Source: an uncultured Chloroflexia bacterium (GTDB lineage: Bacteria; Chloroflexota; Limnocylindria; Limnocylindrales; CSP1-4). Taken from it: a DNA stretch of 64,000 nt. Under the pieces are notes generated by a model. The model was not told the origin of the DNA, did no database searches, and was given only the letters and a program-made list of their open reading frames with translations. The stretch lies in the NCBI GenBank assembly GCA_963746845.1, contig CAVVCZ010000004.1, forward strand, positions 64,001 to 128,000, written 5' to 3'. Below, piece by piece: positions 1 to 64,000 of the stretch. Both the position numbers and the translations under genes were made by a program. The first letter of the stretch is position 1. Every line of letters starts with the position of its first letter.

Positions 1-537
1 GACCCCCTCGACGGGACGGTGAACTACGCCAATGGGCTGCCGGTGTTCTGTGTCTCGATCGGGTTCGTCGTCGACGGGCGGCCGGCGGCGGGCGCCGTCC
101 TCGATCCGACCCGGGACGAGATGTTCGCCGCGACCGCCGACGGCCCCGCGACGCTCAACGGACGGCCGATCCGCGTCTCGACGAAGGACCAGCTGACCGA
201 CGCCGTGATCTCGCTCGCGCTCGCCGGGCGGTCCGTGTCGAGCCGGGCACGGGCCATCCGGAAGGCCGTCCGCGTCCCGCGCTCGATGGGCTCGGCGTCG
301 CTCGCCCTCGCGTATGTCGGCAACGGGCGGTTCGATGCGTTCCTCCAGGAGAGCGGGCTGTCGGCGTGGGACATCGCGGCGGCCGGACTGATCGCGGAGC
401 GCGCGGGCGCGACGATCACGGCCTTCGACGGCTCGGCGTGGTACGACCAGACGCGGCCGACGCGGACGGCGAGCATGGTCGCCGCGCCGCCGGCGCACCA
501 CGCGCGGCTCCTGGCGCTGGCGACCGGCCGCGGCTGA
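1..537 (+). CDS. Inositol monophosphatase family protein (5'-truncated)
   Basis: Frame 1 from base 1 reads DPLDGTVNYANG (IMPase motif) and later WDIAAAGLIAERAGA. Confidence 0.9.
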   Translation, partial: DPLDGTVNYANGLPVFCVSIGFVVDGRPAAGAVLDPTRDEMFAATADGPATLNGRPIRVSTKDQLTDAVISLALAGRSVSSRARAIRKAVRVPRSMGSASLALAYVGNGRFDAFLQESGLSAWDIAAAGLIAERAGATITAFDGSAWYDQTRPTRTASMVAAPPAHHARLLALATGRG

Positions 538-561
538 GGGGGCGGTTCGTTCGGACCGACG

Positions 562-1479
562 CTACGCCCCCCAGCGGTGGGGTCGGGCGCGAAGTCGGTC
601 GAGGCCCCACCGGTCGCAGAACGCCTCCCAGGTCGGGCGGGGCGTGCCGCGCCATTCGAGCTGCGCCGCCCGCTCCTGCGGGATCGGCGTGTCGAGGCGG
701 AGCCGGGCGAGCGTCCGGTAGAGGATCGCGTCATCGTGCTGCTCCGCGAGGACCGCGGCGAGCCGGACGGCGCCCGTGACGCCCTTCACGTCCCACTCGC
801 TCGCCTTCGCCGGGATGTCGTCGATCGAGCCGTACCGGCGGAGGACGGCCGCCGCCGACTTCGCCCCCCAGCCGGGCAGCCCCGGGTAGCCGTCGGACGA
901 GTCGCCGACGAGCGCCAGCCAGTCCGGGATCGAGGCCGGCTCGACGCCCCACTTCTCGAGGACGCCGGCGCGGTCGTACGTGATCTGGCGGCGCCGGTCG
1001 CGGAGCACGACCCGCTCGTCGATCACGCACTGGGCCATGTCCTTGTCCGGCGTGCAGATCAGGATCCGCTCGACGTCCGGGTCCGCGGCGAACCGGGCCG
1101 CGGCCGCGCCGATCGCGTCGTCCGCCTCGAACTCGGTCTCCGGCCAGAGCACGATCCCGAGGGCCTCGATCGCCTCCTCGGCGATGGGGAACTGGTCGAG
1201 CAGCCGCGGATCCATCCCGGCCGACGACTTGTAGCCGGGGAACAGGTCGTTCCGGAACGACTCGATCACGTGGTCCGTCGCGCAGCCCACGTGGGTTGCG
1301 CCCTCCTCGCGGAGGAGGAAGAGGAGCTGGTCACACAGCCCGGACACGCCCGACAGGACCCGCCCGTCGCGGCCGATCACGGGTGGACGCGGTGCGTAGT
1401 GCGCGCGGAACAGCTCGTAGGTCGCGTCGACGAGGTGGACCTGCACGGGTTGGCGGGCTATCGCATCCGGGTCGACCAC
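562..1479 (-). CDS. Stand-alone 5'-3' exonuclease / flap endonuclease (PolI N-terminal-like)
   Basis: VHLVDATYELFRAHY, FRNDLFPGYK, FEADDAIG, TPDKD, H3TH motif LVGDSSDGYPGLPGWGAKSA; start GTG 1479 or 1446 (upstream part of ORF 562..2091 is spurious). Confidence 0.88.
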   Translation of the reverse strand: MVDPDAIARQPVQVHLVDATYELFRAHYAPRPPVIGRDGRVLSGVSGLCDQLLFLLREEGATHVGCATDHVIESFRNDLFPGYKSSAGMDPRLLDQFPIAEEAIEALGIVLWPETEFEADDAIGAAAARFAADPDVERILICTPDKDMAQCVIDERVVLRDRRRQITYDRAGVLEKWGVEPASIPDWLALVGDSSDGYPGLPGWGAKSAAAVLRRYGSIDDIPAKASEWDVKGVTGAVRLAAVLAEQHDDAILYRTLARLRLDTPIPQERAAQLEWRGTPRPTWEAFCDRWGLDRLRARPHRWGA

Positions 1480-2069
1480 GTCCGGACGCCGGCCTCGGAC
1501 ATGGCCTCGAGCGCACGTTCGCCGTCGCCCGGCTGGAGATTCACCGCGAGGCAGGCATCGATCAGGACGGCCGTCTCGAAGCCGAGGCGGGTTGCGTCGA
1601 CCGCCGTCGCGTTCACGCAGTAGTCCGTCGCGAGCCCGCAGACCACGACCCGGGTCACGCCGGCGTCGCGGAGGATCGCGTTCAGCCCCGTCGGGCTGGT
1701 CTCGCCCGAGACCGGATCGCGCATCGTGAAGCCGGAATAGCCGTCCTCGCCGTTCTGGCCCTTGCGGATCCGGGGCGACTCGGCGACCGCCGTCGCATCC
1801 ACGCCGGGGTGGATCTCCGCGCCCCACGTCCCGGCGACGCAGTGGACCGGCCAGACCCCGCCGTCCTTGGCGAAGTGCGGCGTCGACTCGGGGTGCCAGT
1901 CCTGGGTGAAGACGATGAGCGCGCCAGCCGATCGGGCCGCCGCGATCTCGCCGTTCACGATCGGGACGATGTTCGCCCCGCCGCGGACCGCGAGGCCGCC
2001 GGCCGGATCGGCGAAGTCGTTCTGGAGATCGACGACGACGAGGGCGGTGTGGGGCTCGTAGCGCTGCAC
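1458..2069 (-). CDS. pncA: Nicotinamidase/pyrazinamidase
   Basis: VVDLQNDF, DWH, WPVHCVAGTWGAE, KG..YSGF, GLATDYCV; GTG 6 nt after TATGGT. Confidence 0.9.
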   Translation of the reverse strand: MQRYEPHTALVVVDLQNDFADPAGGLAVRGGANIVPIVNGEIAAARSAGALIVFTQDWHPESTPHFAKDGGVWPVHCVAGTWGAEIHPGVDATAVAESPRIRKGQNGEDGYSGFTMRDPVSGETSPTGLNAILRDAGVTRVVVCGLATDYCVNATAVDATRLGFETAVLIDACLAVNLQPGDGERALEAMSEAGVRTWSTRMR

Positions 2070-2320
2070 GCCCGGACCATAGCAAAGGCACGTGCCCGCG
2101 CCCGCGCTTATGCCCCCTGAGCCCGCGCCCGTGCCCCGCGGCGCCGCAATTCCGTCATCCGACACTCACGCGAGCGTTAGGCGACAGGCTGGGGCCAGAT
2201 CGTCCATCCGTTAGCCGTCGACAGCTAACGGAGGCGAGAATCGCCGGTCAGTCGATGGCTAATGCGCGGGTGGCTGTCGTTTGACAGACTCCGGCCCGAA
2301 ACGAGGAGCCGGCGGACCGC

Positions 2321-3085
2321 CTACCCGACGGCGGCCGCCTCGGTGTCGACGGTCGCAGCCGCATCGTGCGCCGAACCATCTCCGCCGCCCGCCGTCCCTT
2401 CGACGTCGAGCAGGTAGCCGATCCCCTGGAACGTCCGGATCCGGCCCGGCTCGCCCGGCTTCGCACCGAGCTTGCGGCGGACGCGGCTGATCCACACGCG
2501 CAGGTACTGGAGGTCGTCGCGGTATTCCGGGCCCCAGACCTTCGTCAGGAGCTCCGTGTGGAGCACGACCTTGCCGGGGTGCGTCGCGAGATGCTGCAGG
2601 AGCAGCCACTCGGTGCGCGACAGCTGGACCAGCTCGCCGTTGCGGCGGACCATTCGCCGCTCCAGGTCGATCTCGACGTCGTCGAACGCGACCACGCCCG
2701 CTCCCGGCTCCACGCCCGTCGAGCGGCGGATGACCGCACGGACGCGCGCCGCGAGCTCGTCCGGATGGAACGGCTTGGCGATGTAGTCGTCGGCGCCGAG
2801 ATCCAGGCCCTTGGCCTTGTCGGCCGTGGCGCCCTTGGCGGTGAGCAGGATCACCGGTACGGGCCGCTGCTCGCGGAGCTGGCGCATGACCTCGATCCCG
2901 TCGAGGTCGGGCATGACGATGTCGAGGAGGACGATGTCCGGACGGATCTCCTCCGCCTTGGCGAGGGCATCCTCGCCGCCCGTCGCGGTGACGACGCGGA
3001 AGCCTTCCTCGCTCAGCGCGATCGAGACGAGCTTCGTGATTCGCGGTTCGTCGTCGGCGACGAGGACCAGCGGTTGGGTTCCCAC
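2321..3085 (-). CDS. OmpR-family response regulator (KdpE-like)
   Basis: VLVADDE, LLDIVMPDLDG, GADDYIAKPF, winged helix YLRVWISRVRRKL..GIGY; GGAGG before GTG. Confidence 0.92.
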   Translation of the reverse strand: MGTQPLVLVADDEPRITKLVSIALSEEGFRVVTATGGEDALAKAEEIRPDIVLLDIVMPDLDGIEVMRQLREQRPVPVILLTAKGATADKAKGLDLGADDYIAKPFHPDELAARVRAVIRRSTGVEPGAGVVAFDDVEIDLERRMVRRNGELVQLSRTEWLLLQHLATHPGKVVLHTELLTKVWGPEYRDDLQYLRVWISRVRRKLGAKPGEPGRIRTFQGIGYLLDVEGTAGGGDGSAHDAAATVDTEAAAVG

Positions 3086-3285
3086 ACAACACCTCCGGTG
3101 TCTGTCAGATGCGATGGTGACGGTTCGGCCGTCAGCCGTGAAGGGCGTTCGGATGTGAGCCCGGAGTCTGCCCGTCGGGTCGTACCGGGCGCCCGAGACC
3201 ACATTGCAGAACCGTCAAGCGCGCATATCAATCCAGGGGGACGAGCACGGCCGGCGAGCTCATGGCAGCGGGATTCCCCGGCGGA

Positions 3286-3313
3286 TGTAACGCGAGCGGT
3301 TCGGCCGGCATCT
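3286..3313 (+). promoter_or_regulatory. Putative ECF-type autoregulatory promoter TGTAAC-N16-GCATCT
   Basis: Motif ends 7 nt before the ATG of the ECF sigma gene. Confidence 0.5.
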
Positions 3314-3320
3314 GTAGCGC

Positions 3321-3861
3321 ATGATCGGTGGCGTGATCGCGGAGGCCGAGCCAGAGCGGTTGATGCTCGCGCGCGCCATCTCCGGCGATGAGGTCGCATT
3401 CGCCCGGATCGTCGCGATGCATCACGGCGACATGGCGCGGATCGCCTACTTCGTGTGCGGCGACCTCGACGTCGCCGAGGAGGCCGAGCAGACGGCCTGG
3501 GCCGTCGCATTCCGCCGCCTGAAGGACCTGCGAGACCCCGATCGCCTGCGCCCGTGGTTGATGTCGATCGCGGCCAACGAGGCGCGCCAGATCGCCCGGA
3601 GCCGGCGCCGACGCACGGTTCGCGAGCTGGCCGTCACCGACCCGACATCGTCCGGTGAGGTCGACCACGCGTCGATGATCGACCTCGCCAATGCCATTGC
3701 CCGGCTCGACGAACGCGACCGCGCGATCGTCGGCCTGCGCTTCATCGGCGGCTTCGAATTCGGCAGAGATCGGTCGCGCGATGGGGATGTCCGCAACGGG
3801 CGTGCGCGTACGCCTCCACCGACTCCTCGAACGGTTGCGAAAGGACCTCGGCGATGACTGA
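3321..3861 (+). CDS. ECF sigma factor (frameshift near 3758)
   Basis: Region 2 AEEAEQTAW..LRPWLMSIAANEA; region 4 continues in the shifted frame SAEIGRAMGMSATGVRVRLHRLLERLRKDLGDD*. Confidence 0.88.
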
Positions 3862-5212
3862 ACGACAGACCACGGAGCCGTACGAGACGCGGTTCGCCGG
3901 CCTTGTCGGCGCGTACACCGACGTGGCGACGACGCGACCGATCGATCCCCTCCAGGTCTCCCGGACGGCGATGTCGTCCCCGCCCGTCAGCCGACGGTCG
4001 GGTTGGCCCGGCGGCGGTCCGCTCGGCCGACGGATCGCCGGTGACCGCTGGGCTGCAGCCGCAGTCGCCGCGATCCTGGTCGTCGTCGTGGCCTTCGCCG
4101 TCCAGGGTCGACTGTCCGACACCCGCGTCGGCCAGGTACCGACGCCCGCACCCTCGGAGACGTCGAGTCCCCCGCCGTCGGCCGGCGGCCCGATCCCCGA
4201 CGTGCTCCGTCACGCGTGGCAGCGGCCTCTCCCCGTTGCGCCCGGTCCGGACGTGTACGGGTCGGGGTTCCTGAGCTTCACGGGCGACCAGCTGGAGTAC
4301 GGCCGTGCACCGGGGGCCGACGCGTCGCGATCGGCGATCGCGGTCGCCGGGGCGGACATCCTCGTGGTCACGGCAACCGGGGAGACGCAGGGATGCCAGC
4401 CCGGAGCCGTCGCGACCTACCGCTGGGCCGTCGATGGGAAGGACACAGTCGTGACCCTGATGCCGGTCGTCCCCGATGCGTGCCCCGCCCGGGAAGAGCT
4501 GCTGGCCGGGCCCTGGGTGCGGTCCGACCTGCCGCCCAATCCGGGCACCACCGTGGGCCTGGCGGCTGGGACCTACACGACGTCGGCGTTCGACCCGTTC
4601 GCCGGGGCCGGTCGACCCCGCCGGCTGAGCTACACCGTCCCGGCCGGCTGGGAGACCCTCGGTGACGAGCCGGACGGCTACGTCCTGCATCACGTCGCGG
4701 ACCCTGCCCAGGGGCTGCCGTCGAAGGACCTGTTCATCGGGGTCATCGCACAACCCGCAATCGCGGATTTCGCGCCTGGGCAGGACTGCTCGACGGCCGT
4801 CGACGCGCCCGGCGTCGGGCGCGGCCGCGATGCCCTCGTCGCGGCGATCCGAGCGAGGCCGGGCGTCGTCTCGACGCCACCGGTCAAGGTGACCGTCGGA
4901 GGCTTCGCCGGGCTGATGCTCGATCTCCGGCTGGCGCCGTCCTGGGACATGGGCTGCATCTCGCCAGGAGGCCTCGTCGTCGGAACCCAGGTTCTGCATG
5001 GAGCGGGACCAGGGGCCGGCCCCATCGTGGGACTCGGCGCGGAGGTACCCGTGCGACTCATCCTGCTCGATCTGGGCCCGGACCACTCGCTGGCGATCGT
5101 GATCTTCGGGGTCGTCCCCACCCCGACCGCGTCGTTCGAGGATCAGGCCGCCGCGGCGATGCCGGTCATCGAGAGCTTCGAGTTCCCGCGCCAGCCGGGC
5201 CCGACGAGCTGA
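3854..5212 (+). CDS. Single-TM membrane protein, probable anti-sigma factor with extracytoplasmic domain
   Basis: Overlaps the ECF 3' end; short N-terminus, TM AAAAVAAILVVVVAFAV, P/S/T linker, Cys pairs in the outer domain. Confidence 0.65.
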   Translation: MTERQTTEPYETRFAGLVGAYTDVATTRPIDPLQVSRTAMSSPPVSRRSGWPGGGPLGRRIAGDRWAAAAVAAILVVVVAFAVQGRLSDTRVGQVPTPAPSETSSPPPSAGGPIPDVLRHAWQRPLPVAPGPDVYGSGFLSFTGDQLEYGRAPGADASRSAIAVAGADILVVTATGETQGCQPGAVATYRWAVDGKDTVVTLMPVVPDACPAREELLAGPWVRSDLPPNPGTTVGLAAGTYTTSAFDPFAGAGRPRRLSYTVPAGWETLGDEPDGYVLHHVADPAQGLPSKDLFIGVIAQPAIADFAPGQDCSTAVDAPGVGRGRDALVAAIRARPGVVSTPPVKVTVGGFAGLMLDLRLAPSWDMGCISPGGLVVGTQVLHGAGPGAGPIVGLGAEVPVRLILLDLGPDHSLAIVIFGVVPTPTASFEDQAAAAMPVIESFEFPRQPGPTS

Positions 5213-5272
5213 CGAGGCACCGCAACCGTCTCGCAACGCACGTTCCGGCAACGTTGGGCTACGCTGGACCCG

Positions 5273-5638
5273 ATGAGCTTTCCCGACACCGACCTCGCCC
5301 GGATCCGGGCGGCCGAAGAGGTCGAGATCGAGACCCAGGCGCCCGATGGGCCGGTTCACCGCACGATCATCTGGATCGTCGTCGACGGTGATGACACGTT
5401 CGTCCGGTCCGTGAAGGGGACGCGCGGGCGGTGGTTCCGCGAGGCGACCGCGAACCCCGCCATCGCCGTCCACGTCGACGGCCGGCGGATCCCGGCGACG
5501 GCGATCCCGGCGACCGATCCCGACTCGATCGATCACATCAACCGGGCGCTGACCGCGAAGTACACGGGAATCGAGGGCTACGACTCGATGCTCGAGCCCG
5601 ACGTCCTGTCGACCAACTTCCGCCTCGAGCCCGCCTGA
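5273..5638 (+). CDS. DUF2255-like split-barrel protein
   Basis: TIIWIVVDGDDTFVRSVKGTRGRWFR..LTAKY; TACGCT 7 nt before ATG. Confidence 0.7.
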   Translation: MSFPDTDLARIRAAEEVEIETQAPDGPVHRTIIWIVVDGDDTFVRSVKGTRGRWFREATANPAIAVHVDGRRIPATAIPATDPDSIDHINRALTAKYTGIEGYDSMLEPDVLSTNFRLEPA

Positions 5639-5669
5639 CCCGGGCCCGTCACCAGCCCACGAGGCAGCC

Positions 5670-8351
5670 ATGTCGTTCGACGAATTCAAGCATCAGCTCC
5701 CCGACATCGACCCGGCCGAGACCCAGGAGTGGCTCGACTCGTTCGACCAGCTCGTCGGCCAGGAGGGCGAGAGCCGCGCCCGGTTCCTCGTCTACAAGCT
5801 GCTGAAGCGCGCGCGCCAGCTCCACGTCGGGCTGCCGCCGCTCACCCAGACCCGGTACATCAACACGATCAGCCCGGAGCAGGAGCCGTTCTTCCCGGGC
5901 GACGAGGAGATCGAGCTCCGGATCCGGCGGATCATCCGCTGGAACGCGGTCGCGATGGTCCTCCGCGCGAACAACCAGTTCACGGGGATCGGCGGACACC
6001 TCGCGACGTATGCCTCGGCGGCGAGCCTCTACGAGGTCGGGTTCAACCACTTCTTCCGGGGCAAGGACGACGGCCACTCCGGCGACCAGGTCTTCTACCA
6101 GGGCCACGCGGCTCCGGGGATCTACGCCCGGGCGTTCCTCGAGGGGCGCCTGACCGAGGACCAGCTCGACCACTTCCGACGCGAGACCGTCCCCGGCCAG
6201 GGCCTCAGCTCGTACCCCCATCCGCGGCTGATGCCGGACTTCTGGGAGTTCCCGACCGTCTCGATGGGCCTCGGCCCGATCAGTGCGATCTACCAGGCGC
6301 GCTACAACCGGTACCTCCAGAACCGGGGCCTGCTCGATACGTCCGGCTCGCGGGTGTGGGCATTCCTCGGCGACGGCGAGAGCGACGAGCCGGAGTCGCT
6401 CGGCGCGCTCCACGTCGCGGCCCGCGAGGGCCTCGACAACCTCACGTTCGTCGTCAACTGCAACCTTCAGCGGCTCGACGGCCCCGTCCGGGGCAACGGC
6501 AAGATCATCCAGGAGCTCGAGGCCGTCTTCCGCGGCTCCGGCTGGAACGTCATCAAGGTGATCTGGTCCCGCGAGTGGGACGACCTCCTCGCCCGGGACG
6601 TCGACGGCGTCCTCGTCGAGAAGATGAACAACACCCTCGACGGCGAGTTCCAGAAGTACTCGGTCGCCGGCGGCGCCTACATCCGCGAGCACTTCTTCGG
6701 GCCGGATCCGCGGCTCCGCAGGCTCGTCGAGCACCTCTCGGATGACGACATCGCGAAGCTCCGCCGCGGCGGTCACGACTACCGCAAGGTGTACGCCGCC
6801 TACAAGCAGGCGACCGAGTGGACCGGCGCGCCGACGGTGATCCTCGCCCACACGGTGAAGGGCTGGACGCTCGGGCCCGGCGTCGAGGCGCGGAACATCA
6901 CCCACCAGGCGAAGAAGCTGTCCGAGGCGGAGCTGAAGATCTTCCGCGACCGGATCGAGCTGCCGATCCCCGATGCGAAGATCAAGGACGCGCCGTACTA
7001 CCACCCGGGCCCGAACTCGGAGGAGGTCAAGTACCTCCACGAGCGCCGGCGCGCGCTCGGCGGCTTCGTCCCGCGCCGGACCGTGCGCAAGGCGCCGCTG
7101 CCGAAGCCGCCCGCGGCGATCGACGCGGAGTTCGCCGCCGGCTCGGACACCGCCGTCTCCACGACGATGGTCTTCACCCGGATCCTGCGGAACCTGATCC
7201 GCGACAAGGACCTCGGACCGCGGATCGTCCCGATCATCCCCGACGAGGCGCGGACCTTCGGCATGGATCCGCTGTTCAAGGAAGTCGGGATCTACGCCGC
7301 CCTCGGCCAGCGCTACGAGCCGGTCGACTCGGACCTGGTGCTGTCGTACCGCGAGGCGGTCGATGGCCAGGTGCTCGAAGAGGGGATCACCGAGGCCGGC
7401 TCGATGGCCTCGCTCCAGGCTGCGGCGACCTCGTACGCGAGCCACGGCTTCCCGATGATCCCGTTCTACATCTTCTACTCGATGTTCGGGTTCCAGCGGA
7501 CCGGCGACCAGATCTGGGCGCTGGCCGACGCCCGCGGCCGCGGGTTCATGATGGGCGCGACGGCCGGCCGCACGACGCTGACCGGCGAGGGCCTCCAGCA
7601 CGACGACGGCCACTCGCACATCCTCGCCTCGACGATCCCGAACATCCGCGCCTACGACCCGGCGTTCGCCTACGAGCTGGCGGCGGTCGTCCGCGACGGC
7701 ATCGAGCGGATGTACCACGAGGGCCAGGACGTCTTCTACTACGTCACGCTCTACAACGAGAACTACGCCCAGCCGAAGAAGCCGGAGGGCGTCGACGAGG
7801 GCCTGATCCGCGGCATCTACCGCTTCGCCGAGGCGCCCGATCTCGGGCCGAAGGCGCACCGGGCGCGGCTGGTCGGGTCGGGCTCGATCCTCCAGCAGGT
7901 GATCGCGGCCCGGGATCTGCTGGCGGAGCAGGCCGGGATCGCGGCCGAGATCTACTCGGCGCCGTCGTTCCCGCTCCTGCGCCGCGACGCGCTCGAGACG
8001 GAGCGGTTCAACCGGCTCAACCCGAAGGCGACCCCGAAAGTGCCGTACGTGTCGACGGTCCTCGGCGCCGACGGCGGGCCGATCGTCGTGGCGACCGACT
8101 GGATGAAGGCCCTGCCCGACATGGTCGCCCGGTGGCTGCCGCCCTATTACGTATCGCTCGGGACGGACGGCTTCGGCCGATCCGATACGCGCGACGCCCT
8201 GCGGAGGCTGTTCGAGATCGACCCGCCGCACATCGCGGCCGCGGCGATCAGCGAGCTGGTCCGGTGCGGCGCGATGCCGGCCACGCAGGGCGCCCGGGCG
8301 ATCGGCGAGCTGGGCGTCGACCCGAAGAAGCTGGACCCGGCCGCGCTCTGA
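5670..8351 (+). CDS. aceE: Pyruvate dehydrogenase E1, homodimeric type
   Basis: DIDPAETQEWLDS, GLSSYPHP, FPTVSMGLG, TPP motif GDGESDEPES, NLQRLDGPVRGNGKIIQELE, LGTDGFGRSD. Confidence 0.97.
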   Translation: MSFDEFKHQLPDIDPAETQEWLDSFDQLVGQEGESRARFLVYKLLKRARQLHVGLPPLTQTRYINTISPEQEPFFPGDEEIELRIRRIIRWNAVAMVLRANNQFTGIGGHLATYASAASLYEVGFNHFFRGKDDGHSGDQVFYQGHAAPGIYARAFLEGRLTEDQLDHFRRETVPGQGLSSYPHPRLMPDFWEFPTVSMGLGPISAIYQARYNRYLQNRGLLDTSGSRVWAFLGDGESDEPESLGALHVAAREGLDNLTFVVNCNLQRLDGPVRGNGKIIQELEAVFRGSGWNVIKVIWSREWDDLLARDVDGVLVEKMNNTLDGEFQKYSVAGGAYIREHFFGPDPRLRRLVEHLSDDDIAKLRRGGHDYRKVYAAYKQATEWTGAPTVILAHTVKGWTLGPGVEARNITHQAKKLSEAELKIFRDRIELPIPDAKIKDAPYYHPGPNSEEVKYLHERRRALGGFVPRRTVRKAPLPKPPAAIDAEFAAGSDTAVSTTMVFTRILRNLIRDKDLGPRIVPIIPDEARTFGMDPLFKEVGIYAALGQRYEPVDSDLVLSYREAVDGQVLEEGITEAGSMASLQAAATSYASHGFPMIPFYIFYSMFGFQRTGDQIWALADARGRGFMMGATAGRTTLTGEGLQHDDGHSHILASTIPNIRAYDPAFAYELAAVVRDGIERMYHEGQDVFYYVTLYNENYAQPKKPEGVDEGLIRGIYRFAEAPDLGPKAHRARLVGSGSILQQVIAARDLLAEQAGIAAEIYSAPSFPLLRRDALETERFNRLNPKATPKVPYVSTVLGADGGPIVVATDWMKALPDMVARWLPPYYVSLGTDGFGRSDTRDALRRLFEIDPPHIAAAAISELVRCGAMPATQGARAIGELGVDPKKLDPAAL

Positions 8352-8379
8352 GTCCGGCCGCGCTCTGAGTCCGGCCGCG
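8337..8379 (+). repeat. 17-bp tandem duplication spanning the aceE stop codon
   Basis: CCGGCCGCGCTCTGAGT at 8337 and 8354, plus partial CCGGCCGCG at 8371. Confidence 0.85.
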
Positions 8380-8407
8380 GTCGTCGGGTCCCGGGCCGGT
8401 CCGAACC

Positions 8408-8653
8408 TGCCAGATCGACGCGGGACGTCGACTAGCCGATGTGACGGCCCGATTCGGTGCCAGATCGTCGCTGGGTGTCGACGAGGCGCCGTCGACGGCC
8501 GATCTGCGGCCGATCTGCTGATCCGTTGAGCGTGGAGAGGCCGCCCCATGGCGCGAATCGGCCGTTCGATCGCGCCAAGTCGACACCGGGTGGGAATTTG
8601 TCAGGCAATTCAGGCGAAACGGCCGCTAGTCGACACCTGGCGGGAATCTGGCG
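8408..8653. repeat. Four degenerate 28-bp repeats, two direct + two inverted, 50-bp period
   Basis: 8408-8435 and 8458-8485 (+), 8576-8603 and 8626-8653 (-); consensus tGcCAgAT...cgC..GgtGTCGACtaG. Confidence 0.75.
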
Positions 8654-8702
8654 GGCTCTGAGAGCGGCGCGACGTGCGCCGCTGCCGCGGTCGAGAAGCG
8701 GG

Positions 8703-9305
8703 TCAGCGGCGTCCCTTCGACGCGGCCCGCGCTTCGAGCCACGGCACCGTGACCTCGACGCAGAGATCGGCGGCCTTCCGGCTCGACAGGCCACGCGCGC
8801 GCAGGGCGAAGAACGCCGGCGGTCCGATCACCGCGGCGATGAGGGCCAGGGCCGTCTTGTCGTGCTTCAGCGGCCCGAGCGCATGGCGCATCAGGTCGTC
8901 GACGTCGCGGTAGTAGCTGTCGACGCCGCCTGACCACGCCTCGACGAGGTACGGCTCCTGCCGGTACAGCCCCCAGGCGGTCGCGCTCCGCTCGTAGAAC
9001 GCCGCCAGCTCCGTGGCCAGGCGGGCGATCCGCTCGGCGATCCCGTCGGCGCCGTCGAAGATCGCAGGGGTCGGCGGGCGCAGCTCGGCGAGGACCTCGT
9101 CGAAGACGGCGTTGGCGAGCTCCTGAGGGTCGGGGAAGTGGTTGCGGACGGTCGCCGGCGCGACGTCCGCCTCCCTGGCGATCGCGAGGTTCGACGCCGC
9201 GGCGACGCCCCGATCGCGATACACGCGCGCAGCCGCGGCCACGATCCGGGCCCGTGTCTCGTTCTTCGGCTCCGTGCGCTTCCCGAGCGCGTAGGGACGA
9301 GGCAA
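8703..9305 (-). CDS. TetR/AcrR family regulator
   Basis: HTH TRARIVAAA..IAREADVAPATVRNHFP. Confidence 0.9.
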   Translation of the reverse strand: MPRPYALGKRTEPKNETRARIVAAAARVYRDRGVAAASNLAIAREADVAPATVRNHFPDPQELANAVFDEVLAELRPPTPAIFDGADGIAERIARLATELAAFYERSATAWGLYRQEPYLVEAWSGGVDSYYRDVDDLMRHALGPLKHDKTALALIAAVIGPPAFFALRARGLSSRKAADLCVEVTVPWLEARAASKGRR

Positions 9306-9386
9306 TGGATCGTCTCCGAACTATTGACTACCAGTGTCAGCTAAATGTAACATCGGGGCGTCTCGTCGCCGCATCGGGTGGGAATC

Positions 9387-9884
9387 ATGGACTGGATGGT
9401 CGTGGTCGTGCAGTGGCTCCACGTGCTGCTCGGCATCCTCTGGTTCGGCAACGCGCTCGCCCTCGCGGTCATCGTGATCCCGGCGCTGAACCGACTTCCG
9501 ATGACCCGCCAGCGGGAGATCGGCAGCGCCATCGGCCTCCGGTCGAACCGGATCTTCCAGGTCGTCGTCCCGCTGATCATCGTCCTCGGGATCGTCCGCG
9601 GCACGGCTCTCGGGCCGATCCGGAGCGTCGACGTCCTGCTCGGGACCGCCTACGGCCTGACCTGGCTGGTCGCGCTCGTGGTGACGACGCTGACCTATCT
9701 CTGGGGCCTGTTCGTCATCGTCCCGGGCGTCGCCGCGCTGGAGCGCGCGCCGCTGAACGCCGACGGGACGGCGACGTCCGAGCTCGTGTCGGCGACGGAA
9801 CGTGTCAAGCAGCTGGTCCTCCTCGAGCTGTTCGGGTTCCTGGCGATCTTCACGTGCATGATCCTGATGCGCTTCGGGCTGTGA
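9387..9884 (+). CDS. 4-TM membrane protein (DUF2269/CopD-like fold)
   Basis: QWLHVLLGILWFG start, GTAYG, four hydrophobic segments; divergent from TetR. Confidence 0.7.
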   Translation: MDWMVVVVQWLHVLLGILWFGNALALAVIVIPALNRLPMTRQREIGSAIGLRSNRIFQVVVPLIIVLGIVRGTALGPIRSVDVLLGTAYGLTWLVALVVTTLTYLWGLFVIVPGVAALERAPLNADGTATSELVSATERVKQLVLLELFGFLAIFTCMILMRFGL

Positions 9885-9885
9885 G

Positions 9886-10449
9886 ATGACCTTGGCGATC
9901 CACTGGGCCGGGGCCGCGCTGATCGCGGGCTCGGTCGCCCTCACGGCGGCCATCGTGCTCGTCTCGGTCCGGCCGGTGATCGCCCCGTCACTCTCGCCCG
10001 TCGTTGCCGCGATCCTCCTCCTGGCCGCCGCACTCCTCATCCCGTCACTGCCCGCGATGTACGCCGTGCAGGCGGATCGTGCCGGCACCATCGGGCTCGT
10101 CGGCCACGTCCTCCTGACGACGGGCCTGCTGCTGCTTGTGCTCGTGGCGGCGACGCCGCTGCTCCATCCATCGGTCGACGCGCGCATGGGCGAGGGCCCG
10201 CTCGTCTTCGGCCTGGGCATCGCGCTCACGCTCGGCCTGCTGATCACGGGGATCGCCACGTTCCAGGCCGAGGTCCTGCCGCGTCCGGCCGCGGTGCTGC
10301 TGCTGGCGGCGACGGCGGGGTTCTTCTTCGTGTTCTTCGTCGCCGAGTTCCTGCCGCCGGCCTTCGGGCAGGTCGGCACGGCCGCGTTCGGCGTCCTCCT
10401 GGGGCTCGGGCTCGCCTGGATCGGGCTGGCGCTGTGGGGACGGACGTGA
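9886..10449 (+). CDS. Multi-pass membrane protein
   Basis: About 6 hydrophobic segments; starts 1 nt after previous stop. Confidence 0.7.
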   Translation: MTLAIHWAGAALIAGSVALTAAIVLVSVRPVIAPSLSPVVAAILLLAAALLIPSLPAMYAVQADRAGTIGLVGHVLLTTGLLLLVLVAATPLLHPSVDARMGEGPLVFGLGIALTLGLLITGIATFQAEVLPRPAAVLLLAATAGFFFVFFVAEFLPPAFGQVGTAAFGVLLGLGLAWIGLALWGRT

Positions 10450-10451
10450 CG

Positions 10452-10865
10452 ATGTCGATGCGCTCACGCCCATCGCCGGCAGTCCGGATCGCGGCGCTGT
10501 CGTTCATCGGCGACGCCGGCTTCGGGATCGCGATGCCGCTGTCCCTCGCCCACCGCGCCCGTACCGGTCGTCTGCCGATGACCCCGTGGGGCTTCCGGGC
10601 GTTCGAGGGTGGCCCGTTCGACCGACTCGATCCGACGATGTTCGCGGCGCTCGGCTGGACGCTCGTGGGGGTCTGCACGGCGGATGTCGTCGCGGGGATC
10701 TGGCTGTGGCGCGGGGAGCGGCGGGGCGCGCTGCTCGGCCTGGCGATGACGCCGCCGGCGCTCATCCTCGCCTCGGGCTACCTGCTGCCGCTCATGCTGA
10801 TCCCGGCGCCGATCCGGGCCGGGATTCTGATCGCCGGCTGGCGGACGTTGCGTTCGACGCCTTGA
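10452..10865 (+). CDS. Small membrane protein
   Basis: Hydrophobic ORF, LPMTPWGFRAFEGGPF segment, operonic spacing. Confidence 0.65.
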   Translation: MSMRSRPSPAVRIAALSFIGDAGFGIAMPLSLAHRARTGRLPMTPWGFRAFEGGPFDRLDPTMFAALGWTLVGVCTADVVAGIWLWRGERRGALLGLAMTPPALILASGYLLPLMLIPAPIRAGILIAGWRTLRSTP

Positions 10866-10932
10866 TCCGGCGCCCGGCCTGAACCTGTGCGAGGGACTCG
10901 CGGAGCGGCCGGACCTGTTTCACTGAGCGGCG

Positions 10933-11436
10933 ATGGACCTGCTTCTCCAGCAGATCGGCGACGCGTTCGCGGGCTTCGCGGCGCAACCCGTCGTCCGGCT
11001 GATCCTGATCGTGGCCCTCGGCTACCTCGTCGCGGTCTGGCTGGCCTCGGCGCTGTGGGCGTTCGTCGACATGCGTCGCCGGACGGACAACCCCGTCGCT
11101 CCCTACGCGTCGGCGGGGATCGTCATCCTCGCGTCGCCCCTGTTCTTCCCGTTCGCGCTCCTCCTGCACGTGGCCGTCCGGCCGCGGACCACCGTCACCG
11201 AGGCCCGCCTGACCCAGCTGAACGACGCCGCGCTCGAGGCGGAGGTCGATGTCCCGAGGTGCCCGACCTGCCGCAAGCCGGTCGAGTCCGACTGGCTGAT
11301 CTGTCCGCACTGCCGGGCGACCCTCGGCCACCGCTGCGACCGATGCGGCCGGGCCGTCGAGGTCGATTGGGATGCCTGCGCGTGGTGTGGGGCGTCGTTC
11401 GAGCCGCCGACGGGCCTGGTCCAGACCGATCGCTGA
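10933..11436 (+). CDS. Membrane-anchored double zinc ribbon protein
   Basis: Two TMs then CPTC..CPHC..CDRC..CAWC. Confidence 0.85.
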   Translation: MDLLLQQIGDAFAGFAAQPVVRLILIVALGYLVAVWLASALWAFVDMRRRTDNPVAPYASAGIVILASPLFFPFALLLHVAVRPRTTVTEARLTQLNDAALEAEVDVPRCPTCRKPVESDWLICPHCRATLGHRCDRCGRAVEVDWDACAWCGASFEPPTGLVQTDR

Positions 11437-11469
11437 GCGAACAGGTCGGCCGACGGGTCGGCCGGCAGC

Positions 11470-11505
11470 GCCCGGCCCCGCGGGACGAGCCCACGGGGGC
11501 CGGGC
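11470..11505. terminator. GC-rich hairpin between convergent genes
   Basis: GCCCGGCCCC...GGGGCCGGGC inverted repeat; no U tract. Confidence 0.5.
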
Positions 11506-11520
11506 AGGAGAACGAGACGG

Positions 11521-11739
11521 TCAGGCCGGTCGCCGCTCGGTCTGCTCCTTGACGTGGCTCGCGTCACGGCGGAGCTCGTCACCCGCGTTGCCGATGGCGT
11601 CGCGAACGTCGTCGCCGGCGTTCGCGACCTTGTCCGAGACGCTCTCGTCGCCGTCGACCTTGCGCCAGGTCTCCTTGGCCTTGTTATCGACCTTGCGCAC
11701 GGTCTCCTTGGCGTCGGCCTTCAGGTCGTCGTAGGTCAT
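11521..11739 (-). CDS. Small hydrophilic CsbD/LEA-like protein
   Basis: GGAGG RBS; internal repeats AKETVRKVD/AKETWRKVD and NAGDD/NAGDE. Confidence 0.7.
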   Translation of the reverse strand: MTYDDLKADAKETVRKVDNKAKETWRKVDGDESVSDKVANAGDDVRDAIGNAGDELRRDASHVKEQTERRPA

Positions 11740-12029
11740 CGTCGGGTCCTCCAGGCATCGGCCGAGGGGTTCGGCCCTGGTCTCGACCGTAGACGCCGGG
11801 ACGTTGCCGGAGGCCTTCGCGGGCGCGAGAGCGGGTGTCAGCCCGGTTGCAGTCGGCGCCCGGGTAGGGGATCGTGACGGGTGCCGGCGAACCGGCTGTC
11901 GTGCGTCTGCAACCGGGGTCGCTCATCTCGCACTCCCGCCGGCGCACGAGGGACCGTACAGTCGGGCGCATCGGATCCACCGTCGATCGGTGGGGCGTGC
12001 CTGACCGCAACTCAACGGAGGAATGAACC

Positions 12030-12461
12030 ATGGCAACCACCACTCGCGTCGACGACGCCATCAACGGCACCGCAGAGCTGGCCTCGTCGGCCAAGGACAC
12101 CGCGAAGGACGTGATCGACGACGCGGCGGACGCGGCCGCGGACGCCGGATCGACCGTCGCCGACCGGGCGTCCGCCGTCGCCGAGGCGGTGTCCGAGAAG
12201 GCCTCGGCCGTGGCCGCTCGTCTGCCCGACGCCGCGAACGCGGCCGGCGCCCAGGTCGGTCGGGCCGGCGAGATCATCCGGGGCGAATCGGACGAGGTCC
12301 TCGCGGTGGGGACATCCCTGTCCCTCGGGTTCGCGCTGGGCCTGCTGCTCGGTGGGGCGAACCGGCTGCTCGTGATCCTCGCCCTGGTCCCGGCGACGGC
12401 GATGGGCTACACCCTGTTCGACCGGCACAACGGCGGGACGCGCGCGACGCGCAAGGGCTGA
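12030..12461 (+). CDS. Ala/Asp-rich protein with C-terminal TM anchors (DUF883/ElaB-like architecture)
   Basis: GGAGG RBS; amphipathic A/D-rich N-terminus, two hydrophobic C-terminal helices. Confidence 0.7.
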   Translation: MATTTRVDDAINGTAELASSAKDTAKDVIDDAADAAADAGSTVADRASAVAEAVSEKASAVAARLPDAANAAGAQVGRAGEIIRGESDEVLAVGTSLSLGFALGLLLGGANRLLVILALVPATAMGYTLFDRHNGGTRATRKG

Positions 12462-12512
12462 GCTCGACCCGAACGCACGGTCTGATCCGGCCGACGACCC
12501 CCGGACAGGCGA

Positions 12513-12540
12513 AACGCCCGGAGGAGGGGGCTCCGGGCGC
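12513..12540. terminator. Terminator-like hairpin
   Basis: CGCCCGGAG...CTCCGGGCG stem, followed by TTT on the minus strand. Confidence 0.5.
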
Positions 12541-12913
12541 TCCGCGGGATCGGGGGTGAAGACGCCCCGTCACAAGCGTCTTCACTCGGTTGTGGTCGGT
12601 TCCCGATCGACGTCCACGTCGATCGCGCGTTGATCGTAGACACCGGTCCGTCCCGCCCGTCTGCCACGCGAGGGGTCGGACATTGCAACGGCATAACAGC
12701 CGCGAGGTCGCGCTGCCCGATCCACGCGGGGGGCGTGGCGGCGCGCAGGTCGGCGAGGGACCGGACGCGAGACGATCGAAACGCGGGCTCCCGGACCCCC
12801 AGTGGTCGAGAGCCCGCCTCCCCAGTCTTCGGGCCGGTCGGTGACGGGAGCGTCAACCGGGGGACCGTCGAGGTTGCAGGCGCCCGACGCCCGGCCGGTC
12901 CCTCGGTCGTGGC

Positions 12914-13268
12914 TCAGCCCATCGCGTCGTCGGTGAGGATCCGCCAGGACGGCGTCGCGCAGGTCCCGAGCGGTCGCGTCGCAGCGGGTCGGGTGCTGCC
13001 CGTCGTCGCGCGGACCGATCAGGATCGTGCGCAGGCCCGGCTGACGATCGCGGCAGGTCGCCGGGTCGGCGGTGAGGTACCAGCCCGTGGCCGTCGGAGC
13101 ATCGGGCAGCGCCGGGACGTGACCGCTCCATGCGGCGCGGGCGGCCGCCGTGTGGTCCGGCGGGCCGACGAGGACGAGCTCCCGGCCGCTCTCCACGAGA
13201 TGGGCCAGGCGGTCGTCGAGGTCGGATTCGAGGGCCGCCACCGAGCCGTCGACGTAGATCGTGTCCAT
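12914..13268 (-). CDS. Hypothetical protein, degenerate HAD-like (frameshift near 12941)
   Basis: MDTIYVD..WYLTADP..GLRTILIG..ARDLRDAVLA, then ILTDDAMG* in the shifted frame; TACAGT 7 nt before ATG. Confidence 0.6.
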
Positions 13269-13414
13269 TCGCTCGACTGTACCGCCCGTGGGTTCGGCCG
13301 GTCGTGCATGGTCGGCCGGCTGCCTTGCAGCCGACCAGCAAACGAAGACGCCCACCGGGATCGGTGGGCGCTTCGCCGGGCAGGTGACGCGGAGCGGTGC
13401 TCCGCCGGGTGGGT

Positions 13415-13696
13415 CTAGATGGCGCCGCGGCCGGTGCGGCTGCGTCCGGTGACGGCGTTCACGACGACGACCACGAGGACCGCGCCGATCACCGAGACGA
13501 CGATCGAGCTCAGGTCGAACGGACCGTCGATCGGGTGCGAGTTGAACAGGACGCCGGCGAGGAAGCCGCCGACGACCGCGCCGACGATCCCGAGCACGAC
13601 GTGCCCGATCACCCCGAGGCCCTCGTCACCACGGACGAGGAAGCCGGCGAGGTAGCCGGCGATCGCGCCGAGCACGATCCAGGCAATGATGTTCAC
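13415..13696 (-). CDS. GlsB/YeaQ/YmgE (transglycosylase-associated) membrane protein
   Basis: MNIIAWIVLGAIAGYLA..LGIVGAVVGG..SVIGAV. Confidence 0.92.
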   Translation of the reverse strand: MNIIAWIVLGAIAGYLAGFLVRGDEGLGVIGHVVLGIVGAVVGGFLAGVLFNSHPIDGPFDLSSIVVSVIGAVLVVVVVNAVTGRSRTGRGAI

Positions 13697-13734
13697 GAGA
13701 TCTTGACTCCATTCAGCGAGTGACGACCGTCAGG

Positions 13735-13911
13735 TCAGGACGCGCTCGGCGCGGCCTCGGACGGGGCCGCCTGCGACGGGGCCTCGACCGACGGCGCGGC
13801 CTCGGACGGCGTCACGATCGACGGGGACGGGCTCGCGGCGGGGCTGCAGGCGACGGCTGCGCCGCCCATCGTGGCCGCGAGGGCAAGGGCAAGCAGGATG
13901 CGCTTCATCAT
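13735..13911 (-). CDS. 58-aa lipoprotein with PSEAA-type repeats (absent from ORF track)
   Basis: MMKRILLALALAATMGGAAVACSPAASPSPSIVTPSEAAPSVEAPSQAAPSEAAPSAS*; lipobox AVAC; GGAGG upstream. Confidence 0.75.
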   Translation of the reverse strand: MMKRILLALALAATMGGAAVACSPAASPSPSIVTPSEAAPSVEAPSQAAPSEAAPSAS

Positions 13912-14061
13912 CTGGGGAGTTCCTCCGATTTGCCAGGGCGACGGCGGATCCGTCGCCGCGGGTGGCCGGGGTGACCACGTCGGACGACCGTAGTCACGAC
14001 GGCCGAACGCCCGCCCGTTCGAGTCGCGACCGAATCGTTGCAGTCGCCTCGCAGACCGGTC

Positions 14062-16908
14062 CTAGCCGTCCTCGTCCATGACCCGCAGCGAGAACCCGAA
14101 CTCGGCGCCGCCCGACTCCGCGTTCCGGGCCCAGATCCGGCCACCCATCGCCCGGATCAACCGGGCGCACACGAACAGCCCGATCCCCGCGCCGGATGCG
14201 CTCCGAGCCGTCTCGGCGGATCGGAAGAACAGCTCGAACAGCTGGTCCGTCTCCTCGGGCGGGAAGCCGGGGCCGTTGTCGACGATCCGCACGATCACGT
14301 CGTCCGGGGTCGACTCGACCGTCACCCGGACCGACGCGCCGGCGCCGCCGTACTTCGCCGCGTTCGACAGGAGGTTCCGGACGACCTGCTCGACATAGGT
14401 CGGATCCGCGACGACCGTCGGCAGGCCGCCCGGCATGTCCAGCGCGAATGACACGCCCGGCCAGCGGCTCTCCTCGGACGCGAGGACCGACGGCAGGAGT
14501 CGCTGGAGGAGCACCGGCTCCGCGCCGACATCGCCGCCCTCGTCGCCGAACCGGGTCATCGCGACGACGTCCTCGACGAGCCGGTGGAGGCGCTCCGACT
14601 CGATCACGATGTCCCCGAAGATCTCGGCCCGCGTCTCGGCCGCCAGCTCGCCCGGCCGCGACAGGACCTTCGCGCCGGCGTAGATCGTCGTCACCGGCGT
14701 CCGCAGCTCGTGCGACAGCACGCCGATGAACGTGTCCCGGACGGCCTGCCGCTGGCGGGCCTCGGTCACGTCGCGCAGGACGACGAGCGTCTCGGCGCGG
14801 GCGTCGGCCTCGCGATCGGCCCCGACGAGCCACGTCGAGATCTCGATCCAGCGCTCTTCGCCGTGGCATGCCCGGAGCTCGACCGGCCCGCCCGTGCGAC
14901 CGAGCGCCGGCGCCAGCTCGTCGGGATCGTCGAGCTGGGCGAGGATGTCGGCGAAGGTCTCCTCCTCCACGTCCGGGAAGAGGTCCTCCGCGGCCGGGTT
15001 CGAGAGGATGATCCGGCCGTCGCGGTCGCACACGAACACGCCCTCGCCCATCGCCCGGATGACCGCGTTCAGCTCCGCGGCACGGGCGTGCTCCGACGCG
15101 GCGAGGCGCCGGAGCGTCTCCTCGGCGGCGATCCGCTCGCGCAGGTCGCGGGCCACCGCGAGGATCCGGGGCGGCTCCGATGCGAGGGTGACGAGCTGGA
15201 GCCGGATTTCGACGGGGATCGGCGCCGCCCCGGATCGCGCGAGATGCACGGTGTCGGTCCGCGCCTCCGCCTCGCCGGCGTCGAGGGCGTCGATCGACGC
15301 CCGGACGGCCCGTGCCTCCCCCTCGTCGAGGTGCGACTCGAGGGTCGTCCCGACGAGCTCGTCGATGGATCGGCCGAACTGCTCGGCCGCACCCTGGTTG
15401 GCGTACACGATCCGCCCGGCGTCGACGTCCGTCAGGACGACGGCGTCGCTCGTGGCGTCGAGGAGCCGCTTGAACCGGACGCCCTCGCGGAACAGGCGGG
15501 CGTTCTCGATCGCTGCGGCGGCACGGGTCGCGAGGGCTTCGGCGAAGGCGACGTCGTCGGGCTCGAACCGCCGGCCCGAATCGCCGTGGATCAGTGTGAG
15601 GACGCCGAGGATGCGGCCGCCTGCCGTCAGCGGGACGGCCAGGGCCGAACGAAGCGACAAGGCGCGCAACATCTCGCGGTGGCGGTCGTCGCGGGCCGCG
15701 GCGTCGACCTGTTCGGGGGTGATGTCCGGGACGTACTCCGTGTGCCCGTCGCGGAGGATCGACGCCGCGCCGATCGGCGCGTCCGGGTCCGTCGGATACT
15801 CGCTCGAGACCTGGATCGCCAGGGCGACGCGGGTTGGGTCGCGATGGGCGACCGCGATCCGGCGCGGGACGCCCTCCTGGTCGGCGAGCTGGACCACGCA
15901 CCAGTCCGCGAACTGGGGCACCGCGAGGTCGGCCACGCTCTGGACCGTCTGCTCGGCGTCGAGCGACGATGCCAGGACGTCGCTCGCCCGGGCGAGGAAC
16001 TGCTCGCGCTCCTGGGCGATCACCCGCTCCGTGATGTCGGTCACCGTCTCGATCACGAGATCGATCCCGCCCGTGTGATCGCGCATCGGGCTCGCGCTGA
16101 TGCTGTACGAGCGCTGGGCGCCCGTGTCGGTCTCGATCGTGAGGACGTCGTTGTGGACGGACTCGCCACGGACCGCCCGGCGGAGCGGCCAGTCGTCCTC
16201 GGCGACCCGGCTGCCGTCCTGGCGGAAGCCCGGATTGCCGAGGTATTCGGGCGTCTCGCCGACCCGCAGCCGGAGGTGCGGCAGACGCCGGGCGGCATCG
16301 TTCGCGAACAGCAGGGTGCCGGTCGACGCATCGACGAGGATCACGCCGACCGGCATGTGGCGCAGGACGGATTCGAGGCGGTCCTCGGCGCGTCGGCGCT
16401 GCTCGGCCATCTCCCGGAACCGCAGCTCCCGCTCGCGGATCCGGCGCTCCGACTCGACCCGCGGCGTCACGTCGTGGAAGGTGTTGACCACCACCATCGT
16501 GCCGTCGGGGAGCGTGACCGGCCGCGCGTGGAGGAGCGACCAGCGCTCGATGTCGTCGGCCAGCCGGAACCCGACGACGACGGGTGCGGCCGGCTCGCCG
16601 TGGAGGATGTGACGACCGGGCAGGTCCGCGAGATGGAACGGCCGGCCGTTCTCGTCGACCAGGGCGAGACGGGCGATCAGGTCCTCCGGGCTTGCGGCGA
16701 GCATCGCCCCGGGGGAATCGAAGCCCGCCATGCGGGCGGCGAGCGCGTTGACGTAGATCAGGCGGCCGGACGCGTCCTGGACGCTGATCCCGGCGGTGAC
16801 GCCGGCCAGCACGACCTCCAGGTCGATCGGCGGAGCGGGCTTCGTCGGCGTCGGTCGGGCTGCGCTCGGAGACCCGGTCTCGACGGGAACGGCGACGACG
16901 GCTTTCAC
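14062..16908 (-). CDS. Cytoplasmic PAS-PAS-GAF-PAS-PAS sensor histidine kinase
   Basis: ADWCVV GAF motif, H-box LSHELRTP, N-box NLLSNAAKY, DNGPG, GAGIGL; start uncertain (16908-17013). Confidence 0.9.
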   Translation of the reverse strand: MKAVVAVPVETGSPSAARPTPTKPAPPIDLEVVLAGVTAGISVQDASGRLIYVNALAARMAGFDSPGAMLAASPEDLIARLALVDENGRPFHLADLPGRHILHGEPAAPVVVGFRLADDIERWSLLHARPVTLPDGTMVVVNTFHDVTPRVESERRIRERELRFREMAEQRRRAEDRLESVLRHMPVGVILVDASTGTLLFANDAARRLPHLRLRVGETPEYLGNPGFRQDGSRVAEDDWPLRRAVRGESVHNDVLTIETDTGAQRSYSISASPMRDHTGGIDLVIETVTDITERVIAQEREQFLARASDVLASSLDAEQTVQSVADLAVPQFADWCVVQLADQEGVPRRIAVAHRDPTRVALAIQVSSEYPTDPDAPIGAASILRDGHTEYVPDITPEQVDAAARDDRHREMLRALSLRSALAVPLTAGGRILGVLTLIHGDSGRRFEPDDVAFAEALATRAAAAIENARLFREGVRFKRLLDATSDAVVLTDVDAGRIVYANQGAAEQFGRSIDELVGTTLESHLDEGEARAVRASIDALDAGEAEARTDTVHLARSGAAPIPVEIRLQLVTLASEPPRILAVARDLRERIAAEETLRRLAASEHARAAELNAVIRAMGEGVFVCDRDGRIILSNPAAEDLFPDVEEETFADILAQLDDPDELAPALGRTGGPVELRACHGEERWIEISTWLVGADREADARAETLVVLRDVTEARQRQAVRDTFIGVLSHELRTPVTTIYAGAKVLSRPGELAAETRAEIFGDIVIESERLHRLVEDVVAMTRFGDEGGDVGAEPVLLQRLLPSVLASEESRWPGVSFALDMPGGLPTVVADPTYVEQVVRNLLSNAAKYGGAGASVRVTVESTPDDVIVRIVDNGPGFPPEETDQLFELFFRSAETARSASGAGIGLFVCARLIRAMGGRIWARNAESGGAEFGFSLRVMDEDG

Positions 16909-17085
16909 GGTGGATGGGTGCGGGTGGGCGACCAGATCACGGATCCTCGATCCCTCGACGCCATGGGGGAGGGCGTCCGTTGCAGTCGAGCAAACCGGAC
17001 GTCGTTCGGGCATGCGCGCGGTTTGCGCGGGTCTTGCAGTTTTCTTGCAAGCCCCGCCCGGGATCGTTCCGGGTACGATCCGGCG

Positions 17086-17730
17086 ATGGCAACCAGCACG
17101 ACACCCGGCTCGATCACGGTTCCCGGCCGCGGCACGGTCCGTGTGGACCCCGATGTCGCGACGATCCGCTTCGGTGCGGTCGTCGTGCGGCCGACGGCCG
17201 GCGACGCCCGGTCCGCCGCCGCCGCGACGATGGGTGGCGTGATCGACGCCCTGACCGGCGGCGGCGTCGATCGACGCGACCTCCAGACGACGCTCGTCGG
17301 GCTCGACGCCGTGCGCGAGTACGGGCAGGACGGCAGCGCGCGGGTGACCGGCTATCAGCTCAACAACACGATCGAGGCGACGGTCCGGAAGATCGACACG
17401 GTCGGTTCATTGATCGATGCCGCCCTCGCGGCCGGAGCGACGAGCATGGACGGCCTGACCTTCCGTCTCGCGGACCCGACCGAGGCGTTGTCCGAGGCGC
17501 GCCGGCGGGCCGTCGCGGATGCCCGCGCCCGGGCCGTGACGCTCGCCGCGGAGGCGGGCGTGACCCTGGGTTCGGTCGTCGCGATCACCGAGGGTGGCGC
17601 GTTGCCGCCCGGTCCGCCGCGGCCGATGGCCGAGATGCGGATGAAGGCCGCCGCCGACATCGCGACACCCGTCGAGGCGGGCACGAACGAGCTCGAGATC
17701 GGCGTCACCGTGAGCTTCGAGATCGGCTGA
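17086..17730 (+). CDS. SIMPL (DUF541) domain protein
   Basis: ITVPGRGTVRVDPD, VTGYQLNN, ARRRAVADARARA, PVEAG; TACGAT 6 nt before ATG. Confidence 0.88.
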   Translation: MATSTTPGSITVPGRGTVRVDPDVATIRFGAVVVRPTAGDARSAAAATMGGVIDALTGGGVDRRDLQTTLVGLDAVREYGQDGSARVTGYQLNNTIEATVRKIDTVGSLIDAALAAGATSMDGLTFRLADPTEALSEARRRAVADARARAVTLAAEAGVTLGSVVAITEGGALPPGPPRPMAEMRMKAAADIATPVEAGTNELEIGVTVSFEIG

Positions 17731-17767
17731 TCGCGCCCACACAGCTCCGCTCGGGGGCGGGTGGAAG

Positions 17768-19096
17768 TCAGCCCCGCGAGGCCACGACCCGGAGCAGCTC
17801 GCCGCCGCTGATGTCGACCGCATAGAGCTCGCCGGCCTCGTCCTCGCCGAACGCTGCGAAGCTGTGGCCCGAATCGTCGACGAACGTCGGGTCGCGGGGT
17901 CCGTCGGTCGCAGGGTCGATCGCCCAGACCTTGCCCGAGCAGTAGTCGCCAAAGACGTAGCCGCCGGCCAACGCGGGTTGGGCCGTCCCCCGATAGACGT
18001 ACCCGCCGATCACCGTGCAGCCCAGGACATGACCGTACTCGGTCACGGGAGGCGTCAGCGCCGGGCTCTCGCAGCCGGTCGATGGCTGGAAGCAGTGGCT
18101 GCCCTCCATCCGGTTCCAGCCGAAGTTCGTGCCGCCCGGGGCCCCGGCGCGCTGGACATCGATCTCCTCCCATGCCGACTGGCCGACGTCGCCGATCCAC
18201 AGGTCGCCCGTCGCCCGATCGAAGCTCATCCGCCACGGATTCCGGAGCCCCGTCAGCCAGATCTCGGGCAACCCGCCGGCGCCGTCCGCGAAGGGGTTGT
18301 CGGTCGGGATCCCGTACGCCCGGCCACCGGACGGGTGGTCGACATCGATCCGGAGGATCTTCGCCAGAAGCGTGGTCAGCGACTGGCCGTTCCCCTGGGG
18401 GTCGCCGCCGGAGCCGCCGTCGCCCAGCGCGATGTAGAGGTTCCCATCGGGCCCGAACGCGAGCGCGCCGCCGTTGTGGTTCGAGAACGGCTGCTCGATG
18501 TGGATGATCCGAACCTCCGAGGCCGGGTCCACGCGATCCGGATCGCCCGCCGCGACCGTGAACGACGAGACCTGCGTGTCACCGGCCGGATCCGTGTAGT
18601 CGACGAAGACCCGGGGATCCGCCGGGTACCGCGGATGAAACGCCACGCCGAGGAGGCCCCGCTCGCCGCCACTCGAGATCTGGCCCGAGATGTCCAGGAA
18701 GGGGCTCGGTGCGAGCGTGCCGTCCCGGACGATGGAGATCCGGCCGCCCTGCTCGGCAATGAACAGTCGGTTGGTCCCGTCGTGGGCGTTGACAACCGCA
18801 AGTGGCGCGGCCAGCCCCGAGACGACGACGTCGAAGGTGAGCGTGAGTCCGGTCGGATCGAACGCGGGGCCCGGCGAGCCGGCGGGCGTCGGGCTCGGGC
18901 GAACCGTCGGCGACGCAGACGGGGACGCGCCGGCCGACGGGGCGGGGAGGGTCCCGGGAGGCGTCGCCGGGGATGGCGAGGCGGATCGCGCGGCGCCGCC
19001 GCAGGCCGCGGTGACGATCGCGACCGACGCGGCAAGGAGCGCGGCCCGGGCGAGCGGTGGGCGTCGCCGGGTCGTGCGGGTGGCACGGGGTGACAT
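17768..19096 (-). CDS. PQQ-dependent glucose/sorbosone dehydrogenase family lipoprotein
   Basis: Lipobox TAACG, GERGLLG, NHNGG..FGPDG, GLRNPWRMSFD, DVGQ..WEEI. Confidence 0.9.
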   Translation of the reverse strand: MSPRATRTTRRRPPLARAALLAASVAIVTAACGGAARSASPSPATPPGTLPAPSAGASPSASPTVRPSPTPAGSPGPAFDPTGLTLTFDVVVSGLAAPLAVVNAHDGTNRLFIAEQGGRISIVRDGTLAPSPFLDISGQISSGGERGLLGVAFHPRYPADPRVFVDYTDPAGDTQVSSFTVAAGDPDRVDPASEVRIIHIEQPFSNHNGGALAFGPDGNLYIALGDGGSGGDPQGNGQSLTTLLAKILRIDVDHPSGGRAYGIPTDNPFADGAGGLPEIWLTGLRNPWRMSFDRATGDLWIGDVGQSAWEEIDVQRAGAPGGTNFGWNRMEGSHCFQPSTGCESPALTPPVTEYGHVLGCTVIGGYVYRGTAQPALAGGYVFGDYCSGKVWAIDPATDGPRDPTFVDDSGHSFAAFGEDEAGELYAVDISGGELLRVVASRG

Positions 19097-19163
19097 CGTG
19101 GAATCCTACGATCGTCGCGGCGCGGACGCTCCCGAGCCTCCCGGCTCCCACTATCCTCGCGCC

Positions 19164-19496
19164 ATGGATGCCTTCGAGCTGTCGGAGCTGATCGCCCGAC
19201 GAACGGCCAGCGGCCGACCCTACCTGGAGTTCATCACGGTCCCGGACCTGTCGGTCGGGCTGTACGTCCTGGCGGCCGGTCAGCCGGACCTCCAGCAGCC
19301 CCATCTGGAGGACGAGGTCTACCACGTGATCAGCGGCCGCGGCCGGATCTCGGTCGGGGACGAGGACCGCGAGGTCGGGCCCGGGTCGACGGTCTTCGTC
19401 GCGGCGACCGTGCCCCACGCGTTCCACGACATCACCGAGGACCTGACGATCTTCGTCGCGTTCGGGCCGGCCGAGGGATCCCGGGCTCGAGGCTGA
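19164..19496 (+). CDS. Cupin domain protein
   Basis: QQPHLEDEVYHVISG..VPHAFH. Confidence 0.85.
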   Translation: MDAFELSELIARRTASGRPYLEFITVPDLSVGLYVLAAGQPDLQQPHLEDEVYHVISGRGRISVGDEDREVGPGSTVFVAATVPHAFHDITEDLTIFVAFGPAEGSRARG

Positions 19497-19505
19497 GCGA
19501 GCCCG

Positions 19506-20243
19506 TCAGCCGAGACGGGCCTCCGCCGCCAGGGACGCCAGCTCCAGCGCCAGCTCCGCGCCGCGTCCGGCGTCGTCGTGGCGGAAGTAGACGAGCGCGT
19601 CGACGCCGTCCGCGAGGAACGGCTCCAGCCGATCGAGCCACCGCCGGAGCTCGTCGGGCGGATAGTCGGGCCGCCGGAGCCGGAGATAGAGCAGGGACCC
19701 CGTCCGCCGGATCGTCAAGGGCTCGTCGGCGTCGGGCAGGTCCGTCGTGACGAGCGCCGCCCCCGCGTCCGACAGCGTGGCGAACGTCTCGTCGACGTGC
19801 CACGACGCGTCCTGGAACTCCATCGCGAGGGGCAGGTCGCGCGGCCACGCGGCCAGCATCGCGGCGAGGCGGTCGTCGTCGCGCGGCACGCCCTCGGGGA
19901 CACGGAAGAGGACGGTCCCCAGCCGGTCGCCGAACCGCAGTAGCGGCGTCGTCAGCCAGGGGACGCTCTCGATCGGGTCCACCCGGATCGCGCGCCACGA
20001 CCCGCCCTTCTGGGCCTTGACCGCGAACCGGAAGTCGTCCGGCGTCGCGGCGAGCCAGCCGTCGATCGCGGCGGGCGTCGGGGTCCGGTAGAAGGTGTTG
20101 TTCAGCTCGACCGTCGACAGACGCGAGCCGTAGTGGCGGAGGAGGTCGCCGGACCGGAGCCCCGGCGGATAGAACCGGGGCGACCACGCCGGATACGCGA
20201 AGCCGCTCGTGCCCGTGCGCAGGCGTCCGCCCGCGGGGCTCAC
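19506..20243 (-). CDS. DUF72 protein
   Basis: GTSGFAYPAW..FYP, TVELNNTFYRTP, FAVKA. Confidence 0.9.
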   Translation of the reverse strand: MSPAGGRLRTGTSGFAYPAWSPRFYPPGLRSGDLLRHYGSRLSTVELNNTFYRTPTPAAIDGWLAATPDDFRFAVKAQKGGSWRAIRVDPIESVPWLTTPLLRFGDRLGTVLFRVPEGVPRDDDRLAAMLAAWPRDLPLAMEFQDASWHVDETFATLSDAGAALVTTDLPDADEPLTIRRTGSLLYLRLRRPDYPPDELRRWLDRLEPFLADGVDALVYFRHDDAGRGAELALELASLAAEARLG

Positions 20244-20267
20244 CTGCCGGACCGCCCGGTCACCGGC

Positions 20268-20813
20268 TCACGCCTCGGCGGGAGGGCACCCCTCGTGGCT
20301 CGACCGGCCGTCGGTGGCGAGCGGCGACGCGACGCGGCCCAGGCTCGCCTCGAGCGACGCGAGCTCGGCGGCGTCGAGACGATCGAGGAAATAGGTCCGA
20401 ACCCCATCCAGGTGGGTCCGGCCGGCGGCGCGCAGCCGCTCCAGCCCGGCCGGCGTCAGGAGCGCCTCCTGGCCGCGGGCATCGGTCTCGCACGCGATCC
20501 GTTCGAGGCAGCCCTGCCCTTCGAGCCGATCGACGAGCCGCGTGATCCCGCTGCGCGAGAGGATCACCCGCTCCGCGAGGACGTTCATCCGGATCCGCCG
20601 GCCCGGGGTCGTCGCGACCTGGAGCAGGGCGTCGTACTCCGCGAGGGACAGGCCGTGGGCCGCCTGCAGCTCGTCGTCGAGCCGCCGCGTGATCCGGGCG
20701 TGCGCCTCGAGGAAGTTGCGCCACGCCTCGATCCCGGGTGGGTTCGCGACGCCAGCGCTGCCGCGACCCGCGGCGACGGGCGCGGGACGGGTGGGGGCGG
20801 CCGAACCGGACAT
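20268..20813 (-). CDS. MarR family regulator
   Basis: GLSLAEYDAL..LSRSGITRLVDRLE..DARG..LT. Confidence 0.9.
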   Translation of the reverse strand: MSGSAAPTRPAPVAAGRGSAGVANPPGIEAWRNFLEAHARITRRLDDELQAAHGLSLAEYDALLQVATTPGRRIRMNVLAERVILSRSGITRLVDRLEGQGCLERIACETDARGQEALLTPAGLERLRAAGRTHLDGVRTYFLDRLDAAELASLEASLGRVASPLATDGRSSHEGCPPAEA

Positions 20814-20835
20814 GGTCGAATCGTACCCTTCCCGG

Positions 20836-20859
20836 AGATCGTTGACAACTCAACGATCT
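20836..20859. promoter_or_regulatory. Probable MarR operator (10-4-10 palindrome)
   Basis: AGATCGTTGA-CAAC-TCAACGATCT between divergent genes; contains TTGACA. Confidence 0.7.
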
Positions 20860-20899
20860 TCGTCAGGCTACGATCGGGGCCACGCCAGCCGAGGTTCCC

Positions 20900-22174
20900 A
20901 TGGCCACCTTCGACGTCGACACCCTTCGTCGCCGCTTCCCGGCCCTCGCGATCGAGGACGGCGGCCGGCCGGTCGCCCTGTTCGACGGCCCGGGCGGCAC
21001 GCAGGTCCCGGAGTCGGTCATCGACGCGATCGCCGCGTACTACCGGACCGCGAACGCGAACCACGACGGCGCGTTCCTGACGAGCCGCCGGAGCGACGCG
21101 TCGGTCCACGAGGCGCATCGGGCGATGGCCGACATGCTCGGGGCCACGGATGCGTCCGAGATCAAGTTCGGCGCGAACATGACGTCGCTGACGTTCCACG
21201 TCAGCCGCTCGATCGGCGCGACGATGGCGCCCGGCGACGAGATCGTCGTGACGATCCTCGACCACGAGGGGAACGTCGGGCCGTGGAAGGCGATCGCGGC
21301 CGACCGGGGGCTCGTCGTGAAGACGCTCGACATCCGCGAGGCGGACTGCACGCTCGCGCTCGACCAGCTCGACGGGTTGCTCTCGGATCGGACCCGGCTC
21401 GTCGCGGTGGGCTGGGCGTCGAACGCGGTCGGGACGATCAACCCGGTTGCGGAGATCGTGCGGCGGGCGCATGCCGCCGGCGCCTGGACGTACCTCGACG
21501 CCGTCCACGCGGCGCCTCACCTGCCGATCGACGTCCGCGCCGTCGGCACGGACTTCCTCGCCTGCTCGACCTACAAGTTCTTCGGGCCGCACGCGGGCGT
21601 CCTCTACGGGCGCGCCGAGATCCTCGACCGGCTGCCGGCGTACAAGCTCCGGCCGGCGGAGGACCGGTTCGAAACCGGGACGGGCAACTTCGAGGGGCTG
21701 AACGGGGTCACCGCGGCGGTCGAGTACCTGGCGGACGTGGGGTCCGCCTACGGTGACGCGCCTGCGGGCGCCGGGCGGCGCGAGCGGGTGATCGCCGGGA
21801 TGACCGCGATCCGCGCCTACGAGATGGGCCTCTATCGCCGGCTCGTCGATGGCCTCGAGGCGATCCCGGGGCTCAGGCTGTACGGGATCACGGATCGGTC
21901 CCGGTTCGACGATCGAACGCCGACGGCGGCACTCCGCCTCGAAGGTGTCGCCCCGCGCGCGGTGGCCGAGGCGCTCGGTGCCGAGGGGATCGCGGTCTGG
22001 GACGGCGACTTCTACGCGACCGGCCTGATGGAGCGGCTCGGCCTGCTCGACCGCGGCGGCGTCGTCCGGATCGGGCTGACCCACTACAACACGGCGGGGG
22101 AGATCGATCGGCTGGTCGAGGCGCTCGGGCGGATCGCGGCCGGCGCGCGGCCCGTCGGATCCAGCGTCGGTTAG
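20900..22174 (+). CDS. Cysteine desulfurase-like class V PLP enzyme (VC1184 type)
   Basis: FDGPGGTQVP, DHEGNV.PW, DAVH, STYKFFGPH, FETGT. Confidence 0.9.
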   Translation: MATFDVDTLRRRFPALAIEDGGRPVALFDGPGGTQVPESVIDAIAAYYRTANANHDGAFLTSRRSDASVHEAHRAMADMLGATDASEIKFGANMTSLTFHVSRSIGATMAPGDEIVVTILDHEGNVGPWKAIAADRGLVVKTLDIREADCTLALDQLDGLLSDRTRLVAVGWASNAVGTINPVAEIVRRAHAAGAWTYLDAVHAAPHLPIDVRAVGTDFLACSTYKFFGPHAGVLYGRAEILDRLPAYKLRPAEDRFETGTGNFEGLNGVTAAVEYLADVGSAYGDAPAGAGRRERVIAGMTAIRAYEMGLYRRLVDGLEAIPGLRLYGITDRSRFDDRTPTAALRLEGVAPRAVAEALGAEGIAVWDGDFYATGLMERLGLLDRGGVVRIGLTHYNTAGEIDRLVEALGRIAAGARPVGSSVG

Positions 22175-22192
22175 CGATCCCGGGAACCGGCC

Positions 22193-23368
22193 GTGACCGC
22201 GCCCGACGTCGCGATCATCGGCGGCGGGATCGCCGGGACGTCGACGGCCGCCTACCTCGCCCGGGCCGGCCTGTCCGTCGTGCTCCACGAGCGGACGGCG
22301 ATCGCGGCCGGCGCGTCCGGCCGGAACTCGGGTGTCGTCCAGCATCCGCGTGACTGGGTCCTGGCCGAGCTGTACGAGCGAACGATCCGCGCCTACCGCG
22401 AGCTCGAGACCCTCACCGACGCCGGGTTCCGGCTGGGAGCTCGACCGGCCGGGCTGCTCCTGCTCGGTCGGGACGAACCGGTGGTCCGCGGCGCCGTCGA
22501 GTGGTGGGCACGCGCCTGGCCGGAGACCGAGGCGGAGCTCCTTGGGCCGCCATGGCTCCGCTCGGTCGAGCCCGAGCTCGCGCCGGACCTCCACGCCTGC
22601 CGCCTGGACATCGGCTACCCCGTCGCGCCCAGTGCGGCCACCGAGGCGTTCTGGCAGGTCGCGTCGCGGCACGGGGCGACGCTGCGTCTCGGCCATGATG
22701 CGACGCCCGCGATCGAGCGCGGCCACGTCACCGGGGTCCTGGTCGACGGGGTGCTCGAACCCGCCGGGCGGGTCGTCGTTGCCGCGGGTCCCTGGACGCC
22801 GGCCGTCGTGGACCCGACGGGATCCTGGCGACCGATCGTGCCGATGTGGGGCGTCGTCGCGAGCGTCGAGCTGGCGCGAGCCCCGCGTCACGCCCTCGAG
22901 TCGATCGACATCGAGGGGGACCCCGACGACGATGACGAGGGTCCTGCGCCCGTGCTGGCCGAGGACACCCTGCTGGTCCCGCCGGCGGACGACGCCGGGG
23001 TCGACTTCAGCCTCGTCCCGGCGGATCGCACAAGCTCCCTGGGTTCGACGTTCCTCCGGGATGAGCCGGACGCGCCGACATGGGTCCCGGCGCTCCAGCG
23101 GATCGGCGCCCGCTACGTCCCCGCGATCGCTGACGCCCCGGTGGTGGGGCTCCGCCACTGCGCCCGCCCGTTCGTCCGCGACGAGCGGCCGCTGATCGGG
23201 CCGGCGGGCTGGGTCGACGGGCTGTGGATCCTCGCGGGCCACGGGCTGTGGGGGATCTCGACGGGGCCGGGGTCCGCACGGATGCTCGTCGACGCGATGC
23301 TCGGGGGAGAGCTCGATCGGTTGGCCCTCTCCCTGAACCCCAACCGGTTCGGCGCGCCGGGCGCCTGA
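22193..23368 (+). CDS. FAD-dependent oxidoreductase, DAO/DadA family
   Basis: IIGGGIAG, ASGRNSG, AAGPW, RP..DERPLIG, GHG.WG. Confidence 0.88.
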   Translation: MTAPDVAIIGGGIAGTSTAAYLARAGLSVVLHERTAIAAGASGRNSGVVQHPRDWVLAELYERTIRAYRELETLTDAGFRLGARPAGLLLLGRDEPVVRGAVEWWARAWPETEAELLGPPWLRSVEPELAPDLHACRLDIGYPVAPSAATEAFWQVASRHGATLRLGHDATPAIERGHVTGVLVDGVLEPAGRVVVAAGPWTPAVVDPTGSWRPIVPMWGVVASVELARAPRHALESIDIEGDPDDDDEGPAPVLAEDTLLVPPADDAGVDFSLVPADRTSSLGSTFLRDEPDAPTWVPALQRIGARYVPAIADAPVVGLRHCARPFVRDERPLIGPAGWVDGLWILAGHGLWGISTGPGSARMLVDAMLGGELDRLALSLNPNRFGAPGA

Positions 23369-23426
23369 CGCCAGCCCCGCCCGCAACGGTCGTCGGGAGA
23401 GCCGTTCCGCCGCGTATCCTCGGCGG

Positions 23427-24299
23427 GTGATCCCGACCCAGCTTCGCGTCGGCACCCGCAGCTCGACCGCGCCCCTGCGCGACGTCCTCGTCAAGCGGCC
23501 CGGGCCAGCGTTCGGCTGCGCCTTCGACGATCCGGCCCACGGCTTCCTCCGCCCGGTCGACCTCGCCGCCGCCCAGCGCGAGCACGATGGGCTCGTCGCG
23601 GTCCTCGACGGGCTCGGCGTCCGCGTCCACGCCCTCGACCACGAGCCGGCCGCCGATCCGGACCTGTGCTACGTCTTCGACCCGCTCCTGATCGGACCGG
23701 ACGGCGCGATCCCGCTCCGCCCCGGCAAGCCGAACCGGGCCGACGAGCCGGACGTCCTCGCCCGCTGGCTCGTCGAGCGGGGTGTCCCGATCAGCGGCCG
23801 GATCGAGGCGCCCGGCACGGTCGAGGGCGGGGACACGATCTGGCTGCGTGACGACCTGTTCGTGATCGGCCGAACGCTCCGGACGAATGACGCGGGTGCG
23901 CGGCAGCTCGCCGCGATCGTGGGTGGTGACACGCGGATCGTCGACGTCCCGTACTGGAAGGGGCCCGCGGAGCTCGTCCACCTGATGTCCGTGATCTCGC
24001 CGGTCAGCGACGATCTCGCCGTCGTGTTCCTGCCGCTGCTGCCCACGGGGCTCTGGGAATGGCTCGGGGACCTCAGGATCCGGCTCGTGCAGGTGCCCGA
24101 GGAGGAGTACCCGACCCTCGGCTGCAACGTGCTGGCGGTCCGGCCGGGCGTCGTGGTCGTGGCGGATGGCAACCGGGTCACGCGGCGTGGGCTCGAGGCG
24201 GTCGGCGTCGAGGTCCACGGAGTTCCGCTCCGCGAGGTCGGCGAGAACGGTTCGGGCGGGGTGACCTGCCTGACCCGGCCGCTGCTCCGCGAGGCGTGA
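23427..24299 (+). CDS. Amidinotransferase / dimethylarginine dimethylaminohydrolase family
   Basis: VEGGD, HLMS, LGCNVL, C-terminal catalytic GGVTCLT. Confidence 0.88.
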   Translation: MIPTQLRVGTRSSTAPLRDVLVKRPGPAFGCAFDDPAHGFLRPVDLAAAQREHDGLVAVLDGLGVRVHALDHEPAADPDLCYVFDPLLIGPDGAIPLRPGKPNRADEPDVLARWLVERGVPISGRIEAPGTVEGGDTIWLRDDLFVIGRTLRTNDAGARQLAAIVGGDTRIVDVPYWKGPAELVHLMSVISPVSDDLAVVFLPLLPTGLWEWLGDLRIRLVQVPEEEYPTLGCNVLAVRPGVVVVADGNRVTRRGLEAVGVEVHGVPLREVGENGSGGVTCLTRPLLREA

Positions 24300-25585
24300 A
24301 CCCGGAGACGGGCGTCGCGGCGGTCGCGGCCCTCGCCGACGCCAGCGCGGCCGCGGTCGATCGGACGGCTCTCGTCGACGAGCTCGTGGCGATCGTCCGG
24401 ATCCCGAGCATCACCGGCGCCGAGGAGGTCGTCGCCGGCGACCTCGCGTGGCGTCTCGCCGCGGCCGGCATGACCGTCGAGACGATGGCCCCGGACCCGG
24501 CCGCCGTCCGCGCCGACCCGGACTGGCCCGGCGAGGAGACGAACCGCACCAGCCTGCCGGTGGTGATCGGCCGGCTGGGTCCGACCGGGGGTCGCCGGCT
24601 TGTCCTGTCCGGTCACATGGACGTCGTCCCTCCGGGCGACCCAGCCACCTGGAGCGCCCGCCCGTGGAGCGGCGAGATCCGCGACGGCGCCCTGTACGGC
24701 CGTGGCGCCTGCGACATGAAGGGCGGCGTGGCCGCGATCCTCGCCGCCGTTCGCGCGCTCGTTGCGAGCGGCGCGGCCGAGCGCCTCGCCGGCGAGCTCG
24801 TCGTCGCGCTCGTCCCGGGCGAGGAGGACGGCGGCCAGGGCACGCTCGCCGCGATCCGGGCTGGTGCGACGGGCGATCTGGCGATCATCACGGAGCCGTC
24901 GAACCTCGACATCGTCGTCGCCCACGCCGGCGCGATCACGTTCCGCCTGACCGTGCCGGGTCGCGCCGCGCACGCGTCGCAGCGGCGCGAGGGGATCTCC
25001 GCGCTCGACAACCTGTACACCGTCCTCCGCGCGCTCGAGGCCGACGAGACGACCAGGAACGGCGCGGAGACCGACCCGCTGATGACGGTGCTCGGCCTCC
25101 CATACCCGACGATCGTCGGGATCGTGTCGGGTGGCGAGTGGGCGTCGACCGTCCTCGACCGGGTCGTGGCGGACGGGCGGTACGGAGTGCGGCTCGGGCA
25201 GACGCCCGCGGACGCGGCCGCCGACCTGCGGCGCGCGATCGACGCGGCCAATGCCGCCGACCCGTTCCTCCGCGACAACCCGGCGACCGTCGAGATCGTC
25301 GGCGGCCAGTTCGGGTCGGGTCGCGTGCCGTCGGACCATCCGCTGCCGGTCGGGCTCGCGGCGACGGTCGAAGCGGTCACCGGCCGTCGGCCGGCGCTCC
25401 TCGGCGAGCCATATGGCGCAGACATGCGCCTGTTCATCAACGTCGGCGACACGCCGTGCGTGATCTTCGGTCCGGGCGACGTGAAGGTCGCCCACAGCGC
25501 AGACGAGCACGTCCCGCTCGACGAGGTCGAGACCTGCGCACGCGTCCTCGCGGCGTGGGTCGTCCGGGAGCTTGGCGCCGCGTAG
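24296..25585 (+). CDS. ArgE/DapE family M20 deacylase
   Basis: SGHMDVVP, GRGACDMKGG, GEEDGG, GRAAHAS, AHSADEHV; GTGA overlap with previous stop. Confidence 0.9.
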   Translation: MNPETGVAAVAALADASAAAVDRTALVDELVAIVRIPSITGAEEVVAGDLAWRLAAAGMTVETMAPDPAAVRADPDWPGEETNRTSLPVVIGRLGPTGGRRLVLSGHMDVVPPGDPATWSARPWSGEIRDGALYGRGACDMKGGVAAILAAVRALVASGAAERLAGELVVALVPGEEDGGQGTLAAIRAGATGDLAIITEPSNLDIVVAHAGAITFRLTVPGRAAHASQRREGISALDNLYTVLRALEADETTRNGAETDPLMTVLGLPYPTIVGIVSGGEWASTVLDRVVADGRYGVRLGQTPADAAADLRRAIDAANAADPFLRDNPATVEIVGGQFGSGRVPSDHPLPVGLAATVEAVTGRRPALLGEPYGADMRLFINVGDTPCVIFGPGDVKVAHSADEHVPLDEVETCARVLAAWVVRELGAA

Positions 25586-25591
25586 GGATCG

Positions 25592-26860
25592 TCAGGCGGT
25601 CGACAGGACCCGGGTGAGCGCGCCCCGCCGAACCGTGAGGATCCACGCCGGGATCGCGACGAGGACCGCCCCGATGACCCCGAGCGCCGCATATCCCTCC
25701 GCGGCAACGAGGACGCCGGAGCCCAGCGATGCGATCGCCGCCGTGCTCCAGATCAGCGCGTCCGCCACGCCCTGGACGCGCGTCCGCTCCACGATCGAGA
25801 CGCCCCTGGTGAGCAGCGCGCTCCCGGCCACGTAGCCCAGGTTCCACCCGAACCCGAGCAGGAACAGGGCGACGAGCAGGACTCGGTCGTCCTCGACCGG
25901 CGCGGCCGCCGCCATCACGGCGGACACCGCCAGGACGGCCATGCCGCCGTAGATCACCGGCGGGCTCCCGAACCGATCCGTCAGCCGGCCGGAGATCGGC
26001 GCGAACGCGTACATCCCCGCGATATGCGCGCTCAGGACCAGGCCCACGGCCGACAGATCGTGCCCGTGGTCCGTCATGTGGAGGGGCGTCATCGTCATGA
26101 TCAGGACCATCACGAACTGGCTGATGACGAGGGCGATGATCGCGACCGACACCACCGGTCGGCGGAGGATCACCTTCATCGGCGAGGCCGGCTCGGTCGT
26201 GTCCACGGGCCGGCCGTGATGGTCGGCGAGATCGAACGGGTCGGGACGCAGACGGACGTACGAGAGGATCGCCGCGAGACCGACGAGCACGATCGGGACG
26301 AGGTACGGACCCGCGTGATGCGGCAGTCCCAGGGCCATCGCGACCTCGCTGCTCGGCCCGATGATGTTCGGCCCGATGATCGCCCCGACGGTCGCGGCCC
26401 AGACGACGGTCGACAGGGCGGAGGCGCGGCGCTCGGCCGGATACATGTCGGCGGCCGCGTAGCGCGACAGCTGGTTCGCGCTGTTCCCGAAGCCGATCAG
26501 GAGCGATCCGACCAGCAGCACCAGGAAGCTCGCCTCGACGATGCCGACGACGGCGATGAACGCCCCGAGGACCCCGATCCCGTAGCCGGCCACCAGGCCC
26601 GGCCGCCGACCGCGGCGGCTCATCAGCCACGACAGGACGGTGGCGCCGAGCGCCGCCCCGAGCACCACCGCTGCCGCCGGCGCACCGGCGAAGCTCGCCG
26701 ACCCGGTCATGTCCTTCGCCACGATCGTCGCGACGGTGATGGCGGCGATGTGTCCGGTGCTGCCGAGCGCGACGCCGCCGACGAGGGTCCAGACGGTCCG
26801 TCGCCGGAGGTGCTCGAGCTCGGACGCGGGGAGCTCCTGGATCGCGGCAGCCGACGACAT
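25592..26860 (-). CDS. MFS transporter
   Basis: About 12 TMs, motif A SRRGRRPG and GRLTDRFG; TATCCT 7 nt before ATG. Confidence 0.9.
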   Translation of the reverse strand: MSSAAAIQELPASELEHLRRRTVWTLVGGVALGSTGHIAAITVATIVAKDMTGSASFAGAPAAAVVLGAALGATVLSWLMSRRGRRPGLVAGYGIGVLGAFIAVVGIVEASFLVLLVGSLLIGFGNSANQLSRYAAADMYPAERRASALSTVVWAATVGAIIGPNIIGPSSEVAMALGLPHHAGPYLVPIVLVGLAAILSYVRLRPDPFDLADHHGRPVDTTEPASPMKVILRRPVVSVAIIALVISQFVMVLIMTMTPLHMTDHGHDLSAVGLVLSAHIAGMYAFAPISGRLTDRFGSPPVIYGGMAVLAVSAVMAAAAPVEDDRVLLVALFLLGFGWNLGYVAGSALLTRGVSIVERTRVQGVADALIWSTAAIASLGSGVLVAAEGYAALGVIGAVLVAIPAWILTVRRGALTRVLSTA

Positions 26861-26895
26861 CGCGGCGAGGATACGCGGGCGACGAGGGCCGGGAC

Positions 26896-29800
26896 TCAGA
26901 GTCCCAGCGTCAGCGGCCCGTCCGGCTCGGAGGGAGCCGCCCCAGCATCGACGACGGGTGGCCGTGCCGCTCCGCCCCCCGGACCCGTTCGGGCGACCTC
27001 GGCGAACCGGCACAAGGCGTTGGCGAGGCGCATCTGCTCGGGGTTGCGCGCCCGCACGCGCAGAAGATCGGGCGACAGGGCGACGACCGCGACACAGCGC
27101 GCCCGCGATGTCGCGACGTTCAGCCGGTGGCGGCTGTACAGGAAGTCCATGCCACGCGGCGCCAGGTCGGGGTTCGACGACGTCATCGAGTAGATGCTGA
27201 TGGGCGCCTCCTGGCCCTGGAACTTGTCGACGGTCCCGACGCGTGCCTTCGGTGCCACGCGCTGGATGGAGGCAACCTGGGCGTTGTACGGGGCGACGAT
27301 CAGGAGGTCGTCCCAGCTGATCGGCCGCTCGTCACCCTGGTCGTCGATCCAGCGCGCACCACCCTCGACCAGCCGACGCGCCAGCTCCCCAACTGCGGTC
27401 GCTTCCTCGGGCGACTCGTTGTCCGCGCCCACGGTCGGCGTCTCGAGGAGGCGTGGTCCGGTGCCGTCGACGAGCGACGCCCGCGCGATGGATCGCTGGA
27501 CCGCGAGATGGCTCTCCGGTTGCAGCCGGTCGTCATAGAAGACCTCGGACGTGTATGCGCAGAGGTCCGGGTGCAGGCGCCAGGTGGTCTCGAGGAACAG
27601 CCCTCGCTCCGGTGGCATCGTCCCCCGCCCGTCGAGGATGTGGGCCAGCGCGGATCGGTCCGCGCCGGGCGGGTGCGATCCCTGGAGGGGCTGGTCGAGC
27701 TGCTGGGGATCGCCGAGCAGCACGACGCTGGTTGTCGAGCGGGCCACAGCGATGACGTTCGCCAGTGCGATCTGGCCCGCCTCGTCGACGAACAGGACGT
27801 CGACGGCGTCGACCATCTTCGTCGACGCCCAGAGCCACGACGTGCCTGCCGCAAGGTTGCTCCGGCCGTCGTCGAGTCGGGCGCGGACATCCCCGTTGTC
27901 CTTGCCTCGCGCGACGGTGGGATCGTCGAGGACCTGCTCGGGCTTGCCCCGCTGGACGATCCGGAGCTCGACGGATCCGAAGCCGGGCGACGTCGGATCG
28001 AGGGCGGCCTTCTGGACCGACCGGATCATGTTGCCGATCACCTTGTGGCTTGTGCTCGTGATCCCGACCTTCTTCCCGTCGGCCAGCAGGGCGAGGATCA
28101 TCCGCGCCCCGGTGTACGTCTTCCCCGCGCCCGGGGGTCCCTGGATCGCGAGGGCCGATCGGTCAAGCGCTCGCGCGGTCCGGACGGCGGCATCCAGATC
28201 CGTCTCGTCCCGCAGCGACAGCGGAGCGCCCGGCGCCTGCCCGACCCGCGGCGGCACGTTCAGGAGCAGATCCCGGGCCGCTTGATGCGGACCGTCGCCC
28301 GCGATGTCGTGATCGACCACGTACTCGGCCAGCTCGACCAGCGAGGTCTGATGGTCGTTCGTCCGGAACCAGTTCAACGGGACGATCGCCCGAGGGTGGG
28401 CCCGATCGGCTGGGCGCCGGATGTCGATCGTGCCGGCCGCCTCGTTGATGGCGAGGACGTCCCCGGCGCCCCACGTGAACGGCGAATTGTTCTGGTGCTC
28501 CTGGGCCCACGCGGGGTTGTAGACCTCGCCTGAGCCGATGTCGAAGTCCTGGTCCGGGAACCGATACTGCCAGGTCTGCTTGCCGGTGCCGGGGTCGTCG
28601 AGCAGGGCAACCGGTTCGAGCAGGCCGATCGGCCCGGGTTCGTCGACGAGCTCCTCCGGGGTCAGCTCGAGCATCCACCGGAAGAACGACCACCACATCG
28701 ACCGTTCCTCGCGGCGGTGCCAGCCGAGCAGCTGGGCGAGCAGCCAGCGTGCGTGCTGTTCGGGGTCGCGATCGGCACGGTCCTCGGGGACGCCCTCGGC
28801 CAGCCGGTCGACGAAGCCCTGGACCCGGGCCCTCGCCTCCGTCAGGTCGGCCGGCAGCTCGCCCTCGCGCACGGTCGGGCGCGGGATGGATTGCCCGACG
28901 AGCGCCTGGAGCTCGAGTCGACGACCTTCGAGCCAGTCGCGCAGCTCCCGGTTGCTGACGACATCGTCCCGGTTGTATCGCTCGATTCGATCGAGGTGAT
29001 CCGATTCGGGACGCTCGCCCTCGCCGAGCTCGAGCCACTGTTCGAACGCAACGATGCTGGACCCGGCGTCCCGCAGGTCAACCTCGCGCTCGAACCCGTA
29101 GAACGCCTCCATCTTCTTGATCGAGTAGCTCTCGACCGACGCCCGCATCGACTGGCGGACGGCGCGGAGCAGGTCGATGAGCACGCCGCCGCGCAGGAGC
29201 TGGTCGACCTCGTCCTCGCGGGTGCCGTAGCGGCCCATCAGGCGCTTGAGCGCAGTCGGCTCGTACGCCGCGTAGTGATAGACGTGAAGCGTCGGGTCGG
29301 CCGCGAGACGCTCCATGACGAAGTCGATCAACTGCTCGAACGCCCGTCGCTCCCCGTCCAGCGAGAACTCGCCGTCCTCGTCGCGAGACCAGATGGCATG
29401 AAAGGTTCCCGCCGAGTCGAGAACCCCGAAGAGGTAGTCGAGACCGTCCTCGAACGCGTACGGATCCCCTTCGATGTCGAAGAACAGATCGCCCGGCGAG
29501 GGCTCCGGCAGCGTCGCGAGACCGCGATCGGGATCCACGGTCGCGCCCGGTCCGGGCAGCAGGAGCTCGTATCGATGGTCGTGGGCGAGGCGGCCCTCGA
29601 GCTGGATCCGGGCCTGTTCACGAACCCGCGTCAGCGCTCCGTCGCTCGTTTCCTCGAGCGGCGGCTCGAGCGGCAGACCGAGCCGGCCGAGCTCCGCGAG
29701 CGTGTCGACCCCACGTGCCGTCAGCTCGCGCCGTTGTCGGGCGGAGATCCCGGCGACCAGGCTGAGGTGATCGTCCTGCCGCCTCCGCGTCGCGCACTCG

Positions 29801-30513
29801 GCCGCCCAGCGGCACACGTCGCAGTGGTCGACGGGGTCCGGATACGTCGCCGCGGGCGGGAACGTAGGAGGATCGTCGGCCGCCATCGCCTCGAGGAAGC
29901 GTGCCTTGGCGCTTCGGTAGTAGGCGAGGAAGTCGTCCACCCGGAGCCGCTCGACCGCGCGGGCACTCCCACCCAGGGCCACGTGCATCCATTCCGGACG
30001 CACACCCTGAACACCCTCGAGCAGGTCGACGTACGTGCAGATCTGGAGGATCGCGCTCGCCTTGACGTGCCGAGCGAGCTTGGTGTCGGCCACCTCGTAG
30101 TGCCACGGTCCGAAGGCTGACGGACGGGCCGGATCGTCGATCCGGAGCAGGAAGTCGGCGTGTCCGCGCCACGTCCCGTCGAAGAACGTGGCCTGGTAGA
30201 TGACATCCGCCCCAGCCGCCATCGCGGCAGTGGTCTCAGATGCGGCGGCGCGGAGCTGATCGCCCGCGTCCTCGATCGAGCCGTCCCGTTCGACCGAGAT
30301 GACGGTGCGACCGTCGGCGGCCAGATCCGCCAGGAACCGATGCTCATGCGCGAAGCCCCGCTTCCTGATGATGTCGAGCTCGGGATCGTCCCGGAGCGGC
30401 CGATGGACCAGTCCGGCCAGCGCGGCGCGCTCGAGCTGGGTCAGGTGCTCGCAGGCGAGATATGCGACGAGATCGGTTGCGGCGTAGACCGGCCGACCAT
30501 CGATCTCCTGCAC
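26896..30513 (-). CDS. TM0106-family RecB-like nuclease + RNase H-like + SF1 (Upf1/Dna2-like) helicase
   Basis: GHADFL..VADTKLA nuclease, FFDIEGD, YNRDD, QGPPGAGKT, DEAGQ, GDPQQL, APYNAQ, TVDKFQGQE, RLNVATSRA. Confidence 0.92.
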   Translation of the reverse strand: MQEIDGRPVYAATDLVAYLACEHLTQLERAALAGLVHRPLRDDPELDIIRKRGFAHEHRFLADLAADGRTVISVERDGSIEDAGDQLRAAASETTAAMAAGADVIYQATFFDGTWRGHADFLLRIDDPARPSAFGPWHYEVADTKLARHVKASAILQICTYVDLLEGVQGVRPEWMHVALGGSARAVERLRVDDFLAYYRSAKARFLEAMAADDPPTFPPAATYPDPVDHCDVCRWAAECATRRRQDDHLSLVAGISARQRRELTARGVDTLAELGRLGLPLEPPLEETSDGALTRVREQARIQLEGRLAHDHRYELLLPGPGATVDPDRGLATLPEPSPGDLFFDIEGDPYAFEDGLDYLFGVLDSAGTFHAIWSRDEDGEFSLDGERRAFEQLIDFVMERLAADPTLHVYHYAAYEPTALKRLMGRYGTREDEVDQLLRGGVLIDLLRAVRQSMRASVESYSIKKMEAFYGFEREVDLRDAGSSIVAFEQWLELGEGERPESDHLDRIERYNRDDVVSNRELRDWLEGRRLELQALVGQSIPRPTVREGELPADLTEARARVQGFVDRLAEGVPEDRADRDPEQHARWLLAQLLGWHRREERSMWWSFFRWMLELTPEELVDEPGPIGLLEPVALLDDPGTGKQTWQYRFPDQDFDIGSGEVYNPAWAQEHQNNSPFTWGAGDVLAINEAAGTIDIRRPADRAHPRAIVPLNWFRTNDHQTSLVELAEYVVDHDIAGDGPHQAARDLLLNVPPRVGQAPGAPLSLRDETDLDAAVRTARALDRSALAIQGPPGAGKTYTGARMILALLADGKKVGITSTSHKVIGNMIRSVQKAALDPTSPGFGSVELRIVQRGKPEQVLDDPTVARGKDNGDVRARLDDGRSNLAAGTSWLWASTKMVDAVDVLFVDEAGQIALANVIAVARSTTSVVLLGDPQQLDQPLQGSHPPGADRSALAHILDGRGTMPPERGLFLETTWRLHPDLCAYTSEVFYDDRLQPESHLAVQRSIARASLVDGTGPRLLETPTVGADNESPEEATAVGELARRLVEGGARWIDDQGDERPISWDDLLIVAPYNAQVASIQRVAPKARVGTVDKFQGQEAPISIYSMTSSNPDLAPRGMDFLYSRHRLNVATSRARCVAVVALSPDLLRVRARNPEQMRLANALCRFAEVARTGPGGGAARPPVVDAGAAPSEPDGPLTLGL

Positions 30514-30592
30514 GCGGGAACCTTAGCCCGGGTCCGTGCCACCTCGCCTGTCACGGCGGGCGCCGTACAAGGCCGCCCGCCCGATCCGCATC

Positions 30593-31903
30593 CTAGACGG
30601 GGCGCAGGCTCCGCCAGGTGTCGATCGCCCACTTCCAGTCGTTCGGGTCGTCGAACTCGACGCGGATCGCCGCGCCGCTCCCGGTCACGGCGCTGAACCC
30701 GTCGAGCGTCGCGACCTCGACCCCGGTGCTGGCGTCGGTCGAGATCCGCGCGCGGCCCCGGATCAAGCCGTCGGCGTGCTCGATCGCGTCGGGGCCGAGG
30801 CTGCCTGCGACCCGCTCGAGGAAGGCGGTCGGGGACATCGGGATGTCGTCGATCGCGGTCGCCGCCGCGGCGATCGTCACCGTTCGACCCGCGTCGCTGC
30901 CCGACCACTCGTCGGCCGACCGACGGTCGGTGAAGGACCCCGGCAGGTCGACCCCCCAGCCGGCCTGGATGATCGTGACCGGGCTTCGGCGGTAGCCGAT
31001 GACCGGGGTCGCGGCCCCGTCGCCGGCCCCGGCCGACTCCAGCGTCGCCGCGGCCCGCTGGAGCAGCTGGTGCGTCGAGGGGTCGTTGTGGCCACGCAGG
31101 AGGAACGCCTCGCGCCAGGCCGCCCACGGCCACGGCAGCCCGGGCTCGAGCGGGTAGGCGAACCGGAGCGTCGCCAGGACGTCGTCCAGGACGGCAACCT
31201 CCGGCGTCCCGACCGGCGGCCGCCACCGGACCTCCGTCCAGAGCAGCGTCGACGCCCGTCCGAGGTGGTAGCGCGCGTCCATCGCGTCGGCAGCCCACGG
31301 CCAGATGTCGGCGGCCGTTCGGGGGTCGCCCAGCGCGCGCTCGACCCATGCGTCGTCGCGCGGCCCGAGCACGGTTGCGACGGCGTCATCGAACGTGTAG
31401 CGCACGCCGGTCGGCGTGGCGAGGTGGAGCCCCGACGCGCCCTGCCGGCGCGCATCGCGGACGGCGGCGAGGCTCGAGCGCAGCCAGCCGAGATGGGCGC
31501 GCTCCGCGCCGGCGCGTTCGCCCGTGAAGAGCGCCCCCGTCGGATCGCTCGAGCCGTCGGCGTCGGACTCGGGCTTCCACGTCACGCCGATCTCGGGACC
31601 CAGCCGTCGCAGGAGACCCGCGACATAGGTGTGGTAGCCGGGGCCGACCGGGATCGTCATCGCCTGGACGACGACCCCACCGGTATCGGTCGCCTCGAAC
31701 CGGACCGGCCGAGCGGCCGGATGGAGGGAGACCTCCAGCGCGCCGTCGGCCGTGCGGTCGCCGAGCGCGTGGCCACGGAGCGTGTCCTTCGCGGCGTCCA
31801 CCAGCCACTCGTCGATCGACGTCAGCAGGGCGGCCGCGTGCGGCACGCGATGGGTCGCTCCCCGCCTGGATGCCTGGCCGACAGCCCGGATCGTGATCGA
31901 CAA
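30593..31903 (-). CDS. Hypothetical protein
   Basis: 436-aa ORF with coding-like GC3, VGPGYH and IGYRR segments, co-oriented with TM0106. Confidence 0.65.
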   Translation of the reverse strand: MSITIRAVGQASRRGATHRVPHAAALLTSIDEWLVDAAKDTLRGHALGDRTADGALEVSLHPAARPVRFEATDTGGVVVQAMTIPVGPGYHTYVAGLLRRLGPEIGVTWKPESDADGSSDPTGALFTGERAGAERAHLGWLRSSLAAVRDARRQGASGLHLATPTGVRYTFDDAVATVLGPRDDAWVERALGDPRTAADIWPWAADAMDARYHLGRASTLLWTEVRWRPPVGTPEVAVLDDVLATLRFAYPLEPGLPWPWAAWREAFLLRGHNDPSTHQLLQRAAATLESAGAGDGAATPVIGYRRSPVTIIQAGWGVDLPGSFTDRRSADEWSGSDAGRTVTIAAAATAIDDIPMSPTAFLERVAGSLGPDAIEHADGLIRGRARISTDASTGVEVATLDGFSAVTGSGAAIRVEFDDPNDWKWAIDTWRSLRPV

Positions 31904-32000
31904 CGGCTTCCTCGAGTGGCTCGACGTCCGACGATACCTCCCGTCGATCCGGCGGACCAGCCCGCGCGTTCACCCAATGGTCCTGTGCGATCCTTGGTCG

Positions 32001-32474
32001 ATGGATCGATCCGGCGAGGGCAACCCCCCGAGGCCGCCGGCGGATGCCCGTCCGCAGCCGGTCGCCGAGCCGTTGATCGAACGTCAGATTCGCGAGGCCC
32101 GCGACGCCGGGGCGTTCGAGAACCTGCCGTTCCAGGGCGAGCGGATCCCGCTCGAGGACGACAGCGCGGCCGGCGACTGGGCGATGGCCCACCGGGTGCT
32201 GAAGAACGCGAACATGGTGCCGCCGTGGATCGCCACGGATCGCGAGGTCCGCGATCTCCTGGCGCGGCGGGACGCGATCCTCGCGCGGGCGCCGCGGTCG
32301 AGCGCCATCGGCCGCGAGCGGGACCGGGCCGAGATGCGAGAGGTCGTCGCCGCGGCGAACCGCGCGATCCTGATCCTCAACAACGAGGCACCGACCGACC
32401 GCCAGCACCGCCGCAGGCTGGATCCCGAGCGGGAGCTCGCCGCGCTCGAGCGCGCGCACCACGAGGGCGGATAG
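32001..32474 (+). CDS. DUF1992 (DnaJC28-like) protein
   Basis: IERQIREARDAGAFENLPFQG..LKNANMVPPWI. Confidence 0.85.
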   Translation: MDRSGEGNPPRPPADARPQPVAEPLIERQIREARDAGAFENLPFQGERIPLEDDSAAGDWAMAHRVLKNANMVPPWIATDREVRDLLARRDAILARAPRSSAIGRERDRAEMREVVAAANRAILILNNEAPTDRQHRRRLDPERELAALERAHHEGG

Positions 32475-32491
32475 CCGGATCCGGCGTCGCC

Positions 32492-33856
32492 TCAGCCGAC
32501 GAGGGCGGCGACGGCCTCGTCGAAGGCAGCCGTATGCCGGTCGACATCCGCTTCGACCGTCGCCGGGCACATCAGTGCCATGTTGTGGAAGGGCGTCATC
32601 AGCACGCCGCGGTTCATCACCGCGAGGTGGAGGTAGCGGGCCAGGAGCGGGTCCTCGTGGGCCGCCTGTCCCGCGCCGTCGCGCGGTGGCGTGGGGCGGA
32701 AGTGGTACTCGGCCCGCACGCCGAGCCGGGTCACGTGCCAGGGGACGTGTCGGGATGCGATCACCTCGTTGACACCGGCCTCCCAGCGCTCCGCGAGCGG
32801 GATCATCCGCTCGAACGCGGCCTCGGTCAGGACCTCACCGAGCGTCGCCCGGATCGCGGCAGTGCTCAGGGCATACCCGGCGAGCGTCCCACCGATGCCG
32901 CCCACGTCGGCGCGCGGCGGGAGCGTCGCCCGCACCCGGTCGGCGATCGCGTGGGTCATCCCGTAGGTCCCCGCGGGGATCCCGCCGCCGATCGTCTTGC
33001 CGATGACGAGCATGTCCGGTTCGAGGCCGTCGCGGCCGGTCATCCCGCCGGGGCCGGCGCAGATCGTGTGCGTCTCGTCGATGATCAGGACGGTGTCCGT
33101 GCGGCGCGTCAGCTCGCGCAGCGCCTCGTGGTAGCCGGGCTCGGGGAGGACGATCCCGACGTTCGTCAGCGCGGGCTCGACCAGGACGGCCGCGACGTCC
33201 TCGTCCGCGAGCGCGCGCTCGAGCGCGGTGACGTCGTTGAACGGCACGACCCGTGTCGTGAGCGCGGGATCGACCGGCGGGCCGATGTTCAGGTCGGTCG
33301 CGACGACGCGTCCGTCGGCGTCGAGCGTCGCGAGCGTCTCGTCGACCGAGCCGTGGTAGCACTCGTCGTGGACGACGATCTTCGAGCGGCCGGTGATCCG
33401 GCGGGCGAGCCGGATCGAGAACCGGTTGGCGTCGGTCGCGGTCATCGTGAACTGCCAGAGCGGCAGCCCGAACCGGCGCGTCAGCTCGCGGCTTGCGGCG
33501 ATCGCGTCGTCCGTGGGGAGCATGTGGGTGATGCCACGACGCATCTGGCGCTCAACGGCTGCGATCGTCGGCTCGGGGCCATGGCCGGCCATCGCGCCGG
33601 TGTCGCCGAGGCAGAAGTCGACGTAATCGTGGCCGTCGACGCAGCGGAACCCGGCCCCACGAGCTTCCTCGACGAAGAGCGGGAAGGGTGACGCCCACTC
33701 GCTCATCCAGTTCATCGGGACGCCGTCGAGCATCGATGCCTTCGCCTGCTCGTGGAGCGCGCGAGACCGCGGGTGGGCAGCGGCGAAGCGGTCGGCCTCG
33801 ACGGCCATCGCCCGGGTCAGGCGGTCGCGATCGACGGTGGACTGGGCGGGGGTCAT
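32492..33856 (-). CDS. Class III aminotransferase (GSA-aminomutase-like)
   Basis: DGHDYVDFCLGD, YHG, VEP, LIIDETHT, GKTIGGG. Confidence 0.9.
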   Translation of the reverse strand: MTPAQSTVDRDRLTRAMAVEADRFAAAHPRSRALHEQAKASMLDGVPMNWMSEWASPFPLFVEEARGAGFRCVDGHDYVDFCLGDTGAMAGHGPEPTIAAVERQMRRGITHMLPTDDAIAASRELTRRFGLPLWQFTMTATDANRFSIRLARRITGRSKIVVHDECYHGSVDETLATLDADGRVVATDLNIGPPVDPALTTRVVPFNDVTALERALADEDVAAVLVEPALTNVGIVLPEPGYHEALRELTRRTDTVLIIDETHTICAGPGGMTGRDGLEPDMLVIGKTIGGGIPAGTYGMTHAIADRVRATLPPRADVGGIGGTLAGYALSTAAIRATLGEVLTEAAFERMIPLAERWEAGVNEVIASRHVPWHVTRLGVRAEYHFRPTPPRDGAGQAAHEDPLLARYLHLAVMNRGVLMTPFHNMALMCPATVEADVDRHTAAFDEAVAALVG

Positions 33857-33920
33857 TGCCGCCGAGGATGCGTCAGCTGCGCGAAGGCGTCCGGACGATC
33901 CCGGACGGCGATACACCCGA

Positions 33921-34044
33921 CTGCGTTCGTCGCGGATGGGCGTCGCTGGAAAGGCGACCCCGAGGAGCGGAGCGCGCGCACTTCAGGGTGCGTGAGCGAG
34001 CACCGCAGGGGTCAACGCAGCCAGCGGCGTCCAGGCGCGACAGC
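33921..34044 (-). repeat. 124-bp structured interspersed repeat (MITE/REP-like), copy 1
   Basis: Ungapped match to 38528-38651; core CTCGCTCACGCACCCTGAAGTGCGC identical. Confidence 0.85.
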
Positions 34045-34233
34045 CTAGTGGAGGCGGCGCTGGAACCCGCAGATGGGGCACGAGGCGATGCCGGTGTCCG
34101 GATCGACCTCGAGGAAGGAGGTGCAGCCGTTGGTGCTGCAGTAGGGGCGGCTCGCGGAGTGGCTCCGGCGCCGCAGGCGGCGCATGGCCACCGATCGGCC
34201 CGCCACGTTGGCGGAAGTGGTTCGAGTCATCAT
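34045..34233 (-). CDS. Small basic zinc-ribbon protein
   Basis: CSTNGC..CPICG, Arg-rich N-terminus, AAGGA upstream. Confidence 0.65.
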   Translation of the reverse strand: MMTRTTSANVAGRSVAMRRLRRRSHSASRPYCSTNGCTSFLEVDPDTGIASCPICGFQRRLH

Positions 34234-34439
34234 GGGCTGGGTTCGGTTGTTCCTTCTGGCTGCGCGTCTCGCGGGCGCCGGCATCTCTTGCCTTCTGGCG
34301 CTCGTCGCGGCGCTGCGGCCTTGACGTTCCGCTCTCGGACGGCTCGGATTCAGGGAGCCGGAGCGGGGTTGGTTTCTGTACCCGGGACGTCGCGGGAGCG
34401 GACTGGGCTCGACCGGTGGACGCCGCTGCGGGTACGTGA

Positions 34440-34468
34440 ATCATGCCCTGCCGCCCCAATTCCGTCAA
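34440..34468 (-). promoter_or_regulatory. Sigma-70-type promoter TTGACG-N17-CATGAT
   Basis: Near-consensus hexamers with 17-bp spacer, about 200 nt upstream of the zinc-ribbon ORF. Confidence 0.6.
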
Positions 34469-34585
34469 CCGGACCTTCGGACGGCGGCGTGATGGCCCCG
34501 AACCGCGGCGGGGTACGACGGCGTACCGGTTGACGTCGGGTCGACGATTCGAATCGACCGAGATCCGTGCGACGGAGGTGTCCCG

Positions 34586-35014
34586 ATGAGCACGATCCTC
34601 ATCGTCGCCAACCAGACCCTGCCGAGCGAGGCGCTCGCCACCACGGTCTCGAGCCGGATCGCGTCCGGCGCCCGGGACTTCCACGTCGTCGTTCCCGCGA
34701 CCCCACCCCCGGGCGGTGGCATGACCTGGGACGAGGACGCCGCCCGGGAAGCGGCCGAGGAGCGCCTGCTGGCCTTCCGGCAGCGACTCACCGAAGCGGG
34801 CGTGAACGTGGGCGGCGAGATCGGCGATCGGGATCCGGTGGCTGCCGTTCGCGACGCAGCGCGTGGCCGGGACGTGAGCGAGATCATCCTCTCGACGTTG
34901 CCCGCGGGTGCGTCGCGCTGGCTCCGCCAGGACGTCCCGACCCGGCTTCGCGGCGCGCTGAATGTCCCGCTGACGGTCGTCGAGGAGAAGCCGAGGGTGG
35001 GTGCCGGCCGCTGA
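34586..35014 (+). CDS. USP-like alpha/beta protein
   Basis: ILIVANQT, GEIGDRDP, EIILSTLP..SRWL; GGAGG RBS. Confidence 0.7.
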   Translation: MSTILIVANQTLPSEALATTVSSRIASGARDFHVVVPATPPPGGGMTWDEDAAREAAEERLLAFRQRLTEAGVNVGGEIGDRDPVAAVRDAARGRDVSEIILSTLPAGASRWLRQDVPTRLRGALNVPLTVVEEKPRVGAGR

Positions 35015-35142
35015 ATGCGCGAGCGCTGGGGCCGGCAAGGTTGCGAAACATCAACCTTCGCCGCATCGAACCGAAGTTGCGTCCGAGGTCCGCAGTTGGC
35101 AGACTCCCGCAGTCCGATGCAACCGACTGACGGAGGGGTCCC

Positions 35143-36327
35143 TTGCCGACGTCCCTGATCGCGCGTGTGCGACGCCCCGCGATCGCCTTTGCCGTTTCGA
35201 CGCTGGTGCTGGCCGGGCTCGCGCCCGCCGCGCTGGCCGCCGACGAGTTCGCCGTGACGACGCCGTATCCGTCGATCGCGGTCGCCCCCGGTTCGAGCGC
35301 GAGCTTCGACCTGACCGTCACGTCCCCGACGAGCGGCACCGCGAGCCTCCAGGTCGGTGGCACGCCCGCCGGCTGGACGGCGACCCTCCATGGCGGCGGG
35401 TTCGTCGTCTCCGGGGTCACGGTCGCCTCCGGCAAGCCCGGAACGGCCCGCCTCGACGTCAAGGTGCCTGCCGACACGACCGTGGCCGAGGGTCGTCTGA
35501 CCGTGACGGCCCGGCTCGGGAGCAACACCGCGACCCTGCCGATCACGGTGGCCGTCGACAAGGCGGTCTCGGGTGACGTGACCCTCTCGTCGACGTCGCA
35601 GACGCTGACCGGCCCGAACGACACGACCTACAGCTTCCCGGTCACCGTGAACAACGGCTCGGCCCAGGACCTGACCGTCTCGGCGACGGCCACGGGGCCG
35701 GCCGGCTGGACCATCGACACCAAGCTGTCCGAGGCGCAGGCGGCGAGCGTCGTTGTCAAGGCCGGCAGCTCGACGACCGTCACCGTCTCGGTCACGCCCG
35801 CCGCGGACGCGCCGGCAGGCCTTGGCGTCATCGACCTCGAGGTCACGGCCGGAACCCAGACCCTGCCGTATCAGCTCGGCGTCGACATCACCGGCACGTT
35901 CAAGATCACGCTCTCGACTCCGAACCAGCTCGTGTCTGCCCACGGGCCGGCTGGCAGCGGCACGACCCAGCAGATCGTCGTCAAGAACGACGGGACCGGG
36001 CCGCTGACGAACGTGAAGATGACGGCCACCCAGCCGACGAACTGGACGATCACCTACGACCAGGAAACGATCCCGACGATCCCGCCGGACCAGCAGGTCA
36101 CGGTGACGGCGACGATCACCCCGTCGGGTGACGCCGTCACCGGCGACTACCAGATCACGATCACGGCGACGGCACCCGGCGAGAACGGGACGAACGCCGC
36201 GACCGACGACCTCGCGATGACCTTCACGGTCGAGACGTCGCCGATCTGGCTGCTCGCGGGGGTCGTCCTGATCATCGCGATCGTCGCCGCGCTGTTCTAC
36301 GTCTTCCGGACCTACGGTCGACGATGA
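35143..36327 (+). CDS. Exported NEW3/Ig-like repeat protein with C-terminal TM
   Basis: Signal ending ALA, Thr/Val-rich beta repeats (PAGW, KNDG..PLTNV..PTNW, GDY), C-terminus VFRTYGRR. Confidence 0.85.
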   Translation: MPTSLIARVRRPAIAFAVSTLVLAGLAPAALAADEFAVTTPYPSIAVAPGSSASFDLTVTSPTSGTASLQVGGTPAGWTATLHGGGFVVSGVTVASGKPGTARLDVKVPADTTVAEGRLTVTARLGSNTATLPITVAVDKAVSGDVTLSSTSQTLTGPNDTTYSFPVTVNNGSAQDLTVSATATGPAGWTIDTKLSEAQAASVVVKAGSSTTVTVSVTPAADAPAGLGVIDLEVTAGTQTLPYQLGVDITGTFKITLSTPNQLVSAHGPAGSGTTQQIVVKNDGTGPLTNVKMTATQPTNWTITYDQETIPTIPPDQQVTVTATITPSGDAVTGDYQITITATAPGENGTNAATDDLAMTFTVETSPIWLLAGVVLIIAIVAALFYVFRTYGRR

Positions 36328-37427
36328 CGGCACCGTCGACGCGACCGACCCGGAAGCGGGTCGGTCGCAAGGGCGGCATGGCGGATCGAGAGCCGGGGGC
36401 GACGCCGCGCCGGCCCCGGGAGGGTGACGATCGACCGCGTGCGCCGATCCGGACGCGCGGCCTGACGAAGGAGTACGGCGACCTCGTGGCCGTCGACCAC
36501 CTCGACCTCGAGGTGCAGGCCGGCGAGATCTTCGGGCTGCTCGGCCAGAACGGGGCCGGCAAGACGACGACGATCCTGATGCTGCTCGGGCTCACGGAGC
36601 CCACCGACGGCCAGGCTCGCGTCGTCGGGCTGGATCCGGCCCGGCGGCCGCTCGAGGTAAAGCGCCGGGTCGGCTACCTGCCGGACAGCGTCGGCTTCTA
36701 CGGCGACCTGACCGGTCGCGAGAACCTCCAGTACACCGCGCGCCTCAACCGGATCCCCCGGGACGAGGCGAAGGAGCTGATCGACGAGGCGATCGAAGCG
36801 GTCGGGCTCACGGCGCGTGCGGACGACGCTACCGACACGTACTCGCGGGGCATGCTCCAGCGGCTCGGCATCGCCGATGCCCTGATCAAGGATCCGGACG
36901 TCCTGATCCTCGATGAGCCGACGACCGCGATCGACCCGCTCGGCGTGACGGAGATCCTGGACCTGCTCCGCAACCTCGTCCGTGAGCGGCAGATGGCGAT
37001 CCTCCTGTCCAGCCACTTGCTCAACCAGGTCCAGTCGGTGTGCGACCGGATCGGGATCTTCGCCGCGGGCCGGTTGATCGGGCAGGGGACCATGGACGAG
37101 CTGGCGGCGCGGTTCGGCGACGACACCGCGCACGTCGAGGCCGGGTTCGAGCTTCCCGCCGACACGAAGGCAGCCCAGGTCCGCGAGCTGCTCGCGGCGA
37201 TCCCGAACGTCGTCAAGGTCAAGGCGCCGTCGCGACCGCGAGACCCGTGGGTGCTCGATGTCCGGCCGGCGACCGAGGACACGAGCGTCCGCCGCGCGAT
37301 CGTCGCGACCGCCGCGGCGAACGGGCTCGACCTGACGTCCGTGCGGCCCGTGGCACCGTCGCTCGAGGAGATCTATCGCCGGGCGGTCGAGCGCGCCGCC
37401 CACGGCCATGCGAGGGACGTCCGATGA
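36324..37427 (+). CDS. ABC transporter ATP-binding protein
   Basis: GQNGAGKTT, YSRGM, LILDEP, SSH. Confidence 0.93.
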   Translation: MTAPSTRPTRKRVGRKGGMADREPGATPRRPREGDDRPRAPIRTRGLTKEYGDLVAVDHLDLEVQAGEIFGLLGQNGAGKTTTILMLLGLTEPTDGQARVVGLDPARRPLEVKRRVGYLPDSVGFYGDLTGRENLQYTARLNRIPRDEAKELIDEAIEAVGLTARADDATDTYSRGMLQRLGIADALIKDPDVLILDEPTTAIDPLGVTEILDLLRNLVRERQMAILLSSHLLNQVQSVCDRIGIFAAGRLIGQGTMDELAARFGDDTAHVEAGFELPADTKAAQVRELLAAIPNVVKVKAPSRPRDPWVLDVRPATEDTSVRRAIVATAAANGLDLTSVRPVAPSLEEIYRRAVERAAHGHARDVR

Positions 37428-38509
37428 CGAGCGAGAGCACCCCGCTCCCGACGCCGGCTCCGGCGCCCGCCTCCCCGGCCGCACCCGCGAAGCCCGCCCG
37501 CGACGACGGGGCGATCCCGTCCCGCCGCGAACGGTCCGTCCCGCATGCGGGCTGGATGGTCGTGGCCGGCAAGGAGTTCGCCGACCACCTCTGGTCAGCC
37601 CGGTTCGTGGCGCTGCTGATCGTCCTCGGGCTGGCGGCCCTGATCCCGATGTACTTCGCGGCCGACGCGATCCGGGCAGCCGCCTCGCAGATCACCGGCG
37701 CCTCGTCGATCTTTCTCTTCCTGTTCACCCTGTCGCCGAAGGTCGGCGACAGCCAGGTCCAGCTGCCGAGCGCCTGGGAGTTCGTCGCGATCGTCGGGCC
37801 GCTGCTCGGGATCGTGTTCGCGTTCGACGCCGTCAACGGCGAGCGGTCGACGGGCACCCTGCCCCGCCTGCTGTCCCAGCCGATCTTCCGCGACGACGTG
37901 ATCAACGGGAAGTTCGCGGCGGGTCTGGCCGTGATCGGGCTCGTGCTGACGTTCATCGTCGTGCTGATCACGGCGTTCGGGATCATCCGGCTGGGGATCG
38001 TCCCGAGCGCCGAGGAGCTGCTGCGGATCATGACGTGGCTGATCCTGACGTTCCTCTACGTGTCGCTCTGGCTCGCGTTCGGGCTGCTGCTGTCCGTGCT
38101 CATCCGGCGTGCGGCGACGTCCGCGCTCGTCGCGTTCGGCACGTGGCTGCTCCTGACGTTCTTCGGCAGCCTGATCACCGGGCTGATCGGCGGGTTCCTC
38201 GCCCCGATCTCGGGCACCCTCGACCAGCAGGCCTCGAACCTGTCGCTCCAGCAGACGATCACGCGGCTGCTGCCGGACACGCTGTACCGGGAGGCGTCGC
38301 TCGCGATCCTCAACCCGCAGGTCGCGGCGGTGACGAACCCGGCGACGATCGGCGGCTACGAGCAGGCCGCCCAGCGGATCCCGTCGCTCCAGTCGTTCGA
38401 GCAGAGCCTGCTGCTCATCTGGCCGCACATGATCGTGATGCTCGCGATCACGGTCCTGTTCTTCGCCCTCGCGTACGTCCGCTTCATGCGCCAGGAAGTC
38501 CGCGCCTAG
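37424..38509 (+). CDS. ABC-2 type permease
   Basis: FDAVNGERSTGTL..LSQPI..GKF, six TMs, FMRQEVRA. Confidence 0.9.
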   Translation: MTSESTPLPTPAPAPASPAAPAKPARDDGAIPSRRERSVPHAGWMVVAGKEFADHLWSARFVALLIVLGLAALIPMYFAADAIRAAASQITGASSIFLFLFTLSPKVGDSQVQLPSAWEFVAIVGPLLGIVFAFDAVNGERSTGTLPRLLSQPIFRDDVINGKFAAGLAVIGLVLTFIVVLITAFGIIRLGIVPSAEELLRIMTWLILTFLYVSLWLAFGLLLSVLIRRAATSALVAFGTWLLLTFFGSLITGLIGGFLAPISGTLDQQASNLSLQQTITRLLPDTLYREASLAILNPQVAAVTNPATIGGYEQAAQRIPSLQSFEQSLLLIWPHMIVMLAITVLFFALAYVRFMRQEVRA

Positions 38510-38527
38510 TCCGTGTCGCGACCTCCG

Positions 38528-38651
38528 ACTGTCGCGCCCGAACGCCGATGGCCGCGTTGCCGGCTGCGGTCCTCGCTCACGCACCCTGAAGTGCGCTCGC
38601 TCCAGTCCTCCCCGGCGCCTTGCCCTCGACGCCCGGGCGCGACGATCGCAG
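38528..38651 (+). repeat. 124-bp structured interspersed repeat, copy 2
   Basis: Matches the reverse complement of 33921-34044. Confidence 0.85.
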
Positions 38652-38682
38652 ATGGCACCCGGCGAGGCACACTCCCTTTGCG

Positions 38683-39381
38683 ATGACAATCGGCGATGGC
38701 GACGATCGGCACGCCGGACCCGCGCCGGCGTGCGGACCCGGCTGCGCGTGCTCGGTCGGGAACGAGTTCGGCGAGAAGTCGGCCCAGCGCGACCTGCGGG
38801 CCTATCGCCGGTCCGGCCCGGACCGGACCACGCGCTGGCTCATCGAGGGGCTGCGTGGGGCGGGGCCTGCCGGCGTCGCGGGCATGACCGTGCTGGACAT
38901 CGGCGCCGGCGTGGGCGCGGTCCACCTGGAGCTGCTGAAGGCGGGCGCCGCGTCCGCGGTCGACGTCGACGGCTCGCCCGCCTACGTGACGACCGCGATC
39001 GGCGAGGCGGCCCGCCAGGGCGTCGCGGATCGCGTCGAGCACCGGGCCGGCGACTTCGTGGAGCTGGCACCGGCCGTCGCGCCGGCGGACCTCGTCGCCC
39101 TCGACCGGGTCGTCTGCTGCTACCCGGACATGCGGGAGCTGGTCGGGCTGTCCGCGGCGCGGGCCGGCCGCCGGTACGGGCTCGTCTACCCGCGCGACTC
39201 GTGGTGGGTCCGCGGCGGCGGCGCGGTCTTCAACGCGACCCTGCGACTGTTCCGGCGGCGCCTGCGCATGTACATCCACCCGACGGCCGACGTCGAGGCG
39301 ATCGTCCGGGCGGCGGGCCTCCAGCCCGCGTTCCGCCGGCAGACCCTCTTCTGGCAGGTCGCGGTCTACGAGCGCGGCTGA
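38683..39381 (+). CDS. Class I SAM-dependent methyltransferase (BchM-like)
   Basis: VLDIGAGVG, GDFV, LDRVVCCYPD. Confidence 0.85.
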   Translation: MTIGDGDDRHAGPAPACGPGCACSVGNEFGEKSAQRDLRAYRRSGPDRTTRWLIEGLRGAGPAGVAGMTVLDIGAGVGAVHLELLKAGAASAVDVDGSPAYVTTAIGEAARQGVADRVEHRAGDFVELAPAVAPADLVALDRVVCCYPDMRELVGLSAARAGRRYGLVYPRDSWWVRGGGAVFNATLRLFRRRLRMYIHPTADVEAIVRAAGLQPAFRRQTLFWQVAVYERG

Positions 39382-39403
39382 GCCGCCGCCGACTCCAGGC
39401 TCG

Positions 39404-40963
39404 TCAGCTCGGCGGGTAGCCGGTGATCGCCATGATCTCCTCGTAGAGCGGCTTCAGGCGCTCGTACATCCGGCGGTAGACGCGGCGGTACAGCTGGTCG
39501 TACAGGTGGTGGCGGGCCGGATCCGGATCGACCGTCTCGACGACTCGCGTCATCGCGCCGATCGCGGCCTCGAACGACGGGTGCAGCCCGAGCCCCACCG
39601 CCGCGTCGATCGCCGCCCCGAGGCCGGATGTCTCGTGGGTGTGCGGCCGCCCCGTCGGCAGGCCGAAGATGTCGGCGGTCAGCTGGACGGCGGCGAAGGA
39701 CTGGGAGCCGCCGCCGGAGACCCGCAGCTCGCGGAGCGGGGTCTTCGCTCGGGCCGCGGCACGCTCGCCGCCCTCGCGCAGGGCGAACGCGAGGCCCTCG
39801 AGGATCGCCCGGTAGATGTGGGCCCGCGTGTGGACGTCGCCGAATCCGATCAGCGCGCCCTTCGCCTCGGGTCCCGGGATCCGGACGCCGGGCGTCCAGG
39901 TCGGCTGGAGGAGGAGACCCATCGAGCCGGGCTCGGTCGCCCGGATCAGGTCGTCGAAGAGCGCCTCCGGGGCGACGCCGAGCGTCTCGCCCTGGGCGAC
40001 CTCGGCCGCCCCGAACTGGCGCTTGAACCAGTCGACGAGCCAGTAGCCGCGGTAGACCTGGACCTCGAGGCTCCACGCGCCGGGCACGGCGGCCGGGTAG
40101 GGCGGGACGAGCGGGATCGCCTCGACGTATCGGCGCTGGGTCGTGTTGATCGTCGCGGTCGTCCCGTACGACAGCGACCCGATGTGCGGCTCGAGGGCGC
40201 CCGAGCCGATCACCTCGCACGCCTTGTCCGCCGCCGCGGCGACGACGGGCGTGCCGGCCGGCAGGCCGACGACGCTCGCCGCCTCGGTCGTCAGCTCGCC
40301 GAGCCGGTCGCCGGGCGCCACCAGCTCCGGCAGCCACGACGGATCGATCGGGGCGGCCACCCAGCGCCAGTCGCCGGTCTTCGCCCAGGCGAGTCGCTTG
40401 TAGTCGAACGGCACGTACCCGACCTGCGCCGCGAGCAAATCGACGAACCGCCCGGTCAGCCGGTGCGACAGCCAGCCCGACAGCAGGAGGTAGTGCCGGA
40501 TCCGCGTCCACGTGGCAGGCTCGTTCGCCCGGAGCCAGTTCGCTTCGCAGTCGGCCTGGAACGCCGCGACGGTCCGCCGGACGCCGAGCGCCCGGAACGC
40601 CAGCCCGGTGACCCCGCCGATCTCCGGCACATCCTCGGCGCGCCGCTGGTCGAGCCAGACCAGCGCGGGTCGGAGGGGCGTGCCGGCCTCGTCGGTCACG
40701 ACGACGGTGGCTCGCTGGGTCGTCAGGGCGACACCGGCGATCAAGTCGCGCCGGGCCTCCCCGCCGGCCCACAGCGCGGCGCACGCCTCGCCGATCGACC
40801 GCCAGTAGAGATCGGCGTCCTGCTCGGCCCAGCCCGGCTGGGGGGAAACGTACGGCTCGATCGGGATCCGGGATCGCGCGACCAGGGCGCCGGTCGCGTC
40901 GAAGACGAGCGCGCGCACGCTCTGCGTCCCGACGTCGATCGCGAGGAGGCGATCCCCGCTCAT
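39404..40963 (-). CDS. FGGY-family carbohydrate kinase
   Basis: LAIDVGTQSVRA, GWAEQD, WLDQR, ADKAC, RAILEG, VSGGGS. Confidence 0.92.
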   Translation of the reverse strand: MSGDRLLAIDVGTQSVRALVFDATGALVARSRIPIEPYVSPQPGWAEQDADLYWRSIGEACAALWAGGEARRDLIAGVALTTQRATVVVTDEAGTPLRPALVWLDQRRAEDVPEIGGVTGLAFRALGVRRTVAAFQADCEANWLRANEPATWTRIRHYLLLSGWLSHRLTGRFVDLLAAQVGYVPFDYKRLAWAKTGDWRWVAAPIDPSWLPELVAPGDRLGELTTEAASVVGLPAGTPVVAAAADKACEVIGSGALEPHIGSLSYGTTATINTTQRRYVEAIPLVPPYPAAVPGAWSLEVQVYRGYWLVDWFKRQFGAAEVAQGETLGVAPEALFDDLIRATEPGSMGLLLQPTWTPGVRIPGPEAKGALIGFGDVHTRAHIYRAILEGLAFALREGGERAAARAKTPLRELRVSGGGSQSFAAVQLTADIFGLPTGRPHTHETSGLGAAIDAAVGLGLHPSFEAAIGAMTRVVETVDPDPARHHLYDQLYRRVYRRMYERLKPLYEEIMAITGYPPS

Positions 40964-42570
40964 GGCAGGAGCACGCCCGGGTTCAGCAGCCCGTCCGGGT
41001 CGAGCCGCCCGCGGACCGCCTCGAGGGCCGCGAGCCCCAGCTCGCCCTTCTCCGCGGCGAGCCACCGCCGATGGTCGCGCCCGACCCCGTGCTGGTGGCT
41101 GATCGTCCCGCCGTGGGCGACGATCACGTCGCTCGCCGCGGTCTTCAACCGCCGCCAGCGATCCAGCGTCTCGTCCGGATCGGCGGCGATTCGGAAGACG
41201 TAGGTCGCGTACAGGCTCGAGCCGCTCGGGTAGACGTGCGACAGGTGGCTGAACGCGTGGACGCGCTCGCCGACGTCGTCCAGGGCGTGGCGGAGCGTCC
41301 GGCCGAGATCCGCCGCCAGATCCGGCAGCCGCGACCACGCGACGGCGGTCTCGAGCGTGTCGATCGCGTAGCCGAGCGCCCAGAGCGCGTCCCGCAGGTC
41401 CGGGACCCGGAACCGGTTCCGCAGCCACTGCTTGCCGATCGACCCGCCGACGCCCGTCCCGCCGTGCTGCCGGACGATCGTGCCGGCCTCGCGGACCGCG
41501 TTCTCGACGATCTTCTCCTCGCCGCTGGCCATCACGATCAGGAGGCACGGCTCCGGACCGATCCGGCGGAAGCGGAGGTAGCCGCGCAACGCGTCGAGCC
41601 CGCGGGTCTCGCCGGCGAGGGCGAGCGTCGTCGCCGTCTCGATCGGGGTCGAGACGCGGACCATCGAGAGGGGCAGGCCGGCGCGGGCGATCAACCGGGC
41701 GGCCTCGAGCGCGCGCGGCCACTCCCCGAGGAACCAGGCCGGGGTCGCCTCGACGCGCGGCTTTGGGAAGACGCGCACGATCGCCTCGGTCACGATCCCG
41801 AAGCGGCCCTCGGACCCGAGCACGAGCTGGCGCAGGTCGGGTCCGGCGGCGGACGCCGGATGCGGCGCCAGCGCGATCCTCCCGGATGGCGCCTCGACAC
41901 GGCCGCCGGCGAACAGGTCCTCGATCCGACCGAAGCCGATCGACTGCTGCCCGGCCGAGCGTGCCGCCACCCAGCCGCCGACCGTCGATCGTTCCCAGGA
42001 CTGCGGGAAGTGGCCCAGCGTCAGGCGGCGGGGCGCGAGGGCGGCCTCGAGCTCCGGGCCGAGCGTGCCGGCGCCGAACGTCGCGAGCCCGCTCGTCTCG
42101 TCGAGCCGGACGAGCCCGGCGAGCCGGTCCATCGCAACCGTCACCGCCGGCCGATCGTCGTCCGGGTCCGGGCTCACGCCACCGACGACGCTCGTCCCGC
42201 CGCCGAAGGGAACGAGCGTGAAGCTGCGCCTCGCCGCGGCGCCGAAGAGCTCGCGCACCTCGTCGCTCCCGGCCGGCCGCGCGACGGCGTCCGGCACGCG
42301 CCCGAGACGCCCGCTCCGGAGCGCCACCCAGTCGGGCAGGCTCTGGCCGCGCGCGTGCCGGATCCGATCGACGGGATCGGTCGACCAGTCCCCGTCCGCC
42401 AGCCGCGAGGCCGGGACCGACGCGATGACCTCGGCGAGCGTGGCGTCGCGCGGCGTCGTCCCCACGCCGATCTCGGCCTCGAGGAGTCGGAGCGCCCCGG
42501 GCGCGACCGCCGGCAGCGTCGCGTCCTCGTCGACCCACCCGTTCCAGCGCCGAACGCCCACGTCGCCCAT
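40960..42570 (-). CDS. FAD-linked oxidase, alkyldihydroxyacetonephosphate synthase-like
   Basis: PFGGGTSVVGG, LGHFPQS, STVGGW, GSEGRFG, HLSHVY, ISHQHGVG, LNPG. Confidence 0.88.
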   Translation of the reverse strand: MGDVGVRRWNGWVDEDATLPAVAPGALRLLEAEIGVGTTPRDATLAEVIASVPASRLADGDWSTDPVDRIRHARGQSLPDWVALRSGRLGRVPDAVARPAGSDEVRELFGAAARRSFTLVPFGGGTSVVGGVSPDPDDDRPAVTVAMDRLAGLVRLDETSGLATFGAGTLGPELEAALAPRRLTLGHFPQSWERSTVGGWVAARSAGQQSIGFGRIEDLFAGGRVEAPSGRIALAPHPASAAGPDLRQLVLGSEGRFGIVTEAIVRVFPKPRVEATPAWFLGEWPRALEAARLIARAGLPLSMVRVSTPIETATTLALAGETRGLDALRGYLRFRRIGPEPCLLIVMASGEEKIVENAVREAGTIVRQHGGTGVGGSIGKQWLRNRFRVPDLRDALWALGYAIDTLETAVAWSRLPDLAADLGRTLRHALDDVGERVHAFSHLSHVYPSGSSLYATYVFRIAADPDETLDRWRRLKTAASDVIVAHGGTISHQHGVGRDHRRWLAAEKGELGLAALEAVRGRLDPDGLLNPGVLLP

Positions 42571-42645
42571 GGTGCGCCACCGGCGGGCACGCCTGTCGCA
42601 CCGAACCGGCGACTGCTCGGCCGCGCGCCTTCCCGGGTCGTCAGC

Positions 42646-43380
42646 TCAGAACGGCGGCCAGGGAATTGCCGGCCAGTCCGGGCGGGGGAGGGGGAAGCGG
42701 CCGGTCTCCAGGAGCAGGTCCACCCGACGCCGGGTCGCGGCGATCTCTCCGCGCGACAGGAGCCCCGCGAGGTCCGCCGCGAGCGGTCCGCGCAGGGCGT
42801 CCGCCAGCCGGGTCAGTCCCGCCCGCTCGTCCGGGGCGAATGGCCGGCCGCGCCAGCCCCACAGCACGGTCCGGAGCTTCGGCACGGTGGAGAACGTCAC
42901 GCCGTGGTCCACCCCGTACACATGCCCGCCGGACACCGGGAGCAGGTGGCCGCCCTTCCGGTCCGTGTTGTTCACGGCCGCGTCGAAGACCGCGATCCGA
43001 CGGAGCCGTCGGTCGTCCTCGACGACCATCCCGACCACGTCGACCGTCGGATCGATGTCGACCCAGAGCTGGAGCGCCCCGTCCCCGAACGGTCCGTCCC
43101 GACGGATCGTCGGCGGCACGATCGCCCAGCCCATCGCCTCGCTCACGAGGAACGCGGCGACCTCGCGGTGGGAGAGCGTCTCGTCGGGGAAGTCATCGAG
43201 GGGTCGCTCGCCGGCCGTCGGCTTGTAGACCGCCTCGACGACGGTCGACTCGCCGGGCTCGGGGCAGGGCAGGCTCACCCGGCAGAGCATCGCGTGGTTG
43301 GACGAACCGAGCAGCCGACCGAGGACCTCGATCTCGCCCTCGCCCAGCACCTCGAGGGCGCGTGGCGTGTCGATCAGCAT
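42646..43380 (-). CDS. SCO1664 family protein (PI3/4-kinase-like)
   Basis: YKP..GERPL.DFP..L..REVAAF, NNTDRKGGH, DHG, LRTVLWGW, IPWPPF. Confidence 0.9.
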   Translation of the reverse strand: MLIDTPRALEVLGEGEIEVLGRLLGSSNHAMLCRVSLPCPEPGESTVVEAVYKPTAGERPLDDFPDETLSHREVAAFLVSEAMGWAIVPPTIRRDGPFGDGALQLWVDIDPTVDVVGMVVEDDRRLRRIAVFDAAVNNTDRKGGHLLPVSGGHVYGVDHGVTFSTVPKLRTVLWGWRGRPFAPDERAGLTRLADALRGPLAADLAGLLSRGEIAATRRRVDLLLETGRFPLPRPDWPAIPWPPF

Positions 43381-43408
43381 CGGACGGGCTCGCCCGGACG
43401 GTCCGCGG

Positions 43409-44080
43409 TCAGTTGACGTAGTGGCCGTTGCGCCGCGGGCAGATGTGGCCCTGCGGGTCGAGCGGCTGGCCACACAGCGGGCACGGGAGCCGTCCGGCCG
43501 CCACGACCGTCAACGCCCGGTTCACGAACCCGCGCGCCTCCGACGGGGTGAGCCGCACACGGAGCGTGTCGGGCCCCTCGTCGTCATCGTCGTCGTCGAC
43601 GCCCTCGAAGGCGGCCATCAGCTCGCCGGCCTGCGACGCCACGAGGCCCTCGATCGACGAGAGGTCGATCACCGTCTCGCCTTCGCCGCCCTCGTCCTCG
43701 TCGTCATCGGCCGCGCCCTCCGCGTCCTCGTCCTCGTCCTCGTCGTCCTCGGCGCGGGCCTCGACCAGGATCCGTTCGTCGTCGCCGTCCCAGCCGAGGG
43801 TGAGCGTCGTCGCCCGGAACGCCTCGGTGATCGGCTCATCGAGCGGGTCGCCGTCCGCCGGCGCGTCGTCGGTCGCGGGGCTGATGCCGCGCGACTCGAG
43901 CTCGTCGAGGAGGACGCCGAGGCGCTCGGCCAGGACGGCGACCTGGACCTTCTCGAGCACGACCGACACGACCTGGCCGGCCCGGCGGGCCTGCAGGAAG
44001 AACGTCCGGCTGCCGGGCCTGCCGACCGTGCCGGCGACGAATCGGTCGGGTGGATCGAAGACGAAGACGCGTCGAGGCAT
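43409..44080 (-). CDS. DUF3090 family protein
   Basis: FVAGTVGRPGSRTFFLQA, LEKVQV, C-terminal GRLPCPLCGQPLDPQGHICPRRNG. Confidence 0.9.
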   Translation of the reverse strand: MPRRVFVFDPPDRFVAGTVGRPGSRTFFLQARRAGQVVSVVLEKVQVAVLAERLGVLLDELESRGISPATDDAPADGDPLDEPITEAFRATTLTLGWDGDDERILVEARAEDDEDEDEDAEGAADDDEDEGGEGETVIDLSSIEGLVASQAGELMAAFEGVDDDDDDEGPDTLRVRLTPSEARGFVNRALTVVAAGRLPCPLCGQPLDPQGHICPRRNGHYVN

Positions 44081-44159
44081 CACCGGACTGTACCTGCTCG
44101 ACCGGCTTGGCACCGTCGGAGGCCCGTGGCCCAGGCGCGGGTCGGGTGCGTCACGCGCG

Positions 44160-45777
44160 TCAGCCAACCGTCACCTGGATCGTGTGGTGGCCGCGCGCGC
44201 CATCCGGTGCCGGCGGCGTGCGGTCCGCCGTCTGGACGGCACCCGTGCCATCGGTCGCGCGGACCTCGATCAGGTGCGGACCGGGCGTGACCGCGGACGC
44301 GTCCCACGCGACGAGCCACTGGACCCACGTCGCGTCCGAGATCGGCGTCGAGAGCGTCGCGGGCAGCCAGTCGCCCTGATCGATGGCGACCTCGACCTTC
44401 GAGATGCCGCGGTCCGGCGCCCAGGCGATGCCCGCGATCGGCACCCGTCCGGCAGGAACGGTGTCCCCGTTGCCCGGGACGTCGATCCGGGACTGGGTGA
44501 GGATCGGACCTTCCTTGGCCCAGCCGAGCGGCACCCAGTAGCCGTCGAAGGCCTCCAGAGTCGTGAGCTCGAGGTCGCTCAGCCACTTCGTCGCCGACAC
44601 GTAGCCGTACAGACCGGGCACGATCAGCCGCGCCGGGAAGCCGTGGACCCGCGGCAGCGGCTCGTCGTTCATCTTCAGGGCGATCATCGGCTCGCGGCTC
44701 GGGTCCATGACCCACGCCGTCGGCATGCCCGCGGTCCAGCCGTCGACCGACCGCCCGACGAGCTGCGTCGCCCCGGGCTGGACGCCGGCCATCGCGAGCA
44801 CGTCCCGGAGCCGGACGCCGGTCCATTTCGTGTTTCCCGACGAGACCCCCGCCGACCTCGTTGCTGACGCACGAGATCGTCACGTACTGCTCGACGATCG
44901 GGAGCTCGGCGAGGTCCGCGTAGGCGAGGCTGACCTCGTGGTCGACCATCCCGTGGACCCGCAGCTTCCAGGTCGACGCGTCGACGCTCGGGGCGATCAG
45001 CGCGGTGTCGATCCGGTAGAAGTCGTCGTTCGGGATCACGAGCGGGGTGATCCCGGCCTGCTGGAGCTCGGCGCCCGCGGGTATCGTCGCGAGCTCGACC
45101 GGGGCCGGCAGCGTGATCGGCTTGCCGCCGGCGGTCGGCGTGGTACCCGAGAGGCTCCCCTCGAGGAGCCGGCGTCCCACGAGACCCACGACGGTCGAGG
45201 CGACGGCGATGCCGCCCGCCTGCATCAGGAACGAGCGACGCGACCAGCTCGGCATCGCGGCGTCGCGCCGGGTCCGTCCGGTCCCCCGTGCGGCGCCCGA
45301 TGCGCCGGCGGTGCCGAGCAGGAACGACAGGGTCTGGATCCCGGCGACGGCCCCGACCAGTGCGACGATGATCGCGGTCGTCGGCGTCGCGGTCGGCGAT
45401 CCGAGCGCGGCCAGGAACCCCGCGAGCGCGAACGCGCCGATCCCGACGGCGCCGATCGTGAACGACCAGCGAACCGCGGCGATCCCGAGCAGCGCACCGA
45501 TCGCGAGCGCGACGACGAGGATCAGGACCTCGAGCGCGAGCTTGTCGTTCGTCCCGAACAACCCGACCACGAAGTCCTTCGCGCCGGGCGGCTGATGGTC
45601 GATGACGAACTCGCCGATCGAGGCGAGGAGGGACGGACCGCCGAGGAAGCCTGCCACGAGCTCCGACGCACCGATCCCGGCGAGGGCGGCGACCGCGCCG
45701 GACACGGACGGCCGGAGGAGACCGCCGGGCGGCGGCTCGGTCGTCGTGGCGGCGCGCGCGGCGATCGTGTCGGTCAT
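44160..45777 (-). CDS. Membrane-anchored molybdopterin oxidoreductase, sulfite oxidase family (frameshift near 44834)
   Basis: FGTNDK TMs, SRRSFL, FYRIDTAL, TISCVSNEVGG; resumes HGFPARLIVPGLYGYVSATKWL, GARGHH. Confidence 0.88.
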
Positions 45778-45819
45778 TGCAGCGATTCTTCGTCCCGAGC
45801 GTGACGTTCGGATGTCGGC

Positions 45820-46812
45820 TCAGCCACCGGCGGACCGCGTCAGTCGATCCCAGCCTGCCGCATCGCGCAGGGCGACGGCGCCGGCCACGAGGCGGTCCCG
45901 ACGCTCGCGCAGCGCGAGGAGCGCCGTTTCCGGGTCGGTCGCGACGAGCCGCACCGGGTCGCCCGGCTGGAGCTGGCCGAGGATCGGTCGGTCGGCCGCG
46001 ATCACGACGGCGACGACGCCGTAGCCGCCCGTCGTCTGGTGGTCGGCCGAGAGCACGATCGGCCGGCCGTCCGGCGGGACCTGGATCGCGCCCCAGGAGA
46101 CGCCCTGCGTCGCCGTCTCGCCTCCGATCCCGGCCTCCAGCGTGCGGCCCTCGAGCCGGACGCCGACCCGGTTGGCCGCAGCCGCGACCCGCCACGGACC
46201 CGCGACGAGGTCGTCGAGACCGTCCGCCGGGCCCGGCAGGACTCGCAGGACCCGCTCGAGCACGGCGCCACCGCCCGACTCCGCCGCGGGATCGGCCTCC
46301 GGCCAGACGAGATCCGGACCGTCCGGCCCGTCGCCGGATGCGCGGTCGGAGCGGAGCTCGTCGCCGGCGCGCAGCGGGCGTCCGTCGAGACCACCGAAGC
46401 CGGCGGCCAGGCACGTCGAGCGCGAGCCGAGGACGCGCGGCACGTCGACGCCGCCCGGGATGGCCAGGTAGCCGCGCGCACCGGCCGGGCGGTCGGCGCC
46501 CGGGATCGTGATGGTCTCGCCGGTCGCGATCGCCTGGCTCCGGCCGGGGACGAGCGGACGTCCGCCGGCACGGGCACCGAGATCGGCTCCGGCCAGAGCG
46601 ATCGTGCCGCCCACCCGGACGACGAGCGTCGGACCGACGATGGTCATCTCGAGCGCCGCGGCATCCGGCTCGTTGCCGGCGAGGAGGTTGGCCACCGCGA
46701 GACCCCACGGGTCCGCGGCGCCCGACACCGGCACGCCGAGATGGGTCCAGCCGGGGCGGCCGGCGTCCTGCACGGTCGTCAGGAGCCCGCCGTCGATGAC
46801 GTCGAGGATCAT
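45820..46812 (-). CDS. pxpC: 5-oxoprolinase subunit C
   Basis: [41 protein letters not shown]. Confidence 0.88.
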
Positions 46813-47525
46813 CCGACCGGCACGAATCGGACCGTGTCGCCGGGGTGGAGGAGGGCCGGGTCCGCGGCGCTCGCGTCGAACAGATGCCGCTCCGTCCGCC
46901 CGATCAGGTTCCAGCCGCCGGGCATGGCCAGGGGATAGACCCCGGTCTGCTCACCGGCGATCGCGACGCTGCCCGCGGGCACCCGCTCACGGGGGCTGGC
47001 CCGTCGCGGGCTCACGAGCTCCCGCGGCAGCCCGCCGAGATAGGCGAACCCGGGCGCGAACCCGAGGAACAGCACGCGGTACCGCGTGCCGGCATGCAGT
47101 GCGATGACCTCGCTCGGCCGGAGCCCGCGGGCATCCGCGATCTCCTGGAGGTCCGGACCGTCCGCGCCGCCGTAGCGAACGGGGATCTCGACGACCCGCT
47201 CCGGAGCCGCGGCCGGGCCCTCGATCGTGAACGAGGCCAGGGCGGCGGTTGCCGCGTCGCGGACGAGCGCGATCGCCTCGGCCGCTTCGATCGCCAACGG
47301 GTCGAACGGGACGAGGACCGTGGAAACGGCCGGGACCGCGCGGCCGATCCGGTCCGGCTCCGGCCATCGCTTCCCCAGGTCGTGCGCGATGACGGCCGCC
47401 CGGGCGGCCATCCACGCGACCGGATCCGGGCCGGGCTCCGGCGGCCCGGCGACGGTCACGAGCAGCGCGGCGTCGCCGAACGGATCGATCCGGAGCACGT
47501 CGCGGTCCGGGGCGTCCTCAGCCAC
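46809..47525 (-). CDS. pxpB: 5-oxoprolinase subunit B
   Basis: [41 protein letters not shown]. Confidence 0.9.
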
Positions 47526-48291
47526 GGAACGCCGCCGGCCCGAGGCCCGCGGTCTCGAGGGCGGTCCGGACCGCGCGCGCCACCGCGACCGCGTCCGGAC
47601 TGTCGCCGTGGACGCAGATCGTGTCCGCGCGCACGGCGAGCGTGGAGCCGTCCCCGGCCGTCACGACGCCGTCACGCGCGATCGACACCGCCTGGGCGGC
47701 CGCCGCCTCGGGACCAAGGAGCGCGCCGTCGAGCCGCCGCGATCGAAGGGACCCGTCCGGCTCGTAGCAGCGATCCGCGAACGCCTCCTCCGCGACGCGC
47801 AGCCCCGCCGCCCGCCCCGCAACCACGGATGCCGAACCGGCGAGCCCCACGAGGACCAGCTTCGGGTCGAGATCGCGCACGGCCCGAGCGATCGTCTCGG
47901 CCATCGCGGGATCCCCGGCGGCCCGGTTGTACATCGCCCCGTGCGGCTTCACGTGGCCCACCCGACCACCGGCGACGCGGGCACCCGCGACCACCGCCCC
48001 CACCTGGACGACGAGCGTCGCCCGGAGCTCGTCCGGCGTCAGCTCGAGGTCGCGCCGGCCGAAGCCCGCCAGGTCCGGATACCCGGGATGCGCCCCGATC
48101 GCGACCCCGTGGCGGACCGCCAGGGCGGCCGTCCGGAGGATGGTGGTGGCGTCGCCGGCGTGGGCGCCACACGCGATGTTCACGCTCGTCACGAGCGGGA
48201 CGATCGCCTCGTCCATGCCCATCGGCCACGGCCCGAACGACTCGCCGACGTCGGCGTTGAGATCGATCGCGCGGCGCTCCGTCGTCGTCAT
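47518..48291 (-). CDS. pxpA: 5-oxoprolinase subunit A (LamB/YcsF)
   Basis: [48 protein letters not shown]; own TACGAT 7 nt before ATG. Confidence 0.92.
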
Positions 48292-48325
48292 CGACCGGAT
48301 CGTAGCGCCGGCCCGCCGGACCCGA

Positions 48326-51126
48326 TCAGCTCGGTGCGGGCGACTCGGGTGTCGACGGATCGGCGTCGGGGTGGGGGTCGGCGTCGGGGTGGGGGTCGGC
48401 GTCGGCACCGGCTCCGACGGTGGAGGCTCCGACGGCGGAGGCTCCTCGGACGGCGAGGCGCTCGGGGCGACCGACGGCGGCGCGCACGGCTCGAACACGA
48501 GGTTGGCCGACGGATCGGCGGACGGCACCGCGAACGACGGGACCACCCCGCTCGGGTCCGGCGTCGGGACCGGGTAGCAGGTGACCGAGGGGCTCGGCAT
48601 CGCGCAGCCATGACCGACGACGAGCGCGCCCCACGAGCTGCCGTACGGCCGGAACGCCCCGTTGTAGAAGTACTGCGTCCGGCTCTGGTTGACGCCGCCG
48701 CGGATCCCGGCGCCCTTCTCGGCGCGGGCGATCCAGTCCTCGTCGGCGGTCATCCAGTTCCTGAACCGGTTCTCCCAGATGCCGTTCATGCCGAGGACCT
48801 CGACGCCGCAGGTCCCGACCGGCACGCTGTCCTTCGGCTCGGTGCCCGCGATGTACCACTCGGTGATGGTCTTGCCGCCCGCGGCGGGCTTGAGGCCGGT
48901 GAACGGGTCGATCTTCGCCTGGGTCAGCCCGGTCGGGACCGCGAAGTCGTTGATCGGCCACTTCGCCGTCGCCTCCTGGAGGAAGCCCTGCCACATGTAC
49001 GTCGTGACGTCGAGCGAGACGACGTCGCCGACGACCGTGTTGTCGCTGTTCCCGGCCCACGCCCCGACCGCGAGCGCGTATTGCCCGTTTGTCCGCCCGG
49101 CCGCTGACGGCGGCGCGATGTAGCCGTAGGCGTTGAGGTCCTTGGCGTCGTTGTTGGTCCCGGTCTTGAGCGTGGCCGGCCGGTGCTTGTCGCCGGGCCC
49201 GGTCAGCTCGAACCTGCCCCAGTACGGGTTGATGTGCGGATCGGTGTTGCCCTCGAGGATGTCCGTGACGATGAACGATGCCTGCGGGCTGGCCGCCTGC
49301 GTGCCGTCGGGCGGCACGTACGGCGGGATGACGTCCGTGCCGGTCTGGTTCTTCACGGACAGGATCGTCGTGTGGCCGATGTTCTTGCCGCCGTTCGCCA
49401 GGGTTCCATAGGCGGTGACGAGGTCGACCGGTCGGACCTCCTGGACGCCGAGCGCGATCGCCGCGCCGGCGGTCGTCTTGTCCGTCTGGAAGACCATCCC
49501 GAAGTCCTGGGCCCTCGCGAACAGGTGGTCCGGTGAGTTCACGATCGCGGTCTTGACCGCGGGGATGTTCAGGGAGAACTGGAGGGCACTACGGACGCGG
49601 ACGGGGCCGCGCTCCTGGTTGTCGGCGTCGGCCGGCGTGTAGCCGCCGCCGAAGTCCGTGGACGTGTCCATGAACATCGAGCCCGCGGTGATCTGCTTGT
49701 CGTCGATCCCGGTCAGGTAGTTGAACGGCTTGAACGCGGACCCGGGCTGGCGGAAGCCGCTGCCCACGACGTCGAACTTCGCCTGGAACTGCTTCGTGCT
49801 CTTGGGCGCGTAGTAGTTCGCGCTGCCCACGTAGGCGACCAGCTCGCCGGTCTGGTAGTCGAGCGCGACCAGTGCCCCGTTGTGGACGTCCCTGCCGCGC
49901 AGGTTCTTCATCCATGAGGCGTAGCCGCCCGGGATCTTCAGGGTCTTCGCCAGAGCCGCCGGATCCTTGCTGTTCGGGACGACCGCCGCGGCCTGGACCC
50001 ACTTCTCGGCCAGCGCCTGGAGCTTCACGTCGAGCGTCGTCGTGATCGTCAGACCGCCCGCCACCAGCTCGTCGCAGGTCGGCACGCCCTGGCCGCAGAG
50101 CTTGTCCGCGAGCTCTGCCTGGACGGCCCAGACGAAGTGTGGAGCGACCCAGCGCGGCGTGACCTGGGGGACGATCACGACCGGGTCGTTCTCGGCCGCC
50201 CGGAGCTCGGCCGGCGTGTACTGGCCGCCCGACTGGGGCGTCCGGCCGGCGGCCAGCAGCTCGAGGATCTGGTTCCGGCGCTGGACGATCGCGGTGTCCG
50301 GCGGGACCACGAGCTCCGTGCCCTTGCCGGAGGCACAGGTGTCCTCCGTGTCGTCCGGGCTCGGCTCGATGCACTGCGGGACCGCGTTCTTCACCAGGTC
50401 GTAGTTGGATGGTGACTTCGGAAGGGCCGCGAGGATCGCGGCCTGGGCGGGCGTCAGCTTCGAGAGGTCGTCGACGCCGAAGTACGACTTGGCTGCGGCC
50501 TTCACGCCGTACGACTGGTTGCCGTAGTAGTTCTGGTTCAGGTAGGCGGCGATGATCTGCTGCTTGCCCTGGACACCGGGGAACGCCTCGGTCAGGCGGA
50601 TCGACTGGATGATCTCCTTGACCTTCCGCTCGAATGTCCGCTTCGGATCCTGGACGAGGTTCTCGGGCAGCAGTCGCTGACGGACGAGCTGCTGGGTAAT
50701 CGTCGAGGCGCCGCGGCTGTTGCCGCGCAGGCCGTCGATCCCGGCCGAGATGATCGCGAGCGGGTCGAAGCCGGCGTTGTCCCAGAACGTCTTGTCCTCG
50801 ACCGCGGTCTGGGCGTCGATGACGATCGCCGGGATCTGGTCGAACGGGACGACGTCCCGCCGCTCCCCGCCGAACCGGGCCAGCTCGACCTTGCCGGTCC
50901 GGTCGTAGATGACCGACTGCTCCGAGAACGTGATCTTGTCGAAGTCGCCGACGGGCGGGAGACCGTCGGTCATTCGAGAGAAGGCCGCGACGACGCCGAC
51001 GGCGCCGAGGAACGCGATGATCGCGAGCCCGGCCCAGATCGCGAGGGCGATCCAGCCGGCGACGGACGGGGTCGTCCGGAGAGGGACGGCGCGGGCGGGC
51101 CGCGTCGGGCGAGGGGCGTCGTACAA
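48326..51126 (-). CDS. Class A penicillin-binding protein (transglycosylase/transpeptidase); frameshift near 48357
   Basis: VEDKTF, GASTITQQL, RKVKE, RQPGSAFK (SxxK), SLN, KTGT; Pro/Thr tail ending PSTPESPAPS*; TTG start after GGAG. Confidence 0.9.
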
Positions 51127-51351
51127 GCGTGAGCTCCGGGGACGGGTGGTCTGCGGAAGGATGCCATCGCCCGGTGAGAACGTGCAGGCGAGGGGTGGCG
51201 GTCGTCCCTGGGACGCGGTGACGGCCCGAGCTGTGGCGTTCCACGGTTCCCGCCGGTCCACCGCGGTTCGCCCGATGGCTCCGTCAGCCGGGAGTCGCTC
51301 GGACCGCTACCGTTGTGGCGAGTCGTCAACACAGCGGAGCAGCGAGGTGAG

Positions 51352-52458
51352 ATGGGCAACGCGGATCCAGGCAAACCGCTTCGCGGCCCGGGCGAACCGA
51401 CCCTCATGCGCGGGGAGATCGAGGCGATCCCGGCCGTTGTCGCCCGGTTCCTGGACGACGGGGCGGCCGAGGTCGGCATCGCCGCGGCGGCCGTCCGGTC
51501 TGCGGATCCGCGGTTCGTGGCGATCGTCGCTCGCGGCACCTCGGATCATGCCGCGATCCATCTGCGCTATCTGATCGAGACGGAGCTCCGGATCCCGACC
51601 GGGCTGGCGGCCCCATCGGTCACGACGCTGTACGGCACCGAGCTCCGCTGGCGCGGCGGGCTCGTCATCGCCGTCTCGCAGAGCGGGCAATCGCCGGACC
51701 TCGTCGCGGTCGTCGAGGCCGCACGCGCGGGCGGGGCGACGACCATCGCCATCGCCAACGACGCCCGGTCACCGCTCGCGGGGGCGGCCGAGCACGTCAT
51801 CGACTGCCGGGCAGGGGAGGAGCAGTCCGTCGCCGCCACGAAGTCGTACGTCGCGCAGCTGGCGGCCGGGGCCGCCCTGGTCGCCGCCCTGGCGCCTCGA
51901 TCGCCGCTGGCCTTGGCATTGCCGTCGATGCCGGAGGTCCTTGCCCTGGCGCTCGCCGAGGCGTCCTCCGCGGTGGCGGATGACGCGGTGATCGTTGCGG
52001 AGTTCGCCGCCTCGGAGCGCTCGATCGTGATCTCGCGGGGCTACGACTACCCGACGGCCCTCGAGACGGCCCTGAAGCTCAAGGAGACGGGACGGCTGTT
52101 CGCCGAGGGCTACTCGTCGGCCGACTTCAGCCACGGACCGGTCGTCCTGAGCGGGCCAGGCGTACCCGTCCTCGCGATCCGGCCGAACGGCCCGGTGGGT
52201 CGGGCCGTCGACGAGGGGATCGACGCGGCCCGGGCCGCGGGCGGGCGCCCGTGGGTGATCGCGGGCGCGGACGTCGGTGCCGCCGCCGATGCCGACGATC
52301 GGATCCTCCGACTGCCGCTGTCGGCGGATCTCCCCGATGGGTTGGCGCCCCTGGCGACGATCCTGCCCGGCCAGCTGCTCGCGGAGTCGGTCGCCCGCCG
52401 TCGGGGATTCGATCCCGACGCGCCCCCAGGGCTCCGGAAGGTGACCCTGACGCGCTGA
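51352..52458 (+). CDS. Double-SIS domain protein (GlmS isomerase-like / glucosamine-6-P deaminase)
   Basis: ARGTSDHAA, SQSGQSPD, VAATKSY, ETALKLKE, HGP, C-terminal PDAPPGLRKVT; no glutaminase domain. Confidence 0.88.
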   Translation: MGNADPGKPLRGPGEPTLMRGEIEAIPAVVARFLDDGAAEVGIAAAAVRSADPRFVAIVARGTSDHAAIHLRYLIETELRIPTGLAAPSVTTLYGTELRWRGGLVIAVSQSGQSPDLVAVVEAARAGGATTIAIANDARSPLAGAAEHVIDCRAGEEQSVAATKSYVAQLAAGAALVAALAPRSPLALALPSMPEVLALALAEASSAVADDAVIVAEFAASERSIVISRGYDYPTALETALKLKETGRLFAEGYSSADFSHGPVVLSGPGVPVLAIRPNGPVGRAVDEGIDAARAAGGRPWVIAGADVGAAADADDRILRLPLSADLPDGLAPLATILPGQLLAESVARRRGFDPDAPPGLRKVTLTR

Positions 52459-52504
52459 GATCGGGTCGCACGACGACCTCGCGACGCGCGTGTATCGTGG
52501 CCGC

Positions 52505-53182
52505 GTGATCGTCCTCACGACGCCGCGACTGGCCCGGTTCGGACGGCTCGCACGGCTTGCCGTGCTCCTGCTGTTCGCCCTGTTCGTCGCGCATGACGCC
52601 GTGTACGTCGCCCAGTACGGGTTCGGCGCCCGCTATGCGGCCGCGATGACGGCTGTCGGCCACGATGCGTGGTTCGCGCCGGCGTCGCTGATCATCGGAT
52701 CGATCGCTGCCCTCGTGGCCACGGTGGCCGTCCTGCGCCTCGGCCGCCTCACGATCCGCTCGTCGTCCGTTCCGTGCGCTGGATCCGCGTTCATCGACGT
52801 CGGTCCGAGCTACCTGCAGGAGCTGCGCTCGACGTGGCTGCGGCTGTTCCCGGCCGTCGTGGTCCTGTTCACGCTCCAGGAGAACGCGGAGGCCGCGCTC
52901 TCCGGACACCCGATCCCCGGGCTGGACCTCCTGTTCGGCGCGGGGAGTGGCCTGGTACTCCCGATCCTCGCGATGGTGACGTTCCTCCTCGCGGTCCTCG
53001 GCGCCGCCGTCCGGTGGCGGACGCGGGTGCTGCTGGCCCGAGCGAGGATCACCCGCCGCCATCCGCGACCCGCCGGTCGACGTGTCGCTCCGGCGTGGGT
53101 CGCCTCGTGCGCGGCGGTCGCGCACGAATGGATGCTCGACCGGCTCGACGCCGGTCGAGCGCCTCCGCAGATCGCCGTCTGA
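52505..53182 (+). CDS. 4-TM membrane protein with C-terminal RAPP motif; putative arrest-peptide leader
   Basis: Four hydrophobic segments with AHD, GHD.W, QEN.E and GH; ends GRAPPQIAV*; TATCGT 6 nt before GTG. Confidence 0.75.
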   Translation: MIVLTTPRLARFGRLARLAVLLLFALFVAHDAVYVAQYGFGARYAAAMTAVGHDAWFAPASLIIGSIAALVATVAVLRLGRLTIRSSSVPCAGSAFIDVGPSYLQELRSTWLRLFPAVVVLFTLQENAEAALSGHPIPGLDLLFGAGSGLVLPILAMVTFLLAVLGAAVRWRTRVLLARARITRRHPRPAGRRVAPAWVASCAAVAHEWMLDRLDAGRAPPQIAV

Positions 53183-53274
53183 TCGGGATCTGACCGGCGG
53201 CTCGGATGCCGCCGTTGGCGAGCGCCGCATGTCGGCGGTTCGCCGTGACTGTCCGCTGATCGCGGACCGGAGGT
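53161..53274 (+). promoter_or_regulatory. Putative SD-sequestering multibranch RNA structure
   Basis: GCCTCCG (53161-53167) pairs with CGGAGGT (53268-53274) and encloses four hairpins. Confidence 0.6.
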
Positions 53275-53281
53275 CATGTAC

Positions 53282-53885
53282 ATGTATCCATCGCCTCGGG
53301 CCGGCCGTGTCCGGCTGGCCTTCATCGCTGCCATCGGGCTGGCAGCGCTTGCCGTTGGCACGGCCGCCGCGCACGAGGAGCGCACGGTCGCCGGCTATGA
53401 CATGGAGGTCGGGTTCATCAATGAGCCGGTCTTCGTCGGCGACAAGAGCGGTCTCGAGTTCTTCGTCCACAAGGGCGACACGCCGGTCGAGGGCCTCGAG
53501 ACGACCGTGAAGGCCCAGGTCATCTATCAGGGCCAGAGCCGCGACCTGCCGATCTCGGCGCGCGAGGACGACCCGGGCGCCTACGAGTCGCAGTTCATTC
53601 CCACCGCCGCGGGTCCGTACACGTTCCACCTGACCGGCACGATCGAGGGGACGGCGATCGACGAGACGTTCACCTCGAGTCCGACCGGGTTCGACGAGGT
53701 CAAGGATCAGGCGAGCGGCCAGTTCCCCGTGCAGTTCCCGTCGCAGGCCGACATCGTCGCCGATGCCCAGGCCGGCCGGAACGCCGCGAACCAGGTGACG
53801 ATCGCACTGGTCCTCGGTGCCGCCGGGCTGCTCTTCGGCCTGATCGGGACCGGTCTGGCGATCTGCCGCGCGGCGGTCGCGCTGA
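53282..53885 (+). CDS. Exported YtkA/FixH-like protein, predicted N-terminal His after signal cleavage, C-terminal TM (frameshift near 53864)
   Basis: AAA-HEERTV, PVEGL, PGAYESQFIPTAAGPYTFH; ends AARRSR* in the shifted frame. Confidence 0.7.
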
Positions 53886-53890
53886 TCGTT

Positions 53891-55708
53891 GTGTCCATCC
53901 GCCGCGGGGTGCTCCTCGCGCTCTGGGCTGCCGTCGCGACCGGCTCGATCCTCGGACCGCCTCGCGGCGGCGGTCGCGGGCCACTCGCAGCTCGTCGCCA
54001 GCGTCCCGGCGGCGGGCGACGTGGTCGCCTCGCCACCGGCGGCCATCCTGCTGACCTTCTCGGAGCCGATCGATCCGGCCCACACATCGCTCGACCTGCT
54101 CGGCGGCGACGGGGCGGTCATCGCGTCCGGGCTCGGCTCGGTCGCTCCGGGCGACGATCACACGCTCCTCGCACCGCTGCCCGACCTGGCGACGGGGACC
54201 TACACGGTCAACTGGCGGGCGTTGTCGGCGGCCGACGGCCACAACACGTCCGGAACCTTCAGCTTCGGCGTCGGCGACGTCAGCCCGCCGCCGCTGTCGG
54301 CGGATGCCGGATCGGCCGGATCGCTCCACGCCGGCCACGACGCAGGGACGGTCCTCCTGGAGACGGAATCGCGGATCGTCGGCGATCTCGGCCTGATGGT
54401 CGCCGCGGGCCTGCCGGTCATCGGCTGGCTCGTCCTGCGCCGAACGGATTCACGGCGGGCTGGCTCGCGCCGCGGCATTCGGACTGTTCCTCGCGGCCGT
54501 GCGGCGCGGTCGGGATGCTCCTCCTCGGCGGGCCGGCGAGCGGCATCGACGTCGCGGCGTTCGTCGGGACCCACAGCGGCACGCTCGTCCTCACCCGGCT
54601 GGCGATCACCGCACTGGCCTGCGTCGTCGTCTGGTGGCTCGCGACCCGTCGGTCGCGAGCCGCGCTCGTCGTCGCCGGGGCGGCGGCCGTCGCCGGCCTC
54701 GTGCTCGTGGCGCTCGGCGGGCACGCCGCCGCGTTCAGCAGCGCGGCGCCGGTCGCGGCGACGGTCGTCCATCTCGTGGCCGCCTCGATCTGGGTCGCCG
54801 GCCTCGCGACGCTGGGCTGGCTCGCGATCCTGCCGGAGCACGCTCCGGCCGAGTTCGCCACCCTCGTGCCGCGGTTCTCGGGCGTCGCGATCGTGTCGAT
54901 CGGCCTGGTGAGCGCCACCGGGATCTACGCCGATTGGCTCCAGACCGGGTCGCTCCTCTCGCTCGAGACGCCGTACCAGGCGACCCTGGCCGTGAAGATC
55001 GGCCTGACGGTTGCGGCCCTCGCGATCGGCTGGCTGAACTACCGAGCGGCCGGTCGCGACCGGCGATTCGGCCCACGCGTCTTCCTCGAGGGGGCGCTCG
55101 CCCTCGGCGTCATCGTCGCAACCGGCATCCTCGCGAGCGGCTCGCCGCCGGGTCAGGCCGCGCCGATCCCGATCGCCAGCGTCGCGTCGAGCGCGCTCGA
55201 CGCGGGCAGCGCCGAGCTCGGGATCGCGCCGGGCCGGCCCGGTCCGACGCAGTTCACCGTGAAGCTTCCGACGGCCCCTGTCGCCGATGCGACCGTGGAG
55301 CTGGACCTGAGCCGGCTCGACCAGGCCGGTGAGACGCGCCTGCCCCTGCGGCCCGAGGCGGACCGGCTGACGTGGATCGCGCCGGGCGGCCTGCTGCCGG
55401 CCAACAGCCAGTTCGACGCGAACGTCATCGTCCGGAACGGCGCGGGCGTCGAACAGAGCCGGACCCGGTTCACGTTCGCCCTCGACGACGAGACGATCAT
55501 CGCGGGACGGGCCGAGCCCCCACTGGACCCTGTCGCGATCGTCGTCGCGGCCCTGATCGGGGCGGCTCTCGTCGGCGGACTCCTCCTGGTCGCCGGCCGG
55601 ACGCTGCCGGCGACGGACCGCCGGGCGGGACGCGTGGCGTTGCTCGGCGGGTCGGTCGTGTCGCTGGTGCTGGGGATTGTCGTGCTCGCCGGAGGGCTGC
55701 ACCCATGA
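53891..55708 (+). CDS. CopC-CopD copper uptake/resistance fusion (frameshifts near 53960 and 54500)
   Basis: CopC HSQLVASVP..LTFSEP..YTVNWRALSAADGH; CopD GHAA, HLVAASIWVAGL, RFS, TG, TPY..L.VK. Confidence 0.85.
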   Translation: MSIRRGVLLALWAAVATGSILGPPRGGGRGPLAARRQRPGGGRRGRLATGGHPADLLGADRSGPHIARPARRRRGGHRVRARLGRSGRRSHAPRTAARPGDGDLHGQLAGVVGGRRPQHVRNLQLRRRRRQPAAAVGGCRIGRIAPRRPRRRDGPPGDGIADRRRSRPDGRRGPAGHRLARPAPNGFTAGWLAPRHSDCSSRPCGAVGMLLLGGPASGIDVAAFVGTHSGTLVLTRLAITALACVVVWWLATRRSRAALVVAGAAAVAGLVLVALGGHAAAFSSAAPVAATVVHLVAASIWVAGLATLGWLAILPEHAPAEFATLVPRFSGVAIVSIGLVSATGIYADWLQTGSLLSLETPYQATLAVKIGLTVAALAIGWLNYRAAGRDRRFGPRVFLEGALALGVIVATGILASGSPPGQAAPIPIASVASSALDAGSAELGIAPGRPGPTQFTVKLPTAPVADATVELDLSRLDQAGETRLPLRPEADRLTWIAPGGLLPANSQFDANVIVRNGAGVEQSRTRFTFALDDETIIAGRAEPPLDPVAIVVAALIGAALVGGLLLVAGRTLPATDRRAGRVALLGGSVVSLVLGIVVLAGGLHP

Positions 55709-56364
55709 GTCTCGGTGCGATCGTCGGAATCCAGCTGGCGCTGGTCGGCCTCGTGGCTTTCGGGCTGGCGCCGCGGATGCGCCGGCGGTGGCCCGCGACG
55801 GGCGCCCTTGCGGCGATCCTGCCGAGCCTCCTGCTCATCGGCGGCATCGGCCTGGCCCTCGTCGACACGGTCGGCGGAGCCACGCCGGACTCGTCGCTGC
55901 CGAACCCTGTCCCAGCTACCGTGACCTCCGTCGACGCAGGAAACCGCCTGTATCAGGCCAACTGCGCGGCCTGTCACGGCGTCGGTGGGGAGGGGGGCGG
56001 ACCGCTGGCGAATACGACCCCGATCCTGCCTCCGTCACTCAAGGCCCACCTCTCCCAGCACACCGACGGAGACCTCTTCTACTGGCTCACGAACGGACTG
56101 CCGGGTGGGATGCCGGCGTGGGCCGGGACACTGTCCGAGACGGACCGGTGGAACGTGATCAACTACCTCCGGGCGATCAACCAGCCTGATGCCTCGATCG
56201 TCCCCGCATCCCTCGTCCCGTCGGCTTCCGTCGCTCCCGACTCGGCTCGCCCGAGCGCCGACGGCTCGAGCGGCACGCTGCTCGCGATCGTCGCCCTCCC
56301 GTCCGCCTGGTCGACGCTCCTGGTCGGGCTGCTGTCGGTCCGCTGGCGGCGACGCCGTCGCTGA
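55705..56364 (+). CDS. Membrane-anchored monoheme cytochrome c
   Basis: NPVP..YQANCAACHG..GEGGG, HTDGDLFYW, GMPAW; ATGA overlap with copCD. Confidence 0.88.
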   Translation: MSLGAIVGIQLALVGLVAFGLAPRMRRRWPATGALAAILPSLLLIGGIGLALVDTVGGATPDSSLPNPVPATVTSVDAGNRLYQANCAACHGVGGEGGGPLANTTPILPPSLKAHLSQHTDGDLFYWLTNGLPGGMPAWAGTLSETDRWNVINYLRAINQPDASIVPASLVPSASVAPDSARPSADGSSGTLLAIVALPSAWSTLLVGLLSVRWRRRRR

Positions 56365-56394
56365 ACCGCGAGGAACGCCGGCGAAACAGGATGC

Positions 56395-58134
56395 TCAGGA
56401 GCCGTCGGCCGGGACGGCGAACCGGACGACGCCGTCGGGATCCGTGAACGCGATGAACGTGTTCGCGACGGTGTCCCGGACGGTGCCTTCGAGATGGCCG
56501 GAGCGTGTCGAACCCGAGGCAAGGTCTCCCTCCTCGAGACCACCCGTCGCCGGCGAACGGAGCACGACGTCCTCGCCCTTGGATGTGATCAAGGTCCAGG
56601 CCGAGGGATCGACGTCGAAGGGGTCGGGACCGTCGTTCCGGTAGCGGACGTCGATCGTCAGCCGGGTTCCGGCCGAGGTCTTCAGACGATCGATGGATGT
56701 CACGGTGATCTCCAAGGACTCGCCATCGATCGAAACGGCGTAGGGCGCGCCTTCCGAGACGATGTCGGGGTTGCTGCTCGCCTGGCTTGCGGCCGGTTCG
56801 TCCGTCGGCAGCGGTGCGTTGTCCGGCGGCGACTGTTGGTCCGGCGACTCCCGCCCGCTGTCGGGCCCTGGGATCGAGGATGGACCGAGCTGGTCCACGG
56901 GGATGGACGCACGGCCCTGGCCGAGTGGCATGACGGCGGTGGCGGCGAGGGCGACGGCGACCACCCCGGTCGCGACACCCACGCCCGCCAGTGCGCGTCG
57001 GTCGGTGACCCGATCCCGGCCGACCCGGGATCGATCGAGGAGGAGCGCGGCGACGACCGTCGTCAGCGGAACCGCCGCGAGGATCCCCATGCTCCCGACG
57101 AGGGTCCGGATCACCTCGGTCGCGACCTCTTCCGAGTTGAGGGTGAGCGCCGCCGGCTGGTTGCTGACGATGATCGTCACGAGCAGCGGCAGGCCGACTC
57201 CGACGTACGCGAGGAACAGCGTGTTGACCGTCGCCGCGATGTGCGAGCGGCCGACGTCGAACCCGGCCCGGAACAGCCCGCGTCCGGTCGCGCCGTGCTC
57301 GACGAGCTGCTCGACGAGCCTCGCCTGGGTCACGGTCACGTCGTCGAGCACGCCGACGGCGCCGAGGATGAACGCCGCGAGCAGCAGGCCCCGGAGGTCC
57401 AGGCCGTTCCCGTCAGACGTCTGCAGGAACGCGAGATCCGACCCCGCTGAATATGTGAACGATGCGAGCGCGGTCGCCGCGGCGCCTAGGAGACCGGACA
57501 GCGCGAGCGATGCGGACGTGCCGAGGATCGCAGCGCCGCTCGCGCGGGACCACCCCTCGGTCAGCAGGATCGTGACGATGGTGACGACCGTCGCCGTCAC
57601 CACGGCCAGCGGCACCGGCGCGTAGCCCGCGATCACGAGCGGCAGGAGGACCTTGAGGATCAGGGCAATGGTCAGCCCCAGCGCGAGCAACGCGCGGACC
57701 CCGCGAACGCCGCCCACGACCACGACGGCGACCGCGAACAGGAGGACGAATGCGCCGAGCAGCGGGGCCCGCCAGCGATCGGCGACCGCGACGTACGGCT
57801 GGCCGCCGGCATCGAGCGTGGTGGTGACGACCACCTCGTCGCCCGGCTGGTAGTTCGCCACGATCTGCGAGCCACCCGGACCCTCGAGATAGGCCTGCAC
57901 GGTCTGACCTGCCTTCGGGCCATCCAGCAGCAGGACGTTGGCGTAGGGCGGTCGGAAGGCTTCGTCGGCCCGCGGGGGCACGATCTCGACGATCCGGCCA
58001 TGGCGGGCGTCGACGGCCTGGTTGTCGGTCGTCACGTGCGGGCCGATGTCAGGGATCAGGGCGAGCAGGAGGATCGCAGCGACCGCGAGCAGGGGCGCAA
58101 GGACGGCGCGGCTGAACGACGAATCGGACGTCAT
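56395..58134 (-). CDS. YibE/F family membrane protein with C-terminal extracellular Ig-like (DUF4352-like) domain
   Basis: GAVGVLDDVTVTQ, VGRSHIAATVNTLFLAY, EVIRTLVGS.G, then P/S linker and YRNDG..F..DP..WTL. Confidence 0.88.
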   Translation of the reverse strand: MTSDSSFSRAVLAPLLAVAAILLLALIPDIGPHVTTDNQAVDARHGRIVEIVPPRADEAFRPPYANVLLLDGPKAGQTVQAYLEGPGGSQIVANYQPGDEVVVTTTLDAGGQPYVAVADRWRAPLLGAFVLLFAVAVVVVGGVRGVRALLALGLTIALILKVLLPLVIAGYAPVPLAVVTATVVTIVTILLTEGWSRASGAAILGTSASLALSGLLGAAATALASFTYSAGSDLAFLQTSDGNGLDLRGLLLAAFILGAVGVLDDVTVTQARLVEQLVEHGATGRGLFRAGFDVGRSHIAATVNTLFLAYVGVGLPLLVTIIVSNQPAALTLNSEEVATEVIRTLVGSMGILAAVPLTTVVAALLLDRSRVGRDRVTDRRALAGVGVATGVVAVALAATAVMPLGQGRASIPVDQLGPSSIPGPDSGRESPDQQSPPDNAPLPTDEPAASQASSNPDIVSEGAPYAVSIDGESLEITVTSIDRLKTSAGTRLTIDVRYRNDGPDPFDVDPSAWTLITSKGEDVVLRSPATGGLEEGDLASGSTRSGHLEGTVRDTVANTFIAFTDPDGVVRFAVPADGS

Positions 58135-58180
58135 CGGGCGGAGCGTACTCCCGTGGGGCCCCGGACGCCCGGGGCGATAC

Positions 58181-58195
58181 TGAGACTCAGTCTCG
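58181..58195. promoter_or_regulatory. Fur/Zur-type 7-1-7 box
   Basis: TGAGACT-C-AGTCTCG between divergent yibE/F and zur. Confidence 0.7.
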
Positions 58196-58230
58196 ACAAC
58201 GACGGGCTAGCAGCCAGTACCATCCGCCTC

Positions 58231-58683
58231 GTGGACGACACAAACCCCATCGTCGCGGCGCTCGATCAGGCGGGCTACAGGATCACGGCGCCGCGACGCG
58301 CGCTCGCCGACCTCATCGTCGACCACGACGGCCACTTCACGGCATCGGATCTCGCGACAGCCGCCCGGGATCGACGGGCCGGGATCAGCCGCGCGACGCT
58401 GTTCCGGGCCCTGGACCTGCTCGTCGAGCTCGGCGTGGTGGAGCGGCTCGACCTGCCGAACGGCGACCACGCCTACGTCCCGTGCGCCGCCGCTCATCAC
58501 CATCACGTCGTCTGCTCGCGCTGCGGGCGGACCGCCGAGGTCGACGACGCGGGTCTGACGGACGCCGTCCGGGAGATCGCCCGGACGAGCGGCTTCCGGA
58601 TCGACACGCATCGACTCGAGCTGTTCGGGCTGTGCCGCCATTGCCAGGCCCGGACCGGCCACGAGCCGGTCGCGCGGGCCTGA
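58231..58683 (+). CDS. zur: Fur family regulator, probably Zur
   Basis: GYRITAPR, RATLFRAL, HHHHVVCSRCG, ELFGLCRHC; adjacent to Znu genes. Confidence 0.85.
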   Translation: MDDTNPIVAALDQAGYRITAPRRALADLIVDHDGHFTASDLATAARDRRAGISRATLFRALDLLVELGVVERLDLPNGDHAYVPCAAAHHHHVVCSRCGRTAEVDDAGLTDAVREIARTSGFRIDTHRLELFGLCRHCQARTGHEPVARA

Positions 58684-58722
58684 GTGGAGCGCGTGGCACG
58701 CAGCGGGTCGGCACGACCGACC

Positions 58723-59659
58723 TTGAGACTCAGTCGCAGCATCGCCGGTCTGGCCGCGGTCGGCGTCGCGACGGTCGTCCTCCTCACGGCCTGCGGTGCC
58801 GACCGGCCGGGCGGCACATCGCCGGCCGCCGGGCCGTCGTGGACGCCGGATGCGCTGAAGGTCGTCACGACGACCACCGTCTTCGCCGACATCGTCCGCA
58901 ACGTCGGTGGATCGCGGACGGACGTGACCGTCGATCGTCCCGCCGGCGTCGGACCGGAGGACTACGAGCCGCAACCAGACGACGCCCGCCACCTCGCGGA
59001 CGCCGATCTGATCGTCTCGAACGGTGTCGGGCTCGACGACTTCCTCGATCGCCTGCTCGGCTCGACGGGGAGCAGCTCCGCCAAACGGCTGGTTCTCGGC
59101 GACGGTCTACCGACGATCGACGTCGACGGCGAGCCGAACCCGCACTTCTGGCTTGATCCGACGATCGTGAAGACCGGCTACCTGCCGAAGATCGTCGACC
59201 GCCCTGTCGGCGGCGGCGCCCGCGGATCGCGCGACGTTCGAGGCGAACGCGACCGACTACGGCGCGCAGCTCGACGCCCTCGACACCGAGCTGAAGGCCG
59301 AGGTCGCGACGATCCCTGCGGCGAATCGGAAGCTCGTCACGTTCCACGACGCGTTCCCGTACCTCGCCCGCCACTTCGGGTTCGAGCTCGTCGGCGTCGT
59401 CCTGCGCAACGTCGGCCAGGAGCCGACGGCCGCCGACCTGGCCGCGCTGGTCGAGAAGGTCAAGGCGGCCGGCGTCACGGCCGTCTTCTCCGAGGCCCAG
59501 TTCAGCCCGAAGCTCGCCCAGACCCTGGCCGACGAGGCCGGCATCAAGCAGGTCGTGACGACCCTCTACAACGACGCCCTCGGCCCGCCTCCGGCGGACA
59601 CCTACCTCGGGCATGATGCGCTGGGACATGCGGACAGATCGTCAAGGCGCTCCGAGTGA
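58723..59659 (+). CDS. znuA: Zn/Mn ABC substrate-binding lipoprotein (several frameshifts)
   Basis: Lipobox LTAC, VVTTTTVFADIV, NGVGL, NPHFWLDP; after about 59198 continues TFHDAFPYLARHFG, VFSEAQF; start/end approximate. Confidence 0.8.
58724..58738. promoter_or_regulatory. Second Fur/Zur-type 7-1-7 box
   Basis: TGAGACT-C-AGTCGCA overlapping the probable znuA start. Confidence 0.65.
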
Positions 59660-60540
59660 GCAGCGGACCACCCGGTCCCCATCGACCGCGCGCGTCGGAC
59701 GGTGGTCGAGGAGGGGTTCCGGACTGGTCTCCCATCGGTCCGGCTCGACCATGTGACGGCTGCGCTACGGGCCGCGGATCGCCCTCAGCGACGTCAGTCT
59801 CGAGGTCCGACCGGGGTCGCTGCTCGCGGTGATCGGGCCGAATGGCGCCGGCAAGAGCACGCTCCTGAAGCTGATCGCCGGGCTGCTCAGGCCGGACGCC
59901 GGCTCGATCTCCGTGCTCGGGGCGCCGCCCGGCGTCCACGCCCGAGACGTCGCCTACGTCCCGCAGGCGGAGGCGGTCGATTGGGACTTCCCGGTCACCG
60001 TCGGCGAGGTCGCGATGATGGGTCGCTACGCCCGGCTCGGGTTCGGGCGGCGGCCCGGACGGCACGACCACCACGTCGTCGGGGTCGCGCTCGAGACGGT
60101 CGGGATGCACGATCTCTTCGATCGCCAGATCGGCGCGCTGTCGGGCGGTCAGCGCCGGCGGGTGTTCCTCGCCCGAGGCGATCGCGGCAGAGCCCGAGAT
60201 CTACCTGCTCGACGAGCCGGTGACCGGCGTCGACGCCACGACCCAGGAAGAGCTGATGGACGTCCTGGAGGCCGAGGCCCGCGCGGGCAAGACGGTGATC
60301 GCGTCGACCCACGACCTGATCTGTGCGGCGCAGCGGTTCCACGAGGCCGCGTTCATCAACGGCCGCGTCGTCGCGACCGGACCCGCCGAGATGGTCCTCG
60401 ACCGCCAGCTGCTGTCCGACACCTATGGCGGCCATGTCCTGATCCTCCCCGGCGACGGGGACCGGCTGGTCCTCGACGACGCCCACCACCACGACGACGC
60501 GGCCGGCGGCGAGCGGCATTTTCACGACGGGGGCGTGTGA
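59656..60540 (+). CDS. znuC: Zn/Mn ABC ATPase (frameshifts near 59765 and 60178)
   Basis: GPNGAGKST, YVPQ..DWDFP, LSGGQ, LLDEP, His-rich tail DDAHHHDD..RHFHD. Confidence 0.82.
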
Positions 60541-61410
60541 TGGACGTCGTCGGCTTCTTCACCGATCCGCTCGCGTACGGGTTCATGCAGCGCGGACTCG
60601 TCGCGGCGATCCTCGTCGGGGTCGTCTGCGCGGTCATGGGGACGTTCGTGGTCCTCAAGGGCCTGGCGTTCATCGGCGATGCCGTGAGCCATGCGTCGTT
60701 CCCCGGCGTCGTCATCGCGTTCATGGCTGGCATCCCGATCTATCTCGGCGGCGCGATCGCGGCGGTCGGGACGGCGCTCGCGATCGGGTTCGTGTCGCGT
60801 CGCAGCCGGCTCCGTCTCGACACCTCGATCGGCGTCCTGTTCGCCGGAGCGTTCGCCCTCGGCGTGCTCCTGTACTCGTCGATCGAGTCGTACACCGGCG
60901 ATCTGCTCGGCTACCTGCTCGGCAACATCCTCGGGATCGGGATCGGCGACCTGATCCAGGTCGCGATCCTCGGCGTCGTTCGTCGTGGTCGTCGTGATCG
61001 CGATCCGCAAGGAGCTGCTGTACGCCACCTTCGATCCGCTCGGCGCCGCCGCGTCGGGGCTGCCCGTGTCCTTCCTGGAGTACCTGCTCCTCGGACTGCT
61101 CGGCGTGACGATCATCGTCAGCATCCAGGCCGTCGGGATCATCCTCGTGGTCGCGATGCTCGTGACGCCCGCGGCGACGGCCCAGCTCCTCGTGATCCGG
61201 TTCGAGCGGTTGATGGCGCTGGCGGTCGCGCTCGCGGCGATCGCTGCCGTCGTCGGGCTGTACGGGAGCTTCTACCTCAACGTCGCGTCGGGACCGGCGA
61301 TCGTGCTGATCGAGACCGGGTTCTTCCTGGCGGCGCTCGTCCTCGGGCCGCGGACGGGGCTCCTGTCCCGCCGCCACGCGGTCACGGTCGCCGGACCAGT
61401 CCCCAGCTGA
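60540..61410 (+). CDS. znuB: Zn/Mn ABC permease (frameshift near 60980)
   Basis: FMQRGL, GDAVSHASFPG, TFDP, VGIILVVAMLVTPAATA, SGPAIV. Confidence 0.85.
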
Positions 61411-61732
61411 TCCCGTCCGGGGCGGTGAAGACCGCGATCTCGTCGCCGTCCGGCAGCGCCTGGGGCGGCATCACGACCGTCCCGCCCGCCTCGACGGCGG
61501 CTGCGAGGGTGGCCGCCACGTCGTCCGTCGCGACGAAGAGCTGGACGAAGGGCCGCGCTTCGGGCGGCGCCGGCCAGATCCCGCCCCCGACGCCCGCGTC
61601 ATCCGCGGCCACTCGCCGGTACCCGAGGTGGTTCGCCGACTCGACCGACCAGCCGAACAGCCGTTGATAGAACGCGGCGGCACCGTCGGCGTCGCCGGTC
61701 AGGATCTGCCACTCGACGACGTGCGAACCCAT
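61382..61732 (-). CDS. VOC/glyoxalase family protein
   Basis: AAFYQRLFGW, AGGTVVMPP, FTAPDG. Confidence 0.85.
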   Translation of the reverse strand: MGSHVVEWQILTGDADGAAAFYQRLFGWSVESANHLGYRRVAADDAGVGGGIWPAPPEARPFVQLFVATDDVAATLAAAVEAGGTVVMPPQALPDGDEIAVFTAPDGISWGLVRRP

Positions 61733-61762
61733 CGGTCTCCCTCCCAGCCCTCGACCGAGCCG

Positions 61763-62008
61763 CTACTGCTGGTAGCGCTCGACGACGTCCGCCGCGCGTG
61801 TCTCCGCGTCCTTCGGGTCCAGACCGGCCGCCCGACGCGCCTCGCGCTGGTGGAGGAGGTCGTAGCAGCGATCGAGCTCGACCTTGATCGCCGCGAGCCG
61901 ATCGTGCTCCTCGGCCGTCAGGCCGTGCCCGTCACCGGCGTGCTCCCAGAGGTGCTCCTCCTCGTCGGAGAGGGCGTTGATCCGCCCGAAGATGTCGCCG
62001 TCGATCAT
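61763..62008 (-). CDS. DUF2630 family protein
   Basis: INALSDEE..VELDRCYDLLHQREARR..VVERYQQ. Confidence 0.85.
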   Translation of the reverse strand: MIDGDIFGRINALSDEEEHLWEHAGDGHGLTAEEHDRLAAIKVELDRCYDLLHQREARRAAGLDPKDAETRAADVVERYQQ

Positions 62009-62105
62009 CGTGTCGTTCCTCAGCGGGCGGCCATCGTACGACCGGCATCGGATCCCCGTCCCGCGTAGAGTCGGGTCCAGCGCCAACCAGCGTGGGGAGG
62101 AGCCA

Positions 62106-62585
62106 ATGGACGAGGCGTCCGTCATCGACTACATCATCGGGTCGTTCGAGGCCGTCGATCGGGTCGAGGCCGACGGCAACTCGTTCTTCTCGTACGACCC
62201 GGAGCACAAGATCCCGTTCGCGACGATCGTCACGAGCAATCTGTACGACCGCTTCTCCGACCTCGATCGACCCGGCGTCTACCGGCTCAACATCGGTGTC
62301 GGGCGCGAGACGTGGGCGTCCCTGTTCGGTCCCCTGACGCGGAGCAAGCCGGGCGATCACGGGTTGGGATCCGGCAGTGACAAGGCCTGGGACTTCACCG
62401 CGCTCGACACCCTGATGCCCCACCCGGTTTATGGACGGATGCACTGGATCTGCGTGCTGAACCCGTCCGAGTCGACGTTCGAGACGATCAAGCCCCACCT
62501 GTCCGAGGCGTACGACCTCGATGTCGCCCGGACCGTGATGCGCGCGTCCGCCAGGGCGGCGCGTCCGGCCGCGAACGAGGGCTGA
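62106..62585 (+). CDS. DUF6194-like protein
   Basis: PFATIV, SDLDRPGVYRLNIG, DFTALDTLMPHPVYG..W..VLNP. Confidence 0.75.
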   Translation: MDEASVIDYIIGSFEAVDRVEADGNSFFSYDPEHKIPFATIVTSNLYDRFSDLDRPGVYRLNIGVGRETWASLFGPLTRSKPGDHGLGSGSDKAWDFTALDTLMPHPVYGRMHWICVLNPSESTFETIKPHLSEAYDLDVARTVMRASARAARPAANEG

Positions 62586-62647
62586 TCCCGGATCGGCGCA
62601 GATGCGTGCGCCGGATCCGGCAGCGGGCGGTCGCGCCCGCGCGTTCG

Positions 62648-62894
62648 TCAGGCGCCCTCGCTGACCTCGTACAGCACGCCGGCGACGAGACCGGGGCCTC
62701 GCGGTGGACCTGGTTCGCGGTCTCGCGGTCCGGTGCGTCGACGAGGCAGAACACCTTGCCCGCCTCCTCGTCCACCCAGTAGTGCTTGTAGTTGACGCCG
62801 TAGGCGCCCTGGACGCGGACGTCCGCGGCATGGGCCCCGCGGCGGCATCGGCGGTCACGCCCGGGATGTCGTGGATATCCAGATAGGTCGACAC
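62648..62894 (-). CDS. DUF4242 / SCO4226-type putative nickel-binding protein (frameshifted)
   Basis: YLDIHD..HAAD..YWVDEEAGKVFCLVDAP..VHREA assembled across frames. Confidence 0.78.
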
Positions 62895-63207
62895 AGCAAC
62901 CCTCCCTGATGGTGGGGCGCGAGTGGATCTCGTCCCTCACCGCTCGGAACGCCCGTTGCTCGCGCAATGGTTTCGCCGGGGCTGCCTGCCGCGCCAGGCC
63001 ATTTCGGGTGGAACTCCAGGTTCTGGTCCGATCGGCTACGATGCCGCGCGTTCCTGGAGTCGGCCATGGCGGGCGTTCCGTGGTGCGTTCCGTCATCGTC
63101 TGCGGCCGCCGGAGTTGCGCGAGCGATTGACGGCTGCCATCGCGACCGCGACTGTGCGTGAACATCAACCGACGCCAGACGTTCTCAGACCACCACGGAG
63201 GGCCTCG

Positions 63208-64000
63208 ATGCGGACCGGCGCGCCGGCGAACATGCCGCGACGGCGACGGCGACGGGCGGCGACACGAGCGATCGGCGTCGCCGCCGCCGTCAGCCTCCTG
63301 GTCGGTGCGGGCTCCGCTCCTGTCTCCGCGGCGTCGACGGATCTCCTCGCCGCACCGGTCCCGTACGCGACGGGCACGAACCCGCATTCGGTGGCCGTCG
63401 GCGACGTGAACCTGGACGGCAAGCTCGACCTGGTCGTCGGCAACGCGCACAGCAACAACGTCAGCGTCCTGCTCGGCAACGGCGACGGGACGTTCGGCAA
63501 CAAGCACGACGTGAGCGTGGGGAGGAGCCCGAAGTCCGTCACCCTCGCCGACTTCGACGGCGACACCAGGCTCGACCTGGCCGTCGTCAACCAGGACGAC
63601 AGCACGATGAGCATCCTGCTCGGGGACGGCACCGGCACCTTCACGCTGAAGGCGACGGCCGGCACCTGCACGCACGGTCACGACATCACCACCGGCGACT
63701 TCGACAACGACGGGAAGCGCGACGTCGCGGTCGCCTGCTGGGGCAGCAGCTCGCTGAGCATCCACCTCGGCAACGGCGACGGCACCTTCCAGGCGAAGCT
63801 GGACATCCTCTCGGGGAGCGCGCCGCACTCGCTGGTCGTGGGACGGTTCAACGCCGACGCGTTCGACGACATCGCCGTCGCCAATCACGGTGGCGACAAC
63901 GTCGGGGTCCTCCTCGGCAAGGGCAACGGCGCGTTCGACGCTGTGGTCACATACGGCGTCGGAGACGGCCCGCATTCCATCCGCGCCGCCGACCTCGATG
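63208..64000 (+). CDS. Secreted FG-GAP/VCBS repeat protein (3'-truncated)
   Basis: GGAGG RBS, Arg-rich signal peptide, repeats VGDVNLDGKLDL..VSVLLGNGDGTF, ADFDGDTRLDL, GDFDNDGKRD. Confidence 0.88.
   Translation, partial: MRTGAPANMPRRRRRRAATRAIGVAAAVSLLVGAGSAPVSAASTDLLAAPVPYATGTNPHSVAVGDVNLDGKLDLVVGNAHSNNVSVLLGNGDGTFGNKHDVSVGRSPKSVTLADFDGDTRLDLAVVNQDDSTMSILLGDGTGTFTLKATAGTCTHGHDITTGDFDNDGKRDVAVACWGSSSLSIHLGNGDGTFQAKLDILSGSAPHSLVVGRFNADAFDDIAVANHGGDNVGVLLGKGNGAFDAVVTYGVGDGPHSIRAADLD

Follow-up and report, generated by a model that had tools for sequence, protein, structure and literature searches.

The 64,000-nucleotide stretch of DNA analysed here (the window) contains, on its forward strand, a gene for a four-helix membrane protein that ends in RAPP and a short tail, followed by genes for a beta-sandwich protein, CopC and CopD domains, and a c-type cytochrome (Table 1). 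The open reading frame of the first gene, hereafter the leader, spans positions 52490..53182 (+) and encodes 230 aa from the upstream GTG, whereas an in-frame GTG at 52505 yields a 225-aa form (MIVLTTPRLA...) that agrees with the N-termini of homologs; residue numbers count from the GTG at 52490. The C-terminus reads LDAGRAPPQIAV, followed by the stop codon, with ...DAGRAPPQIAV as the last residues. The GC content by codon position (0.745/0.541/0.866) is similar to that of the neighbouring genes. The first-pass annotation, which was made from the sequence alone, had noted here an ORF of about 225 aa with four transmembrane segments; the segment 52505-53182 (+) is confirmed as a real gene, and the four helices are confidently predicted by AlphaFold2. 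A consensus scan for promoters found none. The sequencing runs listed for this sequence include none of RNA; four DNA runs of soil or sediment, all belonging to one study, contain 5-10% of the words sampled. Contigs from these runs give only scraps of coverage and leave the putative arrest site and the intergenic region unbridged, apart from one odd contig that joins position 52744 to 53097 via 38 other letters and from which nothing was concluded.

Table 1. Features of the leader locus, in coordinates of the window
Feature	Position	Strand	Basis
Leader gene, putative sensor	52505..53182	+	ORF, GC3 0.87, homolog N-termini, AF2 pLDDT 89.8
Helix 1, residues 12-43; H35 and D/E36 in outer half	52523..52618	+	AlphaFold2, alignment
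Short outer-loop helix 47-55 (M53) and helix 2, residues 59-92	52628..52765	+	AlphaFold2, alignment
Helix 3, residues 108-137; Q130-E131-N132-x-E134 at outer end	52811..52900	+	AlphaFold2, alignment
Helix 4, residues 156-189; basic R175-W176-R177, cytoplasmic side	52955..53056	+	AlphaFold2, alignment
Cytoplasmic spacer including helix 201-217; sequence variable, length constrained	53057..53155	+	family spacing
RAPP codons CGA GCG CCT CCG, residues 223-226, putative arrest site	53156-53167	+	homologs, codons, RNA fold
QIAV, non-conserved four-codon tail, and TGA stop (53180-53182)	53168..53182	+	ORF, family tails
Structured intergenic region; Shine-Dalgarno GGAGG at 53269-53273	53183..53281	+	fold z = -3.8
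Membrane-anchored beta-sandwich protein; frame without stop in this assembly	53282..53866	+	fold, relatives
CopC domain; one ORF with CopD in relatives	53889..54443	+	PF04234 E = 1.1e-21
CopD membrane domain; frame differs from CopC in this assembly	54500..55708	+	PF05425 E = 1.3e-9
Membrane-anchored c-type cytochrome, last gene of cluster	55705..56364	+	domain match

The next gene starts 93-99 nt past the leader stop (candidates 53276 and 53282). Its product carries an invariant Ala-His at the predicted signal-peptide cleavage site and adopts a predicted beta-sandwich fold nearest to DUF4426, CrdA and FetP; it has no YtkA or YcnI match in Pfam, and PF07987 (DUF1775) is absent from the whole genome. 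The initial description of the leader as lying about 100 nt upstream of YtkA-like, copCD and cytochrome c genes holds for the distance and for CopC, CopD and the cytochrome, whereas Pfam does not support the YtkA-like label. The NCBIfam matches of CopC and CopD are below the curated cut-offs. Because of the frame breaks in this assembly, the downstream operon may be non-functional here.

Membrane domain and C-terminal motif of the leader family

The family of the leader is unannotated and comprises 387 cluster representatives; it is found in Chloroflexota (Limnocylindria and relatives), and all members come from uncultured organisms. Comparison of the family with Pfam and NCBIfam gave no match; for the leader protein itself, there was no Pfam hit at E <= 0.1 and nothing meaningful in NCBIfam. 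Cluster look-up returned only metagenomic 'hypothetical protein' entries, a near cluster in the ESM Atlas has Actinomycetota as its commonest phylum, and the 147-sequence alignment, used as a profile against a word-indexed database, recovered no new or named relatives. None of the 147 aligned members (0/147) matches DUF2946. The absence of a CxxC motif from the leader, seen in the first pass, extends to nearly all of the family: just 3 of the 147 members contain CxxC or CxxxC, and the only cysteines of the window protein are C96 and C207.

The AlphaFold2 model, built from the 147-sequence alignment (pLDDT 89.8, pTM 0.78), contains four long helices and a C-terminal helix (Table 1), and Foldseek retrieved no PDB structure for this model at E <= 0.001. 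With a topology that puts the Arg-rich N-terminus, the tail and the loop joining helices 2 and 3 in the cytoplasm, H35, H58, E131, N132 and E134 are predicted to lie at the outer ends of helices 1-3, with H58 in the G57-H58-D59 motif at the outer end of helix 2. These residues are nearly invariant: H35 (VAHDA) is kept in 146/147 family sequences, H58 (GHDAW) in 145/147, and, within QENAE, E131 in 147/147, N132 in 142/147 and E134 in 144/147. The four His/acidic motifs initially singled out thus fared unequally: VAHDA, GHD and QENxE are borne out in their His and Glu, but H140, the SGHP histidine, persists in just 12/147.

As initially reported, RAPP is located four codons before the stop (residues 223-226 of 230, then QIAV and TGA). 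Its conservation was assessed in 188 unfiltered proteins, of which two are the window's own protein: R[A/G/S]PP lies at most 25 residues from the C-terminus in 173 of them (167 RAPP, 4 RGPP and 2 RSPP), and the remaining 15 are mostly fragments or fusions, two of which carry RPPP. A 42-sequence alignment shows conservation of 90% or more at every position of G222-R223-A224-P225-P226. The 147-sequence alignment was pre-selected for C-terminal RxPP, so that its invariant R223, P225 and P226 are a circular result and were excluded as evidence. Among 52 loci with an ORF matching the model, 38 have RAPP, RSPP or RGPP at the end of that ORF and eight have (R/Q/C)-R-P-P-P there; of the other six, five are stopped by the contig end and one (L021) reads through into a CopD-like tail. 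Distant members end in RSPP or RPPP. The middle residue of the motif in this family is thus only A, G, S or P, and exactly these four residues are described as arrest-competent in RxPP in PMC12992588.

The position of the motif is constrained as well. The tail past it is 1-16 residues long across the family, never 0, and the flanks on both sides diverge. The distance from QENxE to the Arg of the motif is 88-98 residues in 149 proteins, and the distance from the end of the last membrane helix (placed by the best 19-residue hydrophobic window) to the putative P-site Pro has a family median of 53 residues, mostly 47-55, in line with the original estimate of about 50 residues between TM4 and RAPP. 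Elsewhere in the genome the motif is avoided: among 2233 crude ORFs, RAPP occurs 18 times versus 40.3 expected from composition (observed/expected 0.45) and RGPP 8 times versus 28.4 (0.28), and only two of these ORFs, the leader and a paralog, have R[AG]PP at most 10 residues from the C-terminus.

Gene neighbourhoods and known arrest systems

Copper genes are located directly downstream of the leader in 38 of the 44 assessable related loci, so that the adjacency to copC/copD seen in the window extends to the family, with copC/copD or other copper genes adjoining the leader. The downstream modules comprise a His-headed beta-sandwich protein with CopC-CopD; CopC with CtaG; SCO1 with PCuAC; a cupredoxin; or an HMA domain. 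The other six loci have no recognisable copper gene downstream or were unscanned, and they include a second leader copy in the same genome, which precedes an ORF with a methyltransferase domain. Further paralogs head CopC and CtaG, CopC-CopD, or, at one locus, a CopC-CopD-YtkA fusion. There are up to 6 leader paralogs per genome, and one genome (G124) carries four copies heading three kinds of module. A sec or yidC gene lies downstream in none of the 44 assessable loci.

Switches of this general kind were published between 2022 and 2025, and the concept is already in print; to these the leader would add a family that lacks annotation. Transmembrane His-rich RAPP/RGPP leaders upstream of genes of the YcnI family, CopC and PCu(A)C are described by Fujiwara et al. 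(EMBO J 2025; PMC12992588), who report RAPP-dependent arrest for seven S. lividans proteins and CruR, so the proposal in the first-pass annotation of an architecturally new leader was overstated. One of these proteins, SLIV_18480, has four predicted membrane segments and a predicted copper site of three His plus Met, lies upstream of a metal gene, and was demonstrated to arrest in a RAPP-dependent manner in vitro and in B. subtilis (PMC12992588). By its description there, SLIV_18480 resembles the leader in the four segments, conserved His/Met, RAPP near the C-terminus and a copper gene next on the same strand; however, the SLIV_18480 leaders are actinobacterial, whereas the present family is from Chloroflexota, and the first downstream gene here is not YcnI by Pfam. 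By eye, the family appears distinct in sequence from the actinobacterial RAPP proteins in the rows compared, which lack AHD/GHD/QENxE; none of these family motifs occurs in the part of source-data file 8 of PMC12992588 that the search covered.

CruR of Bordetella pertussis (Bp2923) shares the C-terminal RAPP with the leader, and CutF of Rhodobacter capsulatus has a Pro-rich stalling motif. In both systems, and putatively here, the nascent chain senses copper outside the cytoplasm, and a copper-homeostasis operon starts with the gene; regulation by copper is reported for CruR (PMC9426467). The output passes through the stalled ribosome, by Rho termination in CruR and by melting of a stem-loop that shields the ribosome-binding site in CutF (10.1101/2025.02.05.636593). 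CruR and CutF contain DUF2946, Cys ligands in CxxC/CxxxC, and one signal or anchor segment, whereas the leader lacks DUF2946 and has four helices with His, Met and Glu as candidate ligands. ApdA, ApdP and ApcA, the class in which RAPP-type arrest chemistry is described (PMC10951233), as well as SecM, MifM and VemP, likewise combine an N-terminal membrane or secretion signal, an arrest site near the stop and a regulated gene downstream, and force-sensitive release has been proposed for them. These monitors of protein localization precede secDF, secA or yidC, whereas the leader precedes copper genes, and, unlike in such monitors, its N-terminal part is a conserved domain, predicted to fold into four helices, with invariant polar residues. 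The downstream genes resemble those of B. subtilis ycnKJI, with a membrane-anchored His-headed beta-sandwich protein and a CopC-CopD fusion; however, ycnKJI is under the repressor YcnK (PMC8424229), whereas here there is no adjacent repressor gene, a RAPP leader comes first, and the sandwich protein has no DUF1775 match.

Predicted pairing of the intergenic RNA

In every folding window, the Shine-Dalgarno sequence of the next gene has a predicted pairing partner. Four folding windows include the codons of the putative arrest site, and in three of these it pairs mainly with those codons (probability 0.63-0.94), whereas in the folding window 53111-53300 it mainly pairs with 53293-53299 inside the next gene (0.7-0.85), with a probability of 0.13 for the arrest codons. 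The pairing partner depends on the folding window and is not robust. Across related loci, the pairing of arrest codons with the Shine-Dalgarno sequence is found in the minimum-energy fold of 4/7, and in longer folding windows the arrest codons pair with a Shine-Dalgarno-like stretch in only 12/46. The stretch GCCUCCG within the RAPP codons is a predicted anti-Shine-Dalgarno element. The rare codon CCU encodes the first Pro of the motif in 17/46 loci versus 8.4% of the other Pro codons of the same ORFs, a statistic that overstates independence because the loci are related. In silico, the Shine-Dalgarno sequence becomes more accessible when a ribosome footprint is blocked (probability of being unpaired 0.44 instead of 0.14), and synonymous changes of the first Pro codon do not alter its sequestration. 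A terminator consensus scan found no terminator-like site, and an Rfam scan of 52300-53500 returned no family, and thus no known riboswitch or leader RNA in this region.

Proposed regulatory role and alternatives

The leader displays the hallmarks of the RAPP class, namely, RxPP near the stop, restricted variants of the motif, membrane segments and a close gene on the same strand. We consider it probable that the leader is a 'monitoring' protein of this class that regulates in cis and would most likely sense extracytoplasmic copper: because the first gene of the cluster ends in a strongly conserved RAPP, it most likely functions as a built-in sensor that switches the copper genes. The original interpretation of the gene as a RAPP arrest leader of a copper operon is partly supported.

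In the mechanism that we propose, the four helices would insert with both termini in the cytoplasm, and H35, H58 (usually with M53 and H135), E131, N132 and E134 would gather at the extracytoplasmic face as a copper-binding site. Peptide-bond formation would stall at R223-A224-P225 with Pro226-tRNA in the A site; by the toeprint register of CruR (PMC12992588), P225 would occupy the P site and P226 the A site. Helix 4 would then be about 50 residues behind the peptidyl-transferase centre, so that the whole bundle would already be in the membrane, and the tail would be held taut in the exit tunnel. The stalled ribosome would cover the Ala-Pro-Pro codons (GCCUCCG) that otherwise may help to pair the GGAGG of the next gene, which would permit translation of the His-sandwich, CopC-CopD and cytochrome c genes. 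Copper binding or bundle folding may alter the tension on the nascent chain and hence the lifetime of the stall. The direction we prefer is that copper would release the stall and the operon would be turned down, given the analogy with CruR and the predominance of genes for acquisition and cuproprotein assembly downstream.

The protein could instead be an ordinary structural or transport copper subunit, for instance one that binds copper in the membrane as a partner to the sandwich protein or CopCD, with the RAPP tail serving as an interaction or structural motif and causing at most an incidental pause. A conserved membrane protein with so confident a fold prediction could serve a function by itself; in addition, the gene and the copper genes are inherited together, and 225 aa is large for a leader. 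We nonetheless hold this to be quite improbable: the motif and its allowed variants exactly match those reported as arrest-competent in RxPP, and membrane RAPP proteins of similar size have been shown to arrest (both PMC12992588); the motif is avoided elsewhere in the genome and always lies 1-16 residues from the stop amid diverging surroundings; and the module recurs at the head of copper cassettes unrelated to one another, a pattern easier to reconcile with a portable regulator than with a fixed subunit. Synteny led us to reject a monitor of membrane insertion through Sec or YidC, akin to MifM, SecM or ApdA, in which copper is not sensed. The multi-pass topology would suit such a monitor, as would the interval separating helix 4 from the arrest site, which is of a length that an insertion-force ruler would allow, but 38 of the 44 assessable loci have copper-related genes downstream and none has sec or yidC there, and the invariant His, Glu and Asn on the outer face would be unnecessary, which makes it highly improbable.

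Two further alternatives retain the arrest leader but change its output or its logic. A transcriptional output, as in CruR, has that precedent (PMC9426467) in its favour, the 93-99 nt intergenic region suffices for a Rho-loading site, and the pairing of the Shine-Dalgarno sequence with the arrest codons lacks robustness and is missing at many loci; however, the consensus scan found no terminator-like site, the folding windows all predict a paired Shine-Dalgarno sequence, and CCU is enriched at the first Pro, so we consider such an output unlikely. The opposite logic, for which CutF provides the precedent (10.1101/2025.02.05.636593), would have copper, once bound to the nascent bundle, extend the stall and so switch on the genes behind it. 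Cupredoxin or HMA-domain genes follow some paralogs, and higher expression of these under copper could make sense, but most modules (CopC-CopD, CtaG, SCO1, PCuAC and the YcnI-like sandwich) serve copper acquisition or cuproenzyme assembly, so this logic appears doubtful, if plausible. In B. subtilis, copper-acquisition systems of such kind are on at low copper. The same is reported for such copper systems in B. pertussis (PMC9426467).

Returning to the copper-releasable arrest leader, we tentatively suggest, as a broader and less probable scheme, a portable, cis-acting sensor cassette for extracytoplasmic copper. Metal-dependent packing of the bundle, already inserted by then, might exert a pull on the nascent chain across the membrane and release an EF-P-resistant RAPP stall, the Pro-Pro codons might double as an anti-Shine-Dalgarno element, and the paralogs (up to 6) might each gate a module for import, oxidase assembly or cupredoxin, forming a regulon free of transcription factors in uncultured soil Chloroflexota.

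The source of the pulling force in arrest peptides that do not monitor Sec or YidC is a question raised in PMC12992588. If the stall and its copper dependence are real, the leader family would provide a large, conserved and well-predicted model for a source outside Sec/YidC monitoring, with testable features: a sensor bundle that would be outside the ribosome at arrest, few invariant candidate ligands and a constrained spacer. It would also extend RAPP-type copper control to Chloroflexota and explain what hundreds of soil-metagenome membrane proteins now labelled 'hypothetical' do.

The putative leader gene and its predicted protein

Homolog N-termini (MIVxTTPRLA...) suggest that the leader of the copper operon starts at the internal GTG of its open reading frame, yielding a 225-aa protein that ends in ...LDAGRAPPQIAV*. 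GC content by codon position (0.745/0.541/0.866) follows the pattern of the flanking genes. These features, together with the RAPP codons, the helix model and the downstream CopC, CopD and cytochrome genes, bear out the RAPP-tailed leader described in the first-pass annotation, and the finding is real.

Feature coordinates in the window (nucleotides) and in the leader (residues, 230-aa form counted from the GTG at 52490; conservation in the 147-sequence leader-family alignment)
Feature	Position	Strand	Remark
Joint penicillin-binding protein and LamB/YcsF frame	47518-51261	-	1247 codons, no stop between the domains
Leader ORF	52490-53182	+	
Leader start	52505	+	GTG
Stably folding region	53130-53300		z = -3.8 against shuffles
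RAPP codons	53156-53167	+	CGA GCG CCT CCG
Ala-Pro-Pro codons	53161-53167	+	GCCUCCG
First downstream gene	53282-53866	+	membrane-anchored beta-sandwich protein
Second anti-Shine-Dalgarno-like stretch	53293-53299		GCCUCGG
Operon frame breaks	53850-54520		
YibE/F-like membrane protein	56395-58134	-	E = 2.7e-56
Fur-family regulator	58000-58683	+	E = 1.4e-27
Long helices	12-43, 59-92, 108-137, 156-189		AlphaFold2
Short loop helix	47-55		AlphaFold2
C-terminal helix	201-217		AlphaFold2
H35	35		kept in 146
M53	53		kept in 102, Leu in 32
H58	58		kept in 145
Trp	62		kept in 135
Q130	130		kept in 130
E131	131		kept in 147
N132	132		kept in 142
E134	134		kept in 144
His	135		in 77; Ala in the window protein

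The AlphaFold2 model, built on the same 147 sequences, is confident (pLDDT 89.8, pTM 0.78), and Foldseek found no solved structure resembling it. Arg-rich stretches occupy the N-terminus, the connection from helix 2 to helix 3, and the segment following helix 4, which fits a topology in which both termini would be cytoplasmic. The conserved residues would then fall within the outer half of helix 1, within the outer loop, or at the outward-facing ends of helices 2 and 3, where H35, H58, M53, E131 and similar residues, if they cluster as we infer, plausibly form a candidate extracytoplasmic His/Met/carboxylate metal site. The SGHP histidine, listed earlier among the His/acidic residues of the helices, is kept in just 12 of the 147 sequences and thus is not conserved. 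In 149 proteins, 88-98 residues separate QENxE from the motif Arg. Counted from where the best-scoring hydrophobic window of helix 4 ends, the P-site Pro usually follows after 47-55 residues (range 44-67). Such tight spacing is supportive only, because ordinary homology also gives constrained lengths.

A word-indexed search yielded 42 leader-family proteins, and an exhaustive search of cluster representatives yielded 387 at E <= 1e-3, 198 at E <= 1e-10 and 18 at E <= 1e-30. The window leader itself can be placed in no Pfam or NCBIfam family. When the 147 members were scanned singly, no Pfam family was matched by more than one of them and none matched DUF2946. Named members are annotated only as 'hypothetical protein' and come from Candidatus Limnocylindrales metagenome-assembled genomes; the nearest unnamed clusters (ESM Atlas) belong to Actinomycetota, Chloroflexota and Vulcanimicrobiota. 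The family is present in 28 of 401 sampled Chloroflexota genomes, the window's genome included, and is concentrated in five families, with multiple copies in G224 (six), G124 (four), G091 (three), G082 and the window's genome (two each).

Genomic neighborhoods and the downstream operon

In the window, the next gene begins 93-99 nt past the leader and is followed by genes for CopC, CopD and a c-type cytochrome. Besides the window, 51 related loci were collected, seven of which were unassessable (ORF cut by a contig end, or less than 110 nt downstream). Copper-related genes lie downstream of the leader in 38 of the remaining 44, as expected from the proposed adjacency to genes such as copC and copD. 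Of the 44 loci, 29 carry a homolog of the first gene downstream in the window, accompanied by CopC in 24, plus CopD where the DNA extends far enough; the other five have less than 830 nt of downstream DNA. Other arrangements include CopC followed by a Caa3_CtaG gene (L025, L027), CopC (L028), two CopC genes (L046), a cupredoxin with a weak CopC match (L040) or with a BNR protein (L041, L042), SCO1 with PCu(A)C (L051), and an unknown ORF followed by an HMA-domain gene (L043). The six loci without counted copper genes encode BNR and redoxin proteins (L026), a periplasmic binding protein (L035), a methyltransferase-domain ORF (L052, the second leader copy of the window's genome) or nothing matched by Pfam (L038, L049); the downstream region of the sixth, L045, was unscanned. 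Among seven further paralog loci assessed separately (L058-L064), L058 and L059 carry CopC and CtaG, L062 an anchored ORF and CopC-CopD, and L064 CopC and CopC-CopD-YtkA, and L060, L061 and L063 show no clear copper neighbor.

The four leader copies of G124 head three kinds of module. Finding one sensor-plus-RAPP module ahead of such varied copper cassettes is more in keeping with a portable regulator than with a dedicated subunit.

The G124 copies (L026/L054, L051/L055, L058, L059) precede CopC and CtaG twice, SCO1 and PCuAC, and BNR and redoxin. The paralogous leaders of G224 occupy L057 and L060-L062, and at L057 two copies stand head to head, at 1452-2177 (-) and 2226-3032 (+). The second copy in the window's genome, G000:C4:1336245-1336991 (L053 2204-2992), ends in ...RRNGVRAPPSVRFAPV and is followed by a 639-codon methyltransferase-domain ORF, with no recognizable copper gene downstream; its closest relatives elsewhere head CopC and CtaG.

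The first downstream protein, earlier labeled YtkA-like, matches neither YtkA nor YcnI. Its signal peptide ends in an invariant Ala-His (A30, H31; 24 sequences). Residues 31-131 are modeled with a pLDDT of about 95-98 as a beta-sandwich, and an anchor helix forms the C-terminus. The best structural neighbor of the model is DUF4426 (3uc2, E = 1.1e-4); the Helicobacter pylori copper-resistance protein CrdA (9ll2) is close (E = 2.3e-4, target TM-score 0.71), and FetP and FtrA are weaker neighbors. Given the Ala-His and sandwich neighbors such as CrdA, the modeled protein is plausibly copper-binding, with an N-terminal histidine. Its position and anchoring are analogous to those of YcnI, but it is not a member of DUF1775, the YcnI family.

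As assembled here, the downstream operon has frame breaks. Past about 53866, the frame of the sandwich protein stays open, the CopC signal peptide and mature domain are in different frames around 53955, and so are CopC (to 54443) and CopD (from 54500). Relatives L001, L004 and L009 have a separate sandwich gene and CopC-CopD in a single ORF, and in alignments the window has single bases in excess; one related-strain short-read contig has a net two fewer bases at 54449-54497. The breaks reflect either consensus indel error or recent decay. Directly past the copper cluster, the YibE/F-like and Fur-family genes may form a second metal-related unit. On the other side, a class A penicillin-binding protein (transglycosylase and transpeptidase, with a PT-repeat tail) shares a frame with a LamB/YcsF domain (5-oxoprolinase subunit A), which is either a genuine fusion or a further case of a stop missing from the assembly.

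The putative C-terminal arrest motif

In a crude ORF set from the leader's own genome (2233 ORFs, 848,938 residues; each ORF was opened at its first start codon, which often makes the N-terminus too long), RAPP occurs 18 times and RGPP 8 times, compared with 40.3 and 28.4 expected from composition, mostly in the first 90 residues. The leader and its paralog are the only two of these ORFs in which R[AG]PP lies 10 residues or less from the stop. The proposed conservation of the terminal motif held: in the unfiltered 42-sequence alignment, conservation reaches at least 90% at each of G222, R223, A224, P225 and P226, and among 188 protein records (including two of the window's own protein) 173 carry R[AGS]PP no more than 25 residues from the C-terminus (167 RAPP, 4 RGPP, 2 RSPP). 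Most of the other 15 are truncated or fused records; RPPP occurs in two of the 15. The 147-sequence alignment was pre-selected for C-terminal RxPP, which makes invariance of R223, P225 and P226 in it circular, and was used only for residues outside the motif.

The endings of more distant Chloroflexota members were read from DNA loci that had been collected without regard to the motif. Some end in RSPP (L038, L041, L042, L045, L046) or RGPP (L050), and L036, L037, L039, L043, L044 and L047-L049 end in ...LW(R/Q/C)RPPP rather than RAPP; L035, L039 and L049 rest on genomes flagged as unpublished (G145, G272, G173). Thus, only A, G, S or P stands in the slot separating Arg from Pro-Pro. The sequence leading into the motif drifts (DAGRAPP, NGVRAPP, HGLRAPP and others), and the tail after it is unconserved, 1-16 residues long and never absent. 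Motif searches limited to RAPP or RGPP would miss the RPPP form.

Fujiwara et al. (EMBO J 2025; PMC12992588) cite the same A/G/S/P set as arrest-inducing, with full activity for Gly and partial activity for Ser and Pro in mutagenesis. They also report that, of all tetrapeptides, RAPP and RGPP belong to those that bacterial proteomes avoid most, and that the two cluster near the C-termini of small proteins; that uORFs with these motifs are enriched upstream of YcnI-family genes (280 RAPP, compared with 91 AAPP), CopC genes (133 and 75) and PCu(A)C genes; and that most YcnI-linked ones contain membrane segments. In seven Streptomyces lividans proteins, arrest depends on RAPP/RGPP; one, SLIV_18480, has four predicted segments and a predicted copper site of three His plus Met. 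The stalling mechanism of RAPP on the ribosome is the subject of PMC10951233.

Possible regulatory output and the place of the family

The minimum-energy fold pairs the next gene's Shine-Dalgarno sequence, CGGAGGU, with the Ala-Pro-Pro codons, and occlusion of this Shine-Dalgarno is consistently predicted. In CutF of Rhodobacter, copper-induced stalling melts a stem-loop covering the cutO ribosome-binding site (10.1101/2025.02.05.636593). A comparable switch through the arrest codons is suggested by their pairing in four of seven loci folded over the matched window (the window, L005, L006 and L007), all with CCU as the first Pro, and by the rise in Shine-Dalgarno accessibility from 0.14 to 0.44 when a ribosome footprint is placed over the arrest site. 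CCU occupies the first motif Pro in 17 of 46 loci, compared with 8.4% of other Pro codons in the same ORFs (binomial p 8.5e-8, no true probability because the loci are related). Against the switch, longer folding windows pair the arrest codons with a Shine-Dalgarno-like stretch in only 12 of 46 loci, and synonymous Pro-codon changes in silico leave the Shine-Dalgarno sequestered. In the window, the pairing probability ranges from 0.63 to 0.94 across three folding windows and falls to 0.13 in another, where a local hairpin with the second anti-Shine-Dalgarno-like stretch, in the first codons of the next gene, prevails; this stretch is a predicted competitor of the RAPP codons. By analogy with Bordetella CruR, a Rho-type output is possible: there, CxxC senses copper, RAPP arrest is relieved and Rho termination follows (PMC9426467), with arrest and toeprint demonstrated by Fujiwara et al. 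No Rfam family was found in the leader region, and no promoter-like or terminator-like site was found.

Comparative sequence evidence lends good support to the arrest reading, and the leader is probably a regulatory arrest leader; that copper is its signal is likewise favored, with somewhat less assurance. The architecture, initially considered new, has precedents, as membrane His-rich RxPP arrest leaders of copper genes are described in PMC12992588. The literature search found no paper on the leader family itself, and the searched part of source-data file 8 of that study contains none of its motifs, although members may be listed elsewhere in the file. On this reading, the leader family is an unannotated, new sequence family of a published device, the membrane, His-rich RxPP arrest leader of copper genes.

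Follow-up and report, generated by a model that had tools for sequence, protein, structure and literature searches.

In the 64,000-nt window analyzed here, a stretch of a contig from an uncultured Chloroflexia bacterium, the codons of a C-terminal Arg-Ala-Pro-Pro (RAPP) motif are complementary to the following gene's Shine-Dalgarno (SD) sequence, and this pairing is real and probably functional. We think it fairly likely that the upstream reading frame, ORF-A (52490..53182; all features described are on the plus strand), encodes a membrane protein with a regulatory role, which carries a RAPP arrest motif at its end and governs translation of downstream copper-handling genes. ORF-A is 230 amino acids long, is proposed to act as both sensor and arrest leader, and terminates in LDAGRAPPQIAV followed by the stop codon. 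RAPP has been described as an arrest motif that halts ribosomes robustly with its two Pro codons in the P and A sites, an assignment taken from a CruR toeprint (PMC12992588). By analogy, we propose that ribosomes stall at the RAPP codons CGA GCG CCT CCG (Arg223-Pro226, 53156..53167), Pro225 occupying the P site and Pro226 the A site.

Within these codons, the heptamer GCCTCCG (53161..53167) consists of the last base of Ala224 (GCG), Pro225 (CCT) and Pro226 (CCG). A sequence-only reading of the window had pointed to its complementarity with CGGAGGT (53268..53274), and the sequence bears this out: in the RNA, GCCUCCG and CGGAGGU can form six Watson-Crick pairs and a terminal G-U pair, making them the 5′ and 3′ strands of a closing helix. 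The 3′ strand is the SD region of gene B, the best generic anti-SD match among candidate starts. Because an ATG at 53276 lies only 2 nt past GGAGG and the ATG at 53282 lies 8 nt past it, the latter is the plausible start codon. The same reading had four hairpins filling the enclosed 100 nt, the first and last abutting the closing helix, and RNAfold recovers exactly this five-way junction as the minimum-energy and centroid structure of 53161-53274. Hairpin 1 (53168..53192; CAGAUC/GAUCUG with an inner CCG/CGG) holds the ORF-A stop codon TGA (53180..53182) in its loop, and is followed by hairpin 2 (53195..53214; CGGCGGC/GCCGCCG), hairpin 3 (53217..53244) and hairpin 4 (53251..53267; GUCCGC/GCGGAC). 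An Rfam scan of 52900-53500 returned no family; its best hit (RF02883, opposite strand, E 0.99) scored 14.4 bits against a gathering score of 40, so no curated covariance model is matched. The public runs listed comprise DNA only, four runs from one study; comparison with contigs drawn from them covers sequence outside 52900-53298, and the assembly contains indel errors nearby.

The predicted junction is more stable than shuffled sequence, to an extent that depends on where the fold is bounded. Over 53161-53274 its energy is -68.9 kcal/mol, compared with -53.1 +/- 3.6 for shuffles, and none of 200 shuffles reaches it; the corresponding z of -4.44 is inflated because these bounds were picked to suit the structure. 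With the looser bounds proposed in the sequence-only reading, 53140-53300, the junction is still the minimum-energy fold, with a z of -2.21 and 7 of 200 shuffles equaling it. The closing pairs have a probability of 0.98 when 161 nt are folded and of 0.52-0.62 when the context is widened to 231-501 nt, and GGAGG is nearly fully paired whatever the context length. These loosely bounded values leave some room for the explanation that the structure is a chance product of G+C-rich DNA, in which Pro-Pro codons resemble an anti-SD by composition, hairpins are usual for a spacer of 70% G+C, and RAPP is kept for a protein function unrelated to arrest. Shuffles at the composition of this locus do reach -53 to -75 kcal/mol. 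We nonetheless regard this explanation as very improbable, as it is already disfavored by the family-wide comparisons of codon choice, position and tail identity described below.

RAPP is near-invariant in the family and a conserved feature of its C-terminus. It lies a few residues ahead of the stop (most commonly 5) in all 93 complete family ORFs among the fetched loci, a 94th match (L002) being interrupted by a contig end and not counted. A C-terminal RAPP is likewise found in 115 of the 120 best database relatives; of the five exceptions, two are truncated, one reads RSPP, one has its RAPP 35 residues from the end and one lacks the motif. Among representatives at 50% identity the count is 138 of 150, with twelve exceptions (RGPP, RSPP three times, RPPP, RDPP, and six fragments or divergent ends). 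The family thus shows the conserved C-terminal RAPP/RGPP characteristic of RAPP-type arrest peptides, while the tail sequence around it varies freely. Spacing from an upstream Gln-Glu-Asn (QEN) motif to RAPP is tight: its median is 92 residues, and all but one of 287 unique sequences (286) fall within 88-98. Codon choice at the first proline (Pro1) is also biased: CCT is used in 27 of 93 loci (29%), compared with about 5% of the other Pro codons in the same ORFs. This is difficult to attribute to composition, as the anti-SD core CCUCC needs CCU-CCN.

We calculated SD pairing with the stall zone, defined as positions -15 to +16 relative to the P site, at 80 family loci with an intergenic gap of at most 140 nt, for which start codons and SD cores were chosen by our own rule. 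Left out were ten loci with longer gaps and three lacking a downstream start, either because sequence was missing or because the ORF was too short. The mean pairing probability is 0.388, with 34 of 80 loci above 0.5. Chimeras carrying the ORF tail of another locus average 0.185, with 18% above 0.5 (Wilcoxon p = 2e-5), and synonymous recodings of the tail average 0.126, with 11% above 0.5 (p = 2e-7), so that native pairing is about three-fold higher than recoded; these locus-level p-values overstate significance because the loci are related. Collapsed to 34 clusters at 50% identity, the difference persists (0.376 vs 0.177, p = 0.002), and 18 of the 34 clusters contain at least one positive locus. 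The 18% of chimeras that still pair SD and stall zone are what a chance origin would lead one to expect, but the dependence on synonymous codon choice is not, and both tests point to selection on SD pairing itself.

The excess is also specific in position. An exact complement of at least 6 nt to a locus's own SD window begins within -15 to +16 in 34 of 80 loci, vs 15.3 expected from swapped SD windows, and across the range examined (-150 to +40) the excess is limited to bins -10 to +19. CCUCC occurs within -6 to +22 in 34 of 80 loci, representing 17 of 34 clusters, vs 78 of 1600 background windows. Covariation and synonymous constraint in homologs had been suggested as a check on the pairing. 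Among closer relatives the flanks of the helix co-vary (CCUCCGU/ACGGAGG, AUCCUCC/GGAGGAU, ACCUCCA/UGGAGGU, GGAUCCUCC/GGAGGAUCC and CCUCCACG/CGUGGAGG), and of 11 distinct closer loci, 9 have the SD paired to the ORF tail in their minimum-energy structure. However, CCU at Pro1 does not itself predict pairing, which is found in 13 of 25 loci with CCU and 21 of 55 without (Fisher p = 0.33, not significant); part of the CCU bias may therefore have another cause.

The five-way junction as a whole did not prove to be a conserved entity. Three inner hairpins are kept only in the nearest relatives, L008 and L105, where hairpin 2 appears with small changes, hairpin 4 is retained (one pair longer in L105), and hairpin 3 occupies the same place with wholly different, unrelated sequence, a pattern that again argues against chance. 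In the remaining relatives the closing helix spans one to three hairpins, or the SD pairs elsewhere. The junction is thus lineage-specific and the closing helix is the recurrent part. For these comparisons we relied on single-sequence folds, because RNAalifold on the window, L008 and L105 gave a positive covariation term (+3.55) from a MAFFT alignment that is poor over hairpin 3.

A central claim of the sequence-only reading was that a stalled ribosome frees the gene B ribosome-binding site. In its favor, predicted anti-SD/SD pairing located at the RAPP codons or just behind them recurs in 34 of 80 loci, well in excess of the chimeras and recodings, and the gene B SD is predicted to be held in a helix whose other strand is within reach of a stalled ribosome, as in SecM- and MifM-type systems. 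The release appears incomplete, however: in constrained folds with the stall zone blocked, GGAGG re-pairs weakly with CCUC in gene B codons 5-6 (53294..53297), and the last two G residues have an unpaired probability of 0.01. The other 46 of the 80 loci do not exceed a stall-zone pairing probability of 0.5; in many of these the SD pairs instead 22-35 nt upstream of the P site or inside the intergenic region. The paralog in the same genome (L005) precedes a methyltransferase gene and has a stall-zone probability of 0.08.

These observations bear on a simpler explanation, plain translational coupling, in which any ribosome finishing ORF-A at 53180-53182 would briefly open the helix, gene B would simply depend on ORF-A being translated, with no regulated arrest, and RAPP would be only a slow spot or a feature of the protein. 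Coding sequence that sequesters the SD of the next gene is a frequent means of coupling. A modeled ribosome on the ORF-A stop codon covers 53162-53193, which abolishes the closing helix, and coupling would sit comfortably with the 46 loci lacking an anti-SD under the stall site. It leaves unexplained, however, why SD complements peak around the Pro codon (-10 to +19) and not near the stop, and why RAPP, a sequence described as strongly excluded from proteomes (PMC12992588), stays invariant amid drifting flanks. We therefore judge coupling without regulated arrest to be unlikely, if the most credible of the explanations that compete with arrest-dependent SD unmasking.

The ORF-A protein has the predicted properties of a membrane-embedded leader. 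Its AlphaFold2 model (mean pLDDT 80) contains helices at residues 12-43, 62-92, 108-137 and 156-190 and a low-confidence tail (191-230). The corresponding hydrophobic cores (23-41, 64-82, 119-137 and 156-174) have mean Kyte-Doolittle hydropathies of 1.3-2.6, and clusters of Lys/Arg at the N-terminus, past helix 2 and past helix 4 follow a positive-inside charge pattern. ORF-A is accordingly predicted to be a membrane protein with four helices; model and hydropathy agree in placing there the N-terminal localization signal or membrane segments expected of RAPP-type arrest peptides. Among 28 diverse relatives, H35, G57, Q130-E131-N132, E134 and R223-A224-P225-P226 are invariant, and conserved Cys (CxxC/CxxxC) are absent.

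Searches for ORF-A against Pfam and NCBIfam gave no family, only chance-level rows; this includes Pfam DUF2946, for which there was no match, all Pfam rows at E <= 5 being at chance level. Foldseek against the PDB returned nothing at E <= 0.001 for the ORF-A model. In the ESM Atlas, the 30 nearest clusters are all labeled "hypothetical protein", with Actinomycetota, Chloroflexota and Vulcanimicrobiota as the commonest phyla, which we treat as a lead only. ORF-A belongs to an unannotated family from Candidatus Limnocylindrales, comprising 738 clusters at 50% identity and present in 113 of the 401 Limnocylindria genomes searched. A contig scan with two peptide patterns found 36 ORF-A-type loci, all in Chloroflexota records, a scan whose design cannot speak to absence of the family elsewhere.

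The genes downstream are related to copper. Gene B (53282..53885) was delimited from relatives, frame analysis and structure prediction: an extra base at 53863 masks its true stop, TGA at 53883-53885, and a short-read contig that is elsewhere identical lacks one base at this position. Its product is 77% identical over 195 residues to the 200-aa L008 protein; after a signal peptide it has His as the N-terminal residue (AAA|HEER), then an Ig-like beta-sandwich, and it closes with a membrane helix at the C-terminus. The AlphaFold2 model (pLDDT 85) matches, by Foldseek, H. pylori CrdA (TM-target 0.72), DUF4426, FetP/FtrA and CopC at E values of 2e-4 to 4e-3; gene B probably encodes a cell-surface copper-binding protein. 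Gene B has no Pfam or NCBIfam family (chance-level rows only), and a PDB sequence search with its profile gave no match under E 0.2. It is followed by a CopC-CopD gene (53891..55708), split over three frames in this assembly, with CopC identified by PF04234 (1e-21) and NF033814 (6e-19) and a CopD-like membrane part read by eye in frame 53249..55708; contigs disagree here by indels at 53962, 54449, 54454 and 54497. Across the family, a start was predicted at 90 loci, of which 80 have a gap of 42-140 nt to the downstream gene, and that gene belongs to the gene-B family in most of the 80. Others, identified by Pfam at one locus of each kind, are CopC (L013), SCO1/SenC (L022) and DUF1775/YcnI (L054). 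ORF-A therefore has the close, same-strand downstream gene of fitting function that accompanies RAPP-type arrest peptides.

Arrest at RAPP could in principle act on transcription or mRNA fate, through a CruR-like block of Rho, with SD pairing being secondary. CruR, the sole RAPP copper leader with genetics, uses Rho-dependent termination (PMC9426467), and in about half of the ORF-A family the SD is unpaired with the stall zone. The local sequence offers little to such a mechanism, however: the 99-nt gap between ORF-A and gene B is taken up by G+C-rich hairpins, not by C-rich RNA free of structure, and a promoter and terminator scan of 52300-53500 found 0 sites of each kind. The chimera and recoding results also favor selection on the pairing itself, and we consider an effect on transcription improbable.

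We favor a model in which ORF-A synthesis is coupled to translation of gene B by arrest at RAPP. A ribosome reaching Pro225/Pro226 would arrest, as inferred from published RAPP peptides, and its P and A sites would then hold (G)CCUCCG, otherwise paired with the gene B CGGAGGU 100 nt downstream, the four intervening hairpins serving to bring the two strands together. The stalled ribosome would prevent the closing helix from forming and leave the SD with at most a weak local partner, so that in vivo a 30S subunit could initiate on gene B and, by extension, on CopC/CopD. Upon release, the last four codons would be read, termination would follow, the helix would re-form and the gene would be OFF. 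Since the same seven bases are both Ala-Pro-Pro codons and anti-SD, the element would be read twice, as peptide in the tunnel and as RNA outside.

The state of the nascent bundle of four helices would govern release. At the arrest point the core of helix 4 (156-174) would lie 51-69 residues from the peptidyl-transferase center, and hence outside the tunnel. By the positive-inside rule, the invariant residues H35, H58/D59 and QENxE (130-134) would be on the outer face, where they could bind copper. More tentatively, the four-helix family may sense copper and signal it by way of its own synthesis: copper, bound or unbound at an outer-face His/Asp/Gln/Glu site, would determine if helix 4 docks and thereby pulls the chain free of the RAPP arrest, with Ala-Pro-Pro bases doubling as the anti-SD of a copper-acquisition operon. 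During evolution the anti-SD would have been relocated repeatedly, among the RAPP codons, the next three to five codons and the stop codon, always under the stalled ribosome.

If the model holds, the few known metal-responsive arrest leaders would gain a family of sensors that are embedded in the membrane and free of cysteine, from an uncultured lineage of soil and freshwater. It would also supply a concrete mRNA mechanism for transmembrane (TM)-type RAPP leaders of copper genes, so far studied by bioinformatics and arrest assays only, in a clean case of dual coding where arrest codons double as anti-SD. Because the anti-SD sits under the ribosome footprint and the QEN-to-RAPP spacing is tight across the family, simple reporter experiments would be decisive. 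Among the papers listed by a literature search, judged by titles and the openings of abstracts, none treats RAPP codons acting as an anti-SD in arrest, and a search on Limnocylindria and copper gave unrelated papers only.

The general mechanism is already known from CutF, from CruR and from RAPP leaders that precede copper genes (Fujiwara 2025). RAPP/RGPP arrest leaders are described ahead of metal-homeostasis genes, TM-bearing RAPP leaders standing before copper genes such as YcnI (Fujiwara et al., EMBO J 2025, PMC12992588), and S. lividans SLIV_18480 in particular resembles ORF-A in its length (< 300 aa), a RAPP shortly ahead of the stop, predicted membrane segments (SLIV_18480 has four), conserved His, and a same-strand copper-related gene downstream (YcnI-like, copper-resistance). 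The conserved residues differ: three His, one Met and two Cys in SLIV_18480, H35, H58 and QENxE without conserved Cys or Met in ORF-A. This comparison is by description, and the source tables or appendix of that paper may include the ORF-A family; its main text contains 0 occurrences of "secondary structure", "Shine-Dalgarno" or "stem-loop" and does not treat mRNA structure or the SD.

In Rhodobacter capsulatus CutF-cutO, as in our proposal, a C-terminal proline motif stalls the ribosome and mRNA structure shields the SD of a copper-related gene; stalling is proposed to open the shielding stem-loop, and mutation of the anti-SD is reported to render the leader dispensable (PMC9973294; bioRxiv 10.1101/2025.02.05.636593). 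CutF is, however, a small exported DUF2946 protein with CxxxC and an EF-P-sensitive PPP, whereas ORF-A is a predicted four-helix membrane protein with RAPP and no Pfam family. Moreover, the CutF shield is one local stem-loop in the spacer, while the ORF-A anti-SD sits within the arrest codons or immediately behind them, and its helix spans 100 nt of hairpins. Bordetella pertussis CruR (Bp2923) carries RAPP three residues from its end and couples RAPP-dependent arrest to copper-responsive control of a downstream copper-related gene, with a conserved spacing between sensing motif and RAPP that recalls the QEN-to-RAPP spacing here (PMC9426467). CruR is a DUF2946 protein with CXXC that acts through Rho-dependent termination over a necessarily unstructured 162-nt spacer (PMC9426467), unlike the window, where the spacer is predicted to be structured throughout and the proposed target is the SD. 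The sequence-only reading suggested that gene B is ON when the ribosome is arrested, for example under metal limitation; published relatives work in either direction, copper relieving arrest in CruR (PMC9426467) but prolonging it in CutF (PMC9973294; bioRxiv 10.1101/2025.02.05.636593).

The likeness to secM/mifM logic through long-range pairing, drawn from the sequence at the outset, holds, but the logic is not new, being documented for SecM, MifM and CutF, and nothing in it is overturned here. In SecM-secA and MifM-yidC2, as proposed for ORF-A, a ribosome arrested close to the C-terminus of the upstream ORF opens a helix holding the downstream SD. Here as there, pulling force from a nascent chain of membrane or secretory type is expected to relieve arrest. 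The downstream gene of SecM, MifM and VemP encodes a Sec or YidC component, in contrast to gene B and CopC/CopD here. ORF-A also differs from SecM and MifM in its arrest motif, RAPP, and in that the helix closes a multibranch junction where theirs is a simple stem-loop.

The last base of the Ala224 codon and the Pro225 (CCT) and Pro226 (CCG) codons of ORF-A, a 230-aa membrane protein encoded at 52490..53182 (+), read GCCTCCG (53161-53167, +) and are complementary to CGGAGGT (53268-53274, +), the Shine-Dalgarno (SD) region of gene B, just as the sequence-only reading had it. The C-terminal end of ORF-A is ...LDAGRAPPQIAV*, and GGAGG lies 8 nt from the gene B ATG at 53282 and only 2 nt from an ATG at 53276. 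When 53161-53274 is folded with RNAfold, the minimum-energy and centroid structures agree on a 7-bp closing helix enclosing four hairpins (53168-53192, 53195-53214, 53217-53244 and 53251-53267), with the first and last stacked directly upon it, which is the arrangement originally proposed. Its energy is -68.9 kcal/mol, compared with -53.1 ± 3.6 kcal/mol for 200 dinucleotide shuffles (z = -4.44, none of the 200 as good), for bounds that were picked to fit the structure; over 53140-53300 the minimum-energy fold is unchanged, with z = -2.21 and 7/200 shuffles equally good. The pairing is present in the predicted ensemble, with a closing-pair probability of 0.98 in a 161-nt context and 0.52-0.62 in contexts of 231-501 nt, and GGAGG is paired whatever the context length (161-501 nt). 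An Rfam scan of 52900-53500 returned no family, and a scan of 52300-53500 found neither terminator-like nor promoter-like sites.

By sequence comparison, the Arg-Ala-Pro-Pro (RAPP) motif that supplies this anti-SD is the most conserved feature of the ORF-A family. It lies no more than about 15 residues before the stop codon in all 93 complete family ORFs of the locus set, which leaves out one further hit (L002) cut by a contig end. Among the 120 best database relatives, 115 carry RAPP within 20 residues of the end; of the remaining five, two are truncated, one has RSPP instead, one has RAPP 35 residues before its C-terminus and one lacks the motif. Likewise, 138 of 150 representatives at 50% identity have it within 25 residues of the end; six of the remaining 12 are fragments or have divergent ends, and the others read RGPP, RSPP (three), RPPP and RDPP. 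In a 28-sequence alignment, R223-A224-P225-P226 is invariant together with L31, H35, G44, G57, L87, Q130, E131, N132, E134 and G144, and H58 is nearly so, with the tail from helix 4 to RAPP otherwise poorly conserved. Despite this poor conservation, the spacing from QEN to RAPP is 88-98 residues in 286/287 unique sequences (median 92).

Neither Pfam nor NCBIfam assigns ORF-A to a family; DUF2946 was considered and rejected, as there is no such Pfam match and the CxxC motif is absent. An AlphaFold2 model built with 28 relatives (mean pLDDT 80) has long helices at 12-43, 62-92, 108-137 and 156-190 and a low-confidence tail, and no PDB structure is a significant neighbour of it. The hydrophobic cores (23-41, 64-82, 119-137 and 156-174) and the Lys/Arg clusters, found at the N-terminus and following helices 2 and 4, point to both termini being cytoplasmic, a topology under which H35, H58/D59 and QENxE would face outward. 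Source records label the relatives Candidatus Limnocylindrales or Chloroflexota. The family profile matches 113 of the 401 class members whose genomes were sampled (a tally including six unpublished genomes) and 738 clusters at 50% identity (E <= 0.001) in a 1.84-billion-protein library. The same genome also holds a paralogue (L005, G000:C4:1336305-1336976; 36% identity) that ends in RAPP (VRAPPSVRFAPV*) with codons CCT CCG. It is followed 81 nt on by a SAM-methyltransferase-like gene rather than a copper gene, and its predicted SD/stall-zone pairing is just 0.08, with an uncertain start codon.

We compared the structure across 11 distinct closer relatives (45-68% identity), setting aside the duplicates L099 and L106. 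The anti-SD shifts among them yet never leaves the proposed stall site or the bases immediately behind it, and its flanks covary with those of the local SD (for example CCUCCGU/ACGGAGG, AUCCUCC/GGAGGAU, ACCUCCA/UGGAGGU, GGAUCCUCC/GGAGGAUCC and CCUCCACG/CGUGGAGG). Nine of the 11 have minimum-energy folds that pair the SD with the ORF tail, L097 and L111 being the exceptions; in L105 the Pro codons are CCG CCG, so an A is bulged out of the pairing. Between one and four hairpins are enclosed, and hairpins 2-4 are common only to the window, L008 and L105, where hairpin 3 is of unrelated sequence in each and hairpin 4 gains one pair in L105. What is conserved is thus the closing helix; the five-way junction that had been put forward, though predicted in the window, is a local elaboration.

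A family-wide analysis asked whether the pairing is selected. Downstream starts and SDs were assigned by a fixed rule, the SD being the stretch that forms the best duplex with a generic anti-SD while lying 3-18 nt ahead of a start codon that opens at least 70 codons. Of the 93 loci, 90 had such a start. Ten with gaps >140 nt were set aside as likely mispredictions or different arrangements, and the remaining 80 were each folded over the stretch between the start codon and a point 30 nt upstream of the Arg codon. The stall zone follows the size of a ribosome footprint and spans -15 to +16 around the first base of the first Pro codon (Pro1). The P- and A-site assignment at RAPP comes from the CruR toeprint reported in PMC12992588.

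The mean probability that the SD pairs with this zone is 0.388 in native loci (>0.5 in 34/80), compared with 0.185 in chimeras carrying the ORF tail of another locus (18% >0.5, p = 2e-5) and 0.126 after synonymous recoding with family codon usage (11% >0.5, p = 2e-7). Averaged over 34 clusters at 50% identity, 18 of which hold a positive locus, the native value is 0.376 against 0.177 for the control (native higher in 20/34, p = 0.002). Exact complements of at least 6 nt to a locus's own SD window start in the stall zone in 34/80 loci, compared with 15.3 for swapped SD windows, and across -150 to +40 the excess is confined to bins -10 to +19. Similarly, CCTCC occurs within -6 to +22 in 34/80 loci (17/34 clusters) versus 78/1600 background windows. 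Counting against the reading, the probability is below 0.5 in 46/80 loci, and in many of these the partner of the SD lies either in the spacer or 22-35 nt upstream of the P site. The upstream pairing, predicted in ~20/80 loci in place of pairing under the stalled ribosome, falls where a second, queued ribosome would sit; it may be a folding-window artefact (folds started at -36) or a second mode.

Codon choice within RAPP is skewed too. CCT is used at Pro1 in 27/93 loci and at Pro2 in 19/93, compared with ~5% at the remaining Pro positions of these ORFs, but a CCU at Pro1 does not predict pairing (13/25 loci with it, 21/55 without; p = 0.33). The Ala codon of the motif is GCT in 27/93 loci and GCA in 14/93, each 6% elsewhere in these ORFs. 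Anti-SD pairing only partly explains an A/T-ending bias that covers the whole motif, and a second cause may contribute.

Gene B (53282-, +) encodes a protein with a signal peptide; its mature form begins with His (AAA|HEER) and is modelled as an Ig-like beta-sandwich with a helix at the C-terminus (pLDDT 85). Pfam and NCBIfam give it no family; its best Foldseek neighbours (E 2e-4 to 4e-3) include the H. pylori copper-resistance protein CrdA (TM-target 0.72, rmsd 2.3), DUF4426, copper-bound FetP, FtrA and CopC. CopC (PF04234, 1e-21) with a CopD-like membrane part follows. Across the 80 loci, the downstream gene mostly belongs to the gene B family (N-terminal His, G.Y..VGF/W..EP motif), and Pfam analysis of one locus per other kind gave CopC (L013), SCO1/SenC (L022) and DUF1775/YcnI (L054).

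The reading frames of gene B and of the CopC-CopD gene shift several times in this assembly (53863, 53962 and 54449-54497), and gene B, without its own stop, reads on into an ORF of 810 aa. Relative to the window, short-read contigs from public soil runs carry single-base indels at exactly these positions; one, identical over its other 151 bases, lacks a base at 53863, restoring a stop at 53883-53885. The frame changes are probably assembly indel errors rather than pseudogenes. Nearby, a 1247-aa ORF (47518-51261, -) appears by eye to combine a part resembling a class-A penicillin-binding protein with one resembling LamB/YcsF (5-oxoprolinase subunit A), connected through a PTPTPT linker with no intervening stop; given the neighbouring indels, it may be two genes fused by assembly error.

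Together, these findings indicate that the feature is real and most likely functional. In the mechanism we propose, a ribosome arrested with Pro225 and Pro226 in its P and A sites, respectively, would enclose the anti-SD, freeing the gene B SD from the long-range helix so that gene B, and then CopC/CopD, could be translated; upon release, termination four codons on would let the helix re-form. When 53147-53178 is forced single-stranded, GGAGG is not freed in the model but re-pairs with CCUC (53294-53297) in a small local hairpin, one that a 30S subunit would probably open with far less difficulty. The closing helix is likewise opened in the model when the ribosome is placed on the stop codon, so simple coupling, in which a terminating ribosome opens it without arrest, may offer another reading. 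On balance we lean towards the full path from arrest through SD release to the copper genes. At the arrest point, the hydrophobic core of helix 4 would lie 51-69 residues away from the peptidyl-transferase centre, so its insertion or docking onto helices 1-3 could supply a releasing force, and the outward-facing invariant polar residues could make this docking metal-dependent.

RAPP/RGPP motifs are reported to be depleted from proteomes and enriched near the C-termini of small secretory or membrane proteins whose genes precede those for YcnI, PCu(A)C and other metal-related proteins; seven such S. lividans proteins, including the four-TM SLIV_18480, arrest in vitro (Fujiwara et al. 2025, PMC12992588). 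The main text of that work leaves mRNA structure and the SD unmentioned; its appendix or source data may include the ORF-A family. Among the literature matches listed for RAPP arrest and anti-Shine-Dalgarno, no title or abstract opening concerned dual codon use. For a copper-responsive leader opening a stem-loop that shields the SD, the experimental precedent is CutF, whose arrest copper prolongs (PMC9973294; bioRxiv 10.1101/2025.02.05.636593). CruR is a precedent for RAPP and copper but works through Rho, and copper relieves its arrest (PMC9426467). We class the present feature as a variant of this known arrest-leader logic; what is new here is the proposed membrane-sensor family, the lineage and the predicted use of arrest codons as an anti-SD across a multibranch spacer.
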